A model generated the notes under the pieces. It was not told the DNA's origin. It was given only the letters and a program-made list of their open reading frames with translations, and made no database searches. A program made the translations under genes and the position numbers. A DNA stretch of 64,000 nt, from assembly GCA_038246775.1 (NCBI GenBank), contig JBBRVO010000001.1, positions 44,728 through 108,727 on the forward strand, written 5' to 3'. This DNA comes from Peptostreptococcales bacterium (GTDB lineage: Bacteria > Bacillota > Clostridia > Peptostreptococcales > Acidaminobacteraceae). How positions within the stretch are numbered: position 1 is the first letter of the stretch; each line of letters starts with the position of its first letter. Positions 1 to 64,000 of the stretch are shown here, in pieces.

Positions 1-765
1 AATCTTACCCCCATTACACTAGAACTTGGTGGGAAGAGTCCGACAATCGTCCACAAGGATGCAGACATAAAGATGGCAGCACTTAGAATCACTTGGGGTA
101 AATTTATGAATGCAGGACAAATTTGCGTTGCGCCTGATTATGTCTATGTACATAGAGATGTTGAGCATCTTTTCATCGATGAAGTATTGAAGTGTATCCA
201 CTCCTTTTATGGGGCATTTCCAGTAAAAAGCCCTGATTATTGCAGGATTGTGAATGACAAGCACTTCAATCGCATTGTCTCACTGATTGACCACGACAAA
301 GTGGTCATTGGGGGGCAGTACGACCTCGAACAAAAGTATATTGCGCCAACCGTTATGAAAAATGTGACGTGGGACGATGCCGTGATGCAAGATGAAATAT
401 TTGGACCGATTATGCCAATACTCGTCTATGACTCTATTGAAACGGTCATCGATACGATCGCACAAAAGCCAAAACCATTGGCCTTATATGTATTTTCAGA
501 AAGTGAAAGCCTACAAGAATACCTAATGGATCAGATTCCATTCGGCGGTGGTTGTATCAATGATACCGTCTTGCATGTTGCATCACCTTATCTACCGTTT
601 GGCGGCACTGGAAATTCCGGCATGGGCGCTTACCATGGTGAGACGAGTTTCAAAACGTTTTCACATCAAAAGAGCATACTAAAAAAATCTTCTGTCTTCG
701 AACTAAAGGTGCTTTATCCACCCTACAAAAACAACATACAATGGATTAGAAAAATATTTAAGTGA
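1..765 (+). CDS. Aldehyde dehydrogenase family protein, 5'-truncated by the window edge
   Basis: Frame 1 is open from base 1 (NLTPITLELGGKSP...). It contains ELGGKSP, the catalytic-Cys region NAGQICVAPDY, EIFGPI and PFGGTGNSGMGAYHG. Confidence 0.95.
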   Translation, partial: NLTPITLELGGKSPTIVHKDADIKMAALRITWGKFMNAGQICVAPDYVYVHRDVEHLFIDEVLKCIHSFYGAFPVKSPDYCRIVNDKHFNRIVSLIDHDKVVIGGQYDLEQKYIAPTVMKNVTWDDAVMQDEIFGPIMPILVYDSIETVIDTIAQKPKPLALYVFSESESLQEYLMDQIPFGGGCINDTVLHVASPYLPFGGTGNSGMGAYHGETSFKTFSHQKSILKKSSVFELKVLYPPYKNNIQWIRKIFK

Positions 766-783
766 TGTGATGTGCGTACAAAT

Positions 784-823
784 AAAGCTCAAACATTGAG
801 AGGTTTCTCATGTTTGAGCTTTT
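784..823. terminator. Probable bidirectional intrinsic terminator between convergent genes
   Basis: Inverted repeat aaagctcaaaca...tgtttgagcttt with an inner tgaga/tctca stem, lying between the aldehyde dehydrogenase and response regulator stop codons. Confidence 0.75.
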
Positions 824-850
824 AAATTTTAGTTTGCAGTATTGTCAAGA

Positions 851-1543
851 TTAGATGATTTTATAACCGACACCCCAAACCGTTTCAATTAGAGGTGTGC
901 TAGGCGATAAGGCCTCAATTTTTTCGCGTATGCGCTTAACGTGGACCGTAACAGTAAACGCATCACCGAGGGAGTCGAATTTCCATACGCGCTCGTAAAT
1001 CTCCTCTTTCGAAAAGACGCGTCCGCGATGTTTAGCCAGTAAAAGAATAATCTCAAATTCCTTCGGTGTCAATTCAAGAACTTTTCCTGAAATGGAGAAT
1101 ACCTTTGTCATCTCATTGATGACAAAATCTCGAATAATGAAATTTGAGTCATCAAAAGTTGAACCAGACGTATTTTTCATCTTGCTGTACCTGCGTAATT
1201 GTGCTTTGACTCTGGCAATGAGTTCATTGGTACTAAATGGCTTAGTTAAATAGTCATCCGCACCGACGCCGAGTCCCAAGACGATGTCCATGTCCTGGTT
1301 TTTTGCAGAGACGATAATGATGGGAATATCTTTGAGTGACTGAATCTTTTTGCAAATGTCGATGCCGTTGCCATTTGGCAGCATCAAATCAAGAATGACG
1401 AGAGAAGCACCTTCAAGGAGTGGGATTATGCGCGTGATATCCCCTGTGGACTCAATGACGACTTCGTAACCGTTTATTTCTAGATAGTCTTTTTCCAATC
1501 TAGCAATGCTTTTATCATCTTCGACGATCAATATTTTTTCCAT
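851..1543 (-). CDS. OmpR/PhoB-family DNA-binding response regulator
   Basis: Receiver motifs ILIVEDD, LDLMLP, GADDYLTKPF and winged-helix C-terminus (VHVKRIREKIE...IETVWGVGYK). Start placed at MEKIL (1543) after a GAGGT RBS; the ORF track extends to 1573. Confidence 0.93.
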   Translation of the reverse strand: MEKILIVEDDKSIARLEKDYLEINGYEVVIESTGDITRIIPLLEGASLVILDLMLPNGNGIDICKKIQSLKDIPIIIVSAKNQDMDIVLGLGVGADDYLTKPFSTNELIARVKAQLRRYSKMKNTSGSTFDDSNFIIRDFVINEMTKVFSISGKVLELTPKEFEIILLLAKHRGRVFSKEEIYERVWKFDSLGDAFTVTVHVKRIREKIEALSPSTPLIETVWGVGYKII

Positions 1544-1569
1544 GTTTACCTCGCTTTTTATTGGGTCTG

Positions 1570-2997
1570 TCAATCAAACGCCTTAAGGCGGATGGAAATG
1601 GTGAGACCGTGAGAATCGTTGGCTGATGCAGATATTTTTCCGCTATGAGCGGCTATGATTTCTTTGCAGATACTGAGCCCAATGCCACTGCCCATAATAT
1701 CGAGGTTTCTCGATTTGTCGGAACGATAAAAGCGCTCAAAGATATGTGCTAAATCATCTTCTTTTACACCGATGCCGTTGTCGGAGATGTTGATAAAGAC
1801 ACCATCGTCGTCCTGATTGGCAAGTATGATAATTTCAAGGGGTGAACCATTTCTATATTTAATTGAATTTTCAATGACGTTGATAAAGACGCGCATGAGC
1901 TTCTCTGGATCAACTTCTACACGTGTGTCTTTGATGATAAAGTGTAGGGAGAGCTTACCGCCGATCTTTGTCACATCGCTTTCAAGTTCGTCCACACAAT
2001 CTGTCAGAAAGTTCTTTAAGTTGACGATTTGTTTGTTGAGTTTTATGCTACCAATATCGAAGCGCGTAATCTCAAATAAGTCATTGAGCAAGCTTTCAAT
2101 CATGTAAGTCTTGGATTCAATGGTCTCTAAGTATTCTCTTTGCGTTTCTTCGGTGCGAGCGACGCCATCTTTCAGGCCTTGCACGTACCCTCTAATCGAG
2201 GTGATAGGCGTGCGAAGATCGTGTGAAATATTTGCAATAAGTTCCTTTTTCTCAATTTCCAATATCTTTTGTTTTTCAACAGAGGTTTCTAGCGAGCGAC
2301 GCATACTCTCAATGCTTTCTGCGAGTTCGTAAAAATCATCTTCCTCTTCATATAAGAGTTTTGCGGATAGATTGCCTTTTCGAATTTCGTTGGTAGTAAA
2401 GGTCAATCTACGGATGGCGCGTTTAATGGGGTTTGAAATCCAAGCGAGTAAAACAGCCAGTAAAATCAAGTTAAAGGCACCATAGAGCACAAAGAAAACT
2501 TGTTCAAACACCTTATACGCAACTTCGAGGCGTGTGCTATCGATCTTCAACCTTACATCTATCGCGCCACCGCTTAGGCGTTCAAAGTGATGGTGTTTGA
2601 GAGAGTATTGGATATTATTTGGTTCCTCGGTGAGATTGCCAAAGAGCCACTTTTCTAAAAAACTCAAATTTGCTATTTCTTCATGATAGGTAGTAAATTT
2701 AGGCACGTTATTTTCTGAAACTTCTAGGATCAAAAATGTTGAGCTGAAGTGTGAGACGGCGTATTCTTTGAATGGTTCAGTCAAAAAAAATTCAGGTGAA
2801 TTGGTATACGGATGGACATAAGTTTCAAATTCGCTGGAAATACTTGAAAAGTTGTCAAATATATCGTAATAAGTATCGAAAAAGTGGACAATATTCAGCG
2901 TGTCGCTTAAAAAATTGTTGGTGATCACCATCGTGAATATTGCCGGTAAGAGCACTAAAAGCACGAGTGATATGATAAACTTGTTCTTTATTTTCAT
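1570..2997 (-). CDS. Membrane-bound sensor histidine kinase (HAMP-HisKA-HATPase)
   Basis: Two TM segments, H-box ISHDLRTPITSI, N-box NVIENSIKY, and G-boxes DNGIG and GSGIGL. Lies directly upstream of the response regulator. Confidence 0.93.
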   Translation of the reverse strand: MKIKNKFIISLVLLVLLPAIFTMVITNNFLSDTLNIVHFFDTYYDIFDNFSSISSEFETYVHPYTNSPEFFLTEPFKEYAVSHFSSTFLILEVSENNVPKFTTYHEEIANLSFLEKWLFGNLTEEPNNIQYSLKHHHFERLSGGAIDVRLKIDSTRLEVAYKVFEQVFFVLYGAFNLILLAVLLAWISNPIKRAIRRLTFTTNEIRKGNLSAKLLYEEEDDFYELAESIESMRRSLETSVEKQKILEIEKKELIANISHDLRTPITSIRGYVQGLKDGVARTEETQREYLETIESKTYMIESLLNDLFEITRFDIGSIKLNKQIVNLKNFLTDCVDELESDVTKIGGKLSLHFIIKDTRVEVDPEKLMRVFINVIENSIKYRNGSPLEIIILANQDDDGVFINISDNGIGVKEDDLAHIFERFYRSDKSRNLDIMGSGIGLSICKEIIAAHSGKISASANDSHGLTISIRLKAFD

Positions 2998-3224
2998 GTT
3001 TAAACCTCATAATGACATTAAAGCGTAAAATACGCCCTTAATTTATTATATCTCAAAACAGTCGTAAATGTTAAATAACGTTTTTATAAAGAAATATATC
3101 TATTATTTACAAATGTCATGTGATTTTAATTCAATTTTCATAGAGTTGCAATATCCATGGTGTATACTTAATGAGAAATTGTCAACATATGGGTACTTAA
3201 GATCAAGACAGAAGGAGTGATGGC

Positions 3225-5927
3225 ATGCGCGCAATATTTAAAAAGACTGTGACAATCGCAGTGTTAACAATGGTCATAGCGGCACAGACCTTTACCTCAT
3301 CCGCATATACCAAAATCTACGAAACCGCTTCACCGGTAGAAGCCTATGCAGATGGTGTGACACATCAAAACATCAAAATCTACACAAATGAAGGCTGGAT
3401 CAATATGAACGTCCTTCGTGTAGACCTTACTAAAAACGTTGGAATGACAGTTCTTACGGATACGGTGTTATCGACAAGGGATACTATTACAAATTTAGTT
3501 AAGAAAAATAACGCTGACAATACCATTGTAGCTGCGATAAACAGCGACTTTTTTGATACGGCAAACTCTACGACGATGGGAAATCTCGTCAAAGATGGCA
3601 AAATTTTAACAACGAGTGTCGGTTATGATGATTTTGCCTCATTTAATATGGGGACAAACGGTCTGCCATATGTGGGTTACATTAACTCACCAAACAATAA
3701 AATCACCAATGGCACTTACACAAAGACTTTATCCTATATCAACAAACCTTACCTTCAATATAGTCGAACGATTATGTATGACAACGACTATGCTTTAAAA
3801 TCATATGGTAAAACCATCGGTTCGGATGTGCTTGAAATGTTGGTACTTGATGGTGTCATCGTTGAGATCAGACGTAAAGGGGAGCCATTCACAATTCCAG
3901 ACAACGGTTTTGTCATCGCCTCAGTGGGCAACGACATCGGTGAAATGTCTACGAATTTCAAAATGGGCGATCCAATTACAGTTAATTACGATGTCAATTT
4001 TAAGTATATGGATCTAAGCATTGGTGGTGGTGCACAACTTCTTAAAGAGGGTGCTGTCATCACGAATTTTTCTCAAAATATTAAAGGCAATCAACCAAGA
4101 ACGGGACTAGGTATCACAAAAGACCGTAAAGAACTGATTCTTGTGACGATTGATGGGCGTACGTCTTCTTATAGAGGGGTCACTCAAACAGAACTTGCGA
4201 CATTGCTCAAAGGGCTTGGTGCGCATGAGGCAATCAACCTTGACGGTGGTGGATCCACGCAAATGGTTTCAAAATCGCCTTGGACAAATTCAGTAAAGAC
4301 CGTTAATTATCCTTCTGATCAAGCGGAACGCAAAATGTACACAGCGCTTGCGATAGAAAAGCTTCTTGAGGAATCCCCAGTTCTTAGAACGACTAAAATA
4401 AACGTGGGCAGTACACGGATGTTACTTGGTTCCGAAGTTGCTGTAAGCCTTTTAGGTAGTGATACCAATTACAATCCAGTGTCCATCCCGGCCAAAGAAG
4501 TCGTTTGGAGCGTCACTGGCGTAACGGGCACTTTTGCGAATGGCAAATTTGTTCCAAGCAGTCTTGGAAAAGGCACCATCACAGCGTCTTATGGTAATTT
4601 CGTGGCAAATCAGGAAATCGTCGTCAAAAACAATGGCGTCAAACTCATCGTGTCACCATCCAGCTTAAAAGTTGATGAGAATCAAGAAAAAACAATCACT
4701 TTTTCAATTTTGACCGAAGAAGGTGAAACGATTCCGATTTCATCAAAAGTTGTAAAAGCCGTGGTACCACCAACGCTCGGCAAATTTGATTACGATAAGA
4801 GCGCCTTTGTTGCGGGTGGTCAAGTCGGTCAAGGCTACATCACTTGTGAATTTGATGGCCTTAAAGCGTATATTCCTGTTGGTATAGGCGTTGATAAGCA
4901 ATTGTTTTACGATTTTGAGAAACCGACGGCGACGTTCAGTAGCTATCCAATTGCGGTGACTGGTTCCTATCAAGAAACGGCAACAAATGCCAAATCAGGC
5001 TTATCCGCTCAGCTCACTTACGATTTTTCAAAGACGACTGAAACACGAGCTGCCTATATGACGTTTAAATCACCCGCTACATTGCCTAAAGACACTCAAA
5101 GTATAGGCATGTGGGTATTTAATGAGGCAGGCAACGACCACTGGCTCAGAGCCAAAGTCATCGATGCCAAAGGCACTGCATCGAACATCACGTTTACAAC
5201 ACATATTGATTGGACCGGCTGGAAGTATATTACGGCTGATCTTCCAACAGGTTCTGTTGCGCCTTTTGTCCTAGAGAGAATTTATCTCGCTGAGACGGAT
5301 GCCACGCGACTTGACTCAGGCTACATCTTAATTGATAACGTGGAAGCAATCACGAGCCAGGCACTTTCAGTAGCCCTACCTGGTGAAGTCAATCGTCTAA
5401 AAAAAGTGGTTGACTATAAATTGCCCGCAGAACTCGTTGGTAAAACGAGCAAATTGATGAATATCCTTTTTTATACGGAAAAAACGACAGCGGTTGATGC
5501 CTTGATGAAAGCCAACAACATGGAATGGACGACGCATTCTGGCATATATAGTGCATCGGAACGCACCGACGCAACCGTTTTTAAAATGGTGAACAAAAAA
5601 GGTTCAATTCGCGCCAATGATTATACACAGTGGACAAAATTCTTGAACTTTGTCAAAACGACAACTAGCAAAAAACCGGTGGTGTTGATGATGAGCGATG
5701 TCTATATCTTCAACGACCGTCTTGAAAGCGACTTGTTTTTAACGCAGCTTCAGACTTTGACTGACAAAGGGATTGATGTAGCTGTTATTTTCCCAACTTC
5801 CAATGCAACATTTAGTGTTGCAAAGGCCAATGGTGCCACCATCGTCAAAGTGCCTAGAACCGCGACGAGCCTTTCTTACCTCAGCCTGGGCATATCAAAC
5901 AATAAAATTTATTTTGAAGCAAAATAA
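3225..5927 (+). CDS. Secreted phosphodiester glycosidase (NAGPA/DUF2233) family protein with Ig-like and carbohydrate-binding-like modules
   Basis: Signal-peptide-like N-terminus, AAINSDFF, PRTGLGI, VTIDGR and INLDGGGSTQM motifs, followed by beta-rich modules. GGAGTG RBS. Confidence 0.8.
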   Translation: MRAIFKKTVTIAVLTMVIAAQTFTSSAYTKIYETASPVEAYADGVTHQNIKIYTNEGWINMNVLRVDLTKNVGMTVLTDTVLSTRDTITNLVKKNNADNTIVAAINSDFFDTANSTTMGNLVKDGKILTTSVGYDDFASFNMGTNGLPYVGYINSPNNKITNGTYTKTLSYINKPYLQYSRTIMYDNDYALKSYGKTIGSDVLEMLVLDGVIVEIRRKGEPFTIPDNGFVIASVGNDIGEMSTNFKMGDPITVNYDVNFKYMDLSIGGGAQLLKEGAVITNFSQNIKGNQPRTGLGITKDRKELILVTIDGRTSSYRGVTQTELATLLKGLGAHEAINLDGGGSTQMVSKSPWTNSVKTVNYPSDQAERKMYTALAIEKLLEESPVLRTTKINVGSTRMLLGSEVAVSLLGSDTNYNPVSIPAKEVVWSVTGVTGTFANGKFVPSSLGKGTITASYGNFVANQEIVVKNNGVKLIVSPSSLKVDENQEKTITFSILTEEGETIPISSKVVKAVVPPTLGKFDYDKSAFVAGGQVGQGYITCEFDGLKAYIPVGIGVDKQLFYDFEKPTATFSSYPIAVTGSYQETATNAKSGLSAQLTYDFSKTTETRAAYMTFKSPATLPKDTQSIGMWVFNEAGNDHWLRAKVIDAKGTASNITFTTHIDWTGWKYITADLPTGSVAPFVLERIYLAETDATRLDSGYILIDNVEAITSQALSVALPGEVNRLKKVVDYKLPAELVGKTSKLMNILFYTEKTTAVDALMKANNMEWTTHSGIYSASERTDATVFKMVNKKGSIRANDYTQWTKFLNFVKTTTSKKPVVLMMSDVYIFNDRLESDLFLTQLQTLTDKGIDVAVIFPTSNATFSVAKANGATIVKVPRTATSLSYLSLGISNNKIYFEAK

Positions 5928-5973
5928 AATCTATAATTGGCAATAGAAAACAAATAATGAGTGATTAACAAAA

Positions 5974-6028
5974 GGGTGTCATGACAAATCTAAATTTTAT
6001 TTTGATTTGTCATGACACCTTCTTTTTT
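5974..6028 (+). terminator. Intrinsic terminator
   Basis: Long stem ggtgtcatgacaaatc / gatttgtcatgacacc followed by a T-rich run. Confidence 0.85.
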
Positions 6029-6176
6029 TATGATTAATACCCATTTGAACCTCTAATATAAGAATCTGATTAGAAAGGTGTAAGAAAATATTAGGTTAAT
6101 ACTAAACAAACCTATGTAGTTACAAACCTCAAATTTGCTTATAGTGTATGTAGAAGTAAAAATATGAGGTGATGAT

Positions 6177-7166
6177 ATGCTTAGTTTTAAGCCTAGGCAA
6201 TTAAACGAAGAAGGCATCGTAGAAAAACTGAAAGAAGTCTATGCGCTATGCGATGCTGAGGATTTTAAAACAAAAAAATTTGTCGGCTTGATCAATGATT
6301 ATATACCTTATCAATCCGGACTTAAAATCAGATTGGAATGGATGGGCAAACAAGGGTATATTGAACAGCTAGAGAAGCTAAAAAAAGAAAATAGCCCTTC
6401 ACTTAAAATAGAAAAAATGGCGTTACAGTTTGCTAAAGAGTACGGTTTTGTCGCAGAAGACAGCTACAAAACATTTGCGATGATGGCACGAGCGATGTCG
6501 TTAAAAACGGCACTCCCACAAAATGCCACATTGAAAATTGTTTCTTCAGTTCAAAGTGCTCAAGGTAATTTCTCGAAAAAGCATATCCAAACAGAAGAAA
6601 CATCAAGACTGAACATCATACAAGTAGGAGAGGTTGGCGCTGGTACAAGTCTGCCGAAAGTCAAACGTAGATTTGTTAGAAACAAGACCAGTCTGTGGCT
6701 TTATATTTTTTATCTGCTCATGATACCAGTTGGCTATTACACGCTTTATGAGAATTTTGGCTTGGTAAACCAGGTTTTTAAAAGTGTGACAGATACGATT
6801 AGAGTGCCGATTTACTCGGACCCTTGGTTTATCGGTGTAATGATCGCAATGAGCGTTGCGACACTATTGCCAGTGTTAGGAAAATGGGCATTTAAATTAA
6901 ATGTCATTAGTCTATATCCATTGCTTATGTTGCTGGCTCAAGTGGTGCTTGTTTCTATTGAAGCGAAATTTCCACTGTTTGTGATGGGCTTTCAACTGGC
7001 AATAGGACTCGGCATGATGGTGTCCTTTGCAATACTTGCTTTCTATGCTATGAGGTTGCCAAAAGGTGCAAAAGAATACCTCGCCTATCAAGCCATTATA
7101 CCGTATTATCTATCGGCAATCATTTGGTTTTCAGGACAATATATTGTATTTGCTAGGGTAATCTAA
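6177..7166 (+). CDS. Uncharacterised membrane protein (soluble helical N-terminal domain, linker, about 4-5 C-terminal TM helices); first gene of the kinase-vWA-PP2C operon
   Basis: 329-aa ORF with a GAGGTG RBS and hydrophobic segments from about residue 170 to the end. No family recognised. Confidence 0.75.
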   Translation: MLSFKPRQLNEEGIVEKLKEVYALCDAEDFKTKKFVGLINDYIPYQSGLKIRLEWMGKQGYIEQLEKLKKENSPSLKIEKMALQFAKEYGFVAEDSYKTFAMMARAMSLKTALPQNATLKIVSSVQSAQGNFSKKHIQTEETSRLNIIQVGEVGAGTSLPKVKRRFVRNKTSLWLYIFYLLMIPVGYYTLYENFGLVNQVFKSVTDTIRVPIYSDPWFIGVMIAMSVATLLPVLGKWAFKLNVISLYPLLMLLAQVVLVSIEAKFPLFVMGFQLAIGLGMMVSFAILAFYAMRLPKGAKEYLAYQAIIPYYLSAIIWFSGQYIVFARVI

Positions 7167-7195
7167 ACAGCCACAACATGAGAATGGAGGTTAAA

Positions 7196-8536
7196 ATGTC
7201 AGATCAATTAAACAATGGCGCATTTGTTTCTTCTGGACAAAGGCGATTTCGCGTACTAAAGGAAATCGGCGGCGGCGGGCAAGGTAACGTGTACCTTGTA
7301 TCTGAAGACGCCGAGCAATATGCACTTAAATGGTATAATAGAACATCATCAACCGCTGAGCAATACGCGGCCATAGAGATTTTAGTTGAGAAAGGTGCAC
7401 CAAGCGACAAATTTATTTGGCCACTGGCTATAGTAGAAGGAGAATCAAAGGACAATTTCGGCTATATTATGCCGCTTATTGATACAAAACGTTTTACAAA
7501 ATTGGCGCACTATTTTGGCGGTGAGTTAAAAGTCAAGCGCTTTGAACCGCTTATCGATGCATGCATACGCATGGCACATGGTTTCAACGAACTACATCTC
7601 AGCGGCCTTTGTTATAGAGATATCTCTTTTGGGAACTTGTTTGTGGATTTTGAATCGGGTGACATACTCATTTGCGACAACGACAACGTCACCTTTGACA
7701 ATTTGACCAAAACGGAAGATATTTGGGGTACGCACGGATTCATGGCGCCAGAAGTCGTCAAAGGTGAAAAACCACCAAGCTCTCAAACCGATCTATTCTC
7801 ACTGGCAGTCGTTCTGTTTAGAATGCTACACTTGCAACATCCGCTGCAAGGTAAAAGAGAGTATGAAATTGAGATTGCAGATTTGGAAGCTTTGACAGAT
7901 CTATATGGACATAATCCAGTATTTATCTATGACCCAATAGACGCAACCAATCGTCCGGTTAAAGGCAAAAAAGATATGGCAGATGCCTATTGGCCGTATT
8001 ATCCAGAATTTTTAAAAAATAAGTTTATTGATGCATTCACACACGGGTTACAAGATCCTAACCAACGCATCAGAGAGAGTATTTGGATAAAAACATTTGC
8101 AGATCTGAGGGCTTCGCTCATGTACTGCTATCATTGCGGCGAGCAACTCTTCTATGACAAAACTAAAATGGGGCGTTTAGATCCTTGTCCAAAGTGTGGC
8201 AAAGCCATTGACACATTGCCACCGAGGCTGAAAATTGCCGAGAGAATCCTCATGCTCAGTCACGATGTGACACTCTATGTGAACCAGATTGATGAAGCGT
8301 GTCCAATGGACTATGAAACCCCTTATGCGAAGGTTGAAATTCATCCGAGACACCCTGAAATCTGGGGGCTGAAAAACCTCTCAGAAGACAGTTGGCGATA
8401 TGAAACAAAAGATGGAGAATTGAAAGAAGTATTCAAAGGCGGCGTGATCCCCATCAAAGACAACCAAGAAGTGTTTTTGGGCAATGCCATAGGGACCATG
8501 AGAATTGGAACAAAAATCACCCAAAAGAAAAAATAG
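7196..8536 (+). CDS. Atypical Hanks-type Ser/Thr protein kinase with Zn-ribbon and C-terminal beta-rich (FHA-like) domain; TerY-P triad kinase
   Basis: Gly loop IGGGGQGNVY, Lys in YALKWY, catalytic loop YRDISFGN, DND in place of DFG, APE, DLFSL, and CYHC...CPKC. Start at ATG 7196 after GGAGG; the ORF track starts at 7178. Confidence 0.88.
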   Translation: MSDQLNNGAFVSSGQRRFRVLKEIGGGGQGNVYLVSEDAEQYALKWYNRTSSTAEQYAAIEILVEKGAPSDKFIWPLAIVEGESKDNFGYIMPLIDTKRFTKLAHYFGGELKVKRFEPLIDACIRMAHGFNELHLSGLCYRDISFGNLFVDFESGDILICDNDNVTFDNLTKTEDIWGTHGFMAPEVVKGEKPPSSQTDLFSLAVVLFRMLHLQHPLQGKREYEIEIADLEALTDLYGHNPVFIYDPIDATNRPVKGKKDMADAYWPYYPEFLKNKFIDAFTHGLQDPNQRIRESIWIKTFADLRASLMYCYHCGEQLFYDKTKMGRLDPCPKCGKAIDTLPPRLKIAERILMLSHDVTLYVNQIDEACPMDYETPYAKVEIHPRHPEIWGLKNLSEDSWRYETKDGELKEVFKGGVIPIKDNQEVFLGNAIGTMRIGTKITQKKK

Positions 8537-8545
8537 GAGGTCAAC

Positions 8546-9223
8546 ATGACTATAGAAAGAGACGGAAAAATGGGCAACAGAGATTTACATTTGTTTTTTT
8601 TAATCGACGCTTCGGATTCTATGAGCTACGGTGGTAAAGTTGAAACGCTTAACAATGCCATTCGCGAGGCGATTCCGCATATTAGAGAAATTGCTCGGGA
8701 AGCGGAAGGTTCAATCAAAGTGCATGCCCTTTCATTTTCCACAGGCGCAAGATGGATTGTAAATAATGTGGATGTAAGGGATTTTACCTGGGACAATATT
8801 ACAACCAAAGGCGTTACGGACATGGGACGTGGCTTTGAACTATTAGCTGAAAAACTCAGTTCCGATTTTCAAGGTGAAAGAGGCTATCAACCTGTCATGA
8901 TCTTGTTGTCAGATGGACTACCAACCGACGACTATGAGTCAGGTCTCAAAAAACTCAAAGCGACGAAATGGGGCAGCAAGGCAATTCGCATTTCCATTGC
9001 CATCGGTTCCGAAACGGATATGGATGTGCTACAAGCCTTCATAGGAGACAGTTTTAGAGGGGAACTCAAACCACTTAAAGCCAAGAATGCGTCGGAACTT
9101 AAAAACTATATCAGATGGGCTTCAACGGCGGCTTCAAACGCCTCAATCAATCCAATGAGAGGGATGTTGCCGCCACCACCGACTGTGGATGCAGAGGTTG
9201 ATGTTGAGGCTATTGACTGGTAA
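8546..9223 (+). CDS. TerY-like von Willebrand factor A domain protein
   Basis: MIDAS motif LIDASDSM (DxSxS), T in GVTDMG, ILLSDGLPTD, and a Pro-rich tail. GGAGG RBS. Sits between a kinase and a PP2C. Confidence 0.88.
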   Translation: MTIERDGKMGNRDLHLFFLIDASDSMSYGGKVETLNNAIREAIPHIREIAREAEGSIKVHALSFSTGARWIVNNVDVRDFTWDNITTKGVTDMGRGFELLAEKLSSDFQGERGYQPVMILLSDGLPTDDYESGLKKLKATKWGSKAIRISIAIGSETDMDVLQAFIGDSFRGELKPLKAKNASELKNYIRWASTAASNASINPMRGMLPPPPTVDAEVDVEAIDW

Positions 9224-10776
9224 TGCAAACGCTATGGCCTATATCAGGCGCTTCTATCATAGGCAGCGCACATATTAGAAAAGGGTCGCCCAATCAAGAT
9301 GCATACGGCTTTAAGAACCTAAGTGGCGGCATCCAGGTTCTTGCTTTAAGCGATGGTCATGGTGGTGAAAGGCACTTATACAGCGATCTTGGATCTAAGG
9401 CGGCCATAGAGGCGGCCATAGAAAGCGTCCAAGACTATGCATTAAATACGGTTGCCAATCAATTGCCTTATAATGAGGCAAAGTTGCAATTCGATTTTGA
9501 GGGTCATGTATCCAAGGACATTCAAGTGCGCTGGCTTCAAAAGATTCAATCATCACCTGCTTTTGAGGACGCCATGCAGTTTGGCTGCACGCTACTCCTG
9601 TGTGTGAAATTCGATAAAGTCATTGTCTTCTTGCAACTCGGAGATGGGAAAATCGCCGTCGTGTATACGAATGGCGTCATCTACTATCCAATTCCCCGTG
9701 ATATGCGTTATGAAAACAATGAAACGGCATCCTTGGCTCAAACGCTGGCTTGGGCCGAGATGAAGGTCGTCACACTATCAAATGAAGGGGATATCCATGC
9801 AATCTTTCTCGCTTCTGATGGGGTTGAAAATGCCTATCCAGAGGACTATTACGACGATGCGTACTTCTACATGAAATTGGCTTTGCCACACGAAACAAAC
9901 AACGTGACGCTGCCTAAGTTAGATGTTCAGTCCGAGGGTATTTTACATGAAATGCTCAACAAGGCATCGCAGTATTCAAAAGACGATACCACCGTTGTTA
10001 TGTGGCACAATCCAGAGAATACCATGCAAGAAACCACCGTTCCCGAATCTTTACAGATTTGGATGGGTGCTTACCCCAATTATTGGTTGCCTATTGCCTG
10101 CCATTTGGATAAGGCACTTAACAAACGTATTGACTACGCCCTATTACTCATAGAGGCCATTCAAAGAGATGAGGGGGTTGTCCCGCAGTATCTGTCTATA
10201 AAGCAAATTTATCTTGATGCGGATAGATCTCGCCTTGAAATCATAGCACCTGGAGACCGTGAACCCGTAGTTATTGAAACGCTTTATGCGTTGATCATGC
10301 AAATGCTCATGTTACCAGATACGCAAGAATTTTTAGAATTTGGCAAAACTTTAAAGTGCGATTGTTTAAGTTTAGAACCTATACCAGACACTTTGAGACA
10401 TATGAAAAGAAAGCTCATCGCTATGAAGCAAACGTTGAGATATGACTATTTGAGTCAGCAGTTTGTCTGCGATGGCAAACCGTCAGCAATAAGCATCACC
10501 GCATCAAACGGACATTTTGCGCTATTTTTTGACAGTGACATCTACTTACATCAATTGATGCCGCTTGTTGGGGATTATGACGGTCTCATCGGTCGTGTCA
10601 TCCAGCACGCAAAATATAAGAACATATGGGGCATGGTGAATCTCTCCGGACATGTTTGGCAGGTAGTCGGTGGCAAAAGACTGCGCATAGATCCAGGTAT
10701 GACGTTGACACTCATTGATGGAATTACCGTTTTCATCCATGGAATACCTGTAAAAATTAGAATAATAAACCAATGA
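9223..10776 (+). CDS. PP2C-family (YegK-like) protein phosphatase fused to a degenerate kinase-like C-terminal region
   Basis: GSAH...NQDAY, ALSDGHGG, GCTLL, QLGDG, FLASDGV and SKDDTTVV motifs in residues 1-263. The start overlaps the vWA stop (TAATG). Residues about 270-517 resemble the C-terminal half of the upstream kinase. Confidence 0.87.
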   Translation: MQTLWPISGASIIGSAHIRKGSPNQDAYGFKNLSGGIQVLALSDGHGGERHLYSDLGSKAAIEAAIESVQDYALNTVANQLPYNEAKLQFDFEGHVSKDIQVRWLQKIQSSPAFEDAMQFGCTLLLCVKFDKVIVFLQLGDGKIAVVYTNGVIYYPIPRDMRYENNETASLAQTLAWAEMKVVTLSNEGDIHAIFLASDGVENAYPEDYYDDAYFYMKLALPHETNNVTLPKLDVQSEGILHEMLNKASQYSKDDTTVVMWHNPENTMQETTVPESLQIWMGAYPNYWLPIACHLDKALNKRIDYALLLIEAIQRDEGVVPQYLSIKQIYLDADRSRLEIIAPGDREPVVIETLYALIMQMLMLPDTQEFLEFGKTLKCDCLSLEPIPDTLRHMKRKLIAMKQTLRYDYLSQQFVCDGKPSAISITASNGHFALFFDSDIYLHQLMPLVGDYDGLIGRVIQHAKYKNIWGMVNLSGHVWQVVGGKRLRIDPGMTLTLIDGITVFIHGIPVKIRIINQ

Positions 10777-10777
10777 A

Positions 10778-10820
10778 ATGCCATTTTATGGAATAAATCT
10801 ATGAAATGGCATGTTTTTTT
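10778..10820 (+). terminator. Intrinsic terminator closing the kinase-vWA-PP2C operon
   Basis: 12-bp stem atgccattttat / atgaaatggcat (one G-U pair) followed by gttttttt. Confidence 0.75.
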
Positions 10821-10958
10821 GTGTTTTTTTCAAAAAAAGGTGATTATTATTATTAGATAAAGGATATTTTGGTATATATATAAAAAGATTGACGACAATA
10901 TGATCATTCACATAATAGAAAATGGATATTACAACCAATTTGAAAGGAGTGACAAAGG

Positions 10959-11402
10959 GTGAGAGAACAAATTGTGTCGCAAATATTGGGAGAATTTTTA
11001 ATCTTAGTACCAGTGCTGAACAAAAAAATTCTTAGAGAGAACGATCTGTACAAATTGGATGATTTATACCCGTCACATGTGCAGATTTTACTGCTTCTCG
11101 CGAAAAACAAGCAACTGACAATGTCTGAAATCAGCAAAGAAATTCACGTGATTAATTCAAATTTGACGCCACTTGTAGATAAACTAATAAAATTAGGCTA
11201 TCTGAAACGGCAACCTTCAAAAAAAGACAGAAGGGTTGTTCACATATCATTGACAGCAGGTGGTAAAAAACAAGTTGAGAAGCACAAGCAATACGCGGTG
11301 TCTTATTTAACGGAACAATTCGAAAAGCTCGATGACGAACAATTAAAAGCGTTGGAAGCGCATATAAACGCCATCAACGGCATCCTAGTGGATTTTATCT
11401 AA
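10959..11402 (+). CDS. MarR-family transcriptional regulator
   Basis: Winged helix pattern LTMSEISKEIHVINSNLTPLVDKLIKLGYLKRQPSKKDRRVVHISLT. GTG start after an AAAGGAG RBS. Confidence 0.92.
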   Translation: MREQIVSQILGEFLILVPVLNKKILRENDLYKLDDLYPSHVQILLLLAKNKQLTMSEISKEIHVINSNLTPLVDKLIKLGYLKRQPSKKDRRVVHISLTAGGKKQVEKHKQYAVSYLTEQFEKLDDEQLKALEAHINAINGILVDFI

Positions 11403-11435
11403 TCAACCATTAAGGAACGTGCATAATATCCTTAA

Positions 11436-11464
11436 TTGAAAAAAATGGCTATTTTTGATACTAT
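11436..11464 (+). promoter_or_regulatory. Sigma-A-type promoter for the aminopeptidase gene
   Basis: TTGAAA-17 bp-TACTAT. Confidence 0.6.
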
Positions 11465-11507
11465 GAATTAGGATAGATTTATCCTAATTTTTTTTGAGGT
11501 GACTATA

Positions 11508-12737
11508 ATGAACGACACAAAATTCATCAAATATGCAGAATTACTCGTGAAGACAGGCATTAATCTTAAAAAGAATCAAATTCTGGTCGTTAGGGCACCG
11601 ATCGAATGTGCGGAATTTGCAAGAGCAATTACTGAAATCGCTTTCGATGCTGGTGCAAAAGATGTCGTTATCCTTTGGAACGATGATGGTTATTCCAAAA
11701 TTAGATACTTGAAAGGCCCTGAGGCTTTATTCGATACAATTCCATCTTGGCAAAAGGCGTTTTATCTTTCTTATGTGAGACAAGATGCCGCATTTTTATC
11801 GATTTCTGCGTCAGATCCAGAAAATTTCAAAGAGGTTGATCCACTGCGTATTCAGCGCTATTCAAGAGCCTTCAATGCTGAGGTTTCCGAATATAGACAG
11901 CGTCTCATGAACAATGAAAATGTTTGGTGCGTCGCTTCTGTGCCTACGCCAGCATGGGCGGCAAAAGTATTTCCAAACGACACAGTTGACGCGGCGATGG
12001 ATAAGTTATGGGAGGCCATTTACGCGTCCGTGCGCATTGATGAAACGGATGCAGTTGCCGCTTGGGAAACCCATAAAGCAGCACTAAAAAAGCAGATGAA
12101 CCATTTAAATGAACTGAACTTTAAATCGCTGCACTACACAAACAGTCTAGGCACTGACCTTGTCATCGAACTTCCAGAAGGCCATATTTGGCTTGGAGGT
12201 TCTGACTTTACGCCAGATGGTCATGAATTTATTGCGAACATGCCGACAGAAGAAGTATTCACGGCCCCTAAACGCGATGGTGTAAATGGAAGAGTGGTGA
12301 GCGCAATGCCACTTAATTTCAGTGGCAGTTTAATCGACAAATTTGAACTTACTTTTGAAAATGGCAAAGTGGTCGATTACAAAGCGGAAGTCGGTTATGA
12401 GCAACTTAGAAGGCTACTGGAAACGGATGAAGGTTCTATGTACTTAGGTGAAGTAGCGCTTGTTCCATATGATTCTCCAATTTCAAATATGGGCATCTTA
12501 TTCTATAACACATTATTTGATGAAAATGCATCGTGTCATCTGGCTCTTGGCAAAGCCTATCCGGTTTGTCTTAAAGGCGGCGAGCATATGGACAGTGACA
12601 CGTTGATTAAAAACGGCATTAACGATTCGATGACACACGAAGATTTCATGATTGGCACAAAAGACTTAAGCATTGTGGGAACGACGTATTCTGGTGAAAC
12701 AATCCAGGTCTTTAAGAATGGTAATTTCATAGTCTAA
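11508..12737 (+). CDS. pepS: Thermophilic metalloprotease M29 family aminopeptidase (AmpS/PepS type)
   Basis: ANMPTEEVFTAP, LGEVALV, TLFDENASCHLALG and HEDFMIG motifs. Start at ATG 11508 after GAGGTG; the ORF track starts at GTG 11499. Confidence 0.92.
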   Translation: MNDTKFIKYAELLVKTGINLKKNQILVVRAPIECAEFARAITEIAFDAGAKDVVILWNDDGYSKIRYLKGPEALFDTIPSWQKAFYLSYVRQDAAFLSISASDPENFKEVDPLRIQRYSRAFNAEVSEYRQRLMNNENVWCVASVPTPAWAAKVFPNDTVDAAMDKLWEAIYASVRIDETDAVAAWETHKAALKKQMNHLNELNFKSLHYTNSLGTDLVIELPEGHIWLGGSDFTPDGHEFIANMPTEEVFTAPKRDGVNGRVVSAMPLNFSGSLIDKFELTFENGKVVDYKAEVGYEQLRRLLETDEGSMYLGEVALVPYDSPISNMGILFYNTLFDENASCHLALGKAYPVCLKGGEHMDSDTLIKNGINDSMTHEDFMIGTKDLSIVGTTYSGETIQVFKNGNFIV

Positions 12738-12783
12738 TTAAGGTGTAAAAGTAACACGTATCAATTTCAAATAGTTAGATGAG

Positions 12784-12815
12784 TCGCTTGTGCGGAAAAG
12801 CACAGGCGATTTTTT
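12784..12815 (+). terminator. Intrinsic terminator
   Basis: Stem tcgcttgtgc / gcacaggcga followed by a T run. Confidence 0.8.
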
Positions 12816-12937
12816 ATCATCGCTTCATGATTTTTTTACAATAGGTGTGATTTTCAGGTGAGAATTGGTATTAAATAAATACGAAACTATTTAAAGGACA
12901 TAGCTACAAGTTATATTGTGGCTTTGATGGTGAACTT

Positions 12938-14620
12938 ATGAAAAAAACAATCGTCATCGCGGGAGCAGCTGGAGAAGGCATCAATACCGTCCAGCAATTT
13001 ATTGAAAGGATACTCAAAAAAAATGGGTATGACATATTTTCCTATAAAAATTATATGTCGCGTGTGCGTGGGGGCTACAACTATTCCACGATTGTCATTA
13101 GCGATCAATCGGTTTTTGCACCAGTAGATGAAGCCGATATTTTTATCGCTCTGAATCGTGAAGCGTACGACCATTCAAAAGATCTAATGCATGAAGGCAC
13201 TTTGCGCATCGCTATGAAAGATTTGGCACAAGATTCTATTGTAGAAGGGCAACTTTTATTTGACAATGAAAAATTAACCGCTGAAAGTAAAGCAAAAAAT
13301 GCATTTTCCATGGCTTCAGTTGGGGCCATTTTGAAAATCTTCGGATGTGAAGAAAGTGCGCTAGAAGAGACGGCCAACAAAAAATGGACGGATGCGGTGA
13401 ACTTAGAAAATTTAAAGGCAGCTAAATATGGTTATATGGCGACGCACGTTCAGTTTGAGACGCCGAAACATTTAGCTGAGGGTGAACGCATATTAATGGG
13501 CGGTAATCAAGCTGTTGCTCTAGGCGCCCTAAGTGCGGGGATTAGCTTTTATTGTGCCTACCCGATGGCGCCTTCAACAGGTATTATGAATTACCTCGCC
13601 ACTTATGAAAAAGAAATGCACATCGTCGTCGAACAGGCTGAAGATGAAATTGCCGCCGTCATGGCGGCGGTCGGCGCATCGTCTAATGGCGTTCGTGCCA
13701 TGACCGGAACATCAGGTGGTGGCTTTGCATTGATGGTGGAAACCATAGGTTTTGCAGCAGTGAGCGAAACCCCAATCGTCATTGCCAATGTTCAAAGACC
13801 AGGACCGGCAACAGGACTCCCTACTAGAACGGAACAGGCGGATTTGGCGTTTGTCGTCTCGGCGTCGCAAGGGGAGTTTTCAAGAATTATCTTAGCGCCA
13901 CTTACCGTTGAAGATGCTTTCTATGACACGCACAGAGCATTTAATCTCGCAGATAAATATCAGGTGCCAGTGGTGATCCTCACCGATCAACTGTTGGCGG
14001 ACACGATGCAAAGCATCCCAAAATTTGATACGTCAGCCCTTAAAATAGAAAGGTATCTGCAGCCAGAGAGTGTCTCAGACTATAAGCGTTATGACTTTGA
14101 CACGATATCTGGGGGGCGCAAATATCCCGGAATCGATTCAGAAACTTTGATTATGACTGATTCACACGTACATGATGCCTATGGTCATGTTACAGAAGAT
14201 GCCCTGATGACGGTTGCACTCAAACAGAAATTTCTAAAACGCACTCAGGCTATAAAGCTTGAACTTAAAAAGCCAATGTTCTATGGAGATAAAGCCTACA
14301 AAACGCTTTTTATTGCTTGGGGTTCAACCTATGGCGCCCTTAGAGAAGCAGTTGATGCTATGATGCTAAAGGGTGAAAAAGTTGCACTGTTGGCATTTTC
14401 AGATGTTTTTCCGCTTCATAGCGAGGTGTTAGACGGTTATGTAAAATCGGATACAGAAGTTATAAACGTGGAAGGTAACGCCATGAATCAATTTGGTATG
14501 ATTCTGCGCATGGAAACCGGGGTCATGTTCAAACACGCCATTAACAAATACGACGGACGCCCATTTACTGGAAAATTTATTCAAGACGCATTCGAGGTGA
14601 TCAAACATGGTAAATATTAA
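12938..14620 (+). CDS. korA: 2-oxoacid:ferredoxin oxidoreductase, alpha subunit (gamma-alpha fusion)
   Basis: GAAGEGI, RVRGG, YPMAPST, AEDEIAA, TSGGGFALM and QRPGPATGLPTRTEQ motifs. Substrate specificity cannot be determined from sequence. Confidence 0.9.
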   Translation: MKKTIVIAGAAGEGINTVQQFIERILKKNGYDIFSYKNYMSRVRGGYNYSTIVISDQSVFAPVDEADIFIALNREAYDHSKDLMHEGTLRIAMKDLAQDSIVEGQLLFDNEKLTAESKAKNAFSMASVGAILKIFGCEESALEETANKKWTDAVNLENLKAAKYGYMATHVQFETPKHLAEGERILMGGNQAVALGALSAGISFYCAYPMAPSTGIMNYLATYEKEMHIVVEQAEDEIAAVMAAVGASSNGVRAMTGTSGGGFALMVETIGFAAVSETPIVIANVQRPGPATGLPTRTEQADLAFVVSASQGEFSRIILAPLTVEDAFYDTHRAFNLADKYQVPVVILTDQLLADTMQSIPKFDTSALKIERYLQPESVSDYKRYDFDTISGGRKYPGIDSETLIMTDSHVHDAYGHVTEDALMTVALKQKFLKRTQAIKLELKKPMFYGDKAYKTLFIAWGSTYGALREAVDAMMLKGEKVALLAFSDVFPLHSEVLDGYVKSDTEVINVEGNAMNQFGMILRMETGVMFKHAINKYDGRPFTGKFIQDAFEVIKHGKY

Positions 14621-15476
14621 GCTTTCAGACAATCCATTTGTGACAAATAGCCCCACAAGTTGGTGTCCAGGTTGTGGAAACTTCAGCATACTCGACAGTA
14701 TCAATCAAGTTCTGTACGATATGGGCTTCAAACCGCAGGAGATCCTCATGGTATCGGGCATCGGTCAGGCAGCTAAATTGCCACATTATATCCACGCACA
14801 TGGACTCAATACGCTTCATGGACGGGCAGTACCCGCAGCGTTAGGTGCTCAAGTGGCCAACGATGCCCTTAAGATTCTCATCACTTCAGGTGATGGCGAT
14901 ACGTATGGCGAGGGTGGCAACCACTTTATGCACAACATCAGACGCAACTTGGACGTTGTCCACATCGTCCATGATAATCAAGTCTATGGGTTAACAAAAG
15001 GGCAGGGGTCACCGACGACCGCTCTGGGTCAAAAAACGCGTCTACAAGTAGACGGCATGCGGCATGAGGCGCTCAATCCAGTGGCACTGGCCATATCTTT
15101 GGGGTGTAGCTTTGTGGCACGGAGCTTCTCAGGAGATCCGAAACATCTTCAAACAATGATAACGGCTGCGATGCAACACAAGGGCTATGCGCTGATTGAT
15201 GTCATGCAGCCTTGCGTGTCATTCAATCACGTGAATACGTTTAAGTGGTATAAGGATCGTGCTTTTTATATACCGGAGACACATGATAAGTCGGACAAAG
15301 TAAAAGCGTTTGAGTTGGCACAGACATTTGGAGAGGATGGCATCCCAATGGGCATTCTTTATCTCCATGAGAAACCAACATTTTTAGAACAATGTCGCCA
15401 CATTACTAAGCCACTTATCCAGTACGACAGAAAACCAACGGACATCGATTGGCTCATTGACCGATTGGTAGAATAA
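14607..15476 (+). CDS. korB: 2-oxoacid:ferredoxin oxidoreductase, beta subunit (TPP-binding)
   Basis: WCPGCG, SGIGQ, LHGRA, GDGD, DNQVYGLTKGQ and QPCVSFN. Overlaps the alpha subunit stop. Confidence 0.9.
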   Translation: MVNIKLSDNPFVTNSPTSWCPGCGNFSILDSINQVLYDMGFKPQEILMVSGIGQAAKLPHYIHAHGLNTLHGRAVPAALGAQVANDALKILITSGDGDTYGEGGNHFMHNIRRNLDVVHIVHDNQVYGLTKGQGSPTTALGQKTRLQVDGMRHEALNPVALAISLGCSFVARSFSGDPKHLQTMITAAMQHKGYALIDVMQPCVSFNHVNTFKWYKDRAFYIPETHDKSDKVKAFELAQTFGEDGIPMGILYLHEKPTFLEQCRHITKPLIQYDRKPTDIDWLIDRLVE

Positions 15477-15508
15477 GCCCACTTTACTACAAATAAACTC
15501 TCAACTAC

Positions 15509-15555
15509 AAAAAACCCCCAGGTTTAAGTTTATATAAAACTTTTGACTGGGGGTT
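15509..15555. terminator. Terminator between convergent korB and htpG
   Basis: Inverted repeat aacccccag / ctgggggtt with an A run on the left, which reads as a T tail on the minus strand. Confidence 0.7.
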
Positions 15556-15565
15556 ACCTATTTGA

Positions 15566-17443
15566 TTAGACGAGTTTGAGCATTAACGCGTTACTTCTAT
15601 TAATAAATTTAGTCATCGCCTCAGAGGAGAGAGGTGCATGGCTGATCATCGCAAGATCGTAGAGATGTTCACAAATTAACTGTCTCGTCTCTTGATCTAG
15701 GGTTTCATTTTCTAGCAAATGCGTCACGAGTGCGTTCTTGCTATTTAAAATCAGCGTCGTTTCCGGTTTAATCATATTTGGATCCATACCCGGCATGCCA
15801 TACATGCGCATCATGTCTTGCATCCTTCTAGATTCTTCTGATAAGACAACCAAGGCTGAAAGTTCATCCGTTTTCATCGCTTCGAGCTTAAGGTTGATGG
15901 TTTCGACGCCAAGGGCATTTTTAAACATCTCTTGTAATTTGTCCAACGCTTCTTTTTTAGCGTCTTCAGAGAAGGTTTCTTCGCCTTTGAGGTGTTCGTT
16001 TAAATCTGCATCGATGCGAGAGAACGTGATGTTCTCTTTCTTAGATTCAAGAAGGGAAATAAACGGCGCATCTATGCTGTGTGTCAGTAAGACGGCATCT
16101 AGTGCATGGTCTTTGAAGAGCTTGATATACTGAGCCTGTTGAATAGCATCTGAAACATAGAAAATCTTGTTTTCGTGTTTCTCTGCCACGGCATCAAGGT
16201 ATTCTTGAAGAGTCACGTAGTTGCCTTCTAGCGTTTTAAACAAATAAATAGATTCAAGACCTTCATAGAATTTATCGTCTTTTAAGCCACCAAATTTAAT
16301 AAATGGACTAATATCATCCCAAAAACCTTCAAATTGCTCGCGTTCGGTTTTGAATAAACCACTGAGTTTGTCAGCGACTTTCTTGCTGATATAATTTGAA
16401 ATCTTCTTGACGAAGCCGTCGTTTTGCAAGAAACTTCTCGAGACGTTGAGGGGTAGGTCGGGACAATCGATGACGCCTTTAAGGAGCAGTAAAAATTCTG
16501 GGATCACTTCTTTGATGTTATCTGCGACAAACACTTGTGAATTGTACAGTTTGATTTGGCCTTCTATCGTATCGAATTCAGTGTTAAGTTTAGGAAAGAA
16601 GAGAATGCCCTTGAGATTGAATGGATAATCCATATTGAGGTGGATCCAAAAAAGCGGTTCTTTAAAATCATTGAAAGTCGTGCGGTAAAAGGCCTTATAA
16701 TCGTCATCGGTACAGTCTGAAGGCGCTTTTGCATAGAGTGGCAATGTCGTATTAAGCGGTTTTGGCTCTTCAATGATGACATTTCCTTCGGCATCTTTGG
16801 AAAGTTCTTTACCAACGACTGTTAAAAAAATCTCGTAGGGCATAAACGAACAGTATTTTTTGATGACGTTACTAAGTGTGTATGCGTTTAAAAATTCCTT
16901 GCCATCTTCACTGATGTGAAGGATGATGTCAGTTCCGCGCTTGTTACGCGACCCTTTTTCAAGTTCGAATTCTGTACCGCCATCACATCTCCAAAGCGCT
17001 GGAACTGCTTCATTTTGGTAGGACAATGTATGGATTTCAACCTGTTCCGCCACCATGAAAGAAGAATAAAAACCGAGTCCGAAGTGACCAATAATCTGTT
17101 CTTTATCGGATTTATCCTTGTATTTATTCAAGAAATCCTCAGCGCCAGAAAATGCAATCTGATTGATATACTTTTTGATTTCTTCATCGGTCATACCGAT
17201 GCCGTTATCAGAAAATGTGATGGTTTTAGAGGCTTCATCTAAGATAACTTCAATTTGAAAATGCGCATTTTCTTCAAGACTCACCTCGTTCATCGAGCTG
17301 AGTTGTTTCAATTTGGTGATGGCATCGCTTGCATTTGAGATGATCTCTCTCACGAAGATGTCGTGATCCGAATAGAGCCACTTTTTGATGATTGGAAAAA
17401 TATTTTCACTGTGAATAGACAAACTGCCTTTTTCAATAGACAT
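15566..17443 (-). CDS. htpG: Molecular chaperone HtpG (Hsp90)
   Basis: LYSDHDIFVREIISNASDA, DNGIGM, IIGHFGLGFYSSF and LPLNVSRSFLQ. Confidence 0.97.
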   Translation of the reverse strand: MSIEKGSLSIHSENIFPIIKKWLYSDHDIFVREIISNASDAITKLKQLSSMNEVSLEENAHFQIEVILDEASKTITFSDNGIGMTDEEIKKYINQIAFSGAEDFLNKYKDKSDKEQIIGHFGLGFYSSFMVAEQVEIHTLSYQNEAVPALWRCDGGTEFELEKGSRNKRGTDIILHISEDGKEFLNAYTLSNVIKKYCSFMPYEIFLTVVGKELSKDAEGNVIIEEPKPLNTTLPLYAKAPSDCTDDDYKAFYRTTFNDFKEPLFWIHLNMDYPFNLKGILFFPKLNTEFDTIEGQIKLYNSQVFVADNIKEVIPEFLLLLKGVIDCPDLPLNVSRSFLQNDGFVKKISNYISKKVADKLSGLFKTEREQFEGFWDDISPFIKFGGLKDDKFYEGLESIYLFKTLEGNYVTLQEYLDAVAEKHENKIFYVSDAIQQAQYIKLFKDHALDAVLLTHSIDAPFISLLESKKENITFSRIDADLNEHLKGEETFSEDAKKEALDKLQEMFKNALGVETINLKLEAMKTDELSALVVLSEESRRMQDMMRMYGMPGMDPNMIKPETTLILNSKNALVTHLLENETLDQETRQLICEHLYDLAMISHAPLSSEAMTKFINRSNALMLKLV

Positions 17444-17489
17444 AAATGCACTCCTTTTTGTTAAATGATTGGTCGTAGATTACAAAATA

Positions 17490-17518
17490 ATAATAAGAGT
17501 GTTTGAACAAAAAGTCAA
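17490..17518 (-). promoter_or_regulatory. Sigma-A-type promoter of htpG
   Basis: Minus strand TTGACT-17 bp-TATTAT. Confidence 0.7.
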
Positions 17519-17525
17519 GAACAAG

Positions 17526-17552
17526 TTAGCACTCTTTAGTGTTGAGTGCTAA
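17526..17552. promoter_or_regulatory. CIRCE element (HrcA operator)
   Basis: Exact consensus TTAGCACTC-N9-GAGTGCTAA, just upstream of the htpG -35 box. Confidence 0.95.
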
Positions 17553-17596
17553 CATTAATAAAACAAAATATTTTTTTTTAAATTTTAATGATATAA

Positions 17597-17614
17597 TTGT
17601 TATGACATAAACAA
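17597..17614. promoter_or_regulatory. Candidate Rex operator at the promoter of the CBS-ACT gene
   Basis: TTGTTAT-gaca-TAAACAA matches TTGTTAA-N4-TTAACAA at 12/14 and abuts an extended -10 (TG-a-TATAAT, 17589-17597). Confidence 0.65.
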
Positions 17615-17671
17615 AAATGGGCATATATACAAACGAAAAGGTAATGCACACAAATTGAAAGGGGAAATACT

Positions 17672-18298
17672 ATGAGAGTTAGAGCAATTATGACACCTGC
17701 AAAGGATTTAACGGTATTGAAACCATCGGATACAGCAAAATATGCAATTCAGTTGATAGAAGATAACGGTTTTCTATCACTTCCTGTGGTAGAAAATAAC
17801 AAATTTATCGGATTCCTATCGAAACAGTTCATCTATGATTCATTTTTCAAAGAAGAGCAAAGTGATATTAAAACATTTATAGAAAAACCAGTAAGCGATT
17901 TTTTATTCGACAAAGTCGACACAGTAACGCCTGATTTGTTCATTGAAGAAGCTGCGGATATATTCTTTAGGAACAAAAAACGATTTATCCCAGTTGTCGA
18001 TGCTCAAGAGGCATTTTTAGGCATTGTGACTCAAAATACACTTTTTGGCATTTTAACTAAGATTTATGGGTTACACGATCCTAAAATTTCGATTCTTACC
18101 GATGACTTTAAAGGCGTACTCACCAAAATTGCTGAAATTATTTCTAAAAATGATGGCAATATCACAAATATTGCACTTTTGGATACGGAAGTTATGGGGA
18201 TTCAAGAGATTTCTATCAGATTAGAAGGCAACGACATCGACAAGATCGTAAAGAAGTTAGAAGAGAAAGGGTTTAAAGTTAGAGAGTTTATCAAATAA
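17672..18298 (+). CDS. CBS-pair plus ACT domain protein (AcuB-like)
   Basis: Two CBS motifs (LSLPVVENNKFIG, FIPVVDAQEAFLGIVT) and a C-terminal ACT-like segment (DDFKGVLTKIAEIISKNDGNI). Confidence 0.85.
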   Translation: MRVRAIMTPAKDLTVLKPSDTAKYAIQLIEDNGFLSLPVVENNKFIGFLSKQFIYDSFFKEEQSDIKTFIEKPVSDFLFDKVDTVTPDLFIEEAADIFFRNKKRFIPVVDAQEAFLGIVTQNTLFGILTKIYGLHDPKISILTDDFKGVLTKIAEIISKNDGNITNIALLDTEVMGIQEISIRLEGNDIDKIVKKLEEKGFKVREFIK

Positions 18299-18405
18299 TA
18301 GAATAATGAGTCGGCATTTAAATGGTTCTCTTTATTTGGCATGATTAATCCTCGTAGCGTAGATGCCGACTATCTACGCTACAATTATATAAACCAGAGG
18401 TGACT

Positions 18406-19344
18406 ATGAGACCTAAAATTTTATGCAGTGCCTGTCTTGGATTTCGTGCCTGTCGGTATGATGGCAGTCAATTAAACAGTGAACTTATCAATATATTGAA
18501 GGAATACGTAGATTTTGAAACGGTCTGTCCCGAGATGGGTATAGGCCTTCCATCGCCAAGAGAGGCAATTCGAATCGTCACGCATGCTGGCGAGAAAAAA
18601 TTACTTGGCTCATACTCTGGTGATGACCATACTGAAGCGATGCAAACCTTTGTAGGCGACTTTGTTCAAACTTTTGATCAAGCGGCATATGATGGCATCA
18701 TTTTGAAATGTAAGTCCCCAACATGTGGCATCAAAGAGGTCAAGCATTATCCGGCACACGGAAAAATTCAAAGCCATCAGACGAAGACATCTGGATTTTT
18801 TGGTGGGACGCTCAAGTCAACGTTTACAAGCCTCATCGTTGAAGACGATGGCAGACTTTTAAATACAGATATCAGAGACCATTTTTTGACGTCCGTATTT
18901 TTACATTTCGAGTTTAGGAAAGTAAAAACCTCTGATAAACCTTATAATGCCCTTCTAGAGTTTCATTCGAAAAACAAATACCTGCTTATGGCATACAATC
19001 AAGCAGCACTTAAACGCATGGGGCAGATCGTTGCCAATCATGAGAAGCTTGAAATTGAAACTGTGTTTGATGCGTATGCTGAGGAACTCAGCGTCATCTA
19101 TGGGTCAACCCTCAAACCGGGTAAAAATAAAAACACGATTCAGCACCTATTCGGTTATTTTAAAAACGATCTAAATGAGGCGGAGAAACGCTTTTTTGCC
19201 AGACAAATGGACCTGTATTTAAAAGGTTTCGTTTCACTTCAAGCCATCTTGTTGATCCTAAAAGTGTGGGTTATTCGATTTGATGAACCTTACTTAAAAA
19301 ATCAGACGATTTTTGACCATTATCCGATAGAAATTCATTTGTAA
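18406..19344 (+). CDS. DUF523 (2-thiouracil desulfurase-like) plus DUF1722 protein, YbgA family
   Basis: SACLG..CRYDG, VCPEM.IGLPSPR, KSPTCG and HSKNKYLLMAY motifs. Confidence 0.88.
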   Translation: MRPKILCSACLGFRACRYDGSQLNSELINILKEYVDFETVCPEMGIGLPSPREAIRIVTHAGEKKLLGSYSGDDHTEAMQTFVGDFVQTFDQAAYDGIILKCKSPTCGIKEVKHYPAHGKIQSHQTKTSGFFGGTLKSTFTSLIVEDDGRLLNTDIRDHFLTSVFLHFEFRKVKTSDKPYNALLEFHSKNKYLLMAYNQAALKRMGQIVANHEKLEIETVFDAYAEELSVIYGSTLKPGKNKNTIQHLFGYFKNDLNEAEKRFFARQMDLYLKGFVSLQAILLILKVWVIRFDEPYLKNQTIFDHYPIEIHL

Positions 19345-19368
19345 AGTTCCAAGTATATAAACATAACA

Positions 19369-19411
19369 ATGCCCCTCAGTCGTTAGTGAGTCACTAACCA
19401 TTAAGGGGCAT
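19369..19411. terminator. Probable bidirectional terminator (nested hairpin)
   Basis: atgcccct...aggggcat enclosing gttagtga/tcactaac, between convergent genes. Confidence 0.6.
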
Positions 19412-19426
19412 AAAATTTATCTCCAT

Positions 19427-20128
19427 TTACTGGGCTTTGGGACGTTTAAACTTTGGTACAATAAAACCCACGGTCACAAAGAGGATAAAGATTAGGAATA
19501 CTTTGCTGAGCCATTGCTTAGTAAAGTCGATGAAAAATTCAAGTGGCATCAACTGGATAAGTCGGTCCGTTCTAGGATCGAGCAACCATAAGTCATTGGT
19601 GAAAAAGATCTCGTGGAACTTTCTAAAAGCCCAGTCAAAATCGATAAAATAGAGGGCAACGAGGGAACCGAGCATGATGAGTGATGTGAAAACAGCCGCT
19701 TGAAAACATCGCTGAAGACTTTTTAAAAAGTGTGTTTTATCTCTTTTGTCAATTGACCAGATGGCAAGTAACGCAAGCACCATGCTGATAGTGATTATGA
19801 GGAGAAAAGACCGAGCAGCTTTAACGAGCAACTGGATGTCGTGAAGGTGATATTGTTCTTTTTCGTTATAGAAAATGACATCGGACCCATTGACATTTTC
19901 AACAATCTTTATGTCGCCAGTGCCATTATCGATATAGGTAACAAGCGTTTCCGTTACCCTTTTTAGTGATTCTTTAGAAATGCCAATGGAGGTGTCTACT
20001 TCCAGTGCTAAGAAGGAATCGACGTAATAATCCGAATCGAAGGCCATTGCTTGAAAGGGCAACAAAAGTCCAGTTAAAGCAAATACAATGCCGATCCAAA
20101 GGATAAGTAACCACTTAATTATGCGCAC
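19427..20128 (-). CDS. Integral membrane protein, TIGR01906/DUF1461 family
   Basis: E..HL.D. motif and FDWAFRKFHEIFFTNDLWLLDPRTDRLIQLMP..FF. Confidence 0.85.
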   Translation of the reverse strand: MRIIKWLLILWIGIVFALTGLLLPFQAMAFDSDYYVDSFLALEVDTSIGISKESLKRVTETLVTYIDNGTGDIKIVENVNGSDVIFYNEKEQYHLHDIQLLVKAARSFLLIITISMVLALLAIWSIDKRDKTHFLKSLQRCFQAAVFTSLIMLGSLVALYFIDFDWAFRKFHEIFFTNDLWLLDPRTDRLIQLMPLEFFIDFTKQWLSKVFLIFILFVTVGFIVPKFKRPKAQ

Positions 20129-20207
20129 GTGTATCTCCTGTTTTAATATTTTTAAGGTTGTTTTAAATTATACAGGGTTTATTCAAACTATGCAATTCCC
20201 ATATTCC

Positions 20208-20236
20208 TTGAAAAAGGTAGGGTCAAATGGTAAAAT
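20208..20236 (+). promoter_or_regulatory. Sigma-A-type promoter of the addBA operon
   Basis: TTGAAA-17 bp-TAAAAT. Confidence 0.65.
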
Positions 20237-20260
20237 AGTGTGAGTTTCATTGGAGGGCGT

Positions 20261-23200
20261 ATGATCAGGATTGTATATGGAAAGGCCAAAAGTGGAAAAA
20301 CCCATCAAATCTATTCCGAAATTCATGAAGCGGCACGTCGATGGACGCAAAAATCTCATAAAGGTGCTTTGTATCTGATTGTGCCTGAACAATACACGCT
20401 CGAGGCAGAGAAACAGTTAATTGAACACGAAAAATCTGAGGGGTTTATAGGCATTGAAGTCGTCAGCTTCAAAAGGTTGGCGCATAAAGTGTTTGCTGAA
20501 ATTGGTCAACCAGAAGGGGTACGCATCTCTGAAATCGGAAAGATCATGATGCTCAGACGGCTGTTTGCTGCGTCGCAAGGTGCCCTTACCGTCTATCAAA
20601 GTGCTTACAATAAATTGGGGTTTTTATCGAAAGTTCACGATTTGATTAAAGAATTTAAACAAAATATGGTTACTCCAGAGGCGCTAAATCAAATGATTGA
20701 GGCTATCGAAGACCAGTCACTTCTAAAAAATAAACTTAAGGACTTCAGCATCGTGTATCAGGCCTATGAAAATGAAAAGGCAAAAGACTATTTTGACGAT
20801 GAAGATTTTTATACGACGTTGCTTGAAACGTTGTCAAACTCACAAAATTTGAAACACGCAACGATTTGGATTGATGGCTTTGACAGTTTTACGGTTCAAG
20901 AGCTTCAGATTCTCTCTAAGCTATCCACTTTAGCTGCGTCTATGAGCATCACCCTTTGTACCGATGGTGCAAGTCTGTCGAATCATTTTGACCACACGAA
21001 TACGCTTCTTAGCCGTTTAACGGAAATGGCTCATGATAATGGCATCGCACTTAAAACAGAACTTTGTGAGAGACCATTTCCCTCACCAGATATTTTGCAT
21101 ATTGCTGAAAATCTTCTGGCTTATCCGTATACAAAAAAAGCCATCGACCGTGAATCGGTTGAAATATTCGTGGCGGATAATCGATTGGATGAAGTGGAAT
21201 ACTGTGCGACAAAGATCGTTGACTTAGTGAGACATGGCGGTTACGACTGGCAAGATTTTGCCGTCGTAACCAATGACCTCGATGCCTATGCTATGAACAT
21301 CAAACGCATCTTCGGTGAATTTGAACTGCCGTATTTTCTCGATCAAAAGCGTCAAGTGGCCAATAACCCTGTGGTGCATTTCGTCAAATCTTATCTACGC
21401 ATGTATTCTGAAGGCTTTTCAACCGAACAGATGGTAAATTTTTTAAAGACGGGGCTCATAATAGAGGATGCACTCGCCATTTCTCGTTTCGAAATATATG
21501 CCAAACAGTATGGTGTCAGAGAGAAGAAACTGATGCGTGTATTTGAAATTAAAGGTAAGGACCTTGAACCTGAAAATGCCGTCAGAGAAACCTTGGCATC
21601 ACTGATTATGCCCGAGTTCAAAAAAAATAAACTGCTGGTGCGCACAGCTATTGAAAAGTTATTTGACGTACTAATGACGCTCAAAGTCAATGAGAAAATC
21701 GATGCACAGGTAAAGGCTTTCACAGCATTAGGCAAACATGATGAGGCGCAACAATTCGCTCAAATTTGGAACAAGACGATGGATTTGTTTGACCAACTCG
21801 TTGAGCTGATGGGTGATGACGTTTTATCCATCGAGGAACTGGTAGAAGTCGTCGAGTCCGGTTTTGAAACAACTGAAGTCGGCCTACTGCCACTAAGTGA
21901 CTCGCAGATTCTCGTGGGGTCCATTGACCGTTCAAGGGCTCATCCGATTAAGGTTTTATTTTTTCTTGGTCTCAATGATGGCATCGTTCCTGAACTAGGT
22001 AACGACAAACAGTTGATCCTCGATTCAGAAAAGGCGATTTTCACTGAAAAAGGGATTAAATTATTAGCGGACAGTCAGATGTTTGTGAGCAAAGAGCAAT
22101 TCAACCTGTATTTTGCCATGACCAGACCTACAGATAAACTCTATTTTAGTTATGCGCGTTCCGACTCGGAGGGACGTGCCTTAAGACCTTCCTATTTCAT
22201 CAACAAACTTTCTAGGATTTCAAGCACTATTAAAACGATAGATGCACGTGTGACGCAAGAAGCGTTGACATACCTTGTATCCACTGCAAAAGGCACAATC
22301 AAGCATATGGCCATTGAAATGCGGCGTGCCGTCGATGGTTATCCGGTTTCAACGGATTGGGAGTCTACGTTCGCCTGGTATGTTCAGAATGAACGCCAGA
22401 CCGCCAATCTGTTGATCAGGGGGCTAACGCATACGAACATCGTTGAAAAACTCAGCCATAAAGCGGTTATGGCGGCCTATGATTTGCCCATTAAAACGAG
22501 CGTTTCAAAATTGGAACGCTATGTCCAGTGTCCATTTAAATATTTTGTAGAATCGGGTCTGAAACCAATCCCGCAAAAAAACTATGAACTGGGTGCACCC
22601 GATGTTGGCATCTTGTTCCACAGTGCACTTGAACATTTTGGGAAGACGATTTTTAAAGAAAACATCGAGTGGCGGACACTCACAAAAGATAGAAGCGATG
22701 CCATGATGGAAACGATTATCAACACAATCACGGATGTTGAAATCTATCAATCGAGGTTTCAATACCAATATATGATTAACAAACTGAAACGCGTTTCTAA
22801 AAAAGCCGCATGGACACTGACTGAGCAGCTTAGCAGTGGCACCTTCGTGCCAGCTGCCTTCGAAGTTGCCTTCGGTGATGGACCGGAGAGCGTTGCCCCA
22901 ATCTTAGTGGCACTTTCCAATGGCGAACGGCTATTAATCAGAGGCGTCATCGATCGCGTGGATACAGCCCTTATTGATGGAAAACAATACGTCAAAATTA
23001 TCGATTATAAATCCGGTCGAAAATCATTGAGTTTGTCTGATATTTACAATGGCCTTCAAATGCAGTTGATGGTGTACTTAAGTGCCTGCTTGGACAACCC
23101 CCAATACTTTAGGGTGCCTGAGATTGCACCTGCGGGTGCATTCTACTTTAAAATAGATGATCCCTTCATTGAGTCAACTGAGCAAGTTGAAGCAATCATT

Positions 23201-23599
23201 CAGGATAAAATTGCGTCTGAACTAAAACTTGATGGTATCTCCCTCGACGATGTAAAAGTGCTTAAACAATTGGATTCAAAATTGTTTGAGAAGAGTGTCT
23301 CAAACGTCATTCAAGTAAAAATCAAAGCGGATGGTGCGTTTTCAAAGGATTCCAAGATTATGCCACTGGAGGCTTTCGAAGGGATGATCAAACACGTAGA
23401 AGAAACGATCAAGACCATTGGCAATGAACTGCTTGAAGGCAAAATAGACGTTGCACCATGCAAGACAGATGGTTTTGTAAGTTGTCAATTTTGCGATTAC
23501 AAGGCATTGTGTCAATTTGATAGACATTTTGAAGGCAATGCCTACCGCAGAATCAAAGCGCTTGGCAATGATGAAGTCATTGAAAAACTAAAGGGGTAA
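20261..23599 (+). CDS. addB: ATP-dependent helicase/nuclease subunit B
   Basis: N-terminal GKAKSGKT, LIVPEQYT, YVQCPF, RGVIDRVD..IIDYKSG and a C-terminal CQFCDYKALC Fe-S staple. Start at ATG 20261 after GGAGG; the ORF track starts at 20240. Confidence 0.96.
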   Translation: MIRIVYGKAKSGKTHQIYSEIHEAARRWTQKSHKGALYLIVPEQYTLEAEKQLIEHEKSEGFIGIEVVSFKRLAHKVFAEIGQPEGVRISEIGKIMMLRRLFAASQGALTVYQSAYNKLGFLSKVHDLIKEFKQNMVTPEALNQMIEAIEDQSLLKNKLKDFSIVYQAYENEKAKDYFDDEDFYTTLLETLSNSQNLKHATIWIDGFDSFTVQELQILSKLSTLAASMSITLCTDGASLSNHFDHTNTLLSRLTEMAHDNGIALKTELCERPFPSPDILHIAENLLAYPYTKKAIDRESVEIFVADNRLDEVEYCATKIVDLVRHGGYDWQDFAVVTNDLDAYAMNIKRIFGEFELPYFLDQKRQVANNPVVHFVKSYLRMYSEGFSTEQMVNFLKTGLIIEDALAISRFEIYAKQYGVREKKLMRVFEIKGKDLEPENAVRETLASLIMPEFKKNKLLVRTAIEKLFDVLMTLKVNEKIDAQVKAFTALGKHDEAQQFAQIWNKTMDLFDQLVELMGDDVLSIEELVEVVESGFETTEVGLLPLSDSQILVGSIDRSRAHPIKVLFFLGLNDGIVPELGNDKQLILDSEKAIFTEKGIKLLADSQMFVSKEQFNLYFAMTRPTDKLYFSYARSDSEGRALRPSYFINKLSRISSTIKTIDARVTQEALTYLVSTAKGTIKHMAIEMRRAVDGYPVSTDWESTFAWYVQNERQTANLLIRGLTHTNIVEKLSHKAVMAAYDLPIKTSVSKLERYVQCPFKYFVESGLKPIPQKNYELGAPDVGILFHSALEHFGKTIFKENIEWRTLTKDRSDAMMETIINTITDVEIYQSRFQYQYMINKLKRVSKKAAWTLTEQLSSGTFVPAAFEVAFGDGPESVAPILVALSNGERLLIRGVIDRVDTALIDGKQYVKIIDYKSGRKSLSLSDIYNGLQMQLMVYLSACLDNPQYFRVPEIAPAGAFYFKIDDPFIESTEQVEAIIQDKIASELKLDGISLDDVKVLKQLDSKLFEKSVSNVIQVKIKADGAFSKDSKIMPLEAFEGMIKHVEETIKTIGNELLEGKIDVAPCKTDGFVSCQFCDYKALCQFDRHFEGNAYRRIKALGNDEVIEKLKG

Positions 23600-23603
23600 T
23601 GGC

Positions 23604-26600
23604 ATGGCAAATTGGACCTTTGAACAACAGGCGGCAATAGAACTCAGAAATGCGAATCTGTTAATCTCAGCAGCGGCAGGTTCAGGAAAAACGGCGGTTT
23701 TAGTCGAACGCATTACGCGATTGGTTAGACAGAAAGAGGCAGAGATTCACAAAATGCTCATCGTGACTTACACCAATGCAGCAGCGAGTGAGATGCGCGG
23801 CCGCATTGAATCCGCATTAGCCAAAGCCATTGAGGAAGATGAAGCGAATGCCGACTATTTGAACGCGCAAATTAAACTTTTAAATCGTGCAAGCATCAAG
23901 ACATTCCATGCATTTTGTCTCGATGTGATTCGCAACCATTTTCAAAAGATCGATTGTGACCCTGGATTCAAGATGCTGGGTGAGCCGGAGAAACTCATCC
24001 TGATTCGACAAGCGGTGGAAGAGGTACTTGAAATGCATTTTGAGAAGGCCAATGATCAATTTTTGGACCTTGTCGAAGCCTATTCTGGAAACCGAAGTGA
24101 TGAAAAATTGATTGAGCTCATATTGCAAGTGTATCATTTTATACAAAGCCAACCGCATCCTCATCTTTGGTTGAAGGAAAGTCTGCGGCCTTATGAGGCG
24201 CCTGATCACCCGATGCGAACAGAATGGCTTGATATTTTAAGACGCAGCTTTATAGAAAAACTTGAAGGGGCGATAGAAATGCTTGAGCATGCCATGGTGC
24301 TTTGCATCGCACCAGGTGGACCTGAAGTCTATATCCCTACATTAGAATCGGATATTCGTGGCCTTAATAAACTTCTGGATGCCTCAGAAGATATGCAAAC
24401 GTTTTCTGAAGCGGTATTGCAGTTCAAATTTGACCGCATCGTCGCCATTAAAAAAAATGAAAAAGAGTTATATGATGTGTCGATCATCGAAGCTGTCAAA
24501 GACGTCATAAGGGATAAAATCGTTAAGAAACAAGTATTTGAGAGCATTAAGAAGTTTTTTGACTATAAATCTTTAGATCGTTTTCAGGGGGAAATCGACG
24601 GCCTTACTGGCCGCATGACGCAGTTGCATCAACTGACCATTGATTTTTCAAATCGCTTTCAAATGCTAAAAAAAAGTCGAAACCTCATGGATTTTAACGA
24701 CTTAGAGCATTATGCCATCGCAATATTAGAAGATGAGACAATTTGTGAAAGTTTAAGAAAAAGATTCGACTACGTCTTTGTTGACGAATACCAGGATTCC
24801 AGTGGTATTCAAGAACATATTATCAAGAAGATTGCTCGAGACGATAACGTATTTATGGTGGGCGACGTCAAACAGAGTATCTACAAGTTTAGATTGGCCG
24901 ATCCAGAACTGTTTATTGATAAATACAAACGTTTTACAAAACTCGATGCACTCGTTCAAGCGACTGAAATAAGCGCGAGTGACGGGGTCAATCCTAAAGA
25001 AAGTTTGCAAAATAGTGCGATTATTCAAAGGGTCAATGCACAAATTCCCTTACTGCAAGGGTCGAGGAACATCAGAATCGACCTACGCAAGAATTTTAGA
25101 ACCCGTGGTGAAATACTACATCGCATCAATCGTGTTTTTCAGGCGATTATGTCTGAAAAACTCGGCGAGATTGACTATGACGCGGATGCAATGCTCTATC
25201 AAGGCATGGCATTTGAAACACCCCATATGCCGACGTTTGAAATCAACATCCTTTCCAAAAAAGCAGTGGAGGGGGAGGTGATGGCAGGATTTGATGAGGC
25301 CGTCAATTATGATGAAGTAGATGAAAGTGCTGAAGCCGATGAAATTTTGAAAACGGAAGAGTTAGAAGCCAATGCGATAGTGGATGCCATCAAGAGCCGC
25401 ATTGGAACGCCCGTTTATGACCCAAAATCACAGAGCTTTAAACCCTGTACCTATAGGGATATCGTCGTATTGCTTCGAAGTTCAAAATCGTGGACGCCTA
25501 CTTTTGAACAAGTCTTTTTAGAGGCTGGCATCCCACTTTTCGCAGATAGCAGTACAGGTTACTTTGATACCTTAGAAATTAAAATGGTGATGGCGCTATT
25601 AAAAATCATTGACAACCCATTACAAGATCTCGACCTAATGACAGTACTTAGATCGCCTATGGTCGGTTTAAGTATCGAAGAACTGGTGATGATCAAGGCT
25701 ATAACATCCGACAAAACCTATTTTTACTTGAAGTGTCTGACTTACATGGACTCTGAAAAAGTTGAGGAACAAATAAAGCTCAAAGCGAAACTTGTCAGAT
25801 TTTTTAATCTGTATTCGACGTTGTGCGCGAAGGCGCTGTATTTACCACTGGATGAACTCGTGTGGTCTGCGATGCAACAATCTGGGTTTTATTATTATGT
25901 CAGCGCCATGCCAGGCGGTGTTTCAAGACAAGCGAATTTAAAGCTGCTCGTCGATCGCGCTTCAGCGCTTCAAAGTTCGCGCATCATCACACTTGGTCAC
26001 TTTATTGAATTTGTAGATAAAATGGGAACGAGCAACGGCGATTTCGGCGTGGCGAGTGTCATCAGTGAAGAAGATAACGTCGTGCGGCTGATGAGCATTC
26101 ACAAATCAAAAGGCCTTGAATTTCCAATCGTCATGATTGGAGGCCTTGGTCGAAGATTCAATTTCATGGATGCGCAAGGCGATTTGATACAACACAAACG
26201 CCTTGGAATGGGGCTTTCAGCGGTGGATTTATCGCTGAGAACAAAATCAAAGACACTTCCACAATTTGTCATTAGAGATCAAATTAGACGTGAGACGCTC
26301 TCGGAAGAGATGCGCGTATTGTATGTTGGACTGACAAGGCCCGTGGATCAAATCGTACTATTTGCCACCGTTTCTGATTATGAACGCAAAGCGAATCAAT
26401 GGGCTCGCGGTATTGATCCCTTAAGTCTCTTAAGTGCAAATGGCTATATCGACTGGATTATGCCTGCTCTTCTAGGTACTGACGGCGTGGTTATAAAGGT
26501 ACAGGATCCAGAATCACTTGCAATAAGTGCCCTGCACACAGAAACTATTGAAGTAACGCAGATTAAGAAATGGAAAGCCATCTACGATGACGCGCATGAT

Positions 26601-27269
26601 TTTATAGAAAAAAGTGAAATTTATGCAGCCATTGATGCGCGGTTATCATTTAATAACCGCTCAGAAGTGGGCGTCTTTAAACCGTTGAAAATTTCTGTCT
26701 CAGAAAAAAAGAATGAGACGATGTCTGATAATATAGGTTTTAAAACACCTGCACTTTATGAAACGCCTCAGTTTATGAAAAGGGAATTGCCTTTAACTGC
26801 TGCAGAGATTGGTACTGCCATGCATACCATTCTTGAGAAAATTGATATCGAGTTATCACCCGATCATAAGACGCTAACTGAGTTTATCGCAGCATTACAG
26901 GAAAAAAACTTTCTGACGGAGAGTGAAGCGCGTCATATTGATAAAGAAAAACTATTAAAATACTTGACGTCGAATCTTGCCCAGCGCGTAAAAGCGGCCC
27001 ACTTCGTTTATAGAGAAACGCCGTTCGTTCTTAAAATGGAGGACCAGTATGTTCAAGGTATCATTGATCTTTATTTAGAGGAATCCGACGGACTAGTCTT
27101 GGTGGATTATAAGACAGATAGAATTGGACGGGAGTCAATCGAGGTTATTGCTGAGCGCTATCGTGGCCAATTGGCAATCTACGAACAGGCATTAGAAAGA
27201 TTGACTGGAAAAAAGGTCAAAGAAAAAGCCATTTATTTTCTCGATAACGATACACTTTATCCGATGTGA
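23604..27269 (+). CDS. addA: ATP-dependent helicase/nuclease subunit A
   Basis: AAAGSGKT, VDEYQD, VGDVKQSIYKFR, MSIHKSKGLEF and nuclease GIIDL..LVDYKT. Confidence 0.97.
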   Translation: MANWTFEQQAAIELRNANLLISAAAGSGKTAVLVERITRLVRQKEAEIHKMLIVTYTNAAASEMRGRIESALAKAIEEDEANADYLNAQIKLLNRASIKTFHAFCLDVIRNHFQKIDCDPGFKMLGEPEKLILIRQAVEEVLEMHFEKANDQFLDLVEAYSGNRSDEKLIELILQVYHFIQSQPHPHLWLKESLRPYEAPDHPMRTEWLDILRRSFIEKLEGAIEMLEHAMVLCIAPGGPEVYIPTLESDIRGLNKLLDASEDMQTFSEAVLQFKFDRIVAIKKNEKELYDVSIIEAVKDVIRDKIVKKQVFESIKKFFDYKSLDRFQGEIDGLTGRMTQLHQLTIDFSNRFQMLKKSRNLMDFNDLEHYAIAILEDETICESLRKRFDYVFVDEYQDSSGIQEHIIKKIARDDNVFMVGDVKQSIYKFRLADPELFIDKYKRFTKLDALVQATEISASDGVNPKESLQNSAIIQRVNAQIPLLQGSRNIRIDLRKNFRTRGEILHRINRVFQAIMSEKLGEIDYDADAMLYQGMAFETPHMPTFEINILSKKAVEGEVMAGFDEAVNYDEVDESAEADEILKTEELEANAIVDAIKSRIGTPVYDPKSQSFKPCTYRDIVVLLRSSKSWTPTFEQVFLEAGIPLFADSSTGYFDTLEIKMVMALLKIIDNPLQDLDLMTVLRSPMVGLSIEELVMIKAITSDKTYFYLKCLTYMDSEKVEEQIKLKAKLVRFFNLYSTLCAKALYLPLDELVWSAMQQSGFYYYVSAMPGGVSRQANLKLLVDRASALQSSRIITLGHFIEFVDKMGTSNGDFGVASVISEEDNVVRLMSIHKSKGLEFPIVMIGGLGRRFNFMDAQGDLIQHKRLGMGLSAVDLSLRTKSKTLPQFVIRDQIRRETLSEEMRVLYVGLTRPVDQIVLFATVSDYERKANQWARGIDPLSLLSANGYIDWIMPALLGTDGVVIKVQDPESLAISALHTETIEVTQIKKWKAIYDDAHDFIEKSEIYAAIDARLSFNNRSEVGVFKPLKISVSEKKNETMSDNIGFKTPALYETPQFMKRELPLTAAEIGTAMHTILEKIDIELSPDHKTLTEFIAALQEKNFLTESEARHIDKEKLLKYLTSNLAQRVKAAHFVYRETPFVLKMEDQYVQGIIDLYLEESDGLVLVDYKTDRIGRESIEVIAERYRGQLAIYEQALERLTGKKVKEKAIYFLDNDTLYPM

Positions 27270-27280
27270 AAGAGGGACGT

Positions 27281-28069
27281 ATGAAACTAAAAAAAGAATT
27301 GGACACTGCCATCACTGCCGCAAAATTGGCAGGAGAAAAAATTATGGAAATATATACCAAAGACTTTGCCGTCTGCTATAAAGATGACAAATCTCCGGTT
27401 ACTGAAGCAGATATATTGGCGAATAAACTAATACTTGAAACGCTTTCAAGTGTATTTCCGGAAGATGGTTATCTTTCAGAAGAAGCAAGAGATGACTCAA
27501 GCCGTTTCATAAAAGAGAGATTCTGGGTGATTGATCCTCTGGACGGCACAAAGGAATTCGTAAAGAAGAACGGAGAATTTTCAGTGAATATAGGCCTAGT
27601 AGATCGTGGTGAGGTCGTACTTGGTGTCATCTACATCCCCGTACGCAAGCGCATCTATTTTGCCGTAAAGGGTGAAGGTGCCTATAGACAAGAGGAAAAT
27701 GGCGATGTTGCAAGCCTCCACGTTTCAAGTAGAGTTAAGCCTTTCAATATGCTTATAAGCCGGTCTCATACGTCTAAGCGTACCATTTCACTTCTCAAAA
27801 AAAAGGCGTTTGAGATGTTAAGCCTGACGGAGATGGGGAGCGCTCTGAAGGGGTGTTTGATTGCAGAAGGGCTATACGATGTCTACTATAATTTTGGGCA
27901 TTCCATGAAATGGGATACTTGTGCCATGGAATGTATCATCCTAGAAGCAGGCGGCATCATCAGACGGTTAGATGATGCGTCAATCGACTATGGGGAAGTG
28001 GAAACAAAAAATTATGGTTTTTATATCATCAACACCCCTGAAAATCACATCGACATTTCAGAACTTTAA
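27281..28069 (+). CDS. cysQ: 3'(2'),5'-bisphosphate nucleotidase CysQ (inositol monophosphatase family)
   Basis: KDDKSPVTEAD, LSEE, WVIDPLDGTKEF and WDTCA. Confidence 0.9.
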   Translation: MKLKKELDTAITAAKLAGEKIMEIYTKDFAVCYKDDKSPVTEADILANKLILETLSSVFPEDGYLSEEARDDSSRFIKERFWVIDPLDGTKEFVKKNGEFSVNIGLVDRGEVVLGVIYIPVRKRIYFAVKGEGAYRQEENGDVASLHVSSRVKPFNMLISRSHTSKRTISLLKKKAFEMLSLTEMGSALKGCLIAEGLYDVYYNFGHSMKWDTCAMECIILEAGGIIRRLDDASIDYGEVETKNYGFYIINTPENHIDISEL

Positions 28070-28093
28070 CGACAGATTACAATGGAGGTGAAC

Positions 28094-28783
28094 ATGGCTA
28101 GTAAATATGACGTATTATTTTTGGACCTCGATAATACCTTGTTTGATTTTGAAAAATCAGAAAAAAATGCACTGATCCGTACGGCAAAGCAATTTGGTTT
28201 TGGAGACACCACCCATTTATTTGAGAAAACGTATCATGAAGTGAACAAACCCTTGTGGCAAAAACTCGAAAAAGGTGAGTGCACGGCTGATGTTATCAAA
28301 ATTGAGCGATTTGTCCAGCTTGTCATCCAACTGGAATCGACTTGTGACCCACTAGAAATGAGCGACTATTACATTCAGAGACTTGGTGAAGGGATCGATA
28401 TGTTTCCCAATGCAAGTGAGATTTGTGAAACCTTAAGTAAAGACTATAAACTCGTGGCTGTAACGAATGGGATAAAAGCGGTTCAGGAGAATCGAATAAA
28501 ACGTTCAGGGTTATTGAATTTTTTTGATGCCGTGATTATTTCAGAAGATGTAGGCTATAGCAAACCGAATCCAATGATCTTTGAAATTGCAATGAATAAA
28601 ATAGGACATTTTGATAAAAATACGGTCCTAATGATCGGAGACTCTTTGAAAGCAGACATTCTTGGTGCCCATGCAGCTGGATTTGACACATGTTGGGTCA
28701 ACCTGCTTGGACAGGAATCCCCTGAAGAGCCCGTCTATAAATGGGAAATTACGAAATTGGAACAATTACTAAACTATTTGTAA
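28094..28783 (+). CDS. yjjG: YjjG-family HAD pyrimidine nucleotidase
   Basis: FLDLDNTLFDF, VTNG, KPNP.IF and MIGDSL.ADI.GA. Confidence 0.88.
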   Translation: MASKYDVLFLDLDNTLFDFEKSEKNALIRTAKQFGFGDTTHLFEKTYHEVNKPLWQKLEKGECTADVIKIERFVQLVIQLESTCDPLEMSDYYIQRLGEGIDMFPNASEICETLSKDYKLVAVTNGIKAVQENRIKRSGLLNFFDAVIISEDVGYSKPNPMIFEIAMNKIGHFDKNTVLMIGDSLKADILGAHAAGFDTCWVNLLGQESPEEPVYKWEITKLEQLLNYL

Positions 28784-28847
28784 TAAACGTTTGATATTTG
28801 TATGAAAAAAGGTACAATAGCAATAGATGCTCTTTTGGAGGCAAAAA

Positions 28848-29498
28848 ATGCAGTTTCAAAAAATAAGTCAAAATGCGTACCTTTCAAACAAATGGCCCCA
28901 TGGTGAAACCACTGAACTCTATATTTATCCCAAAGACGGAAATTATGAAGCGCGCGAGTTTTTATGGCGTGTCTCTTCAGCGACGGTGGCAAGTGAAGCT
29001 TCTGACTTTACCGTTCTATTTGGTGTTAAAAGGTGGATTATGCCCTATGATAATACATTACTATTAACACATACAAACAATAGTAAACCACTCTACAGTA
29101 TCACATTGAAACCTTATGAAGCCCATTGCTTTAAAGGTGACTGGAACACAACTAGCGTCGGAAAAACGCGTGATTTCAATCTGATGTTAAAAGAAGGTGC
29201 CTTTGGTATCTTAAAGCCGACGACCTTATTACCAGACACACACTATGACTTGGGCCATCTATTTCAAGAAGCGTTTGATGAACGGCTGCCGCTTGCGGAC
29301 CATACCTTGACCCTTGGTATGTACTCAAGAGATTGCGATTTTGAAATTAAAACGGATGATGAGACGCAAGTTTGTGTACGTGAAGATCTTATGTTGATAC
29401 ACTATACACTTGAAGAAGTGGACATGGTCAAGACGTTTATCATTTCTCAAAAGACACAGGTGACATCCCATCTCGTGATGTTTGCTGTCACCTATTAA
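28848..29498 (+). CDS. HutD/Ves-family cupin-like protein
   Basis: W..G.TTEL.IYP, FLWRVSSATV..E.SDFT and F.GDW...S.G..RDFNLM. Start placed after a GGAGG RBS. Confidence 0.8.
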   Translation: MQFQKISQNAYLSNKWPHGETTELYIYPKDGNYEAREFLWRVSSATVASEASDFTVLFGVKRWIMPYDNTLLLTHTNNSKPLYSITLKPYEAHCFKGDWNTTSVGKTRDFNLMLKEGAFGILKPTTLLPDTHYDLGHLFQEAFDERLPLADHTLTLGMYSRDCDFEIKTDDETQVCVREDLMLIHYTLEEVDMVKTFIISQKTQVTSHLVMFAVTY

Positions 29499-29505
29499 AA
29501 ATAAT

Positions 29506-29550
29506 AATCCTGAGCGATCGACGGGTCGACGCTCAGGATTTTATTTTTTT
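29506..29550. terminator. Bidirectional intrinsic terminator
   Basis: Stem aatcctgagcg / cgctcaggatt with T-rich (+) and A-rich flanks. Confidence 0.8.
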
Positions 29551-29551
29551 G

Positions 29552-31309
29552 TTATAACAGATTGTCCAAAGAAGAATTGACGATAGGTGTAGAGTCAGCT
29601 GTAACCTCTAACGGTTCGGTGACTTTAATCACTGGAAGGAACAAAGTGAAAGTGGTGCCTTCATCGATAGCACTATCAACATGAATTGTACCACCGTGTT
29701 GCTCAATGATAATCTTTGCAATAGAAAGACCTAAACCCGTGCCGCCATGTTGATTTTCTTTCATCTTTGTTCGAGATTTATCTGCGCGATAAAAACGGTC
29801 GAAGATGTGCGGCAAGTCTTCTTTTGAAATACCAATGCCGTCATCCGAGATAACGACGATGGCGTGGTTTTCAGAGCGCCTTAAAGAAAGTGATAGCTTT
29901 CCGCCATCAGGTGTATATTTGATACTGTTGTCAATGAATATTCTAAGCGCTTGCTTTAACTTGTCTGATGAACCATGAATCGAGAGGTTCTGATCGATCG
30001 TCTCACTGATGTCATGCTGTGAGTCGATCAAACGCGTTTCCTTGACGATTTCGGTAAATAGTTCGGTGAAGCTGAAGGGTACTTTGTCCATTTTTAAGGA
30101 ACCCTTATCGTTTCTTGCGATAAACAATAGGCTTTCAACCAAACTGTGCATATTATCTGTCTCACTTAAAATAGCATGAATGCTTTCTTCTAGAATTGCA
30201 GGGTCGTCTTTACCCCATCTATTGAGCATGCCAGCATAACCTTTGATGACGGCGATAGGGGTTCTCAGTTCATGAGAGGCATCTGAAACGAATTGTTTTT
30301 CACGTTCATAACTTTTTTGAATGTCGTTGAGCATCTGATTAAACGTCAAAGCAAGGTCTTTAAGTTCATCTTTTGTTCCGCTCACATTTAAGCGCGTACT
30401 TAAATTGTTGCCCGACATATCCTTCACTTGTTCGGTCATGACCTTTATTGATTTAAGATGTTTGTTTGCCATCTTTGATGCCGATCGAATCGAAGACAAA
30501 ATGAGAACAAAGCAGAGAACAAACCCTATAGGAAAGGTGGCTTCCAGTGTATTTGTATGTTTAGTCAATTCGGTTTTGACGGCGTAATAGATAAGTGTAT
30601 TATCGTCGAAGATCATTGAACCCGTTTCAAAGAGCATTGGAAAGTTCGGAAAAATTCTAAAATCGTATTCGACGACAGTGGACGCCTCTTGATAGCTCAA
30701 ACCGTCATCTGAAGTGGCATATAGTGGCGCCTGTTCAGCATTGTACACATATAACTGTAAGTTGTTTTGATTCAAATAGGTATCAATAGATTCTGATTTG
30801 AAATCTTGTGACGAAGTGAGCATGGATTCAATATAGATTCGGTCGTTTTTCAAATCCTCTTGTGCATTATAGAATAAATAATAAGCAAAAGAGACGTAGA
30901 TAAAGAAAAACAAAAATGTGATTAAAAATAAGAGCCGGAGGGCATAGCCAAGCGTCAATTTAAATGTGATATTGAATCGAATCAATGAAATAAAGCGATC
31001 ATAGGTCGAAGAAAAATAAGATGATTTTTCTTGCTCAAGGGGTTCACGTCTCTTAGTAACATTTTCTGCTTTTGTACGCTTGACCTCTTTTGGAATCGCC
31101 ATCTTGGCTGTGTTTGTTTTCTCAGTTGTCTTCTTGACAACGACGCGTTTAGCATCTGAACTTAAGCCATCTTCTCTTCTAGAAGGGACTTTTTTATTTG
31201 TACTGCTTGAGGCAACTCGAGACTTCTTTGATGGTGCAGGTTTTGCACTAGGCGTCGCGTTGACTCTAGATTCAGTTTTTTGGCCGGTTTCCTTACTTAT
31301 TATCTTCAT
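29552..31309 (-). CDS. Sensor histidine kinase (HAMP-HisKA-HATPase) with a long basic N-terminal extension
   Basis: FVSDASHELRTPIAVI, DNSIKYT, DDGIGI and GGTGLGL, with two TM helices after about residue 110. Confidence 0.93.
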   Translation of the reverse strand: MKIISKETGQKTESRVNATPSAKPAPSKKSRVASSSTNKKVPSRREDGLSSDAKRVVVKKTTEKTNTAKMAIPKEVKRTKAENVTKRREPLEQEKSSYFSSTYDRFISLIRFNITFKLTLGYALRLLFLITFLFFFIYVSFAYYLFYNAQEDLKNDRIYIESMLTSSQDFKSESIDTYLNQNNLQLYVYNAEQAPLYATSDDGLSYQEASTVVEYDFRIFPNFPMLFETGSMIFDDNTLIYYAVKTELTKHTNTLEATFPIGFVLCFVLILSSIRSASKMANKHLKSIKVMTEQVKDMSGNNLSTRLNVSGTKDELKDLALTFNQMLNDIQKSYEREKQFVSDASHELRTPIAVIKGYAGMLNRWGKDDPAILEESIHAILSETDNMHSLVESLLFIARNDKGSLKMDKVPFSFTELFTEIVKETRLIDSQHDISETIDQNLSIHGSSDKLKQALRIFIDNSIKYTPDGGKLSLSLRRSENHAIVVISDDGIGISKEDLPHIFDRFYRADKSRTKMKENQHGGTGLGLSIAKIIIEQHGGTIHVDSAIDEGTTFTLFLPVIKVTEPLEVTADSTPIVNSSLDNLL

Positions 31310-31982
31310 CTTTAAATAAATAGCCTACCCCTCTAACGGTATGGATAAATTTAGCACTAAAACAATCGTCAATTTTACTTCTAAGATAACGTATATAAAC
31401 GTCGACAATTTTCGTTTCTCCAAAATAGTCGTAGCCCCATACTTTATCTAAAATCTGTTCACGTGTCAGCGCTATGTTTTTGTTTTCAGCTAGATAGTGT
31501 AAAAGATCAAATTCTGTTTTTGTGAGTTCAATGGTGGTTTGATCGTAATAGGCAGTATATTGGTTGTAATCGATTTTGAGCTTGCCCGAAATGAATGTAT
31601 TCGTATTGACCGCCTGATGTGCGCTCGCTTTTCTGAAAATTCTACGGATGCGTGCTAACAGTTCTTCAATAGCGAAAGGCTTTGTCATATAATCATCAGC
31701 ACCAAAATCGAGGCCAATGACTTTATCCATGATATCGTCTTTTGCAGTGAGCATGATAATGGGAATTTCAGAGTTCAAACGAATGCGTCTACAAACTTCC
31801 ATGCCATTCAAACCGGGTAGCATTATATCGAGTACAATTAAATCAAAATCCCCTTCAAGTGCTTTATCGAGACCTGTTCTACCATCATTTGCCGTTTCAA
31901 CCGAAAAACCTTCATGATTCAATTCGAGTTCAATAAACCTTGCGATTTTAAGATCATCTTCTACGACCAGTATTTTTTGCAT
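31293..31982 (-). CDS. OmpR-family response regulator (ArlR-like)
   Basis: ILVVEDD, LDIMLPG, GADDYMTKPF and VDVYIRYLRSKI...TVRGVGY. Confidence 0.95.
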   Translation of the reverse strand: MQKILVVEDDLKIARFIELELNHEGFSVETANDGRTGLDKALEGDFDLIVLDIMLPGLNGMEVCRRIRLNSEIPIIMLTAKDDIMDKVIGLDFGADDYMTKPFAIEELLARIRRIFRKASAHQAVNTNTFISGKLKIDYNQYTAYYDQTTIELTKTEFDLLHYLAENKNIALTREQILDKVWGYDYFGETKIVDVYIRYLRSKIDDCFSAKFIHTVRGVGYLFKDEDNK

Positions 31983-32055
31983 GTTCGACCTCCATAGATG
32001 TGTACGTGTTTTATCATTACTCTAACTATAGCATTTAGAGTCTGGTTTTAAAAGT

Positions 32056-32085
32056 AAAAAGAGAGAAACGCATACGTTTCTCTCT
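32056..32085 (-). terminator. Intrinsic terminator downstream of the DUF4342 pair
   Basis: Stem agagagaaacg / cgtttctctct with a T run on the minus strand. Confidence 0.8.
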
Positions 32086-32123
32086 GGCTTTATTGCACAA
32101 CTGCAAACATTGAAGCGGAACGA

Positions 32124-32630
32124 TTATGCCATACGATCTTCATCTTCTTTTCTTTCAGTTTTTGTCGCGTCATCATTACGGAAAGCTTTCTCAAAATCCA
32201 TGTTTTTACCTTCGCTATCTAAGATGGAAATTTTAAATCCAAATAGGTAAGGGAGGATTAATAGGAACATCGATACTGGCATTGTAAATAGGATGAGTAA
32301 TGCGGCAATGGTCAATGGAATATCTAATACGCGTTTTGATTTGTTGCCAATAACAAAGCTTGTCTTATGCATTTTTGCGAAGAATTTTCTGACGTCTTCA
32401 AAGAAGTCGTTATCTGGTTTGCTGTTTCTTCTTGAGTGACCATCGGGTCTCGGCGTATTTCTAACGGGCCTTTGACCAGGTTTTGTATAAGCTGTCTTAT
32501 TTGATGCTTCAAGGGATATAAGGGCTTCTACCATATCGCCATCGTGTTGCTCCAAGGCTTCTTTTGCTTCTTTGTAGCTTATGTTAGCTCTTTCCATGAG
32601 CATATCGATTTTTTCTAAACTTACTGACAT
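32124..32630 (-). CDS. DUF4342-like protein with N-terminal UBA/NAC-like helical domain (paralog 1)
   Basis: MSVSLEKID.LMERANISYKEAKEALEQHDGDMVEALI.LE, then a LDIPLTIAAL hydrophobic hairpin. Confidence 0.75.
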   Translation of the reverse strand: MSVSLEKIDMLMERANISYKEAKEALEQHDGDMVEALISLEASNKTAYTKPGQRPVRNTPRPDGHSRRNSKPDNDFFEDVRKFFAKMHKTSFVIGNKSKRVLDIPLTIAALLILFTMPVSMFLLILPYLFGFKISILDSEGKNMDFEKAFRNDDATKTERKEDEDRMA

Positions 32631-32738
32631 TTGAATGCCTCCTCTAATTTTCTTTTTATTTTATAAAGTTGATGTTAGTGAAAGTGTACCAAATCTATCT
32701 TAAATACCAACCAAGGAATGGTTAGAATTTGGATAGAA

Positions 32739-33215
32739 TTATTGATTTTTAGTATTTGTATTTGTGCGGTTCTTGATCCAGGCGTCAACATCTGTAACGT
32801 TTCCGTTTTCACGGTGGATTTGAAGCTTGATGCCAAAGAAAAATGGAACAACTAAGACGATGATGGACAAAGGAAGCGTCCAAAGGGCGATGATAGCGAC
32901 GATGAGTAGCGGCAGTTCCAGTACAGCTTTGTCATCTTTCTTCCATATAAGCTTGATGCGCATCATTTTTTTTAAAACTTTCATACCTTGATGTCCCCAA
33001 AATTTCAACTGGGACTCAAAGGCGTTCTTTTTTGCATCAAAGGATTCTTGTTTTTCCTTCTTAGCATCCTCAGCTGTTTTGCTTGAGTTTTGTTCTATTC
33101 TGATGATGGCTTCAACGACATCGCCGTCACACGCTTCAAGCATGACTTTTGCTTCTTTGTAGCTAACTTTTGTTCTATCGATTATTTTCTCGATGTTTTC
33201 AAGTGTTACTGACAT
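32739..33215 (-). CDS. DUF4342-like protein with N-terminal UBA/NAC-like helical domain (paralog 2)
   Basis: MSVTLENIEKIIDRTKVSYKEAK.MLEACDGDVVEAII.IE and LELPLLIVAI. Start at 33215 after an AAAGGAGG RBS; the ORF track extends to 33278. Confidence 0.75.
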   Translation of the reverse strand: MSVTLENIEKIIDRTKVSYKEAKVMLEACDGDVVEAIIRIEQNSSKTAEDAKKEKQESFDAKKNAFESQLKFWGHQGMKVLKKMMRIKLIWKKDDKAVLELPLLIVAIIALWTLPLSIIVLVVPFFFGIKLQIHRENGNVTDVDAWIKNRTNTNTKNQ

Positions 33216-33385
33216 ATCATAGCCTCCTTTTAGTGAATCAATTGATTTGAACTCATTATATCTCGGGTTCATTAACATGAAACCAATGAACGGTTAAAAA
33301 TCAGATAGAATCCACTTAGTGAATGACTCATTTTTAAATGTTACAGAAGCGTAAGCCTGATTAATGAATGTTAACAGTATATCTA

Positions 33386-33414
33386 TTGACTCAAAAGTTA
33401 GCAAATGATATTAT
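33386..33414 (+). promoter_or_regulatory. Sigma-A-type promoter of the candidate sRNA
   Basis: TTGACT-17 bp-TATTAT. Confidence 0.7.
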
Positions 33415-33420
33415 CATAGT

Positions 33421-33527
33421 CGTTGACAGGTAATACGATTGAATTACAACTTGATTTACATTTATCCCCCCTTTATTAATAAATGTAAATTGTCAATTCC
33501 GGCGCACTGAGGTGCGTCTTTTTTTTT
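33421..33527 (+). ncRNA. Candidate trans-acting small RNA with a C-rich loop
   Basis: Own promoter upstream, no ORF, a 12-bp hairpin (33454-33465/33479-33490) with loop CCCCCCUUUAUUA, a closing stem ttgaca/tgtcaa, and an intrinsic terminator (ggcgcac-tgag-gtgcgtc plus T9). Confidence 0.6.
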
Positions 33528-33552
33528 GCTTATAATGGTAAAAAATGTAAAC

Positions 33553-33581
33553 TTGACATTTGTCTTAAAAGACAATAAACT
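33553..33581 (+). promoter_or_regulatory. Sigma-A-type promoter of the MFS-acpS unit
   Basis: TTGACA-17 bp-TAAACT, downstream of the sRNA terminator. Confidence 0.6.
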
Positions 33582-33673
33582 TAATGCAACAAGCATTCAT
33601 CTAGCTAAAGAAGCCTTTGTTTTGAACGTGTATATAAACAAATATTTAACCCTCAACCTATTAGAAAGGCAAT

Positions 33674-34831
33674 GTGACACACATGAAACCGTCAAATAAA
33701 TTAATCATCTGGGGAAACTACTTCGGATTCGTAATCATGGGAATGATCGTTGTCTCATTTGGTTCAACCATGCCATACATAAGAGATGAATTTGCACTGT
33801 CCTTTGAAAATGGTGGTTTGATATTGGCATTTTTCTCTGGGAGCTACTTGATTAACGGTATGTTAAGTGGATGGCTTGTGGATTGGATTGGAAAAAAAGC
33901 AATTTTAGTAACAGGAAATAGCTTATATGTCATTGGTTTGTCGTCACTTTTTTTTGCATCTCAAGTCTGGATCATCTATGTAAGTGTTGTTATACTTGGC
34001 ATCGGATGGGGTTTCTGCAATACGACAATCAATATTCTCGTAAATGATTCTAGTCATGGGGATGCCAAGGCCATGAGTCTGCTTCATATGTCGTTTGGCG
34101 TAGGTGCTTTTATTGTCCCTTTACTATTCAACGTATTTCTAAAATTAGGCTTAACGTGGAAAGAACTGATGCTGTTTTTGTCGTTATTAGCGCTAGTCTC
34201 ATTTGTTCTTTCCCTATTCATGCAAATCGATTTTGTTAAGGAAAATAAAAAAGAGGGGTCGAAAAAGCATTTTCAAAATTCAAAGCAACTTATACTGTAT
34301 ATGGCAATTCTCTTCTTTTATGTAGGTAGTGAAAGTGCCTTTAGTGGTTGGATTGTCAGTTATCTAATTACAGGACTCAAGATGGCGGCAGGATTTGCAC
34401 AAAACATGTTGTCAATTTTGTGGCTGACGATTATCATAGGTAGATATGCCATTGGGTTGCTAGGCACGCGTATCAACAAGGGGAAATTTGTGATGGCAGC
34501 CAGCGGCATCGCGCTTTTAAGCATGGTTCTTTTCATATCAACGAGCAATCAAATCATCATTTTTATATCTGTAATTGGCATTGGCCTTTCATTTGCCGGC
34601 ATCTATCCGCTGACGATGGCACATGCAAATCCAATCATTAGAGGATCGGGTCTTGCCACAGCACTTGTGATTTCAGGTGGTGGTCTGGGATCTACTACTG
34701 TACCCTATTTGAGTGGTCGTATTGCAGATGGTTATGGAACGGTAGCCATCATTTCGACAATCCTTGTGACGTTAACCTGCATGTTTATATTCTCTTGGAT
34801 TAATGAAAGACAAAATATGAGGAGTCTTTAA
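33674..34831 (+). CDS. Major facilitator superfamily transporter
   Basis: About 12 hydrophobic helices and the motif-A-like SGWLVDWIGKK. An alternative ATG start lies at 33683. Confidence 0.88.
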   Translation: MTHMKPSNKLIIWGNYFGFVIMGMIVVSFGSTMPYIRDEFALSFENGGLILAFFSGSYLINGMLSGWLVDWIGKKAILVTGNSLYVIGLSSLFFASQVWIIYVSVVILGIGWGFCNTTINILVNDSSHGDAKAMSLLHMSFGVGAFIVPLLFNVFLKLGLTWKELMLFLSLLALVSFVLSLFMQIDFVKENKKEGSKKHFQNSKQLILYMAILFFYVGSESAFSGWIVSYLITGLKMAAGFAQNMLSILWLTIIIGRYAIGLLGTRINKGKFVMAASGIALLSMVLFISTSNQIIIFISVIGIGLSFAGIYPLTMAHANPIIRGSGLATALVISGGGLGSTTVPYLSGRIADGYGTVAIISTILVTLTCMFIFSWINERQNMRSL

Positions 34832-35209
34832 ATGGTTATAGGCAATGGTGTCGATATTATTGAAATTGAAAGGATGCGAAAAATCATAGAAAAAAAACCG
34901 CGTTTTTTGGAACGCAATTTCACATTGAAAGAGCGCGAACTGTTTTTAGAAAAAAAGATGCATCCCGCAACCATAGCCGCAGGATTTGCTGGAAAAGAGG
35001 CAGTATCTAAGGCTATGGGAACTGGTATTCGGGGCTTTAATCTCATTGATATTGAAGTGTTAAGAGATGTACTTGGTAAACCATGTGTTAATCTCTATGG
35101 AAACGCTAAAGAAGTCGCGACTAGTAAGGGGATAGAATCCTTTGAAATATCGCTATCTCATACAGACGAAACTGCGATTGCTTTCGTTATATCTCTCGGC
35201 AAAAGATAA
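34832..35209 (+). CDS. acpS: Holo-[acyl-carrier-protein] synthase
   Basis: GNGVDIIEIER, AGFAGKEAVSKA.GTG and ISLSHT. Confidence 0.96.
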   Translation: MVIGNGVDIIEIERMRKIIEKKPRFLERNFTLKERELFLEKKMHPATIAAGFAGKEAVSKAMGTGIRGFNLIDIEVLRDVLGKPCVNLYGNAKEVATSKGIESFEISLSHTDETAIAFVISLGKR

Positions 35210-35316
35210 ATTATTATTTTTATGGATTATTGTTGTGAAAGAGCGTAAAATTAAGATTGTGTATAACAATACACCACATAAAAAACAACTTAAAAACGTT
35301 TGAATGAGAGGTTTAT

Positions 35317-36483
35317 ATGAACAAACTGACAAGACCGGTCTGGGTAGATATCAATTTAGATAATTTGGCTCACAATATGAGAGAAGTAAAGCGCATAACA
35401 TCATCAAAGGCGTTGATTTCGGCGGTAATTAAAGCCGATGGATACGGACACGGCGCTCTATATATAGCACAAACGCTCCTTGAAAATGGCGCTGACCGCT
35501 TTGCCGTAGCAACCTTATCTGAGGCAATTCAACTTAAAAAGGCTTTTAGAACGACAGAAATCATGGTACTTGGTTATACGCCGAATGATTTGATTGATGG
35601 CGCGATTGAAAACGACATCATTCAGACGGTTTATTCATTAGAGCAAGCCGAATTTTTCAATACGCGCGCCGCTCGTTTTGGAAAAACCTTAAAAGTACAC
35701 ATCAAGCTTGACACGGGCATGCGAAGAATTGGCATGTCTATTTCGGATGAGACTATTGAGGCAATCCTGACTATGTCTAAACTAATAAATTTGGAGTTGG
35801 AAGGCATTTTCACTCACTTTGCAGTCGCAGACGAAGTCGATAAATCCTTTACCATCGAACAAGTCAAGCGATTTAAAACGGTTGTAGAAGCTCTTGAAGC
35901 AAAAGGACTCGTCATACCGATAAAGCACGTATCCAATAGCGCTGCGATTATTGACTGTCCAGAGTACAACTTTGACATGGTCCGTGCAGGCATCATGTTA
36001 TACGGACTGTATCCATCGCCAGACGTCAAAAAAGAAACGGTAGATCTAAGGGAAGCTATGTCATTGAAGGCCAAGGTTGCGCATGTTAAGATAGTCCATG
36101 GTGGAGAAGGTGTGAGTTATGGCCTCAAATATGTTGCACCTGCTGAAACACAAATTGCCACTATACCTATTGGTTATGCGGATGGTTTTACGAGAGGTCT
36201 GACTTTTAAAGCAAAAGGCATTGTCAAAGGGGAAATTAAGCCCATAGTCGGCAGAATTTGTATGGATCAATGTATGATTGAGGTGGATGGTCTTGAGATA
36301 AAAGTAGGTGACACGATTACTCTTTTTGGTGAGGCAGATGGAAAACGCATCAGCATTGACGCGTATGCGGACATGCTGGGGACAATCAATTATGAAATCG
36401 TCTGTATGATGGGGAAACGCATTCCGAGAAGATATTTAAAAAATGGAGCAACCGTACAAATAGTTGACCTTATTTTAGAATAA
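35317..36483 (+). CDS. alr: Alanine racemase
   Basis: AVIKADGYGHG (PLP Lys), HIKLDTGMRRIG, MVRAGIMLYG and VGRICMDQ. Confidence 0.97.
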   Translation: MNKLTRPVWVDINLDNLAHNMREVKRITSSKALISAVIKADGYGHGALYIAQTLLENGADRFAVATLSEAIQLKKAFRTTEIMVLGYTPNDLIDGAIENDIIQTVYSLEQAEFFNTRAARFGKTLKVHIKLDTGMRRIGMSISDETIEAILTMSKLINLELEGIFTHFAVADEVDKSFTIEQVKRFKTVVEALEAKGLVIPIKHVSNSAAIIDCPEYNFDMVRAGIMLYGLYPSPDVKKETVDLREAMSLKAKVAHVKIVHGGEGVSYGLKYVAPAETQIATIPIGYADGFTRGLTFKAKGIVKGEIKPIVGRICMDQCMIEVDGLEIKVGDTITLFGEADGKRISIDAYADMLGTINYEIVCMMGKRIPRRYLKNGATVQIVDLILE

Positions 36484-36598
36484 ATCACGACTTCTTTGTG
36501 GTAGTGAACTAATATATATGATATTATATGATAAGGATTATTCATGTAGGGCTATTAGACATTGTACCTATAAATAGTTGAGAACCTATGATTAATCT

Positions 36599-36748
36599 AT
36601 GAATCATAAAACTAAAGAAAGACTCAGGTCTTTTGAAAATAAGCAAGAAGGATACGAAACCATGGCCAAGCCTTAGCTGGTTCCTTGCGAATCAGTTTAT
36701 ATTGTGTGTTTGTGCAATGTGTCTAAGAGACAAAGTGAATGGAGATGA
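36599..36748 (+). pseudogene. Possible remnant of an NdoAI/MazE-type antitoxin (25-aa ORF, then in-frame TAG, then a frame ending in TGA that overlaps the toxin's ATG codons)
   Basis: Translation [56 protein letters not shown] resembles the GYxEMA motif of NdoAI. No RHH domain and no clear RBS. Confidence 0.35.
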
Positions 36749-37113
36749 TGCTAAAAGTGACCATTAAAAGAGGCGATGTTTTTTTTGCTGACTTATCACC
36801 GGTTAGGGGATCTGAGCAAGGCGGACAAAGGCCTGTATTAATTATACAGAATAACATAGGGAATAAATATAGCCCTACCGTTATCATAGCTGCGATTACA
36901 GCAAAAATCGCAAAAGCCAAATTGCCGACGCATGTCGAAGTTGGGGCCTCGCAAGTCGGATTACTTAAAGATTCAGTTGTATTACTTGAACAAGTAAGAA
37001 CAATTGATAAAACGCGTTTAATTCAAAAGCTGGGACAACTCGAAGATGATGTGATGTCTCGTGTTGACAAAGCGCTAGTGATTAGTTTAGGGTTATATGA
37101 GGATGTGACATAA
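36739..37113 (+). CDS. mazF: MazF/PemK-family endoribonuclease toxin (NdoA/EndoA type)
   Basis: [40 protein letters not shown] and [10 protein letters not shown]. The true start may be 36745, 36748 or GTG 36757. Confidence 0.95.
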
Positions 37114-37115
37114 TG

Positions 37116-37144
37116 CCTGTATATTTATTATGCAGGTTTTTTCA
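37116..37144 (+). terminator. Probable intrinsic terminator after mazF
   Basis: cctgtata...tatgcagg stem followed by a T run. Confidence 0.55.
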
Positions 37145-37172
37145 TGATAAAGTGTAAGAGGATGGAGAATTT

Positions 37173-39335
37173 ATGAAAAAGAAAATATATATGGTTGTAT
37201 TGTTGATAAGCATCCTTGCAACAGGTGTGCTGTTATATGGAAGAATTAATGTCGAAAGTCAATCAAAGAGCGTTGAAATTTTGGCGGATTACGATGAATT
37301 TACCATCATGGCATCTCAACAGGGACTTTCTGAGATTGAAATGTTTAAATTACTTAAAGATGCAGGGGTTTCAGGCGTAGCCTTAAAGGAAGAATCTCTT
37401 TTTAGTATGGTTAATGAGATGAAGCCACTTCAGTACGATTTATTTAAGACGGTTTTAAACAATTTGGATTGGAGAGACAACTATGGTGCGGAGGCCGTTT
37501 CATTTTTAGAAAAGGATGATATAAACCCATACAACATCGTTATACGCACAAAAGATCAAGACGTGTTTGAATTTCTAAAGAGCGGAATCACGGCGAGATA
37601 TGATGAAGCCTTTTACAAATTCTTTGATGAATCAATCAATACGATTGTCCTTCAAGGGGACATTAAAGATATTTATTATACAGAAAGTGCAAAATATACA
37701 GACTACTTGGCAAAGGGCATAAAATTGCCTAGACAAATCGTTTCTTCATCTATAGAAGACATCGGTCTGGGATTTGATTCGGTAAAAGTAAAACAAATCA
37801 AAGAGGCTGGTTTATCAGTTAATTTAAGACCGAGCAATTTCGATAAATATAATTCAAAATTGGTGGATGCCTATTTCGCAGACGTTAAAAGATTTGGTGA
37901 GACGCCAAATGTATTGATATTCAACGGTAGTGAAATTATGAGTTATAACGCTGAAAAAGGCACTTACGATCAGAAACTCTATGATAGTCTCAAAGAATCA
38001 GGTATTCCAATCGGTATGGTAGAAGCCGCCGATCAACTTGGCTTTATCGAACAAAAGGGTGTCGATGTCCTTGCTAAAGACCTTGAATATAATGTTGTCA
38101 GAGTATTTCCGATGATTGAGTATATCCAGCAACGTTACAATTACCTCGGCTATTATGAGGGTGGTAAAGAAATAGAAAATACGATGTATCGTGCTATTAC
38201 GGAACGCAATATTCGCGAAATATATTTCAGACCTTATAAGGACAGCAAATTCACTTATTATACAGATTTAAATGAATACAAGAAAACATTCTCTGGACTT
38301 GAAAAAAGACTTGAAGCACATAACATCACACTTGGAAAACCAAGCGTCATTCCATTCAACCACACATCGATATACATGCGAATGTTATCTAGTTTAGGTC
38401 TTTTGGTACTCGGTTTGATTATCTTGAAGCTCGTCTTCGACATCGCTGAAATATTTGAATGGGTACTCTTCGGTATTGGAACGGTTGGCATTCTAGGCAT
38501 CAATTACGTGGCACCCAATATTAGTATTGAGTTATTTTCCTTTGCAGCTGCGAATATCTTTCCTACGTTGGCAATCATTTTTGTCGTTGAATTTGTCAAA
38601 GATATTTTGTTAAGCAACAAGGTATACACGTTAAAAGGAATCCTTGTTAAAAGCACCACAGGATTGACAATTGCCATTTTGATCTGCATGATTGGCGGTT
38701 TCTACGTCGCCGCCACTATGTCGAGACCTGATTATTTGATAGAAATGAGTTTCTACCGAGGTGTTAAAGCGAGTTTGTTGTTGCCTATGATTTTTTTCGT
38801 TGTCATCTACCTCATAAAATTGGGGTATAAACGCAACCCACGTGAACTCGAAGGAAATACTTTCTTTGTTGAAGATATTAAGCGCTTCCTCTTTGAAGAT
38901 GTTAAAATGTACTATGCCTTAGTAGCCGTTTTACTTGGTGGCATTTTATATGTTTATATTGCAAGATCAGGCCATGAAACAAATATTGAAGTGCTGAATA
39001 TTGAACTGATTTTTAGAAATTTCCTTGAAGACATTTTCTTGGCAAGGCCAAGAACAAAAGAGATATTTATCGCATTTCCTGCATTGAGTGCAGCGATTTA
39101 CTTTGCAGCTAGGGGCTACAATAAAATGTTATTCCCACTTCTATTTGCATCAGTCATAGGATTGACCTCTATCGTGAATACGTATTGCCATTCGAGAGCA
39201 CCAATTTATTTATCATTTAGCAGAACGATAATCGGCTTGGCGTTCTCAATCGTAATTGGCCTTGTGGTTGTTGTGATTTTAGATTTTTTAAATAAATTTT
39301 ACGTGTCACATTTTGGGAGTAAAAAATATGAATAA
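37173..39335 (+). CDS. DUF5693-family membrane protein (large extracellular domain plus about 10 TM helices)
   Basis: RAITERNIR.IYFRP, FRGVK-like YRGVKASL, RPRTKEIF and SIVNTYCH.RAP motifs. Lies directly upstream of csaB. Confidence 0.8.
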   Translation: MKKKIYMVVLLISILATGVLLYGRINVESQSKSVEILADYDEFTIMASQQGLSEIEMFKLLKDAGVSGVALKEESLFSMVNEMKPLQYDLFKTVLNNLDWRDNYGAEAVSFLEKDDINPYNIVIRTKDQDVFEFLKSGITARYDEAFYKFFDESINTIVLQGDIKDIYYTESAKYTDYLAKGIKLPRQIVSSSIEDIGLGFDSVKVKQIKEAGLSVNLRPSNFDKYNSKLVDAYFADVKRFGETPNVLIFNGSEIMSYNAEKGTYDQKLYDSLKESGIPIGMVEAADQLGFIEQKGVDVLAKDLEYNVVRVFPMIEYIQQRYNYLGYYEGGKEIENTMYRAITERNIREIYFRPYKDSKFTYYTDLNEYKKTFSGLEKRLEAHNITLGKPSVIPFNHTSIYMRMLSSLGLLVLGLIILKLVFDIAEIFEWVLFGIGTVGILGINYVAPNISIELFSFAAANIFPTLAIIFVVEFVKDILLSNKVYTLKGILVKSTTGLTIAILICMIGGFYVAATMSRPDYLIEMSFYRGVKASLLLPMIFFVVIYLIKLGYKRNPRELEGNTFFVEDIKRFLFEDVKMYYALVAVLLGGILYVYIARSGHETNIEVLNIELIFRNFLEDIFLARPRTKEIFIAFPALSAAIYFAARGYNKMLFPLLFASVIGLTSIVNTYCHSRAPIYLSFSRTIIGLAFSIVIGLVVVVILDFLNKFYVSHFGSKKYE

Positions 39336-40413
39336 AGTAGTCATTTCTGGATTCTATGGGTTTCATAACATCGGCGATGAAGCAATCTTGAAAACTTTGA
39401 CCGACCAGCTCAGAAAGCTTGATTCAGAAATTCAAATCACCGTGTTATCGCATAATCCGGAAGAAACGATGTCGAAATTTGACGTCATTGCTGTTAAACG
39501 CAACGATATTATCAAAGTTTTTTCTGCAATCAAAAATGCCGATATTCTCCTTAGTGGTGGTGGAAGTCTGCTCCAAGACGATACGAGTGCGAGAAGCATT
39601 CACTATTATTTGACGATTATCCAAATGGGATTATTTTTAAAGAAACATGTATTTTGCATAAGCAACGGAATTGGCCCAATCATTCGCGAAAGCAATAAAA
39701 AACAAGTCGCCCGTGTTCTAAATAAAGTGGGACATACGACTGTGCGTGATTTTAACTCTCAAAAATTGTTGTTGGAGATTGGAGTTAAACCAGAAAAAGT
39801 GTCCGTTTCAGCAGATATGGTCATCGCAATGACTATGCAGTCACCTGAAATCGGATTGAAGATAATCAAAGAAGTGGGCATTGTGGATCGCGAGCGCAAG
39901 TTACTAGGAATCGCCATTAGGCAAAAGGATTTTAGGACACCTGAAAAACGCGACCAACTCATCGAACTTGCAAACAGACTTTCTAAAAACTATTCGGTAC
40001 TGTTTATCCCCTTCTATTATAAAAACGATACTAAAATCTACGATGACATTCACGCATATGTTAATGACCATGTTTATTTCATTAAAGAGAAATACAATAC
40101 GGATGCATTTATGAGTTTGCTAGAAAATTTAGATATGCTTATTGGATCAAGATTGCATTCTTTGATTTTTTCGCTCGTTGCTGAGGTGCCTTTCATAGGC
40201 ATTAGCTACGACCCTAAAATTGAAAATTTTATGGACATGATTGGGATGCAACCGGTTTGCTCAATGGACAACTTCAATCCAGATAAATTGTTGAAGGCTG
40301 TAGTAGAACTTGATACGGATTATGTTGAACGCAAAATTGCGATTGTTGAAGCAAAACACTTGTTAAAAAAACGACTACTGATTAATGATGAGATGTTAAA
40401 AAAGGTACTTTGA
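39328..40413 (+). CDS. csaB: Polysaccharide pyruvyl transferase CsaB
   Basis: ISGFYGFHNIGDEAIL, SGGGSLLQD.TS.RS..YY, TVRD, RLHSLI and ISYDPKI. Confidence 0.92.
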   Translation: MNKVVISGFYGFHNIGDEAILKTLTDQLRKLDSEIQITVLSHNPEETMSKFDVIAVKRNDIIKVFSAIKNADILLSGGGSLLQDDTSARSIHYYLTIIQMGLFLKKHVFCISNGIGPIIRESNKKQVARVLNKVGHTTVRDFNSQKLLLEIGVKPEKVSVSADMVIAMTMQSPEIGLKIIKEVGIVDRERKLLGIAIRQKDFRTPEKRDQLIELANRLSKNYSVLFIPFYYKNDTKIYDDIHAYVNDHVYFIKEKYNTDAFMSLLENLDMLIGSRLHSLIFSLVAEVPFIGISYDPKIENFMDMIGMQPVCSMDNFNPDKLLKAVVELDTDYVERKIAIVEAKHLLKKRLLINDEMLKKVL

Positions 40414-40423
40414 TGGAGGCAAT

Positions 40424-41173
40424 ATGGCGCATGAAAAAGCCGTGAAAGCAGTTAAGATATTTGGCGTGAGATTTGACAACGTAGATGCTGAAGAAGCGAA
40501 CAAACAATTTATTGCGCTAATGGGTAGCGACAAGCTTGGCGTGATTTATACACCCAACACTGAAATCATCATGAAAGCACAAGATGATCCTGAATTCAAA
40601 GCAATATTGAACGAAGGGGATCTCGTCATACCAGATGGCATCGGTGTTGTTCTCGCTTCGAAGATTCACCATTTGGGTTTGACGGAGCGCGTACCAGGCA
40701 TTGAGCTCATGACGATGATGCTTGAATATTGCAACAGAACGGGAAAATCGATTTATTTGTTTGGTGGCCAACCCAAAGTCGCAGAGATGGCAGCTGTAAC
40801 GATTAAGAAGGCTTATCCAAATTTAAAAATAGCGGGTACGCGTGACGGTTTTTTTGAAAACAACCAAGACATTCATATCCTTGATGAGATCAACGGAAAA
40901 AAGCCCGATATCCTTTTTGTTGCATTAGGTGCGCCTAAACAAGAGAAATGGATCAGCAAATATAAAAAAACCATCAATGCAAAGGTTGCTATGGGTGTTG
41001 GCGGTTCGTTAGACGTTTGGGCTGGAACCGCTAAACGTGCGCCAGTGTTTTTTCAAAAAACTGGATTGGAATGGTTTTATAGATTTTTAAAGCAACCGAC
41101 GCGTATCATGCGGATGATGTCGTTGCCGAAGTTTATGATTAAAGTGATTCTGACAAAACAAATAGAAAATTAA
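40424..41173 (+). CDS. tagA: WecB/TagA/CpsF-family glycosyltransferase (ManNAc transferase)
   Basis: YTPNTE, PDGIGVV, ERVPGIEL, ALGAPKQEKW, GVGGSLDV and EWFYR. Confidence 0.9.
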   Translation: MAHEKAVKAVKIFGVRFDNVDAEEANKQFIALMGSDKLGVIYTPNTEIIMKAQDDPEFKAILNEGDLVIPDGIGVVLASKIHHLGLTERVPGIELMTMMLEYCNRTGKSIYLFGGQPKVAEMAAVTIKKAYPNLKIAGTRDGFFENNQDIHILDEINGKKPDILFVALGAPKQEKWISKYKKTINAKVAMGVGGSLDVWAGTAKRAPVFFQKTGLEWFYRFLKQPTRIMRMMSLPKFMIKVILTKQIEN

Positions 41174-41191
41174 TAGCTGGAGGAAATCGTT

Positions 41192-42343
41192 ATGGAAAAC
41201 CAAAGCATGGGTGATTTGTTGGCTCAATACGGGTCGACTGAAAGATTGTATACAGGTGACGTGGTTGAAGGCGTTGTCATCTCTTCAAATTCAGACGAAG
41301 TAATGGTTAATATCAACTATATGGCAGATGGCATCTTGCCGAAGGCCGAACTCCTCGAAAACAATCCGCTTGATTTTCATGAAGGGAATCAAGTAAAAGT
41401 ATTCATCTTAAAATTGGATGATGGAGATGGCAATGTGCTATTGTCTCTCAAAAAAGCGTATGAACTTATCATTTGGGATGAATTTCAAACGCTTTATGAG
41501 ACACATAAGACATTTAATGTCAAAGTTAAAGAAGCTGTAAAGGGTGGCGTTGTTGCACACTTCAAAGGTTTTCCAGTATTTATACCAGCTTCACAAGTGT
41601 CATTAGCCTTCGTTGAGGATTTAACACCTTATGTTGGAATGACACTTGAAATCGAACTGACAGAATATAACGCCGATAAGAAAAAAGTTGTCGGTTCTCA
41701 TAAAAACCTTCTCAAGAAGAAGTTGGCCGTCAAAAAAGCAGAGTCACTTTCGCGCGTATCGAGTGGCGATGCGTTAGAAGGCACAGTTGTAAGACTTGCG
41801 GATTATGGCGCCTTTGTCAATATAGGTGATATGGATGGTTTGATTCACATCTCGCAAATGTCTTGGAAGCACATCAAGCATCCATCTGAAGTTTTGTCGG
41901 TTGGAGACGTTGTGAAAGTGGTTGTACTCTCTGTAGATCGCGATAAGGAAAAAGTGTCGCTCAAACTAGCTGAAATCAAAGAAAACCCATGGGAAACACT
42001 TTCTGAGCGGTATGCGATTAATGAGGTTGTTACTGGAAAAGTGACACGGTTGATGAATTTCGGGGCATTCGTTGAAATTGAAGACGGTGTTGAAGGTTTG
42101 GTACATATCTCTGAACTCGCCGAGCAACATGTCATGCGACCACAAGAAATCGTACAGGTTGGTGATAGCGTTGAAGTGATGATTCTAGATATGATTCTTG
42201 AATCTCAAAAGCTGTCACTCAGTTTAAAAGCAGCTTCAGCACTTGGCGACGTGACCTATGACGACTATACTGAAGAAATCCCAGAAAAACAGACGACCTT
42301 GTCTGATTTGTTTGGTGACAAACTTAAGAATTTGAAATTTTAA
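41192..42343 (+). CDS. Four-S1-domain RNA-binding protein (30S ribosomal protein S1 homolog)
   Basis: Repeated S1 motifs (GVV, GTVVRLADYGAFV..DGLIHISQ, GKVTRLMNFGAFVE..EGLVHISE). Confidence 0.88.
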   Translation: MENQSMGDLLAQYGSTERLYTGDVVEGVVISSNSDEVMVNINYMADGILPKAELLENNPLDFHEGNQVKVFILKLDDGDGNVLLSLKKAYELIIWDEFQTLYETHKTFNVKVKEAVKGGVVAHFKGFPVFIPASQVSLAFVEDLTPYVGMTLEIELTEYNADKKKVVGSHKNLLKKKLAVKKAESLSRVSSGDALEGTVVRLADYGAFVNIGDMDGLIHISQMSWKHIKHPSEVLSVGDVVKVVVLSVDRDKEKVSLKLAEIKENPWETLSERYAINEVVTGKVTRLMNFGAFVEIEDGVEGLVHISELAEQHVMRPQEIVQVGDSVEVMILDMILESQKLSLSLKAASALGDVTYDDYTEEIPEKQTTLSDLFGDKLKNLKF

Positions 42344-42364
42344 TGACGGATAGTAAATACAAGC

Positions 42365-42400
42365 GGCATGTTTCCATTTTGGGAACATGCCACTTTTTTT
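42365..42400 (+). terminator. Intrinsic terminator
   Basis: Stem ggcatgtttcc / gggaacatgcc plus a T run. Confidence 0.85.
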
Positions 42401-42477
42401 GTTTTATGACCTACAAATAAGGGTATTATAACCATTAGAATTATTATGATGAAATAGTTAAATCTTGGAGGCCCCTA

Positions 42478-44910
42478 ATGGAAAATTTAAAATTAAAACC
42501 GGAGCAACTTACAAGTAGATGCGATCTTAACCAATTTGAGTTTAATACGACGGAAGAATTAGTCCCGTTAAGAGGAATCATTGGTCAAGAACGCGCTAAA
42601 AAATCGCTTGAATTTGGACTTAGCGTCACCAAAAAAGGATACAATATCTATGTTTCTGGTCAATGGGGTACTGGAAGAAATAGCTTCGTCAATATGCTCA
42701 CGGAAGAGCAGGCCATTAAACGCATTGCACCAAACGATTGGCTATATGTCAACAATTTCAAGGATCCATATCATCCTATAGCGATCAAAGTCAACTCTGG
42801 ACAAGGTAAGAATATTATCAAGCAGGTTGAACGCGCCATCAGGTTTCTCAGACGCGGCATTATCGAGATATTTTCAAGTCGAGATTATGAAAATGCCAAA
42901 CAAAAGCTCGTCGAAGCGTATAACCTGAAATCAAACAGCATCGTCGAACGACTCAATGAACTCGGAAAAAAATACGGTTTCATGTTCTCTTTGACAGAAA
43001 AAGGCATCGTCAGTATTCCTTTAAAAGACGGTGAGCCGATGAACGAGGAATCGTATAAGAACATTTCCCAAAAGGAATATGAAGGGTTGATGGCGAATTC
43101 TCAAAAACTCAGCTTAGAAACCATAGATCTTTTTAATAAACTGCGTATGGAAGAAGAGAGCTTGCGCATGAGACTAAAGAGCCTTGATGAACAAATGGGA
43201 AGACATCTCGTCAAATTCCATCTGGAGAGTATCAAAGATAAAAACAAGGAAAACGAAGAAATCAAAAGGTATATCGATTTACTTGAAGATGATATTGTCG
43301 AAAACTTAGAAAACTTCAAAGAAGAAGAAGAAGTAGATGATGAGGCAAACCCTCTGGCGATGCTGACTTCTGTACAGCACAATCCGGAAGCTTTCTTCGA
43401 AAGATATAGAATCAATTTGTTCGTAGATAACAGTACAGTCAAAAGCGCGCCAGTTGTTTTTGAATCGAACCCGACCTATTACAATTTAGCTGGCAGTATC
43501 GAATATCAAAATGAAATGGGTGTTATGAAAACAGACTTTACGATGATTAAGCCAGGTGCACTGCACAGGGCAAATGGTGGTTATCTGATACTTCTTGCAA
43601 AAGATATCTTGAGCAATCCATATTCATGGAAGAGTTTAAAACGCAGCCTACTCGATGATGCGGTCACCATTGACAGTCGTGCGGCAAATACCGGGGCTTT
43701 AGTCTCGCAAACGATTAAACCGGAACCAATCCCTATTGACGTTAAAGTCATTATTATCGGCGATTATTATACGTACTCTATACTGACCGCCTATGATGAA
43801 GAGTTTCAAAAGTTGTTCAAAGTCATGGTGGACTTCGACGACGAAATGGAACGCAATAAAGAAAACATCGACAAATTCGCGAGATTCGTATCAACAAAAT
43901 GTCAAACGGAGGGTTTGAGTCATTTCTCTGCCGATGCCGTCGCCTTGCTTGTGGAGCATGCCACACGATTGGCGGACGATCAAAATAGATTGACTGCGCA
44001 TCTGAAAACGTTAGGTGATATCATAATCGAAGCGGATGCATGGGCCAATTACTATAAAGAAGGTGTTGTTACAAAAGAACACGTAATTAAAGCGCTCGAA
44101 GAGCGAAAACTTAGGACCAATAAATATGAAGAAAATACTTTGGATTTATTCAAGGAAGGTATTTACTTGATAGACGTTAACGGATTCAAAATTGGAGAAA
44201 TAAATGGATTAGCTGTATTGGGCACCGGCCAATACAGTTTTGGAAAACCTTCAAAAATAACCGTTTCAACCTACAAAGGTCGTCAAGGTATCATCAATAT
44301 TGAACGAGAAGCACGTACGAGTGGTAAGATACACGACAAAGGCGTCATGATCTTAACCGGATTCTTAGGCCGCATGTTTGCACAAGACAAACCACTTGCA
44401 TTAACAGCTAGTATCGTCTTTGAGCAATTGTATTCGGGTGTAGATGGCGATAGTGCTTCTAGTACGGAACTCTACGCTTTGATCTCCGATCTATCGGGTG
44501 TTCCAATCAATCAATCCATTGCCGTTACGGGATCCGTCAATCAACGCGGCAATATCCAACCCATTGGCGGCGTCAACGAAAAGATCGAGGGCTATTTCAA
44601 AGTTTGTAAATTGAAAGGGTTCAATAACGAACAAGGCGTCATCATTCCGATTCAAAATGTAAAAAACCTCATGCTTGAGCAAGAGGTCGTGGATGCTGTG
44701 AGAAAAGGTACTTTTCATATCTGGGCGATATCACATGTCGATGAAGGTTTAGAGATCTTAACAGGTAGAAAAACAGGCAAACGCACTAAGGATGGAAGTT
44801 TTGAAAAAGGGACGATTTACTACCTAGTTGACCAAAGGCTACAACATTTTGCTAAAGAACCTAAAACTAAATCTGCTCAGGATAAAAAGCCTTTAACCCC
44901 TTCTCAGTAA
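42478..44910 (+). CDS. LonC/archaeal-type Lon-like protease (AAA_32 plus S16 protease domain)
   Basis: IIGQERA, KPGALHRANGGYL, catalytic DGDSAS and GGVNEKIEG. Walker A is degenerate (GQWGTGRN). Confidence 0.88.
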   Translation: MENLKLKPEQLTSRCDLNQFEFNTTEELVPLRGIIGQERAKKSLEFGLSVTKKGYNIYVSGQWGTGRNSFVNMLTEEQAIKRIAPNDWLYVNNFKDPYHPIAIKVNSGQGKNIIKQVERAIRFLRRGIIEIFSSRDYENAKQKLVEAYNLKSNSIVERLNELGKKYGFMFSLTEKGIVSIPLKDGEPMNEESYKNISQKEYEGLMANSQKLSLETIDLFNKLRMEEESLRMRLKSLDEQMGRHLVKFHLESIKDKNKENEEIKRYIDLLEDDIVENLENFKEEEEVDDEANPLAMLTSVQHNPEAFFERYRINLFVDNSTVKSAPVVFESNPTYYNLAGSIEYQNEMGVMKTDFTMIKPGALHRANGGYLILLAKDILSNPYSWKSLKRSLLDDAVTIDSRAANTGALVSQTIKPEPIPIDVKVIIIGDYYTYSILTAYDEEFQKLFKVMVDFDDEMERNKENIDKFARFVSTKCQTEGLSHFSADAVALLVEHATRLADDQNRLTAHLKTLGDIIIEADAWANYYKEGVVTKEHVIKALEERKLRTNKYEENTLDLFKEGIYLIDVNGFKIGEINGLAVLGTGQYSFGKPSKITVSTYKGRQGIINIEREARTSGKIHDKGVMILTGFLGRMFAQDKPLALTASIVFEQLYSGVDGDSASSTELYALISDLSGVPINQSIAVTGSVNQRGNIQPIGGVNEKIEGYFKVCKLKGFNNEQGVIIPIQNVKNLMLEQEVVDAVRKGTFHIWAISHVDEGLEILTGRKTGKRTKDGSFEKGTIYYLVDQRLQHFAKEPKTKSAQDKKPLTPSQ

Positions 44911-45457
44911 TGATGTGGGTGATTGGGTAGTCATAGTGCTCGACTGGCAATGCCTCAACACACTGAAGATCAAAGGCGATTCCTATTTTGGGAATCGCTT
45001 TTTCTATTCTATTAAAGAAACGATCGTAGAAGCCGCCGCCATAGCCTAGTCTATAACCTTTGACATCAAAAGCGACACCAGGGGTAAGCACACAATCAAT
45101 TTGAAGGTCATCAAACAATACATGTACTTCGGGATTTGGTTCTAAAATGCCGAATGTGTTGCGTTCAAGTGCCGATAAATCTTTAACTAGATAAAACTGC
45201 ATCTCTTTGGTCAAAGGTGTAATATAAGGTAAAAGCAGGTTTCTACCAGAATCAATGATCGATTGATTGATGGCTGTCATAGAAATTTCATCTCTGAAAT
45301 CCACAAAGGATGAAATGTTTTTTGCATTATTATATAGATTAAAATGCTTCAAGATATCAAATATGGTAGATTCCGCTTCAAGTCTTTCTTTAGGGGTTAA
45401 CTGTGATCTAAGTGCCATAATATGTTTTCTAAAAGTTTTTTTATCCATTTCATTCAC
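44867..45457 (-). CDS. 5-formyltetrahydrofolate cyclo-ligase
   Basis: FGILEP, LTPGVAFD..GYRLGYGGGFYDR and D.PITHIITE. Confidence 0.93.
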   Translation of the reverse strand: MNEMDKKTFRKHIMALRSQLTPKERLEAESTIFDILKHFNLYNNAKNISSFVDFRDEISMTAINQSIIDSGRNLLLPYITPLTKEMQFYLVKDLSALERNTFGILEPNPEVHVLFDDLQIDCVLTPGVAFDVKGYRLGYGGGFYDRFFNRIEKAIPKIGIAFDLQCVEALPVEHYDYPITHIITEKGLKAFYPEQI

Positions 45458-45643
45458 CTCAATGTAATATTTATTTAATAAATATAATCAATTATACTAT
45501 TAAAAATACCAAGAAGTATAGGTATAATAGGAATAGGGTTTACGATAACGCCTGAATTGTTTATAATGATATGGGGTAAAGACATATAGTAAACGTTAAC
45601 AACGCTAATCCTAGAGTCACAATCTGAGAATCGGGAGAAATTT

Positions 45644-46330
45644 ATGATAGAATTTCTAAACGTAACGAAAAAATATGATAATGGCGTAATGGCTTTAAAC
45701 AAAGTCAATGTCAAGATAGAGAAGGGTGAATTTGTGTTTATCGTCGGTCCAAGTGGGGCCGGTAAATCAACTTTCATCAAAGCTGTACTTAAAGAAGTGG
45801 ATATCACCGATGGTAGTGTTATTGTCGATGAACAGGATATAACTGCGCTACATAGGCGCAAAGTGCCTTATTTGAGGCGCAAAGTCGGCGTTGTTTTTCA
45901 AGACTTTAGATTACTACCCAACAAAACGGTATATGAAAACATTGCATTTGCCATGGAGATCCTAGGAACGCCTCATAGAAATATAAGGAAGCAGGTTCCA
46001 ATGATTCTCGCCTTGGTTGGGTTGACCGGCAAAGGCAATTTTTATCCGAACCAACTGTCAGGTGGCGAGCAACAAAGGGTTTCAATAGCCCGATCGATGA
46101 TTAACAACCCACCCATACTGATTGCGGATGAACCGACAGGTAATTTAGATCCCGACACGTCATGGGAAATCATGAAAGTACTTAGAACGATCAACCGACG
46201 TGGCACCACGATTCTCATGGCCACGCACGATAGAGAAATCGTCGATATCATGAAAAAACGCGTCATTGCACTCGAAAATGGACAAGTTGCTAGAGATGAC
46301 AAAATAGGGGTGTATGGCTATGACGATTAA
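45644..46330 (+). CDS. ftsE: Cell division ATP-binding protein FtsE
   Basis: GPSGAGKST, VVFQDFRLL, LSGGEQQR and ADEPTGNLD. Confidence 0.95.
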   Translation: MIEFLNVTKKYDNGVMALNKVNVKIEKGEFVFIVGPSGAGKSTFIKAVLKEVDITDGSVIVDEQDITALHRRKVPYLRRKVGVVFQDFRLLPNKTVYENIAFAMEILGTPHRNIRKQVPMILALVGLTGKGNFYPNQLSGGEQQRVSIARSMINNPPILIADEPTGNLDPDTSWEIMKVLRTINRRGTTILMATHDREIVDIMKKRVIALENGQVARDDKIGVYGYDD

Positions 46331-47213
46331 ACCAATTTTTACATTAAAAGAGGCCTTAAAAAGCCTTTGGCGCAATCGATTGATGAGCATCGCTTCGATA
46401 TCGTCTGTATCTGCAACTCTTATGATTCTCGGCATCATTTTCGCATTGATAATCAATATTAATGCCATGGCTCAATCCGCTAAAGATCAATTTGATTCCA
46501 TTCAAGCGTATCTTGTGGATTCACTACCTGCAGCGGAAATTGACATTATTATGACTAAAATTGAAGCTATAAAAGGTGTCGAAAGTGTCAACTATGAAAG
46601 TAAAAGTGACGCCCTTGCCAACATGAAAGATTCTTGGAAGGACAATGCTTACTTGCTAGAAGGTCTAGAAGAAAATCCTTTACCAAGTTCGGTGATTATT
46701 TACTTGGATGATATTGCTTATTCAGCAGGTGTTCTTGAGGGAATCAAAGGCATCAATGGCATTGAAGAAGTCAAGTCCTATCAAGATATCGTCGAACAAC
46801 TGTTATCTATAACTGAAGCAATCAGAAAAACGGGCATCATCGTCATATTTGTTCTGATTGCCATTTCTACATTTATCATTCACAACACCATTAAGTTAAC
46901 GGTCAATTCTAGACAACGTGAGATTAATATTATGAAGTACGTTGGCGCTACAAACTGGTTCATTAGATGGCCATTTTTAACGGAGGGGACATTGCTCGGA
47001 CTTGTTGGTGCGGGCATTTCGGCACTACTCATGAAATTATCATATGATTATGTCTTTGAACTGATGCACTCAGATTTTTATGTGCTCGTGTCGGCATATG
47101 TCGTGCCTCCGGGCGAGCTCATGCGAGACATTGTATTTTTATTTGTTGTTATAGGCGCCGGGATTGGTGCATTAGGTAGTATTTGGTCAATGAGAAAATA
47201 CCTCAATGTATAG
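46314..47213 (+). CDS. ftsX: Cell division permease FtsX
   Basis: Four TM helices, NPLP.S, I.NTIKLTV.SR..EI.IMKYVGAT.WFIRWPF..EG. An alternative start lies at 46320. Confidence 0.93.
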   Translation: MAMTIKPIFTLKEALKSLWRNRLMSIASISSVSATLMILGIIFALIININAMAQSAKDQFDSIQAYLVDSLPAAEIDIIMTKIEAIKGVESVNYESKSDALANMKDSWKDNAYLLEGLEENPLPSSVIIYLDDIAYSAGVLEGIKGINGIEEVKSYQDIVEQLLSITEAIRKTGIIVIFVLIAISTFIIHNTIKLTVNSRQREINIMKYVGATNWFIRWPFLTEGTLLGLVGAGISALLMKLSYDYVFELMHSDFYVLVSAYVVPPGELMRDIVFLFVVIGAGIGALGSIWSMRKYLNV

Positions 47214-47226
47214 GAGGATGCACGAT

Positions 47227-48372
47227 ATGATAAGTAAGAAAAACAGAATGCGTCCCCTATTGGCTTTGGTTATGGCCATTTCATTAGTCATCACTAGCGT
47301 AACGTTTGCAAATGACGAAATCAAAAAAAGAGAGCGTGAACTGGAAGAACTAAATAGTAAGATAGAAGCGCTAGACGCCTCCATAGATAAAAATAAAAAC
47401 CTTCAATCTGAAACCAATATAAAAATTAAGACCGTTCAGTCGAATATTCGAAGTTTAGAATCGGAAATTGAGGCGCTAAGTACGAATATTGCCGACACCG
47501 AGAAGGCAATCGTCGTTAAAACGGCCGAACTTGAAGCAGCAGAGATTAAAATACTCGAAAAAAACGAGCTTCTCAACGACCGGTTACGCGTCATGTATAA
47601 AACGGGAACGATTGGCTATGTTGAAGTGCTCTTCGGTGCAGAGAACTTCACAGATTTACTATCCAGAATTGATATGCTACAGATGATCGTTGTACATGAT
47701 CAAAATTTGATTCAGTTTTTAAAAGAACAACGCGATATCATCGAACAGAAAAAAGCGGAGCTTGAAACGATCAAACAGGAACTGGTTGCACTATCAAACA
47801 GCAAGCTCGCGAAACAGGACGAACTAAGCGTGGCACTAAATAACTTGATTGATTATAAAGCGGATCTTAGCAAAGATGAAGCTGCAATGAGTGAGATGGA
47901 AGATCAATTGCTTGTTGAGGCTGACCAATTAACGGATATTATCAAAAATCTTGAATCTGCCGCTGCCTATATCGGCGGTGAAATGATGTGGCCGGTCCCA
48001 GGGCATTATAGCATCAGTTCATTGTTTGGAAACAGGATTCATCCAATTTCTAAAGAGTATAAAATGCATACGGGCATAGATATTCAGTCGCCTCGGAAAA
48101 CAAATTTTGTAGCCGCTCAAACAGGTACGGTTATATTTGCAAATTGGTTTGCTGGATATGGCAAGGCGATTATAATCGATCACGGAGGCAGTTATACAAC
48201 ACTTTATGCACATTTGGATGTTATTGGCGTCCAAGTGGGTCAAGTCGTTAAAAAAGGTCAAACAATCGGACAAACTGGAAACACAGGATATTCAACAGGA
48301 CCTCATTTGCACTTCGAAGTTAGAATGAATGGCGATTATGTTGATCCGTTAACTTATGTAAAAGGAAATTGA
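47227..48372 (+). CDS. Coiled-coil plus M23 peptidase (EnvC/CwlO-like FtsEX-activated murein hydrolase)
   Basis: Signal peptide, long coiled coil, and M23 motifs HTGID, YAHL and GPHLHFE. Start placed after GGAGG; the ORF track starts at 47206. Confidence 0.9.
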   Translation: MISKKNRMRPLLALVMAISLVITSVTFANDEIKKRERELEELNSKIEALDASIDKNKNLQSETNIKIKTVQSNIRSLESEIEALSTNIADTEKAIVVKTAELEAAEIKILEKNELLNDRLRVMYKTGTIGYVEVLFGAENFTDLLSRIDMLQMIVVHDQNLIQFLKEQRDIIEQKKAELETIKQELVALSNSKLAKQDELSVALNNLIDYKADLSKDEAAMSEMEDQLLVEADQLTDIIKNLESAAAYIGGEMMWPVPGHYSISSLFGNRIHPISKEYKMHTGIDIQSPRKTNFVAAQTGTVIFANWFAGYGKAIIIDHGGSYTTLYAHLDVIGVQVGQVVKKGQTIGQTGNTGYSTGPHLHFEVRMNGDYVDPLTYVKGN

Positions 48373-48382
48373 GGTGTCTAAA

Positions 48383-49597
48383 ATGAGAAAATTAAATGTA
48401 TTAGTATTGAGTTTGTTTTTGATTGTCATAACGGCTCTAGGAACTTTCTTTGCCACAACCATTCTTCAGGTGGATACTGGTGACAAAGTGGTTATCAGCC
48501 AAGCGACCATTGATGCGTATCAAGTAACCATCGACAAATACCGTGAAATCGAAGAACTCCAAGCCTATATAGAAAAAAATTATTATAAAGATATTACGGA
48601 AGAAAAACTGATAGAAGGTATGAAAAAGGGACTTTTTGATGTCTTGCAGGATCCCTATTCAGTATTTATGAATGCAGATGAATTTGTAAATTATATGGAA
48701 TCGTCATCTGGCGAGTATCCTGGAATTGGTATATATTTAGCGCCAAATGAAGCCAATGAAATCGAAATCGTTTCACCTATTGAAGATACGCCCGCAGATC
48801 GTGCAGGTTTAATCGCCAAGGATCTAATTGTCGGCGTCAATGGGAAAACAGTCAATGCTGACTTAATGGACGAAGCCATTGCTACGATCAAAGGCAATCC
48901 GGGAACACCTGTGACACTCTCTATTTATAGACCATCCAAAAAAGAAAAATTCGATGTTGATATCGTCAGAGAATGGATTGACATTAAAGTTGTCAAATCG
49001 GAGATGCTCGATGACAAAATGGGTTATCTGAGACTTTCGATGTTCGATGAAAAATCAGCTTCAGAGTTTGAAAAACACATGAATACACTTATTGCAGAGG
49101 GTGCAAAAGGTGTCATCATCGACCTAAGACAAAACCCAGGCGGTTATTTGGATCAATGTGTTGAAATTGCAGATAAGCTTTTGGACAAGGGGATGATTGT
49201 CTATACCAAAAGTAGAAATGGTGAGGATGAAGAATTTCTTTCAGATGCACAGAAGTACGATGTACAATTAGTCGTTCTCGTAGATGGTGGCTCTGCAAGT
49301 GCATCAGAAATATTGACGGGTGCGCTAAAAGATCGAAAAAGCGCCACAATCGTTGGAACGCAAACATTCGGAAAAGGCATTGTTCAAATCGTGAAACCGT
49401 ATAGTGAAAATACGGGGTTTAAATTGACGACCTCAGAGTATTTTACACCTAATGGCGAGAACATTCACGGCATTGGCATCGCGCCAGATGTGATTGTCGA
49501 GTTGGATGAAGCATATAGCAAATTGGAAAATCCGACAAAAGCAGATGATAATCAACTCCAAAAGGCAATCGAAATCTTGAACGACAAACTCAAATAA
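48383..49597 (+). CDS. S41-family C-terminal processing protease (PDZ)
   Basis: GIGI PDZ motif, DLRQNPGG, SASASEI and TFGKG.VQ. Confidence 0.93.
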   Translation: MRKLNVLVLSLFLIVITALGTFFATTILQVDTGDKVVISQATIDAYQVTIDKYREIEELQAYIEKNYYKDITEEKLIEGMKKGLFDVLQDPYSVFMNADEFVNYMESSSGEYPGIGIYLAPNEANEIEIVSPIEDTPADRAGLIAKDLIVGVNGKTVNADLMDEAIATIKGNPGTPVTLSIYRPSKKEKFDVDIVREWIDIKVVKSEMLDDKMGYLRLSMFDEKSASEFEKHMNTLIAEGAKGVIIDLRQNPGGYLDQCVEIADKLLDKGMIVYTKSRNGEDEEFLSDAQKYDVQLVVLVDGGSASASEILTGALKDRKSATIVGTQTFGKGIVQIVKPYSENTGFKLTTSEYFTPNGENIHGIGIAPDVIVELDEAYSKLENPTKADDNQLQKAIEILNDKLK

Positions 49598-49615
49598 GGT
49601 TCTAGGCGGTGCAAT

Positions 49616-49822
49616 ATGGACAAATCATTTTATAAAAAAGAGGTCATATCGCTTCAAGGTTTGTTTGAAAAATTTAGTGCGATTCAGTTTGACTTGGACC
49701 TGAATAAGTCCGGTGTTAAAGATAAATCGACGCATTCAATGGGGGGCTTATTTGTTGCCATGATCATTGGGGTATTGGTTTTAGGCATGGTAGGATTTCT
49801 TACGATGTGGCTTATTAATTAA
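49616..49822 (+). CDS. Small hypothetical protein with a single C-terminal TM helix
   Basis: 68-aa ORF, plausible RBS (AGGCGGTG), hydrophobic tail GGLFVAMIIGVLVLGMVGFLTMWLI, and a terminator downstream. Confidence 0.55.
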   Translation: MDKSFYKKEVISLQGLFEKFSAIQFDLDLNKSGVKDKSTHSMGGLFVAMIIGVLVLGMVGFLTMWLIN

Positions 49823-49853
49823 TTAATTAATTGAATAGAATTTTGTTTCAAGT

Positions 49854-49898
49854 AAAGCAGATTGCTGTTTGTCATTTATGACATTGCATCTGCTTTTT
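49854..49898 (+). terminator. Intrinsic terminator
   Basis: aaagcagat...atctgcttt stem plus a T run. Confidence 0.65.
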
Positions 49899-49916
49899 GA
49901 TTTTTTCAACTAATAT

Positions 49917-49945
49917 TTGACGCAACAATTCAAAAGCTATATAAT
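49917..49945 (+). promoter_or_regulatory. Sigma-A-type promoter of uvrBAC
   Basis: TTGACG-17 bp-TATAAT. Confidence 0.8.
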
Positions 49946-49951
49946 AAAATA

Positions 49952-49965
49952 CGAACAAACGTTTG
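49952..49965. promoter_or_regulatory. LexA (SOS/Cheo) box
   Basis: CGAACAAACGTTTG fits the Firmicute GAAC-N4-GTTY consensus, between the -10 box and the RBS of uvrB. Confidence 0.8.
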
Positions 49966-49974
49966 GAGGGTGTC

Positions 49975-51957
49975 ATGGATAAATTTGTCGTAAAATCTGA
50001 TTATAAACCTACTGGAGATCAACCGATGGCCATTGACGCTATCGTAAGCAGCTTAGAAAATGGTCAAAAACACAATATATTACTTGGTGTTACCGGTTCA
50101 GGAAAGACGTTTACGGTTGCTAACGTTATAGAACGCGTTCAACGCCCTACTTTGGTTATTGCACATAATAAAACGCTCGCCGCACAATTGGCTTCCGAGT
50201 TTAAAGAATTTTTCCCAGACAACGCCGTAGAGTTTTTTGTTTCATATTATGATTATTATCAACCGGAAGCCTATGTGTCATTTTCGGATACCTATATTGA
50301 AAAAGATGCTTCTATTAATGAAGAAATTGATAAACTGAGGCACTCTGCAACTTCAGCATTGTTTGAACGCAGTGACGTCATTATTGTTGCCTCCGTTTCG
50401 TGTATCTATGGATTAGGTAACCCAATCGATTATTCTAGTATGACGCTTTCTATCAGACCCGGCATCACCAAATCCCGCGATGAGATACTAAAGAGATTAA
50501 TTGACATACAATATATGCGCAATGACATGAATTTCACCCGAAATACATTTAGAGTGAGAGGCGACATCATAGAAGTCATGCCAGCTTATGAGTTTGAACG
50601 CGCTTATAGGATTGAACTATTTGGGGATGAAATAGAACGGATTGGTGAAATCAATGCGCTTACGGGTGAAATATTAGGGTATAGAAACCATCTAACCATC
50701 TATCCAGCCTCACATTATGTCACGCCCAAAGACAAGCTAGAAGCGGCTATTGTTAAAATCGAAGACGAGCTTGAAGCGCGCATCAAGTACTTTAAAGACA
50801 ACAATAAATTGATCGAAGCCCAACGCATTGAACAACGCACGCGATACGATATAGAAATGTTGAGAGAAGTGGGCTTCTGTCAGGGGATTGAGAATTATTC
50901 AAGCATCTTATCCGGTCGTCCAATTGGGAGTCGGCCTTATACATTAATTGATTATTTTCCAGATGATTTTTTGCTAGTCATTGACGAATCACATGCCAGC
51001 ATCCCCCAGATAAGAGCGATGTTTGGAGGCGACAGGACGCGTAAACAATCCCTCGTTGACTATGGCTTCAGATTGCCTTCTGCTATGGATAACAGGCCAC
51101 TGAACTTTGAAGAGTTTGAGGCATTGGTGCCGCAGGCTATCTATGTGAGCGCGACACCGGGTCCTTATGAAACGGGCAAATGTGATAATGCCATCGAACA
51201 AATTATTAGACCAACTGGGCTGATTGATCCTGAGATCGAAGTCAGACCGATAAAAGGTCAAATTGACGATTTGTTCAGTGAAATTAACAAACGTATTGAA
51301 ATAAAAGAGAGAGTACTCGTCACGACCTTGACAAAAAAAATGGCAGAAGATTTGACGGACTATTTTAAAAAGCTCGATTTAAAAGTGCGCTATATGCACT
51401 CAGACATCAAGACCATGGAGCGTATGGAAATCATTCGCGATTTTAGAAAAGGTGTCTTTGATGTCCTAGTAGGTATCAACTTATTGCGAGAAGGACTGGA
51501 TTTACCTGAGGTATCTTTGGTAGCAATTCTCGATGCAGACAAAGAAGGTTTCTTAAGGTCATCGACGGCTCTTGTTCAAACAATTGGCCGTGCAGCTAGA
51601 AATATTAACGGCAAGGTCATTATGTACGCGGATAAAATTACGGATTCCATGAGATACGCAATTGAAGAGACCAACAGACGACGTGGCATTCAGAGAACAT
51701 ATAATGAAGTAAATAACATTACACCAAAGGGCATTATCAAAGGCATTCATGAGATGATTGAAGCGACCACAGCAGCGGACAGTCTCGACACTTACCAGGT
51801 GGATAAAATCAAAGCAATGAACAAAAGAGAACTCGCCGAGTACATCGTTCAGCTGGAAGAAGAGATGTATGCTGCATCGCGCACGCTTCAGTTTGAGCGC
51901 GCTGCAGAACTGCGCGATATGATCGTTGAACTTAAGACACTTAAAGTTAAATCATAA
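49975..51957 (+). CDS. uvrB: Excinuclease ABC subunit B
   Basis: [29 protein letters not shown] and FERAAELRD. Confidence 0.98.
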
Positions 51958-51979
51958 ACTATGAATAAGAGGCAAGCAA

Positions 51980-54874
51980 ATGAGTAAAAATTCGATATTT
52001 GTAAAAGGTGCTAAAGAACACAATCTGAAAAATATAGACGTAACCATTCCAAGAGATAAACTGGTGGTCATCACTGGATTAAGTGGTTCAGGAAAATCGT
52101 CTTTGGCTTTTGATACAATCTATGCGGAAGGACAGCGCCGTTATGTAGAGAGTTTATCGTCTTATGCCAGACAGTTTTTGGGGCAAATGGAAAAGCCAGA
52201 TGTTGAATATATTGAAGGGCTATCTCCGGCAATTTCCATCGATCAGAAGACGACGAGCAGAAACCCGCGTTCCACTGTGGGCACAGTCACAGAAATTTAC
52301 GATTATCTTAGACTGCTATATGCACGTATCGGAATTCCGCATTGTCCAGTCTGTGGCATTGAGATTCTCCCACAATCCATTGATCAAATCGTCGATAGAG
52401 TGATGGGGCTTGAAACGGGCATGCGCATTCAAATCCTTGCACCTATGGTCATCGGAAAAAAAGGCCAACATCAAAAAATTCTTGAAGCGTTGAAAAAAGA
52501 AGGGTATGTTAGGGCGCGAATCAACGGTGAAACGATGGACCTCGCCGAGGAGATCAATTTAGATAAAAACAAAAAAAACACGATTGAAGTCGTGATTGAT
52601 CGATTGGTCATAAAAGATACGATACAACAACGTTTGACGGATTCTGTTGAAATGGCGCTACGTCTATCAGAGGGTATTGTAATTGTCAATTTGATAGACA
52701 AAGAGGATTTGACGTTTAACACGAAATTCGCCTGTGCAGAACACGGACTTGGCATTTCTGAGATGGAACCGAGGATGTTCTCGTTCAATGCACCCTATGG
52801 TGCATGCCCTGATTGTAATGGCCTTGGATTTACAAAAAAAGTCGACCCTGAGCTTTTAGTACCGGATATGAAGTTGTCCATCAACGATGGTGCCCTATTG
52901 CCAATTGCCAATAGTGCAGAAGGTTCCTTTTATGTCAATATGGTCAACGCATTGATAGAAGAATATGGTGGAACGGCGGATACGCCATTCAAAGATCTGC
53001 CCGATAAAGCCAAACACGAAATATTTTTTGGGACGGGTGACCGAAAAATCAAATTTAAATACGACAGCAAATACGTGGGGTATTCTGAGTTTAACAGACC
53101 CTTTGAGGGACTCGTTAACAATTATGAACGCAGATATGCCGCAACAAATTCAGAGTACATCCGTTCAAAAATAGACGAATTTATGAGTATGATCGAGTGT
53201 GTCACTTGTCACGGGAAAAGGCTCAAAGATGACGTGTTAGCTGTGACGGTGGGCGATAAAAACATATGGGAAGTAACGGGAATGTCCGTTAAAGATTCCA
53301 TAAAGTACTTTGAAAATCTCAAACTCGAAAAAACCAGTTCGCAAATTGCTGAGCAAATACTCAAAGAAATCAATGCGAGACTTAATTTTCTTAAAAATGT
53401 CGGTTTGGAGTATTTGTCGTTATCACGTGCAGCTGGCACACTATCTGGGGGAGAGTCACAACGTATTCGCCTTGCGACACAGATTGGATCTGGCCTCGTT
53501 GGCGTACTATATATCCTCGATGAACCGAGTATCGGCCTTCACCAAAAGGATAATCAAAAATTGCTCAAGACCTTGAGGGAATTAACGGATTTGGGAAACA
53601 CCCTTCTTGTCGTCGAACACGATGATGATACGATTAGACATGCAGATTATATCCTAGATTTAGGACCAGGTGCGGGCGAGCACGGTGGCTATATTATCGC
53701 AGAGGGGACCATCGACGATATTTTGGCCAACGAAAATTCCATCACTGGGCAGTATCTATCTGGTAGAAAAAAAGTAGAAGTCCCAGAAGTAAGGAGGCAA
53801 TCCAATGGAAAGGCCATTAAGATCATCAATGGCTATGAAAACAATCTAAAAAATGTAGACGTAGAAATTCCTTTAGGGGTTTTATGTGCAGTTACCGGTG
53901 TATCCGGTTCAGGCAAAAGCACACTCATTAACGAGATCCTCTATAAGGCTTGTACGATTAAAATCAATAAAAGCCGCATCAAATCGGGCAAGCATGACGA
54001 TATTTTAGGCCTTGAATATATAGATAAAATCATCGAGATCGACCAAACGCCAATTGGGCGTACACCAAGATCGAATCCTGCGACTTATACGGGGGTCTTT
54101 GATCAAATTAGAGATATTTATGCACAGGTTCCAGAAGCTAAGATGCGCGGGTACCAAAAGGGCCGTTTTAGCTTTAATGTAAGCGGTGGTCGATGTGAAC
54201 ACTGTAAAGGCGATGGCATTATTAAAATTGAAATGCACTTTTTACCAGATGTCTATGTACAATGTGATGTATGCAAAGGCAAACGATACAATCGCGAAAC
54301 ACTTGAAGTCAAATACAAAGGTAAAAATATTGCAGATGTACTTAATATGACCGTAGAGGAGGGGGTAGACTTCTTTACAAATATCCCTAGAATCAAACGC
54401 AAACTGAAGACGTTACATGAAGTAGGTCTCGATTATATTCGATTGGGTCAACCTTCTACACAATTATCAGGTGGAGAGGCACAGCGCATCAAGCTAGCCA
54501 CGGAACTCAGTAAAATAGGGACAGGCAATACGCTTTACATTCTCGATGAACCGACGACGGGGCTTCATACTGCCGATGTACACAATTTGATTCACGTGAT
54601 TCAAAAGTTGGTGGATGCTGGCAACACAGCTGTGGTCATCGAACACAACCTCGATGTCATCAAATCAGCAGACTATATCATCGATCTCGGTCCAGATGGT
54701 GGCGACAATGGCGGTCAGGTTATTGCGACGGGCACACCGGAGCAAGTCGCCCAAGTACCGGGTTCATATACGGGTGAATTTTTGGCGAAAATTTTAAAGC
54801 GAGATGAAAACCTAAAAGTAGCCTCAATTTCGGAAATGGCACCAATAAAGAAAAGAAAGAAAAAAGAAGTATAG
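51980..54874 (+). CDS. uvrA: Excinuclease ABC subunit A
   Basis: Two ABC cassettes ([21 protein letters not shown] twice) and Zn-finger CxxC motifs. Confidence 0.98.
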
Positions 54875-54916
54875 AATAATAGAATAATAAATTGAAGCTA
54901 TATAGGATTATAAAAT

Positions 54917-56821
54917 ATGAGTGAACAAAATTTTCAAGTGAATGAACAGATCAAAGAGCAGCTGAAGACATTGCCTCAGCTGCCTGGGATCTATATCATG
55001 AAAGATAGTCATGGGGAGATCATCTATGTCGGCAAGGCGAAAAACTTGAAGAATAGAATGAGCTCTTATTTTCGTGGTTTTAACGCACACCAACCTAAAA
55101 CCCAAACCATGGTCATAAATATTCACGAATTCGAATATATTATGACGGATAGTGAAATGGAAGCGTTAATACTAGAAGCTAACTTAATCAAGAGGTATTT
55201 ACCTAGATTTAATATCTTGCTCAAAGACGATAAAATGTATCCCTATGTGGTTATCTCTATCGGGGAAAATTTTCCTAGAGTTTTCATGACGAGGCAAATA
55301 CCGAAAGGCAATTTCAAAGTGTTTGGACCTTTCACAAGTACGGAACAAGTACGCATTACACTCGAAGTCATTCAAACGTTGTTTCCGATTAGAGAATGTA
55401 GCAAGAAAATCACTGACAAAGTCGACAGACCTTGCTTAAATTATCATATTGGCAGGTGTGCAGGGGCTTGCAATCACATGATTACTCAAGAAGCTTATAA
55501 CGTCTATATCCAACAGATCATTCGTTTTCTTAGTGGCGATAAAGAATGGCTCATCAAAGAACTCGGTGAGAAGATGCTCAGCAGTGCCGAAAATATGGCA
55601 TTTGAAGACGCAGCTGCCTTTAGAGATAAAATTGCGGCGTTAAGAGCACTGAGTGAAAAGCAAAAAGCGATACAGATCAACGGAAAAAATCAGGACTATA
55701 TCGCCGCTTACCGTTTTGAGGAAAGAGGGTGTGTCATGCTCTTTCAAGTCCGAAATGGTAAGATTGAAGGGCGTGAATCCTACAACCTAATCAACGTAGA
55801 AGCCACGTCAGAGGCAGAACTATTGTCTTCCTTTATTCAGCAATACTATTCAGGATCAGACCAAGTACCTGGAGAAATTTATGTCTCTCATGAAATTGAA
55901 AACATGACACTCTATGGCGATTGGTTGAGTAAACTCTCAGGTTATAGAGTAGGCGTTAGCTTACCACTACGCGGTGAGAAGAAAAAAACCATTGATCTCG
56001 TTCTTCGAAACGCAAAAGAATACATTATGAAATTTCAGGACCGCATAGATAAGGAAATCGAGTTTAAAGCACGGGCGGAAGCAGAACTTAAATTACTTCT
56101 TGGATTTCCAGAAAACCTCAGAATCAATCGCATTGAAGCCTTTGATATTTCCAACATATCTGGTGTCTATTCTGTAGGGAGTATGGTTGTATTTGAAGGG
56201 GCAAAAAAGAAACGCAGCGATTATAGACGTTACCGTGTACGTACTATTGAAGGGGCAAACGATTACGGATCTATGCAGGAAGTCGTCTATAGACGCTATA
56301 AAAGAGGCCTTGAAGAACAACAAATTGCTGAAGAAACTGGGTTTGTCGATCCAAAATTTAATGCATTACCCGATTTAATTCTCATCGACGGCGGTAAAGG
56401 CCATGTCAATGCCGTTCTAGAAATTCTAAGTGCTTTAAAAATCTACATTCCCATCGCTGGTATGGTGAAGGATGACTTTCATAAAACGGATGACTTATTC
56501 TTTGATGGCGAAAGACGGGGACTTAAAAACACAAGCAGTGCTTTTAAATTGGTCTATGAAATCCAAGAAGAAGTACACCGTTTTGCAATCGAGTATCATA
56601 AGTCTTTAAGATCTAAAGAAATGACACACTCAATTCTTGACGAAATTGATGGTATTGGTGAAAAACGGCGCATTGAATTGCTTAAGCATTTTAAGACAAT
56701 TGATGCAATAAAAGATGCCACTGTTGAAGACCTTGCATCCGTTAAGGGGCTCAATAAAAAAGTAGCTACCTCCATTTTTAACGCATTTCATGCGGTGACA
56801 GAAGTGGAAACAGAACGCTAA
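54917..56821 (+). CDS. uvrC: Excinuclease ABC subunit C
   Basis: GIY-YIG (PGIYIM..IIYVGKAKNL), RIEAFDIS, LILIDGGKG and an HhH tail. Confidence 0.97.
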   Translation: MSEQNFQVNEQIKEQLKTLPQLPGIYIMKDSHGEIIYVGKAKNLKNRMSSYFRGFNAHQPKTQTMVINIHEFEYIMTDSEMEALILEANLIKRYLPRFNILLKDDKMYPYVVISIGENFPRVFMTRQIPKGNFKVFGPFTSTEQVRITLEVIQTLFPIRECSKKITDKVDRPCLNYHIGRCAGACNHMITQEAYNVYIQQIIRFLSGDKEWLIKELGEKMLSSAENMAFEDAAAFRDKIAALRALSEKQKAIQINGKNQDYIAAYRFEERGCVMLFQVRNGKIEGRESYNLINVEATSEAELLSSFIQQYYSGSDQVPGEIYVSHEIENMTLYGDWLSKLSGYRVGVSLPLRGEKKKTIDLVLRNAKEYIMKFQDRIDKEIEFKARAEAELKLLLGFPENLRINRIEAFDISNISGVYSVGSMVVFEGAKKKRSDYRRYRVRTIEGANDYGSMQEVVYRRYKRGLEEQQIAEETGFVDPKFNALPDLILIDGGKGHVNAVLEILSALKIYIPIAGMVKDDFHKTDDLFFDGERRGLKNTSSAFKLVYEIQEEVHRFAIEYHKSLRSKEMTHSILDEIDGIGEKRRIELLKHFKTIDAIKDATVEDLASVKGLNKKVATSIFNAFHAVTEVETER

Positions 56822-56837
56822 ATTGGAATAAAATGGG

Positions 56838-56870
56838 CAGACTTAATTATATTAAGTCTGTTTTATTTTT
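56838..56870 (+). terminator. Intrinsic terminator after uvrC
   Basis: cagacttaat / attaagtctg stem plus a T-rich tail. Confidence 0.75.
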
Positions 56871-56958
56871 AACGAAGTAATTACGAAAAAAAATCATAAA
56901 ATACAAAATTTTTGATGTGTACTTTGTAAATGATATGTGTTATAATTCTTTTTGATAT

Positions 56959-56976
56959 GGGTTAAGAAATTCACAA
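56959..56976. promoter_or_regulatory. Candidate Rex operator upstream of the hydrogenase operon
   Basis: GGGTTAA-gaaa-TTCACAA, just downstream of an extended -10 (TG-t-TATAAT, 56938-56946). Confidence 0.55.
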
Positions 56977-57069
56977 ACTACTCTAAACCTAGTAACCTGC
57001 TAGGAATTAGACGTTTTGGTCAGCACTATTCGCTGGACAATCTAGCAATCTATAAGGAGGAACTTTTTA

Positions 57070-57555
57070 ATGGTAAAGAACTTTTTAACTGAAGAAAATT
57101 TTGAAAAGCTTAACAATGTAATCGAAGCGCATAAAGACATGCAAGGTCCGTTAATGCCAATTTTACATGGGGCTCAACATATTTTCGGAGCGATTCCAAT
57201 TGAAGTACAAAAGGTTATTTCTGAAAAGTTACACGTTCCATTAGCTGAAATCTATGGTGTGGTAACTTTCTACTCTCAATTTACTCTTGAGCCAAAAGGT
57301 GAGTTTTTGATTAGTGTTTGTTTGGGTACAGCTTGCTACGTAAGAGGGGCTCAACAATTAATCGATAAAGTCACTGAGTTGACTAATGTTTCAGTAGGAA
57401 CGACTTCTCCAGATGGAAAGTTCTCATTAGAAGCGACGCGTTGTATCGGTGCATGTGGTTTGGCACCCGTTTTAACTGTCAATGAAGATGTATATGGTCG
57501 TTTGACTTTAAATGACATACCGGGCATCATCCAAAAATATAAAAGCGCTAATTAA
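57070..57555 (+). CDS. hndA: NuoE-like [2Fe-2S] subunit of a multimeric [FeFe]-hydrogenase (HndA/HydC)
   Basis: GVVTFYSQF, VCLGTACYVRG and RCIGACGLAP. Confidence 0.92.
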   Translation: MVKNFLTEENFEKLNNVIEAHKDMQGPLMPILHGAQHIFGAIPIEVQKVISEKLHVPLAEIYGVVTFYSQFTLEPKGEFLISVCLGTACYVRGAQQLIDKVTELTNVSVGTTSPDGKFSLEATRCIGACGLAPVLTVNEDVYGRLTLNDIPGIIQKYKSAN

Positions 57556-57565
57556 GGAGGCAAAA

Positions 57566-57931
57566 ATGAAAACTTTAGCTGAACTTACACAATTACGTGA
57601 CGAGGCATTAAAAAAAGTCGATTTAAGAAAAGATAGAAAAGGCACAAGAATCGTGGTGGGTATGGCTACTTGCGGTATTGCTGCTGGCGCTAGACCTGTT
57701 TTGGCGGCTTTGATGGATGAAGTTCAAAAGAGAGGTTTGAAAGACGTAGAGATTACTCAAACAGGTTGCATCGGTGTCTGTAGACTTGAGCCATTGGTTG
57801 AAGTATATAAAGAAGGCGAAGACAAAGTCACTTACGTAGAATTAACAGAAGAAAAAGCGCGCAGAATCATTGCGGAGCATATCGTTAACGGAAACGTAGT
57901 CATGCAGTTCACAATTGGCGCTGCTGAGTAA
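57566..57931 (+). CDS. hndB: Thioredoxin-like [2Fe-2S] ferredoxin subunit (HndB/HydD)
   Basis: VVGMATCGIAAGA and TGCIGVC..EP. Start at 57566 after AAGGAGG; the ORF track starts at 57512. Confidence 0.9.
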   Translation: MKTLAELTQLRDEALKKVDLRKDRKGTRIVVGMATCGIAAGARPVLAALMDEVQKRGLKDVEITQTGCIGVCRLEPLVEVYKEGEDKVTYVELTEEKARRIIAEHIVNGNVVMQFTIGAAE

Positions 57932-57963
57932 GTGTTAATCATACCAATTTAGGAGGTAAGTCA

Positions 57964-59760
57964 ATGGATTTTTATAGATCACATGTACTTGTATGTGGTG
58001 GTACAGGGTGTGTTTCTTCTGGATCGGCAACGATTGAAGAAATGTTTAATAGTGCATTATTAGCAAAAGGACTTGAAAAAGAAGTTAAAGTTGTAAGAAC
58101 TGGCTGTTTCGGATTATGTGAAGCAGGGCCAATATGCATCGTCTATCCTGAAGGTTCTTTCTATTCACACGTTAAACTTGAAGACGTTGAGAGAATTGTT
58201 GAAGAACATTTATTAAAAGGTCGCATCGTTCAAGACCTTTTATACCTTGATAAATCAGCAAATGTAGCTGAAATTCAAACATCAATCAACGAAATACCGT
58301 TTTACAAAAAACAAAAAAGAGTGGCGCTTAAAAACTGTGGCGTTATTAACCCAGAAGTGATAGAAGAGTATATTGCATTTGACGGTTACCAAGCACTTGG
58401 TAAAGCACTCACTCAAATGACACCTGGTCAAGTTCTAGATGAAATGAAAAAATCTGGTCTTCGTGGCAGAGGCGGCGGTGGCTTCCCAACTGGTCTTAAG
58501 TGGGAATTTGCAGCTAAATCACTCGGAGACATTAAATATGTAGCCTGTAACGCTGATGAGGGCGATCCTGGCGCATTCATGGACCGTTCAGTGCTTGAAG
58601 GCGATCCGCATGCTATTATCGAAGCAATGGCAATTGCAGCCTATGCAATTGGCGCTGAAAAAGGCTACGTTTATATCCGTGCAGAGTATCCAATCGCTGT
58701 TAAGCGTTTAGGTATCGCGATTGCTCAAGCCAACGAAATGGGCTTGATGGGTAAAGATATTTTAGGAACGGGCTTCAACTTCGAAATGGAAATTCGCTTA
58801 GGTGCGGGAGCATTCGTTTGTGGCGAAGAAACCGCACTAATCGCTTCTATTGAAGGCGAACGCGGTATGCCTAGACCTAAGCCACCATTTCCAGCACAAA
58901 AGGGTATTTTCGGCAAACCGACCGTTATCAACAACGTTGAGACGTATGCGGTAGTGCCACAAATCATATTAAACGGCGCAGAGTGGTTTACGTCATTCGG
59001 CACTGAAAAATCACCTGGCACAAAAGTATTTGCTTTAGGCGGTAAAATCAATAATACGGGCTTAGTAGAAGTCCCTATGGGTACACCACTTAGAGAAGTT
59101 ATCTACGATATCGGTGGCGGCATTCCGAATGGCCGTAAGTTTAAAGCGGTTCAAACGGGTGGCCCATCAGGTGGTTGCTTGACTGAAGCACATCTTGATA
59201 CACTGATTGACTTTGACACACTTACAGCGCTTGGCTCAATGATGGGTTCTGGCGGTATGATCGTCGTTGACGATACAAACTGTATGGTCGACTTTGCTCG
59301 ATTCTTCTTAGACTTCACGGTTGATGAATCATGTGGCAAATGTGTGCCTTGTAGAGAAGGTACTAAGAGAATGCTCGAAATGCTTGAAAAAATTACTTCG
59401 GGTCATGGCACAATGGAAGATCTAGATAAACTTGAAGATTTAGCACATTCAATTAAAGATTCTTCACTCTGCGGACTTGGACAAACTGCGCCAAATCCAG
59501 TTCTTTCAACTTTAAAATACTTTAGAGACGAGTACATCGCTCACGTCGTAGATAAAAAATGTCCTGCTGGCATGTGCCAAGATTTGTTATCCATCGTCAT
59601 CATTGATGGTTGTATCGGTTGTACGGCTTGTGCACGCGTATGTCCAGTAGATGCAATTTCTGGCGCGGTTAAACAAAATCATGTTATCGATCAAGCAAAA
59701 TGTATCAAATGTGGCGCTTGTATCCCGAAATGTCCTAAGAAAGTTATTGTTAAACAATAA
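57964..59760 (+). CDS. hndC: NuoF-like FMN/NAD(P)H-binding subunit (HndC/HydB)
   Basis: GRGGGGFPTG, CNADEGDPGAFM, GAFVCGEET, GGPSGG, ESCGKC.PCREG, and a C-terminal 2x[4Fe-4S] domain. Confidence 0.94.
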   Translation: MDFYRSHVLVCGGTGCVSSGSATIEEMFNSALLAKGLEKEVKVVRTGCFGLCEAGPICIVYPEGSFYSHVKLEDVERIVEEHLLKGRIVQDLLYLDKSANVAEIQTSINEIPFYKKQKRVALKNCGVINPEVIEEYIAFDGYQALGKALTQMTPGQVLDEMKKSGLRGRGGGGFPTGLKWEFAAKSLGDIKYVACNADEGDPGAFMDRSVLEGDPHAIIEAMAIAAYAIGAEKGYVYIRAEYPIAVKRLGIAIAQANEMGLMGKDILGTGFNFEMEIRLGAGAFVCGEETALIASIEGERGMPRPKPPFPAQKGIFGKPTVINNVETYAVVPQIILNGAEWFTSFGTEKSPGTKVFALGGKINNTGLVEVPMGTPLREVIYDIGGGIPNGRKFKAVQTGGPSGGCLTEAHLDTLIDFDTLTALGSMMGSGGMIVVDDTNCMVDFARFFLDFTVDESCGKCVPCREGTKRMLEMLEKITSGHGTMEDLDKLEDLAHSIKDSSLCGLGQTAPNPVLSTLKYFRDEYIAHVVDKKCPAGMCQDLLSIVIIDGCIGCTACARVCPVDAISGAVKQNHVIDQAKCIKCGACIPKCPKKVIVKQ

Positions 59761-59802
59761 CCCACGGGCTAATCTAGATTATATGAAAGAGGTGTACGTA
59801 TC

Positions 59803-61551
59803 GTGAGTAAAGTAAGTTTGTCTATAAATGGACTTCAGTATGACGTCCCAAGTGAATTAACCGTATTGGAAGCAGCGAGAACAGTCGGCATCGATATTCC
59901 GACGCTATGTTTCCTTAAAGATATTAACGAAGTTGGCGCATGCCGCGTGTGCGTCGTCGAAGTTGAAGGTGCAAGAGCGCTTCAAGCATCATGTGTATTG
60001 CCAGTGCGCGAAGGTATGGTCGTCAACACGAACAACAATCGCGTCAGAAAAGCTAGAAAAAATACAGTTGAACTCTTACTTGCAAATCACAACAGAGAAT
60101 GTACAACGTGTGTAAGAAGTAAGAACTGTGAACTTCAAGCCGTTTCTGAAGAACTCGGTATCCGTTCAATCGCATATGAAGGCGAAAAAAGAGAGCCATC
60201 TTATGACGATTTATCCCCATCAATCATCAGAGATTCTAGTAAATGTATTCTTTGTGGCCGTTGTGTCAGCGCTTGTAAAAACGTTCAAGGCATCGGTATC
60301 TTAGAATTCTTGAACAGAGGTTTTAAAACAACGGTTGGTCCTGCATTTGAAATGAGCATGAAAGATGTACCATGTATCTACTGTGGACAATGTATGGTCG
60401 TATGTCCAGTTGGCGCATTGACAGAAAAATCGTCTATTGCTCAAGTTTGGAATTACCTTGAAGACAAAACTAAGCACGTTATCGTTCAATCTGCACCAGC
60501 AGTAAGGGCAGCACTAGGCGAAGAATTTGGTTTCCCAATTGGTACAAACGTGACAGGAAAACTTGCTACTGCACTCAGAAGACTTGGTTTTGATAAAGTA
60601 TTCGATACAAACTGGGCAGCAGACGTAACAATTATGGAGGAAGGCACTGAGCTTCTTGGCAGAATCCAAAACGGTGGCGTTCTCCCTATGATCACATCTT
60701 GTTCACCAGGTTGGGTCAGATATATTGAATTCCAATATCCAGAACTCTTACCACATTTATCAACTTGTAAATCACCACAAAATATGTTCGGTGCCCTTGC
60801 AAAAAGCTACTACGCTGAAAAAGCAGGCATTGACCCTAAAGACATCATCGTTGTTTCTGTTATGCCTTGTACATCTAAGAAGTCTGAAATTGTAAGACCT
60901 GAACTAGAAGTTGATGGCAACAGAGACGTTGACGTTTCTATTACAACGAGAGAGCTTGCGCTTATGATTAAAGAAGCAAGACTCGAGTTTGATAAACTTG
61001 AAGAAGGCACTTTTGATCCTTTCATGGGCGATTACACAGGCGCAGGCGTTCTTTTCGGCGCGACTGGTGGTGTTATGGAAGCAGCGCTTAGAACCGTTGC
61101 TGACGTTTTGACAGGCCAAGACCTTGAAAATGTTGAGTACACAGCGGTTCGTGGTATCGAAGGCATCAAAGAAGCAACTGTAAATGTCGCTGGCATGGAT
61201 ATCAAGATTGCAGTAGCGCACAATACAACCAATGCTGGTATTCTTCTTGAAAAAATCAAGAAGGGTGAAGCGGATTACCACTTTATCGAAGTCATGGCAT
61301 GTCCTGGCGGATGTGTTAACGGTGGTGGTCAACCAATTCAACCTTCAAGAGTTAGAAATGTGATCGATATCAGAACCGAACGTGCAAAGGCGTTGTACTC
61401 TGAAGATGCTGCAAAAACAGTTAGAAAATCACATAAAAATCCTGAAATCAAAAAACTTTATGACGATTACCTCGGTAAGCCAAATAGCCATAAAGCGCAT
61501 GAGTTGCTCCATACGCACTTTGTAGCAAGAGAAAAATTCCCACTTAAGTAA
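59803..61551 (+). CDS. hndD: [FeFe]-hydrogenase catalytic subunit (HndD/HydA, group A)
   Basis: H-cluster motifs ITSCSPGW, MPCTSKKSE and EVMACPGGCVNGGGQP, with N-terminal Fe-S domains. Confidence 0.95.
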   Translation: MSKVSLSINGLQYDVPSELTVLEAARTVGIDIPTLCFLKDINEVGACRVCVVEVEGARALQASCVLPVREGMVVNTNNNRVRKARKNTVELLLANHNRECTTCVRSKNCELQAVSEELGIRSIAYEGEKREPSYDDLSPSIIRDSSKCILCGRCVSACKNVQGIGILEFLNRGFKTTVGPAFEMSMKDVPCIYCGQCMVVCPVGALTEKSSIAQVWNYLEDKTKHVIVQSAPAVRAALGEEFGFPIGTNVTGKLATALRRLGFDKVFDTNWAADVTIMEEGTELLGRIQNGGVLPMITSCSPGWVRYIEFQYPELLPHLSTCKSPQNMFGALAKSYYAEKAGIDPKDIIVVSVMPCTSKKSEIVRPELEVDGNRDVDVSITTRELALMIKEARLEFDKLEEGTFDPFMGDYTGAGVLFGATGGVMEAALRTVADVLTGQDLENVEYTAVRGIEGIKEATVNVAGMDIKIAVAHNTTNAGILLEKIKKGEADYHFIEVMACPGGCVNGGGQPIQPSRVRNVIDIRTERAKALYSEDAAKTVRKSHKNPEIKKLYDDYLGKPNSHKAHELLHTHFVAREKFPLK

Positions 61552-61562
61552 CCAATTTTAAC

Positions 61563-61598
61563 AAACGAGTCCATTGAAATATATGGACTCGTTTTTTT
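61563..61598 (+). terminator. Intrinsic terminator after the hydrogenase operon
   Basis: aaacgagtccat / atggactcgttt stem plus a T run. Confidence 0.85.
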
Positions 61599-61738
61599 GC
61601 TTTTGGGGTTTTATTTTTCAAATAATTGTGTGGTGTAAATTGTATTGTATGGTTTAAATAACCCTCAAAATAGTTTACAATGATAAGTAGTCTATAAAAA
61701 TAAGCGTCACAATAAATACACGACTGAAGGAGAACAAC

Positions 61739-62374
61739 TTGAATAATATTGAAAGGCCACTTGTCATTTCCATAGAGGGCGGCGAAGGTGCTGGCAAATC
61801 AACCATTATAGATGAAATTGCTAAATATTTCATTGAAAAAAATTTGGATTTCATAGTAACCAGAGAACCTGGTGGCGTTAGAATCGCTGAAATGATCAGA
61901 AATATCATTCTTGAGAAGACCTATACTGAGATGGACCCGCGTACCGAAGCATTGCTATTTGCCGCCGCTAGAAGGCAACATCTCGTAGAAAAGGTTCTGC
62001 CAGCCCTTAGAGAAGGTAAAATTGTGATTTTTGATCGCTTTGTCGATTCATCACTGGTCTATCAAGGCTATGTGCGCGGTATTGGCGTAGAGGCGGTATA
62101 TGACATCAACCAATTTGCCATTGAAGGCTTTCTACCGGATTTGACACTTTATTTGGATGTCGACCCATCGGTTGGATTGAATCGAATTGCCATCAATCCC
62201 AACAGAGAGATTAATAAGCTCGATTTGGAGGGGCTACATTTTCATCAGAAAGTACAGGAAGGTTATCTTATGCTATTTAAAGCATTTCCCGAAAGAATTG
62301 TAAAAATCAATGCAAATGATACGCTTGAAAACGTTCTTATAACTGTAATAAAAGAAATTGAACAACGGCTGTAA
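61739..62374 (+). CDS. tmk: Thymidylate kinase
   Basis: IEGGEGAGKST, TREPGG, LLFAAARRQH and DRFVDSS..YQG. TTG start after GGAG. Confidence 0.95.
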   Translation: MNNIERPLVISIEGGEGAGKSTIIDEIAKYFIEKNLDFIVTREPGGVRIAEMIRNIILEKTYTEMDPRTEALLFAAARRQHLVEKVLPALREGKIVIFDRFVDSSLVYQGYVRGIGVEAVYDINQFAIEGFLPDLTLYLDVDPSVGLNRIAINPNREINKLDLEGLHFHQKVQEGYLMLFKAFPERIVKINANDTLENVLITVIKEIEQRL

Positions 62375-62397
62375 AGATGTTATAATGAAAGTGTAAA

Positions 62398-62415
62398 TTG
62401 TTAAATAATTAACTT
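62398..62415. promoter_or_regulatory. Candidate Rex operator upstream of the DRTGG cluster
   Basis: TTGTTAA-ataa-TTAACTT (12/14 match), downstream of an extended -10 (TG-t-TATAAT, 62378-62386). Confidence 0.65.
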
Positions 62416-62438
62416 TGTTGGTTGTTTCGTAGGAGGCA

Positions 62439-62789
62439 ATGATGCACTTAAAAGATATTCAAGAATTGATTGAAGCAGATGTGCTCGCATATGAGCAAGG
62501 ATTAAATTTAGACATAAAATCAGCTTTCGGATCGGATCTCATGAGCGATGTGCTCGCTTATGTTGAAGAAGACACGTTGTTGATAACAGGATTGACAAAT
62601 CAACAAGTCATAAGGACAGCCGAAATGTTAGATTTGAAGGCTATTTTATTTGTACGTGGTAAAATACCTTGCCAAGAAGTTGTAGCGCTCGCTGAAGAAA
62701 AAAAAATATTGCTGATGATGACCAGGGAAACCCTCTTCACAGTTTCGGGTATCTTATATGGTTCAGGGTTGCGGGGCATTTCGATTTAG
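62439..62789 (+). CDS. DRTGG-domain protein (hydrogenase-cluster associated)
   Basis: AFGSDLMSDVL, LLITGLTNQQVIRTAEM and FVRGK.P. Confidence 0.88.
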   Translation: MMHLKDIQELIEADVLAYEQGLNLDIKSAFGSDLMSDVLAYVEEDTLLITGLTNQQVIRTAEMLDLKAILFVRGKIPCQEVVALAEEKKILLMMTRETLFTVSGILYGSGLRGISI

Positions 62790-62852
62790 GTCGACACGAG
62801 ATTGGATGATGTGCGCTGTCATTCGCAGAGAGACACGAGAGGATTCTGATTT

Positions 62853-63299
62853 ATGAAATCATATTATAAAAATGATGAAAATGTTGCGATGAAACTACAT
62901 TACGATATTGTTCGCGATGATTTTTCCCGTGCTGGGGAAGCTTCCAGTAAAATCAAGACGACATTACGCCAACTGGCTATCGATGCGAACATTCAAAGGC
63001 GAATTGCCATTGCTACCTATGAGGCTGAAATAAACCTCGTCATACATTCGCTTGGTGGCAGTATCGATGTTTTTATTAAACCTGAATGCATCGAAGTGTA
63101 TGTGGAAGATGTCGGACCGGGGATAGAAAACGTTGAACGCGCAATGTCTAAAGGTTTTTCGACGGCGACTAATGTCGCGAGAGAAATGGGTTTTGGCGCG
63201 GGTATGGGTTTGCCAAATATGGAAAAAGTGAGCGATGAATTCATTATAGAGTCGTCACTCAACGTAGGCACGTATATTAAAATGGTGGTTAATTATTAG
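62853..63299 (+). CDS. RsbW/anti-sigma-like HATPase Ser/Thr kinase (hydrogenase-cluster associated)
   Basis: DFSRAGEAS, IATYEAEIN..IH, DVGPGI, G.STA and MGFGAGMGLPN. Confidence 0.88.
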   Translation: MKSYYKNDENVAMKLHYDIVRDDFSRAGEASSKIKTTLRQLAIDANIQRRIAIATYEAEINLVIHSLGGSIDVFIKPECIEVYVEDVGPGIENVERAMSKGFSTATNVAREMGFGAGMGLPNMEKVSDEFIIESSLNVGTYIKMVVNY

Positions 63300-63328
63300 T
63301 CAATACATCCTCAATATTGGAGGTAAGA

Positions 63329-64000
63329 ATGAAGAACTATTGGCATTCAGTAGTGCTTGAAAAAGACTATTGCACGGGTTGCACACACTGTCTGGATCGC
63401 TGCCCGACACAAGCCATTCGCATCATTGAAGGTAAGGCGCGAATTATTGAAGAACGGTGCATCGATTGTGGTGAGTGCCTAAGGGTATGTCCATACCATG
63501 CAAAAGGCGCTTTGGTGAGCAGTCTAGATATTTTGAAAAATTACAAATACACGGTTGCATTGCCAGCCGTTTCATTTTACGGACAATTTCCTGAGGAATA
63601 TCCCATGAACACGATTTACAACGGTTTGCTCGATCTAGGGTTTGACGAAGTCTATGATACGGCTCATGCTGCTGAGCTTTTATCCGTCTATGAAAATGAA
63701 GTGCTAGATAAGGAAAAACTCAATAAGCCGTTAATCTCCACATATTGTCCGGTTATTACAAGACTCATTCAAATTAAATATCCCGCTTTAATCGACAATA
63801 TCATCAAGCTTGAAGCGCCCATGGAGATTTCTGCCAGACACGTACGCAAGCGACTGATTAGTGAAGGTTATAAGGATGAAGATATTGGCATTATCTACAT
63901 CACGCCTTGTCCGGCTAAAGTAACGAGTATTAAGGATCCGATTGGCATTACTAAATCCAATATTGATGAAGCGGTATCTACTGAAGAAATTTATTATAAA
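63329..64000 (+). CDS. [FeFe]-hydrogenase-like protein with N-terminal 2x[4Fe-4S] (putative sensory type); partial, runs off the window and is absent from the ORF track
   Basis: Read by hand from ATG 63329 (GGAGG RBS) and open to base 64000: MKNYWHSVVLEKDYCTGCTHCLDRCP...CIDCGECLRVCP...LISTYCPVI...ITPCPAKV. Confidence 0.9.
   Translation, partial: MKNYWHSVVLEKDYCTGCTHCLDRCPTQAIRIIEGKARIIEERCIDCGECLRVCPYHAKGALVSSLDILKNYKYTVALPAVSFYGQFPEEYPMNTIYNGLLDLGFDEVYDTAHAAELLSVYENEVLDKEKLNKPLISTYCPVITRLIQIKYPALIDNIIKLEAPMEISARHVRKRLISEGYKDEDIGIIYITPCPAKVTSIKDPIGITKSNIDEAVSTEEIYYK

Follow-up and report, generated by a model that had tools for sequence, protein, structure and literature searches.

The TerY-P class is defined by a triad of a TerY-like vWA protein, a PP2C phosphatase and a zinc-ribbon Ser/Thr kinase, as given after Anantharaman et al. 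2012 in the sections of PMC11090510 and PMC4978471 that deal with it. According to the part of PMC11090510 on its distribution, the triad also occurs alone, and its linkage to ter or restriction genes is thus an association rather than a strict requirement. In the ter plasmid locus of Klebsiella and Enterobacter, the genes are ordered vWA-TerD-vWA-TerY_C-PP2C-kinase. [quoted passage not shown] According to the passage of PMC11090510 on the anti-phage TerY-P system of Gao et al. 2020, an OB fold forms the C-terminus of the kinase of that system. Further, the section of Kaur et al. 2020 (PMC7159879) on actinobacterial kinase/PP2C/vWA sets links them to GAP1-N2 GTPase systems. In D. radiodurans, the DRA0334 protein combines KI-FHA with PP2C, and its operon also encodes vWA, kinase and FHA proteins (bioRxiv 10.64898/2026.01.23.701218).

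A related locus from a Fusibacter-like bacterium was analyzed in the window, which is the whole stretch of 64,000 nucleotides. Four co-oriented ORFs of the + strand were confirmed at 6177-10776. The features of the locus are listed below; the name cbd was coined in this analysis for the beta-rich C-terminal domain of the kinase.

5974..6028, + strand: intrinsic terminator belonging to the NAGPA-domain gene upstream; marks the left end of the unit
6007..6034, + strand: promoter-like site TTGTCA-16-TATGAT 5' of the operon, a consensus match only (10/12)
6177..7166, + strand: gene of the accessory membrane protein, 329 aa
6207..6527, + strand: N-terminal all-helical cytoplasmic domain of the membrane protein, aa 11-117
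6531..6584, + strand: linear motif LKIVxxVQxAQGNFSKKH within the disordered linker, aa 119-136
6684..7160, + strand: membrane domain of ~5 TM helices, aa 170-328, from AF2, hydropathy and conservation
7178..8536, + strand: kinase gene, 452 aa
8126-8197, + strand: kinase zinc ribbon CxxC...CxxC, aa 317-340
8234-8512, + strand: kinase cbd, beta-rich, aa 353-445
8546..9223, + strand: gene of the TerY-like vWA protein, 225 aa
9223-10776, + strand: PP2C fusion gene, 517 aa
9223..10017, + strand: PP2C (PPM) catalytic domain, aa 1-265 of the 517-aa fusion (PP2C_2, 5.1e-30)
10075..10437, + strand: phosphatase middle region, aa 285-405, a possible degenerate C-lobe of a kinase
10438..10767, + strand: zinc-ribbon remnant LRYDYLSQQFVCDGK (aa 405-419) and cbd (aa 423-515) of the phosphatase
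10778..10820, + strand: intrinsic terminator found by scan, right boundary of the operon

The gene layout predicts a single intact operon. The membrane protein and kinase genes are separated by 11 nt and the kinase and vWA genes by 9 nt, and the vWA and PP2C genes share a 1-nt overlap (TAATG). The RBS GAGGTGA lies 6 nt 5' of the ATG at 6177. The upstream terminator, a long perfect hairpin (GGGTGTCATGACAAAT...ATTTGTCATGACACC) with a T-run behind it, was read directly from the sequence; its hairpin loop exceeds the limit of the terminator scanner. The downstream terminator consists of a hairpin at 10778-10812 with a 15-bp stem and the T-run GTTTTTTTGT. A Pfam scan of the four operon proteins and three neighbours placed a NAGPA-domain surface protein upstream, and MarR followed by an M29 aminopeptidase downstream. 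The flanking genes are ordinary. An earlier note on this DNA had described four co-oriented genes with short gaps or a 1-nt overlap, bracketed by terminators and forming a self-contained unit amid housekeeping genes; this description was confirmed by the ORFs, the hairpins and the NAGPA-domain, MarR and M29 flanks.

From its predicted domains, the locus was assigned to the TerY-P class: the vWA protein contains a MIDAS, a PP2C is part of the unit, and the Ser/Thr kinase has a C-terminal zinc ribbon. The vWA protein was recognized by Pfam VWA (8.1e-08), and its complete MIDAS (D21-x-S23-x-S25, T91, D123) was invariant across orthologues. A Ser-rich tail (WASTAASNAS) leads to an acidic C-terminus that is conserved and has Trp as its last residue (EAIDW). 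This tail motif is conserved across phyla, with DDVW in most relatives. By tblastn, the vWA protein matched TerY genes carried by ter plasmids (identity 28%, coverage 88-91%, E from 7e-12 to 9e-16); the matches comprised 2282 plasmid records, mainly ter plasmids. A single-sequence HMM of the vWA protein matched Klebsiella TerY at 4.8e-20.

The kinase (Pfam Pkinase, 1.1e-22) is of the Hanks Ser/Thr type and is predicted to be active from its intact residues, since the motifs GGGGQG, K51, YRD148, N153, D167/D169 and APE are present and invariant across orthologues. The catalytic domain is followed by a helical extension, the zinc ribbon and the cbd. Both C317-x2-C320 ... C337-x2-C340 and the catalytic residues were invariant in 14 kinase orthologues. 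According to the AF2 model, the C-terminal module is composed of the zinc ribbon and a domain of about nine beta-strands; the cbd had no sequence match in Pfam or the PDB and no match to FHA. The kinase possibly starts at Met7 (nt 7196, MSDQL), where several orthologues begin. The Klebsiella TerY-P kinase was matched by the profile of the local kinase at 6e-35, up to residue 355, just before its own zinc ribbon. The reading of the locus as a TerY-P-type kinase/vWA/PP2C unit, proposed in the earlier note, is thus backed by the homology of the vWA protein and the kinase to Klebsiella ter plasmid proteins, and the three proteins do keep their catalytic or metal-binding motifs, all of them intact and invariant across orthologues.

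The triad of the Klebsiella IncHI1B ter plasmid likewise includes a TerY-like vWA protein with a MIDAS, a PP2C_2 phosphatase and a kinase with a zinc ribbon and a C-terminal region. However, it has three vWA genes, whereas the Fusibacter locus has one, is ordered kinase-vWA-PP2C and has no ter genes nearby. No Ter, McrBC, helicase or nuclease protein was found among the four operon proteins and the three scanned neighbours. The vWA protein ends in ...IDW in Fusibacter and in ...PPPPPEVNVVL in Klebsiella, and the C-terminus of the Klebsiella kinase escaped the cbd profile at E 10 or better. The Klebsiella phosphatase is extended by 308 aa at its N-terminus and not at its C-terminus, whereas the extension of the Fusibacter phosphatase is C-terminal. 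The E. coli yeg genes form a similar chromosomal, membrane-associated vWA, PP2C and Ser/Thr kinase set. Compared by description alone, YegI spans the membrane itself, whereas the Fusibacter kinase is soluble and a separate protein serves as the anchor. Since YegI is also membrane-spanning, membrane association recurs in the TerY-P class. In the system of Gao et al. 2020, a single operon likewise encodes these three activities, enzymatic or adaptor, but neither a fourth membrane protein nor a phosphatase fusion was described for it. The PADLOC TerY model (PDLC02224) did not match the Fusibacter vWA protein at E 0.1 or better; it weakly matched an Acidobacteriota relative and missed the Klebsiella TerY proteins. 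As both the Fusibacter and the Klebsiella proteins were missed, the validated system is a different, narrow subtype.

The PP2C domain of the phosphatase retains its metal ligands (D26, D44-G-H-G, D199-G and D254-D255), of which D26, D44, G45, D199, D254 and D255 were invariant among the orthologues. It was modeled by AF2 with a pLDDT of 91.3 and a pTM of 0.90, and Foldseek related the model to bacterial and plant PP2Cs (E 1e-10, target-normalised TM-score up to 0.77). A Foldseek search with the whole phosphatase model returned PP2C matches alone and none for the cbd. By sequence comparison, the C-terminus is a copy of the kinase's own zinc ribbon and cbd. Residues 360-443 of the kinase aligned with residues 434-514 of the phosphatase by BLASTP (E 1e-4), and hhalign gave E 7e-20 and a probability of 99.2% for the C-terminal parts and E 3.8e-19 for the whole proteins. 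The unusual phosphatase fusion pointed out earlier was therefore upheld and could be specified as the kinase's zinc ribbon and cbd copied onto PP2C. The complete CxxC...CxxC is still kept in the phosphatase orthologues of loci L018 and L023. In the domain tree, the PP2C cbds came out as a single clade (support 1.0) within those of Fusibacteraceae kinases, and the phosphatase thus gained the module once, in the ancestor of the Fusibacter clade.

A parallel in logic is DRA0334, where PP2C is also fused to a module targeting the opposed kinase pathway, a vWA protein and a kinase are present in the operon, and a push-pull scheme applies. The targeting module is FHA in DRA0334, whereas in Fusibacter it is not FHA and is a copy of the C-terminus of the partner kinase. 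Plant KAPP is a further PP2C with a kinase-interaction domain. A Microcystis FHA-PrsW protease encoded within a related cassette also carries the cbd, beside a genuine FHA domain; hence the cbd behaves as a portable recruitment domain.

The middle region of the phosphatase may be a dead kinase C-lobe. It is collinear with kinase residues 104-170, and the comparison with the local kinase profile gave E 1e-4 and a probability of 55-58%; under this alignment HRD is changed to PQY, Asn to Gln, and DxD is lost. The piece would be C-lobe-sized at most, as no N-lobe is present. It is the fastest-evolving part of the operon, with an amino acid identity to congeners of 47-51%. An alternative concerning this region alone, held as somewhat the less probable one, is that the extension comprises the docking module and an unrelated helical linker, and that "PP2C-pseudokinase fusion" is an over-reading. 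The match of the region by itself is indeed weak, falling to E 0.004 and 8% against a broad kinase profile with the register unchanged, and neither a PDB kinase match by sequence nor invariant residues were found in it. However, the register was constant, with phosphatase residues 299-345 placed against helix E, the catalytic loop and beta 7-8 of the kinase, and the region is collinear with the strongly homologous downstream module. The element order predicted by AF2 (a long helix, four short strands and three helices) also fits a C-lobe, and distant kinases resemble the region less than the local one does, as a local duplication predicts.

The membrane protein consists of an N4-like helical domain, a disordered linker and ~5 TM helices. 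Searches of Pfam, NCBIfam and PADLOC gave no match for it. Its family is small (46 clusters at 90% identity, 21 at 50%), and all members are from Fusibacter-like bacteria. The N-terminal domain was modeled by AF2 as 7 helices with a pLDDT of about 80 and probably represents a diverged version of N4, an unnamed domain found in accessory proteins of related cassettes. This kinship was seen in profile-profile comparison (87%): hhalign of the N-domain profile (tmN) against the N4 profile gave a probability of 86.6% and E 4.5e-6, end to end over 100-107 columns, with 0.7% for the reversed control and 67% for a shallower tmN profile. The N4 HMM matched one divergent membrane-protein orthologue (L023) at 2.4e-4, and a HMMER search of 1.84 billion proteins with the membrane-protein profile retrieved its own 21 members only and no N4 protein.

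In the linker motif, G130 was invariant and Q129, N131, F132, S133, K134, K135 and H136 were nearly so among 42 sequences, and S133 was replaced by Thr in a divergent family member. The motif region had a pLDDT <50 in the AF2 model and is a candidate phospho-acceptor or docking site. The membrane helices were placed by AF2 at residues 170-193, 216-239, 243-261, 266-291 and 307-328, with the conserved polar residues Q273, S283 and Q321 inside them. By the positive-inside rule, the conserved basic loops KWAFKxN and MRLPKGAKEY are predicted to face the cytoplasm, and the predicted topology leaves no sizeable extracytoplasmic domain.

Further, a wider subfamily, unnamed so far and defined in this analysis, was delineated by sequence marks, namely the zinc ribbon and cbd of the kinase, the vWA tail ...[DE][VIL]W and the accessory N4 N-domain. 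The cbd profile matched the kinases of related loci, and the vWA protein of the locus has the tail EAIDW. The full-length kinase architecture was found in >587 loci from many phyla with a patchy distribution, usually close to vWA and PP2C genes. Within the stretches examined, the triad was complete in 38 of 73 non-Fusibacter loci; seven of these 38 have the kinase first, and this order, which the earlier note had listed as a difference, is thus not distinctive. N4 accessory proteins were found in 61 of the 73 loci, 24 of 88 N4 proteins being predicted membrane proteins, and the one to four accessory proteins per locus carry LRR, beta-helix, FGE-sulfatase, Sel1 or Big_2 domains. Because its N-domain resembles N4, the membrane protein, previously regarded as an extra leading part, is probably the local form of this accessory family, with the N4-like domain fused to five membrane helices in the Fusibacter clade.

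The sets of Kaur et al. [quoted passage not shown] That portion mentions neither an N4 accessory domain nor a phosphatase-cbd fusion, and the Fusibacter locus belongs to another phylum and has no GAP1-N2 GTPase. The Fusibacter form is novel, as no prior description of its architecture was found. Two features are specific to the clade: the phosphatase with the kinase module, and the N4-like domain joined to membrane helices.

The same four genes were present at the same position beside MarR-M29 in 10/10 Fusibacter genomes and in 3 further genera. The locus is a vertically inherited, fixed chromosomal core locus of Fusibacter and relatives. All four genes are under purifying selection, with dN/dS from 0.004 to 0.21, compared with 0.02-0.04 in the flanking genes. 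The vWA gene is the slowest-evolving gene of the neighbourhood (0.004), its product being 97% identical where the M29 peptidase is 90% identical. Evolutionary rates are 5-10 times those of the neighbours for both the phosphatase (0.21) and the membrane protein (0.09). Both this fast evolution and the multiple accessory proteins at single loci of the wider subfamily, whose binding domains are hypervariable, are features that also occur in conflict systems.

The earlier note had proposed defence by abortive infection. In the version of this idea weighed here, the membrane protein would sense infection or damage the membrane as an effector, the kinase would be the toxic or activating component, and the phosphatase fusion, possibly as a pseudokinase decoy, would silence it before infection. 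This is considered unlikely here, although a TerY-P-like triad protects against T7-like phages (Gao et al. 2020, as reported in the relevant parts of PMC7699616 and PMC11090510) and such triads lie inside CoCoNuT/McrBC restriction loci (PMC11090510) and an H. pylori island (PMC4978471). The patchy subfamily with its varied accessory proteins also resembles a receptor repertoire, and the fast evolution of the phosphatase and the membrane protein points the same way. However, architecture and chromosomal position are constant, purifying selection acts on every gene with the vWA protein nearly frozen, and no integrases, other defence genes or compositional break were found at the locus. No full-length homologues occurred among 50,697 phage records. 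The PADLOC search that had been suggested gave only generic kinase models (PD-T4-6, mad6 and others) for the kinase and no match for the vWA protein, PDLC02224 included, or PP2C at E 0.1 or better, thus no defence system signature. Nothing in the setting of the locus marks an anti-phage system. The note had named, as grounds against its proposal, a uniformly conserved core locus with an identical, already described four-gene architecture; most of this is what was found, given the identical architecture and position across the genus and three genera, the selection and the lack of mobile, PADLOC (beyond generic kinases) or phage signatures, whereas the architecture proved not to have been described.

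A metal or tellurite-type stress module, in which the MIDAS would sense a divalent metal and the kinase and phosphatase would relay this to a transporter-like membrane protein, was judged quite improbable. It would agree with the homology of the vWA protein to TerY of ter operons, with the extremely conserved MIDAS, with a polytopic membrane partner with conserved polar TM residues, and with the metal-sensing phosphorylation-dependent switch proposed by Anantharaman et al. 2012, as cited in the section of PMC11090510 on the triad. However, TerD, TerC, TerB and TerY_C were absent among the four operon proteins and the three scanned neighbours, and the membrane protein resembles no transporter in sequence or fold. 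Other loci of the subfamily have soluble LRR, beta-helix or FGE proteins in its place, and therefore protein or ligand recognition fits better than ion transport.

It was proposed, with a probability of about 0.6, that the locus is a lineage-specific, vertically inherited TerY-P-type variant acting as a membrane-tethered push-pull phospho-switch. Through its N4-like domain and linker, the membrane protein would tether the complex to the membrane on the cytoplasmic side. As the docking module is common to kinase and phosphatase, both would be drawn to one partner site and compete for it. Their targets would be Ser/Thr residues in flexible segments, that is, the Ser-rich tail of the vWA protein and/or GNFSKKH of the membrane protein. 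Phosphorylation would then alter binding by the vWA MIDAS and, in turn, the state of the membrane protein. As the locus is core and syntenic, a housekeeping role related to stress or the envelope is favoured over anti-phage immunity for this phospho-switch in the Fusibacter clade.

ORF calling placed four co-oriented genes between two terminators, as listed here in window coordinates:

5974-6028, terminator of the upstream gene, long hairpin with a T-run
6177-7166, + strand, membrane-protein ORF
7178-8536, + strand, Ser/Thr kinase ORF
8546-9223, + strand, vWA ORF
9223-10776, + strand, phosphatase ORF
10778-10820, terminator of the operon, 15-bp hairpin with a T-run

The genes were separated by gaps of 11 and 9 nt, and the final junction was a 1-nt overlap (TAATG). 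The Pfam scores were 1.1e-22 for Pkinase, 8.1e-08 for VWA and 5.1e-30 for PP2C_2, and the first protein of the operon gave no match in Pfam, NCBIfam or PADLOC. The kinase, the MIDAS site and the PP2C kept all their catalytic or metal-binding residues, which were invariant across 12-42 orthologues. Hence, both the terminator-bounded unit and the intact motifs that the earlier note had described from the sequence were confirmed.

The kinase may start at Met7 (nt 7196, MSDQL...) instead of at 7178; several orthologues start there, and the preceding residues (window 7178-7198) were unconserved. Seven Hanks-type kinase domains were encoded in the whole source genome, so the kinase of the operon is not the sole Ser/Thr kinase of the organism. 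The gene upstream (window 3225-5927) encoded a protein of 900 aa with a NAGPA (phosphodiester glycosidase) domain and an N-terminus resembling a signal peptide. Downstream, a block of MarR, M29 aminopeptidase, 560-aa and 289-aa protein genes (window 10959-15476) accompanied the operon in nearly every genome carrying it, and the MarR gene had a promoter-like site of its own at 10889-10916.

PMC11090510 and PMC4978471, which cite the original work, define the TerY-P triad by three components: a vWA protein of the TerY type, a phosphatase of the PP2C family, and a Ser/Thr kinase ending in a zinc ribbon. All three were found in the operon. The window vWA protein matched 2282 plasmid records, mostly enterobacterial ter plasmids, with 28% identity over about 90% of its length. 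The gene matched on a Klebsiella IncHI1B plasmid was TerY, located in the series vWA-TerD-vWA-TerY_C-PP2C-kinase. The kinase of that plasmid matched the kinase profile built here at 6e-35, as far as the start of its own zinc ribbon, and the four zinc-ribbon cysteines of the window kinase were invariant. The assignment to the TerY-P class made in the earlier note therefore held. It was also observed that on the Klebsiella pneumoniae plasmid NZ_CP050156.1 the TerY-P PP2C (L104:10101-11834) was a 577-aa protein with a low-complexity N-terminal extension of ~308 aa, and that the triad kinase was annotated merely as a 'lipopolysaccharide kinase InaA family protein'.

PADLOC called no defence system: the vWA protein and the phosphatase had no match, and the kinase matched generic kinase models only. 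As a control, the PADLOC TerY model was found to exist but to be narrow, missing the Klebsiella TerY as well. Therefore, the experimentally validated anti-phage TerY-P belongs to a different subtype; its kinase, according to the relevant part of PMC11090510, ends in an OB fold.

In the phosphatase, residues 285-517 aligned collinearly with 103-448 of the kinase (hhalign E 3.8e-19, probability 99.2%). When the comparison was split, the signal was located in the C-terminal module, the beta-rich domain following the zinc ribbon of the kinase and named cbd here; the cbd parts matched with an E of 7e-20 in hhalign and 1e-4 in BLASTP. Two phosphatase orthologues kept CxxC...CxxC where the window protein had LRYDY...FVCDGK. 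It was established that the phosphatase carries a docking module copied from the kinase. The middle part (285-405) aligned with helix E, the catalytic loop and beta 7-8 of the kinase, with HRD replaced by PQY. This match was weak: the local kinase profile gave E 1e-4 with a probability of 55-58%, and a broad kinase profile gave E 0.004 with 8%. The AF2 model (pLDDT 91.3, pTM 0.90) showed an order of secondary-structure elements in the middle part that fits a C-lobe. The profile of the middle region gave no kinase match in PDB and nothing meaningful in PDB or Pfam, and Foldseek with the whole model returned PP2C matches only, with none for the cbd or the middle region. On balance, the middle part is probably a dead kinase C-lobe.

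In the domain tree of cbd sequences, the phosphatase copies formed one clade (support 1.0) nested among the Fusibacteraceae kinase copies, which indicates a single fusion event in the ancestor of the clade. The fusion was absent from all 73 non-Fusibacter loci profiled and accounted for no more than 47 clusters (90% identity) in 5.8 billion proteins, in agreement with the earlier suggestion that it was unusual.

Those loci were obtained by scanning the kinase alignment against one genome per species. At least 587 stretches encoded a relative, and in the best 80 of these the alignment was nearly full-length, including the zinc ribbon and the C-terminal domain; the 80 came from Anaerolineae, Pyrinomonadaceae, Chromatiaceae, cyanobacteria, Lachnospiraceae, Leptospiraceae and others. 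The 73 non-Fusibacter loci were profiled by ORF calling and custom HMMs. A complete triad was present inside the available stretch in 38 loci, with the order vWA-PP2C...kinase in 30 and kinase...vWA-PP2C in 7. The kinase-first order, regarded previously as distinctive, is therefore not special. The cassette described by Kaur et al. has the same kinase/PP2C/vWA core, as far as it is set out in the corresponding part of PMC7159879.

One to four accessory proteins starting with the same helical domain of ~110 aa, named N4 here, were encoded in 61/73 loci. No Pfam model covered N4. The C-terminal parts of these proteins were hypervariable (right-handed beta-helix, LRR, FGE-sulfatase, Lcl_C, Big_2+SH3, Sel1/TPR), and TM helices were predicted in 24/88 of them. 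In Pyrinomonadaceae loci, an N4 form of ~255 aa with a predicted TM helix near the C-terminus was encoded upstream of the vWA gene. Proteins of the related cassettes (locus handle and coordinates) included the following:

L034:5434-6882, L054:5647-6831, L097:8348-9532, L036:5253-6893, L058:8266-9312, L087:10356-12131 and L098:9990-11780, N4 accessory proteins, among others
L096:12270-13901, Microcystis 543-aa protein with FHA (35-107), PrsW intramembrane protease (205-420) and kinase-type cbd (447-542, E 1.3e-16)
L055:8417-11011, L061:8357-10891 and L077:8211-10907, additional 844-898-aa protein matched twice by the kinase profile and bearing a cbd

The cbd was thus found outside the standard kinases as well. 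Its presence on the Microcystis FHA-PrsW protein, encoded in such a cassette, makes it a portable module that is distinct from FHA and able to attach a protease to the cassette. The double-kinase-match proteins were located directly after the standard kinase in Anaerolineae, Chloroflexota and Thermoflexus cassettes. Searches of cbd profiles against PDB and Pfam gave nothing meaningful. A guess from the sequence pattern that the cbd was itself an FHA domain was rejected, as no FHA match was obtained and the two domains co-occurred in one protein.

The vWA proteins of the related cassettes (L024-L103) had a tail in common across phyla, ...W(V/A)ST...SASSPASQ...NVPIP...[DE][DE](V/I/L)W-COOH, and the window protein ended in ...WASTAASNAS...PPPPTVDAEVDVEAIDW (window 9113-9220). 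The last residues were DDVW in most proteins and EIDW or LDW in the Fusibacter clade, unlike the Klebsiella TerY, which ended in PPPPPEVNVVL. The tail is a candidate docking or phospho-acceptor peptide.

The AF2 model of the membrane protein comprised a seven-helix N-domain (10-106), a disordered linker (113-167) with the almost invariant motif LKIVxxVQxAQGNFSKKH, and about five TM helices. No structural neighbour was found (best E 0.86 in the structure search), and clustering at 50% identity left the family with just 21 representatives among 1.84 billion proteins. A diversified N-domain profile aligned end to end with the N4 profile (hhalign probability 86.6%, E 4.5e-6; 0.7% for the reversed control). 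HMMER with the N-domain profile against the 1.84 billion representatives recovered the protein's own family and no N4 proteins, so the link to N4 comes from hhalign. Given this alignment, the membrane protein is probably a local member of the N4 accessory family in which a polytopic membrane domain replaces the soluble binding domain. The first gene, taken earlier for an extra leading membrane protein, does encode a membrane protein, but probably not an extra one. The most conserved loops of the membrane domain were basic and predicted to face the cytoplasm, and no sizeable external domain was present; the protein appears to resemble an anchor or effector more than an extracellular sensor.

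The phosphatase was searched in 60 related genomes, followed by a reading of 13 loci together with their flanks. In 9/9 other genomes of the genus and in three additional genera of this family, the four genes kept their order and were located directly upstream of the MarR - M29 aminopeptidase block. The 560-aa and 289-aa protein genes followed M29 in all but one of these loci, where the stretch ended earlier. A short three-gene form (kinase, vWA, 276-aa PP2C) was found at another genomic place in two further genera. In more distant genera of the family the operon was absent, and no synteny was conserved around the M29 gene; because of this, the search for a clean insertion or deletion site in these genera found none.

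Evolutionary rates differed widely between the genes. At the amino-acid level, the vWA proteins of the other loci were 78-97% identical to that of the window, the kinases 51-92%, the membrane proteins 28-84% and the phosphatases 27-61%, with 64-91% for the M29 peptidase as a comparison. The membrane-protein gene of one congener (L011:10643-11671) contained a masked stretch translated as XXXX, so its identity of 68% is an underestimate. Since dS between the window and its congeners was saturated (above 1.3) and dN/dS unreliable, the ratios were restricted to the pair of loci L012/L013 (dS about 0.4). They were 0.004 for vWA, 0.018 for kinase, 0.09 for membrane protein and 0.21 for phosphatase, with 0.02-0.04 for flanking genes. 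The vWA protein was therefore the most constrained of the neighbourhood and the phosphatase the least, and all four genes are functional and vertically inherited. No compositional break or mobile-element gene was found at the locus.

We proposed that the operon would act as a membrane-tethered push-pull switch. The same module would bring kinase and phosphatase to the same partner, where the kinase would add phosphates to flexible stretches rich in Ser (the vWA tail and/or the GNFSKKH linker) and the phosphatase would remove them. Phosphorylation would alter what the MIDAS site binds and thus change the state of the membrane protein. The proposal builds on several features of the operon. It is intact and under selection, its kinase and its PP2C look active, and the PP2C bears the docking module of the kinase. 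The MIDAS adaptor is highly constrained and its flexible tail is conserved, and the N-domain of the membrane protein is probably of the cassette type. Two precedents fit the push-pull logic. In Deinococcus radiodurans DRA0334, which is encoded in a vWA-kinase-FHA-PP2C operon, the PP2C carries a fused FHA domain for kinase interaction (bioRxiv 10.64898/2026.01.23.701218). E. coli YegI is the membrane-embedded kinase of the yegL-pphC-yegI set (bioRxiv 10.1101/819920). The best explanation, with a probability of about 60%, was considered to be a phospho-switch tethered to the membrane and serving a housekeeping or stress role.

The earlier note, whose observations were confirmed and whose interpretation was supported in part, had proposed a defence or stress system with kinase-driven toxicity or abortive infection. 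The wider subfamily is patchy across phyla and carries several hypervariable accessory proteins per locus, as would suit a conflict system. However, the Fusibacter locus is core, syntenic and under purifying selection, the identical four genes occupying the same place throughout the genus and in three additional genera. No defence genes lie next to it, PADLOC made no call, and phage homologues of the operon proteins were limited to generic kinase-domain matches. That the phosphatase and the membrane protein evolve faster is compatible with both views. A defence function was regarded as unlikely, and a Ter-like metal-stress module as highly improbable. A broader alternative, distinctly unlikely when taken as a whole, is that modular surveillance systems form a large, so far undescribed class and that the operon is a domesticated member of it with a single receptor. 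Within such systems, a kinase/PP2C/vWA core would be coupled through the docking domains N4 and cbd to interchangeable sensors or effectors (LRR, beta-helix, FGE-sulfatase, Sel1, PrsW protease, membrane domains). The Fusibacter phosphatase, having captured the docking half of the kinase, would act as a built-in competitive decoy that keeps the membrane effector silent until a trigger displaces it. If true, this would add a new principle of regulation to bacterial Ser/Thr signalling or immunity. Should the operon prove to serve defence after all, it would be an uncommon example of such a system having become fixed in the core genome.

Although very common, TerY-P triads are barely understood in their mechanism. 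The comparison revealed a large cassette subfamily with two unnamed domains (N4 and cbd) and a Trp-ending vWA tail in common. The version of the Fusibacter clade is unusually simple and stable: it has a single accessory protein and a single vWA protein, and its phosphatase visibly shares the docking module of the kinase. This version suggests candidate interactions, the cbd with the vWA tail or the N4-like domain, and Ser-rich tails as substrates. Should the shared-docking idea be true, bacteria would provide a clear case in which a duplicated targeting domain matches a kinase and its phosphatase to one target. The locus offers a simple and stable model of how TerY-P-type cassettes are wired, with a phosphatase that copied the targeting domain of its partner kinase.

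Follow-up and report, generated by a model that had tools for sequence, protein, structure and literature searches.

An unpaired UCCC or otherwise C-rich motif is a documented hallmark of the small RNAs that block Shine-Dalgarno (SD) sequences in low-GC Gram-positive bacteria (PMC4132741; PMC3091779; PMC10433868), and LhrC, RsaE, RNAIII, SprD and FsrA all block translation through SD pairing (summarised in PMC4132741). The CU-rich, UCCC-type motif of LhrC base-pairs with target mRNAs at the SD region, and LhrC itself is controlled by the OmpR-family system LisRK through an element upstream of -53 (PMC4132741). RsaE/RoxS are trans-acting RNAs whose unpaired C-rich regions pair with G-rich ribosome-binding sites (PMC10433868). 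The csRNAs of streptococci are short RNAs complementary to the SD sequence and the AUG, and their promoters carry the CiaR repeat TTTAAG-N5-TTTAAG (PMC3091779).

The stretch of DNA analysed here (64,000 nucleotides, hereafter the window) comes from a draft clostridial genome of 2.8 Mb with 40% G+C. Regulatory RNAs are poorly charted in Clostridia beyond a few pathogens. The sequence reading, the predicted fold and a covariance model together point to an ORF-free small RNA (sRNA) of about 107 nt, encoded by a gene that is single-copy in this genome (Table 1). On balance, we favour the view that it is an independently transcribed, trans-acting regulatory RNA that would pair with G-rich SD sequences. 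If confirmed, it would be an independent case of the SD-blocking C-rich loop, extending this design from Bacilli to environmental Clostridia.

The predicted RNA resembles LhrC1-5, Rli22 and Rli33-1 of Listeria monocytogenes, which are likewise stand-alone RNAs of about 110 nt with an intrinsic terminator and a C-rich motif in a hairpin loop. The parallel with LhrC and LisRK extends to an OmpR-family two-component system in the sRNA locus (in four genera) and to phased repeats upstream of the -35, from which a similar control may be suspected. It differs from LhrC in lacking sequence or covariance-model similarity, in having one C-motif instead of three and a single copy instead of five, and in occurring in Clostridia instead of Listeria. 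An unpaired C-rich region conserved across genera also recalls RsaE/RoxS of Staphylococcus and Bacillus, with anti-RBS pairing being a prediction in the present case. Those RNAs have several C-rich regions and are confined to Bacillales, whereas the window RNA has one C-run and only its homologue in genus g7 has two; the RsaE covariance model gave no match at the gathering threshold or at E <= 10. The csRNAs hold their anti-SD/anti-AUG stretch single-stranded between two stem-loops, unlike the hairpin loop and 5' arm used here. Their CiaR repeat replaces the -35 (NTTAAG-N5-TTTAAG, 10 nt upstream of the -10), whereas the present promoter has repeats with a 10-bp period and an intact -35, and genus g34 does not preserve the anti-AUG spacing. 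An unpaired C-rich motif, here predicted to bind SD sequences, is shared with the UCCC-motif Rsa RNAs and RNAIII of Staphylococcus aureus and with FsrA of Bacillus subtilis, which are unrelated in sequence and size and are experimentally validated, whereas the window RNA is a prediction.

Table 1. Features of the sRNA locus, in window coordinates.
Feature	Position	Strand	Description
Histidine kinase	29552-31309	-	sRNA locus
Response regulator, OmpR-family	31293-31982	-	sRNA locus
UBA-like/DUF4342 membrane proteins	32124-33215		two tandem paralogues (~33% identical), upstream of the two-component system
DUF4342 start codon	33215-33213	-
DUF4342 promoter TATAAT	near 33257-33262	-
DUF4342 promoter module	33281-33311		AACC (33281-33284)-N7-GGTT (33292-33295) ... 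CAGATAGAA; also read as inverted repeat plus CAGATAGAAT (33302-33311)
Four phased (T/G)TA(A/C) repeats	33341-33374	+	TTAC 33341, GTAA 33351, TTAA 33361, TTAA 33371
Sigma-A type promoter	33386-33414	+	-35 TTGACT 33386-33391, 17-nt spacer, -10 TATTAT 33409-33414
Predicted sRNA transcript	33421-33527	+	promoter-to-terminator reading; covariance model R1
5' UUGACA	33423-33428	+	pairs with UGUCAA 33491-33496 in the minimum-energy fold
Core hairpin	33453-33491	+	A/U-rich stem of 12-13 bp, loop CCCCCCUUUAUUA (33466-33478)
Hairpin 5' arm	33454-33465		ATTTACATTTAT
Hairpin loop	33466-33478		CCCCCCTTTATTA
Hairpin 3' arm	33479-33490		ATAAATGTAAAT
Candidate seed, CAUUUAU + CCCCCC	33459-33471	+	invariant; C-run (candidate anti-Shine-Dalgarno) 33466-33471
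Intrinsic terminator	33501-33527	+	stem 33501-33518, 9 T 33519-33527
Antisense of seed	33462-33485	-
44-aa ORF	33462-33596	-
MFS gene promoter	33553-33581		TTGACA-17-TAAACT
Inverted repeat in MFS promoter spacer	33560-33575		TTGTCTT-AA-AAGACAA

The 5' end of the putative transcript was placed at 33419-33422 from promoter geometry, and its 3' end lies inside the T-run. The -10 is of the extended type, with a TG at 33406-33407 (TGn), and the promoter matches the consensus at 10 of 12 positions. The terminator consists of a G+C-rich 7-bp stem with a loop of 4 nt followed by nine U, and in three genomes its stem shows one compensatory pair (C-G to U-A). Folding of the single sequence gives -25.6 kcal/mol on the plus strand (z = -3.3 against shuffles) and a weaker fold, without a U-tail, on the minus strand (z = -1.7). 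A sequence-only reading of the window had described the promoter, the hairpin with its enclosing stem, the nine-T terminator and a second promoter beyond it, and our inspection and scans recover every one of these elements at the same coordinates. It had also called the transcript ORF-free, and indeed no ORF on either strand is conserved across the sRNA in the homologous loci compared. Consensus scans by themselves show no excess over chance in the sRNA region, where this A+T-rich DNA holds 12 promoter-like sites against 11.6 expected and 5 terminator-like sites against 2.3 expected. What lifts the observation above chance is conservation: genera that differ in promoter spacer and flanks still share both hexamers, the hairpin and the terminator.

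Two covariance models were used to establish the distribution of the RNA: R1, built from ten same-genus copies (alignment A1), and the hairpin-only model R2 (alignment A4). R1 matches the window at 33418-33526 with 128 bits. BLAST and R1 find exactly one copy in all ten genomes of the same genus, and R1 finds one copy in five of the six genomes of the sister genus g6 (E ~1e-17); the E-values across both genera range from about 1e-17 to 1e-23. Contigs from SRR19962012 and SRR19962013 also contain the locus. In the same-genus alignment (10 genomes) both hexamers, the whole RNA and the terminator are near-invariant, in contrast to the promoter spacer and the surrounding intergenic DNA, which are diverged or unalignable. 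Weak R1 matches together with R2 reveal distant homologues in genera g34 (3/3 genomes), g35 (3/4) and g42 (4/4), and also in g36, g38, g7, g12 and g16, which brings the genomes with the RNA to 25 or more. Each of them combines a strong sigma-A promoter (often with TGn), a C-loop hairpin and its own terminator, which is found in the same place and is unrelated in sequence. R1 has no match in the 133 genomes searched outside the family, which represent eleven further families of the order, and the R2 matches in these same genomes were rejected as antisense of genuine ribosome-binding sites or as hairpins without a C-run. The RNA appears to be restricted to one family of Clostridia, in which it occurs in about ten genera, roughly one third of those sampled. 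A simple pattern, ATTGAA-N-CATTTATCCCCC, was too unspecific for the contigs, the matches listed having arisen by chance.

The sequence-only reading had suggested comparison with Rfam, and this comparison turned up no known family: Rfam 15 gave no relevant match for the whole window at the gathering threshold, for the locus at E <= 10, or for nine homologous loci. The sole weak match, TarB (E 0.16), covers the terminator alone. A full-text literature search found no paper on small RNAs in the window's genus. We conclude that this is a new RNA family, absent from Rfam, of a familiar regulator kind. It is cleanly defined: it has a usable covariance model, its range is clear at about ten genera of a single family, and a natural loss variant exists. 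This variant is the disrupted copy in the g6 genome G014 (L012 1375-1552), where the -10 and the 5' end are absent and a deletion fuses the loop (CCCCCTTTTATAA) to a second TTGACAGGC site, having removed the 3' arm along with the terminator and the MFS gene. The TTTTGACAGGC site joined in this way lies after the MFS gene in sister genomes.

The core hairpin is made of 12 A-U/G-C pairs and a closing G-U pair (G33453 with U33491). The sequence CAUUU and a run of at least five C are invariant in all 18 distinct sequences from seven genera, and likewise in the additional genera contributed by R2. The minimum-energy and centroid structures computed for the window RNA and four distant homologues all leave the C-run unpaired. 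Among 17 distinct hairpin sequences, 99.5% of the stem cells are standard pairs, and none of 500 shuffles equalled the observed covariation score of the stem; sliding the partners by 1-3 columns as a control lowered pairing to 32-49%. Compensatory double changes at stem positions 2-5 were counted by hand in three lineages, g38 included (UUUAC/GUAAA to AUUAC/GUAAU, CUUGC/GCAGG and UAAUC/GAUUG), so that the covariation which the sequence-only reading had named as a check is found in the lower stem. The 3' arm opposite CAUUU takes A-to-G wobble substitutions while CAUUU in the 5' arm stays unchanged, and this asymmetry points to a constraint on sequence beyond pairing. The lower stem is therefore structural, and the upper 5' arm and loop are constrained in sequence.

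The outer stem is less uniform. The minimum-energy fold pairs the 5' UUGACA as given in Table 1, and the alignment fold favours another pairing, GAUUGA (33437-33442) with UCAAUU (33493-33498); both partners are invariant, and within the genus two alternative pairings are possible. UUGACA belongs to a (Y)GUUGA motif at the 5' end that most genera retain, and in g42 the conserved 5'-terminal GUUGA is predicted to form a separate 5' hairpin. The outer stem is not a feature of the family. In the g7 homologue (G015, L214, ~22155-22249), two C-loop hairpins in tandem, UAUUUAUUCCCCUUUAUAUAAAUG... and UUACAUUUAUUCCCCCCCCGUUAUAAAUGUA, share a single promoter-to-terminator unit, and the seed module is thereby duplicated.

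The anatomy of the RNA is like that of sRNAs with C-rich motifs, and the window genome contains both hfq and genes with G-rich SD sequences: 137 of about 2950 crudely called genes (~5%) have a run of at least five G within 20 nt of the start codon. For these reasons we take anti-SD pairing as the likeliest mechanism. A strong sigma-A promoter, possibly modulated by the phased TTAA array, would drive a transcript that ends at an efficient terminator and folds with the invariant C-run unpaired in the loop of an A/U-rich hairpin. The C-run and adjacent nucleotides would then pair with SD sequences of the GGGGG or GGGGGG type, and this pairing, which Hfq may assist, would block ribosome loading and probably destabilise the mRNAs concerned. 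Any C-rich loop scores against SD sequences, and complementarity alone proves little.

In the sequence-only reading, a segment of the RNA was the exact complement of an idealised SD-spacer-AUG region, a view that three results weaken. Genome-wide, the idealised target (GGGGGATAAATG / GGGGGAUAAAUG) is found nowhere but on the antisense strand of the gene itself. In two g34 genomes no nucleotide separates CAUUU from the C-run, which implies an SD-AUG spacing of 2 nt; such spacing is too short for initiation, and the anti-start-codon reading therefore cannot be general. We regard pairing with the AUG as a doubtful detail. The AAAGGGG sequence proposed as a partial match within the window is indeed present before the CBS gene (start 17672), but its duplex energy, at the 14th percentile genome-wide, is unremarkable. 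Ranking of duplexes over the genome gave a broad list with no outlier and no perfect target. Target prediction, likewise proposed at the outset, yields many G-rich SD sites but no significant conserved target. The top duplex match, a cdaR-like gene (C64), was discarded, as its G-run is not kept in the genus. The best in-genus candidate is spoVG, which carries AGGGGGAUAAA in 9/9 genus genomes, and in g34 the spoVG spacer varies in step with the sRNA; it was rejected as a general target, the complementarity being lost in g6, g38 and g42, all of which bear the sRNA.

We also performed a CopraRNA-style ranking over two genomes, using 957 ortholog pairs defined as reciprocal best hits, with G075 (g36; 2.4 of 3.12 Mb, 77%) as the second genome. 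Twelve of the 957 pairs reached a combined rank of <=1e-3 against 7.6 expected, which is not a significant excess. The leads in this ranking are hfq, Opp-like solute-binding lipoproteins, nhaC and a GntR regulator; the enrichment of lipoproteins is weak and exploratory (5/15 in the top 100, p = 0.014). The start region of hfq reads GGAGGGG in G000 (C2:90405-90593, L218) and GGGGGGAUGAUUAAAUG in the G075 orthologue. Its duplex ranks in the top 2% in G000 and in the top 0.6% in G075, and is first with a loop-only seed, although none of this is significant after multiple testing. From these start regions, a feedback loop between hfq and the sRNA may be envisaged.

The main rival to SD pairing is a protein-binding role, in which the RNA would act as a sponge or scaffold whose invariant CAUUU(AU)YCCCCC on an A/U-rich stem is recognised by a KH-domain protein of the KhpA/KhpB type, by Hfq or by SpoVG. 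We consider this unlikely. In its favour, the upper 5' arm is invariant in sequence despite being paired while its 3' partner drifts, the two-genome ranking holds no significant conserved mRNA target, and the two tandem C-loop hairpins per transcript in one genus are reminiscent of multi-site sponges. It is the otherwise unexplained invariance of CAUUU that keeps this role in its position as main rival. Speaking against it, most genera have a single binding module, no gene for a partner protein is consistently linked across all genera, and the pairing shown so far for C-rich loops in Firmicute sRNAs is with SD sequences (PMC4132741).

More improbable is that the locus is a conserved DNA or RNA element without a stable RNA product, such as a protein site or an insulator or terminator, with a promoter that is weak or silent in vivo. 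A convergent HD-hydrolase gene that ends about 80-90 nt downstream of the sRNA in several genomes would fit such an element, yet every genus has kept a near-consensus extended -10 promoter, always on the same strand and with a varying spacer, and the stem covariation is of the RNA type, G-U pairs included. Moreover, the terminator has its U-tract solely on the plus strand, and the convergent gene in G007 has a terminator of its own.

In the window the sRNA lies 146 nt upstream of the MFS gene and in the same orientation, which raises the question of a cis-acting leader, attenuator or riboswitch working by conditional read-through of the terminator. The gene downstream varies between genomes of g1 and g6: it is an intact MFS gene in some, a pseudogene of two short MFS fragments beside an intact sRNA in the complete genome G009 (L134 1784-1986), and, in G002, G005, G007 and G008, where the MFS gene is deleted and the sRNA element is unchanged, a SpoT-like HD hydrolase in convergent orientation with acpS behind it. 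In g34, g35 and g42 the sRNA follows psuK-psuG and precedes bioY-bioB or tkt. The MFS gene, for its part, has its own conserved promoter after the sRNA terminator, inspection of the window sequence revealed no segment able to pair with the 5' arm of the terminator as an anti-terminator, and there is no match to an Rfam riboswitch. A leader or riboswitch role is excluded by the changing downstream genes, together with the efficient terminator and the MFS gene's own promoter, and we regard this reading as largely refuted and its residual probability as very small. The claim of the sequence-only reading that this is a stand-alone unit is upheld, the sRNA being retained where the MFS gene is absent, broken or replaced by a convergent gene; with its own promoter and terminator, the unit is independent of its neighbours. 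If confirmed, the sRNA would improve the annotation of an intergenic region otherwise read as an MFS leader.

Equally improbable is a feature of the minus strand, either a start-stop mini-ORF (AAAGGGGGGAUAAAUGUAA) or an antitoxin to a type I toxin encoded by the 44-aa ORF, for although a perfect SD, spacer, AUG and UAA can be read on that strand, and an antisense ORF of 44 codons, hydrophobic at its start, overlaps the RNA, the ORF has no SD sequence and is missing in the other genomes (an absence on which the toxin-antitoxin candidate was rejected), the AUG is followed by a stop, a short ORF or a long ORF depending on the genus, the promoter, terminator polarity and fold z-score favour the plus strand, and R2 gives 64 bits on the plus strand against 29 bits on the minus strand.

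Several observations at the locus stand apart from these readings. The antisense of the seed is a textbook initiation site followed immediately by a stop, and by its sequence an inverted ribosome-binding site may have given rise to the hairpin. The perfect inverted repeat in the spacer of the MFS promoter looks like a candidate repressor operator, and the MFS promoter sequence is still present in G002 despite the deleted MFS gene. The HD protein is a SpoT/RelA-type protein of 178 aa (small alarmone-hydrolase-like), found at loci L138, L139, L140, L143, L134 and L149. Its gene is convergent to the sRNA in five genus genomes and is near the sRNA again in g34, which makes it an old syntenic neighbour of the sRNA; the window lacks the gene at this position.

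Turning to the regulation of the favoured SD-pairing RNA, four phased repeats precede its promoter with an exact period of 10 bp, the last one ending 11 nt before the -35. The array is kept in 15/15 genomes of g1 and g6, is recognisable in g34, g35 and g42, and travels with the sRNA when psuK-psuG splits it from the DUF4342 cluster. Phased repeats of this layout are typical of winged-helix response regulators. The array is a candidate binding site for an activator of the response-regulator type, or else a UP-like element. A search of the window genome for a regulon found the motif to be unique, so that no regulon can be derived from it. Comparison of the promoter by eye with consensus motifs for BirA, Rex, WalR and ECF sigma factors gave mismatches in register or spacing and showed no palindrome of the Rex type.

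Four genera encode an OmpR-family regulator in the sRNA locus. In g1 and g6, the sRNA gene faces away from a divergent cluster that encodes UBA/DUF4342 membrane proteins (one or two), the OmpR-family response regulator and the histidine kinase. Control of the sRNA promoter by this response regulator is a hypothesis. A tentative extension, which we hold to be possible but on the unlikely side, is that the RNA forms the post-transcriptional arm of a two-component circuit of the envelope-stress type, in which the regulator of the locus would bind the TTAA repeats and activate the sRNA, and the sRNA would mimic the 16S anti-Shine-Dalgarno and silence mRNAs with G5-6 ribosome-binding sites (e.g. 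those of solute-binding lipoproteins, hfq and spoVG). Such a circuit would be an independently arisen clostridial counterpart of LisRK-LhrC and CiaRH-csRNA; if confirmed, the locus may add a further pairing of a two-component system with an sRNA.

The divergent DUF4342 gene has a promoter module of its own, which is conserved in g1 and g6 and is probably an operator for a regulator. In g34 and g35 the DUF4342 cluster lies about 2.3 kb from the sRNA, with psuK-psuG inserted between them, and there the module stays with the DUF4342 gene and not with the sRNA. In this arrangement two regulatory modules, joined in the window, come apart. Of the two DUF4342 paralogues, the 'a' copy alone is present in some genus genomes (G005 and G007) and in G069.
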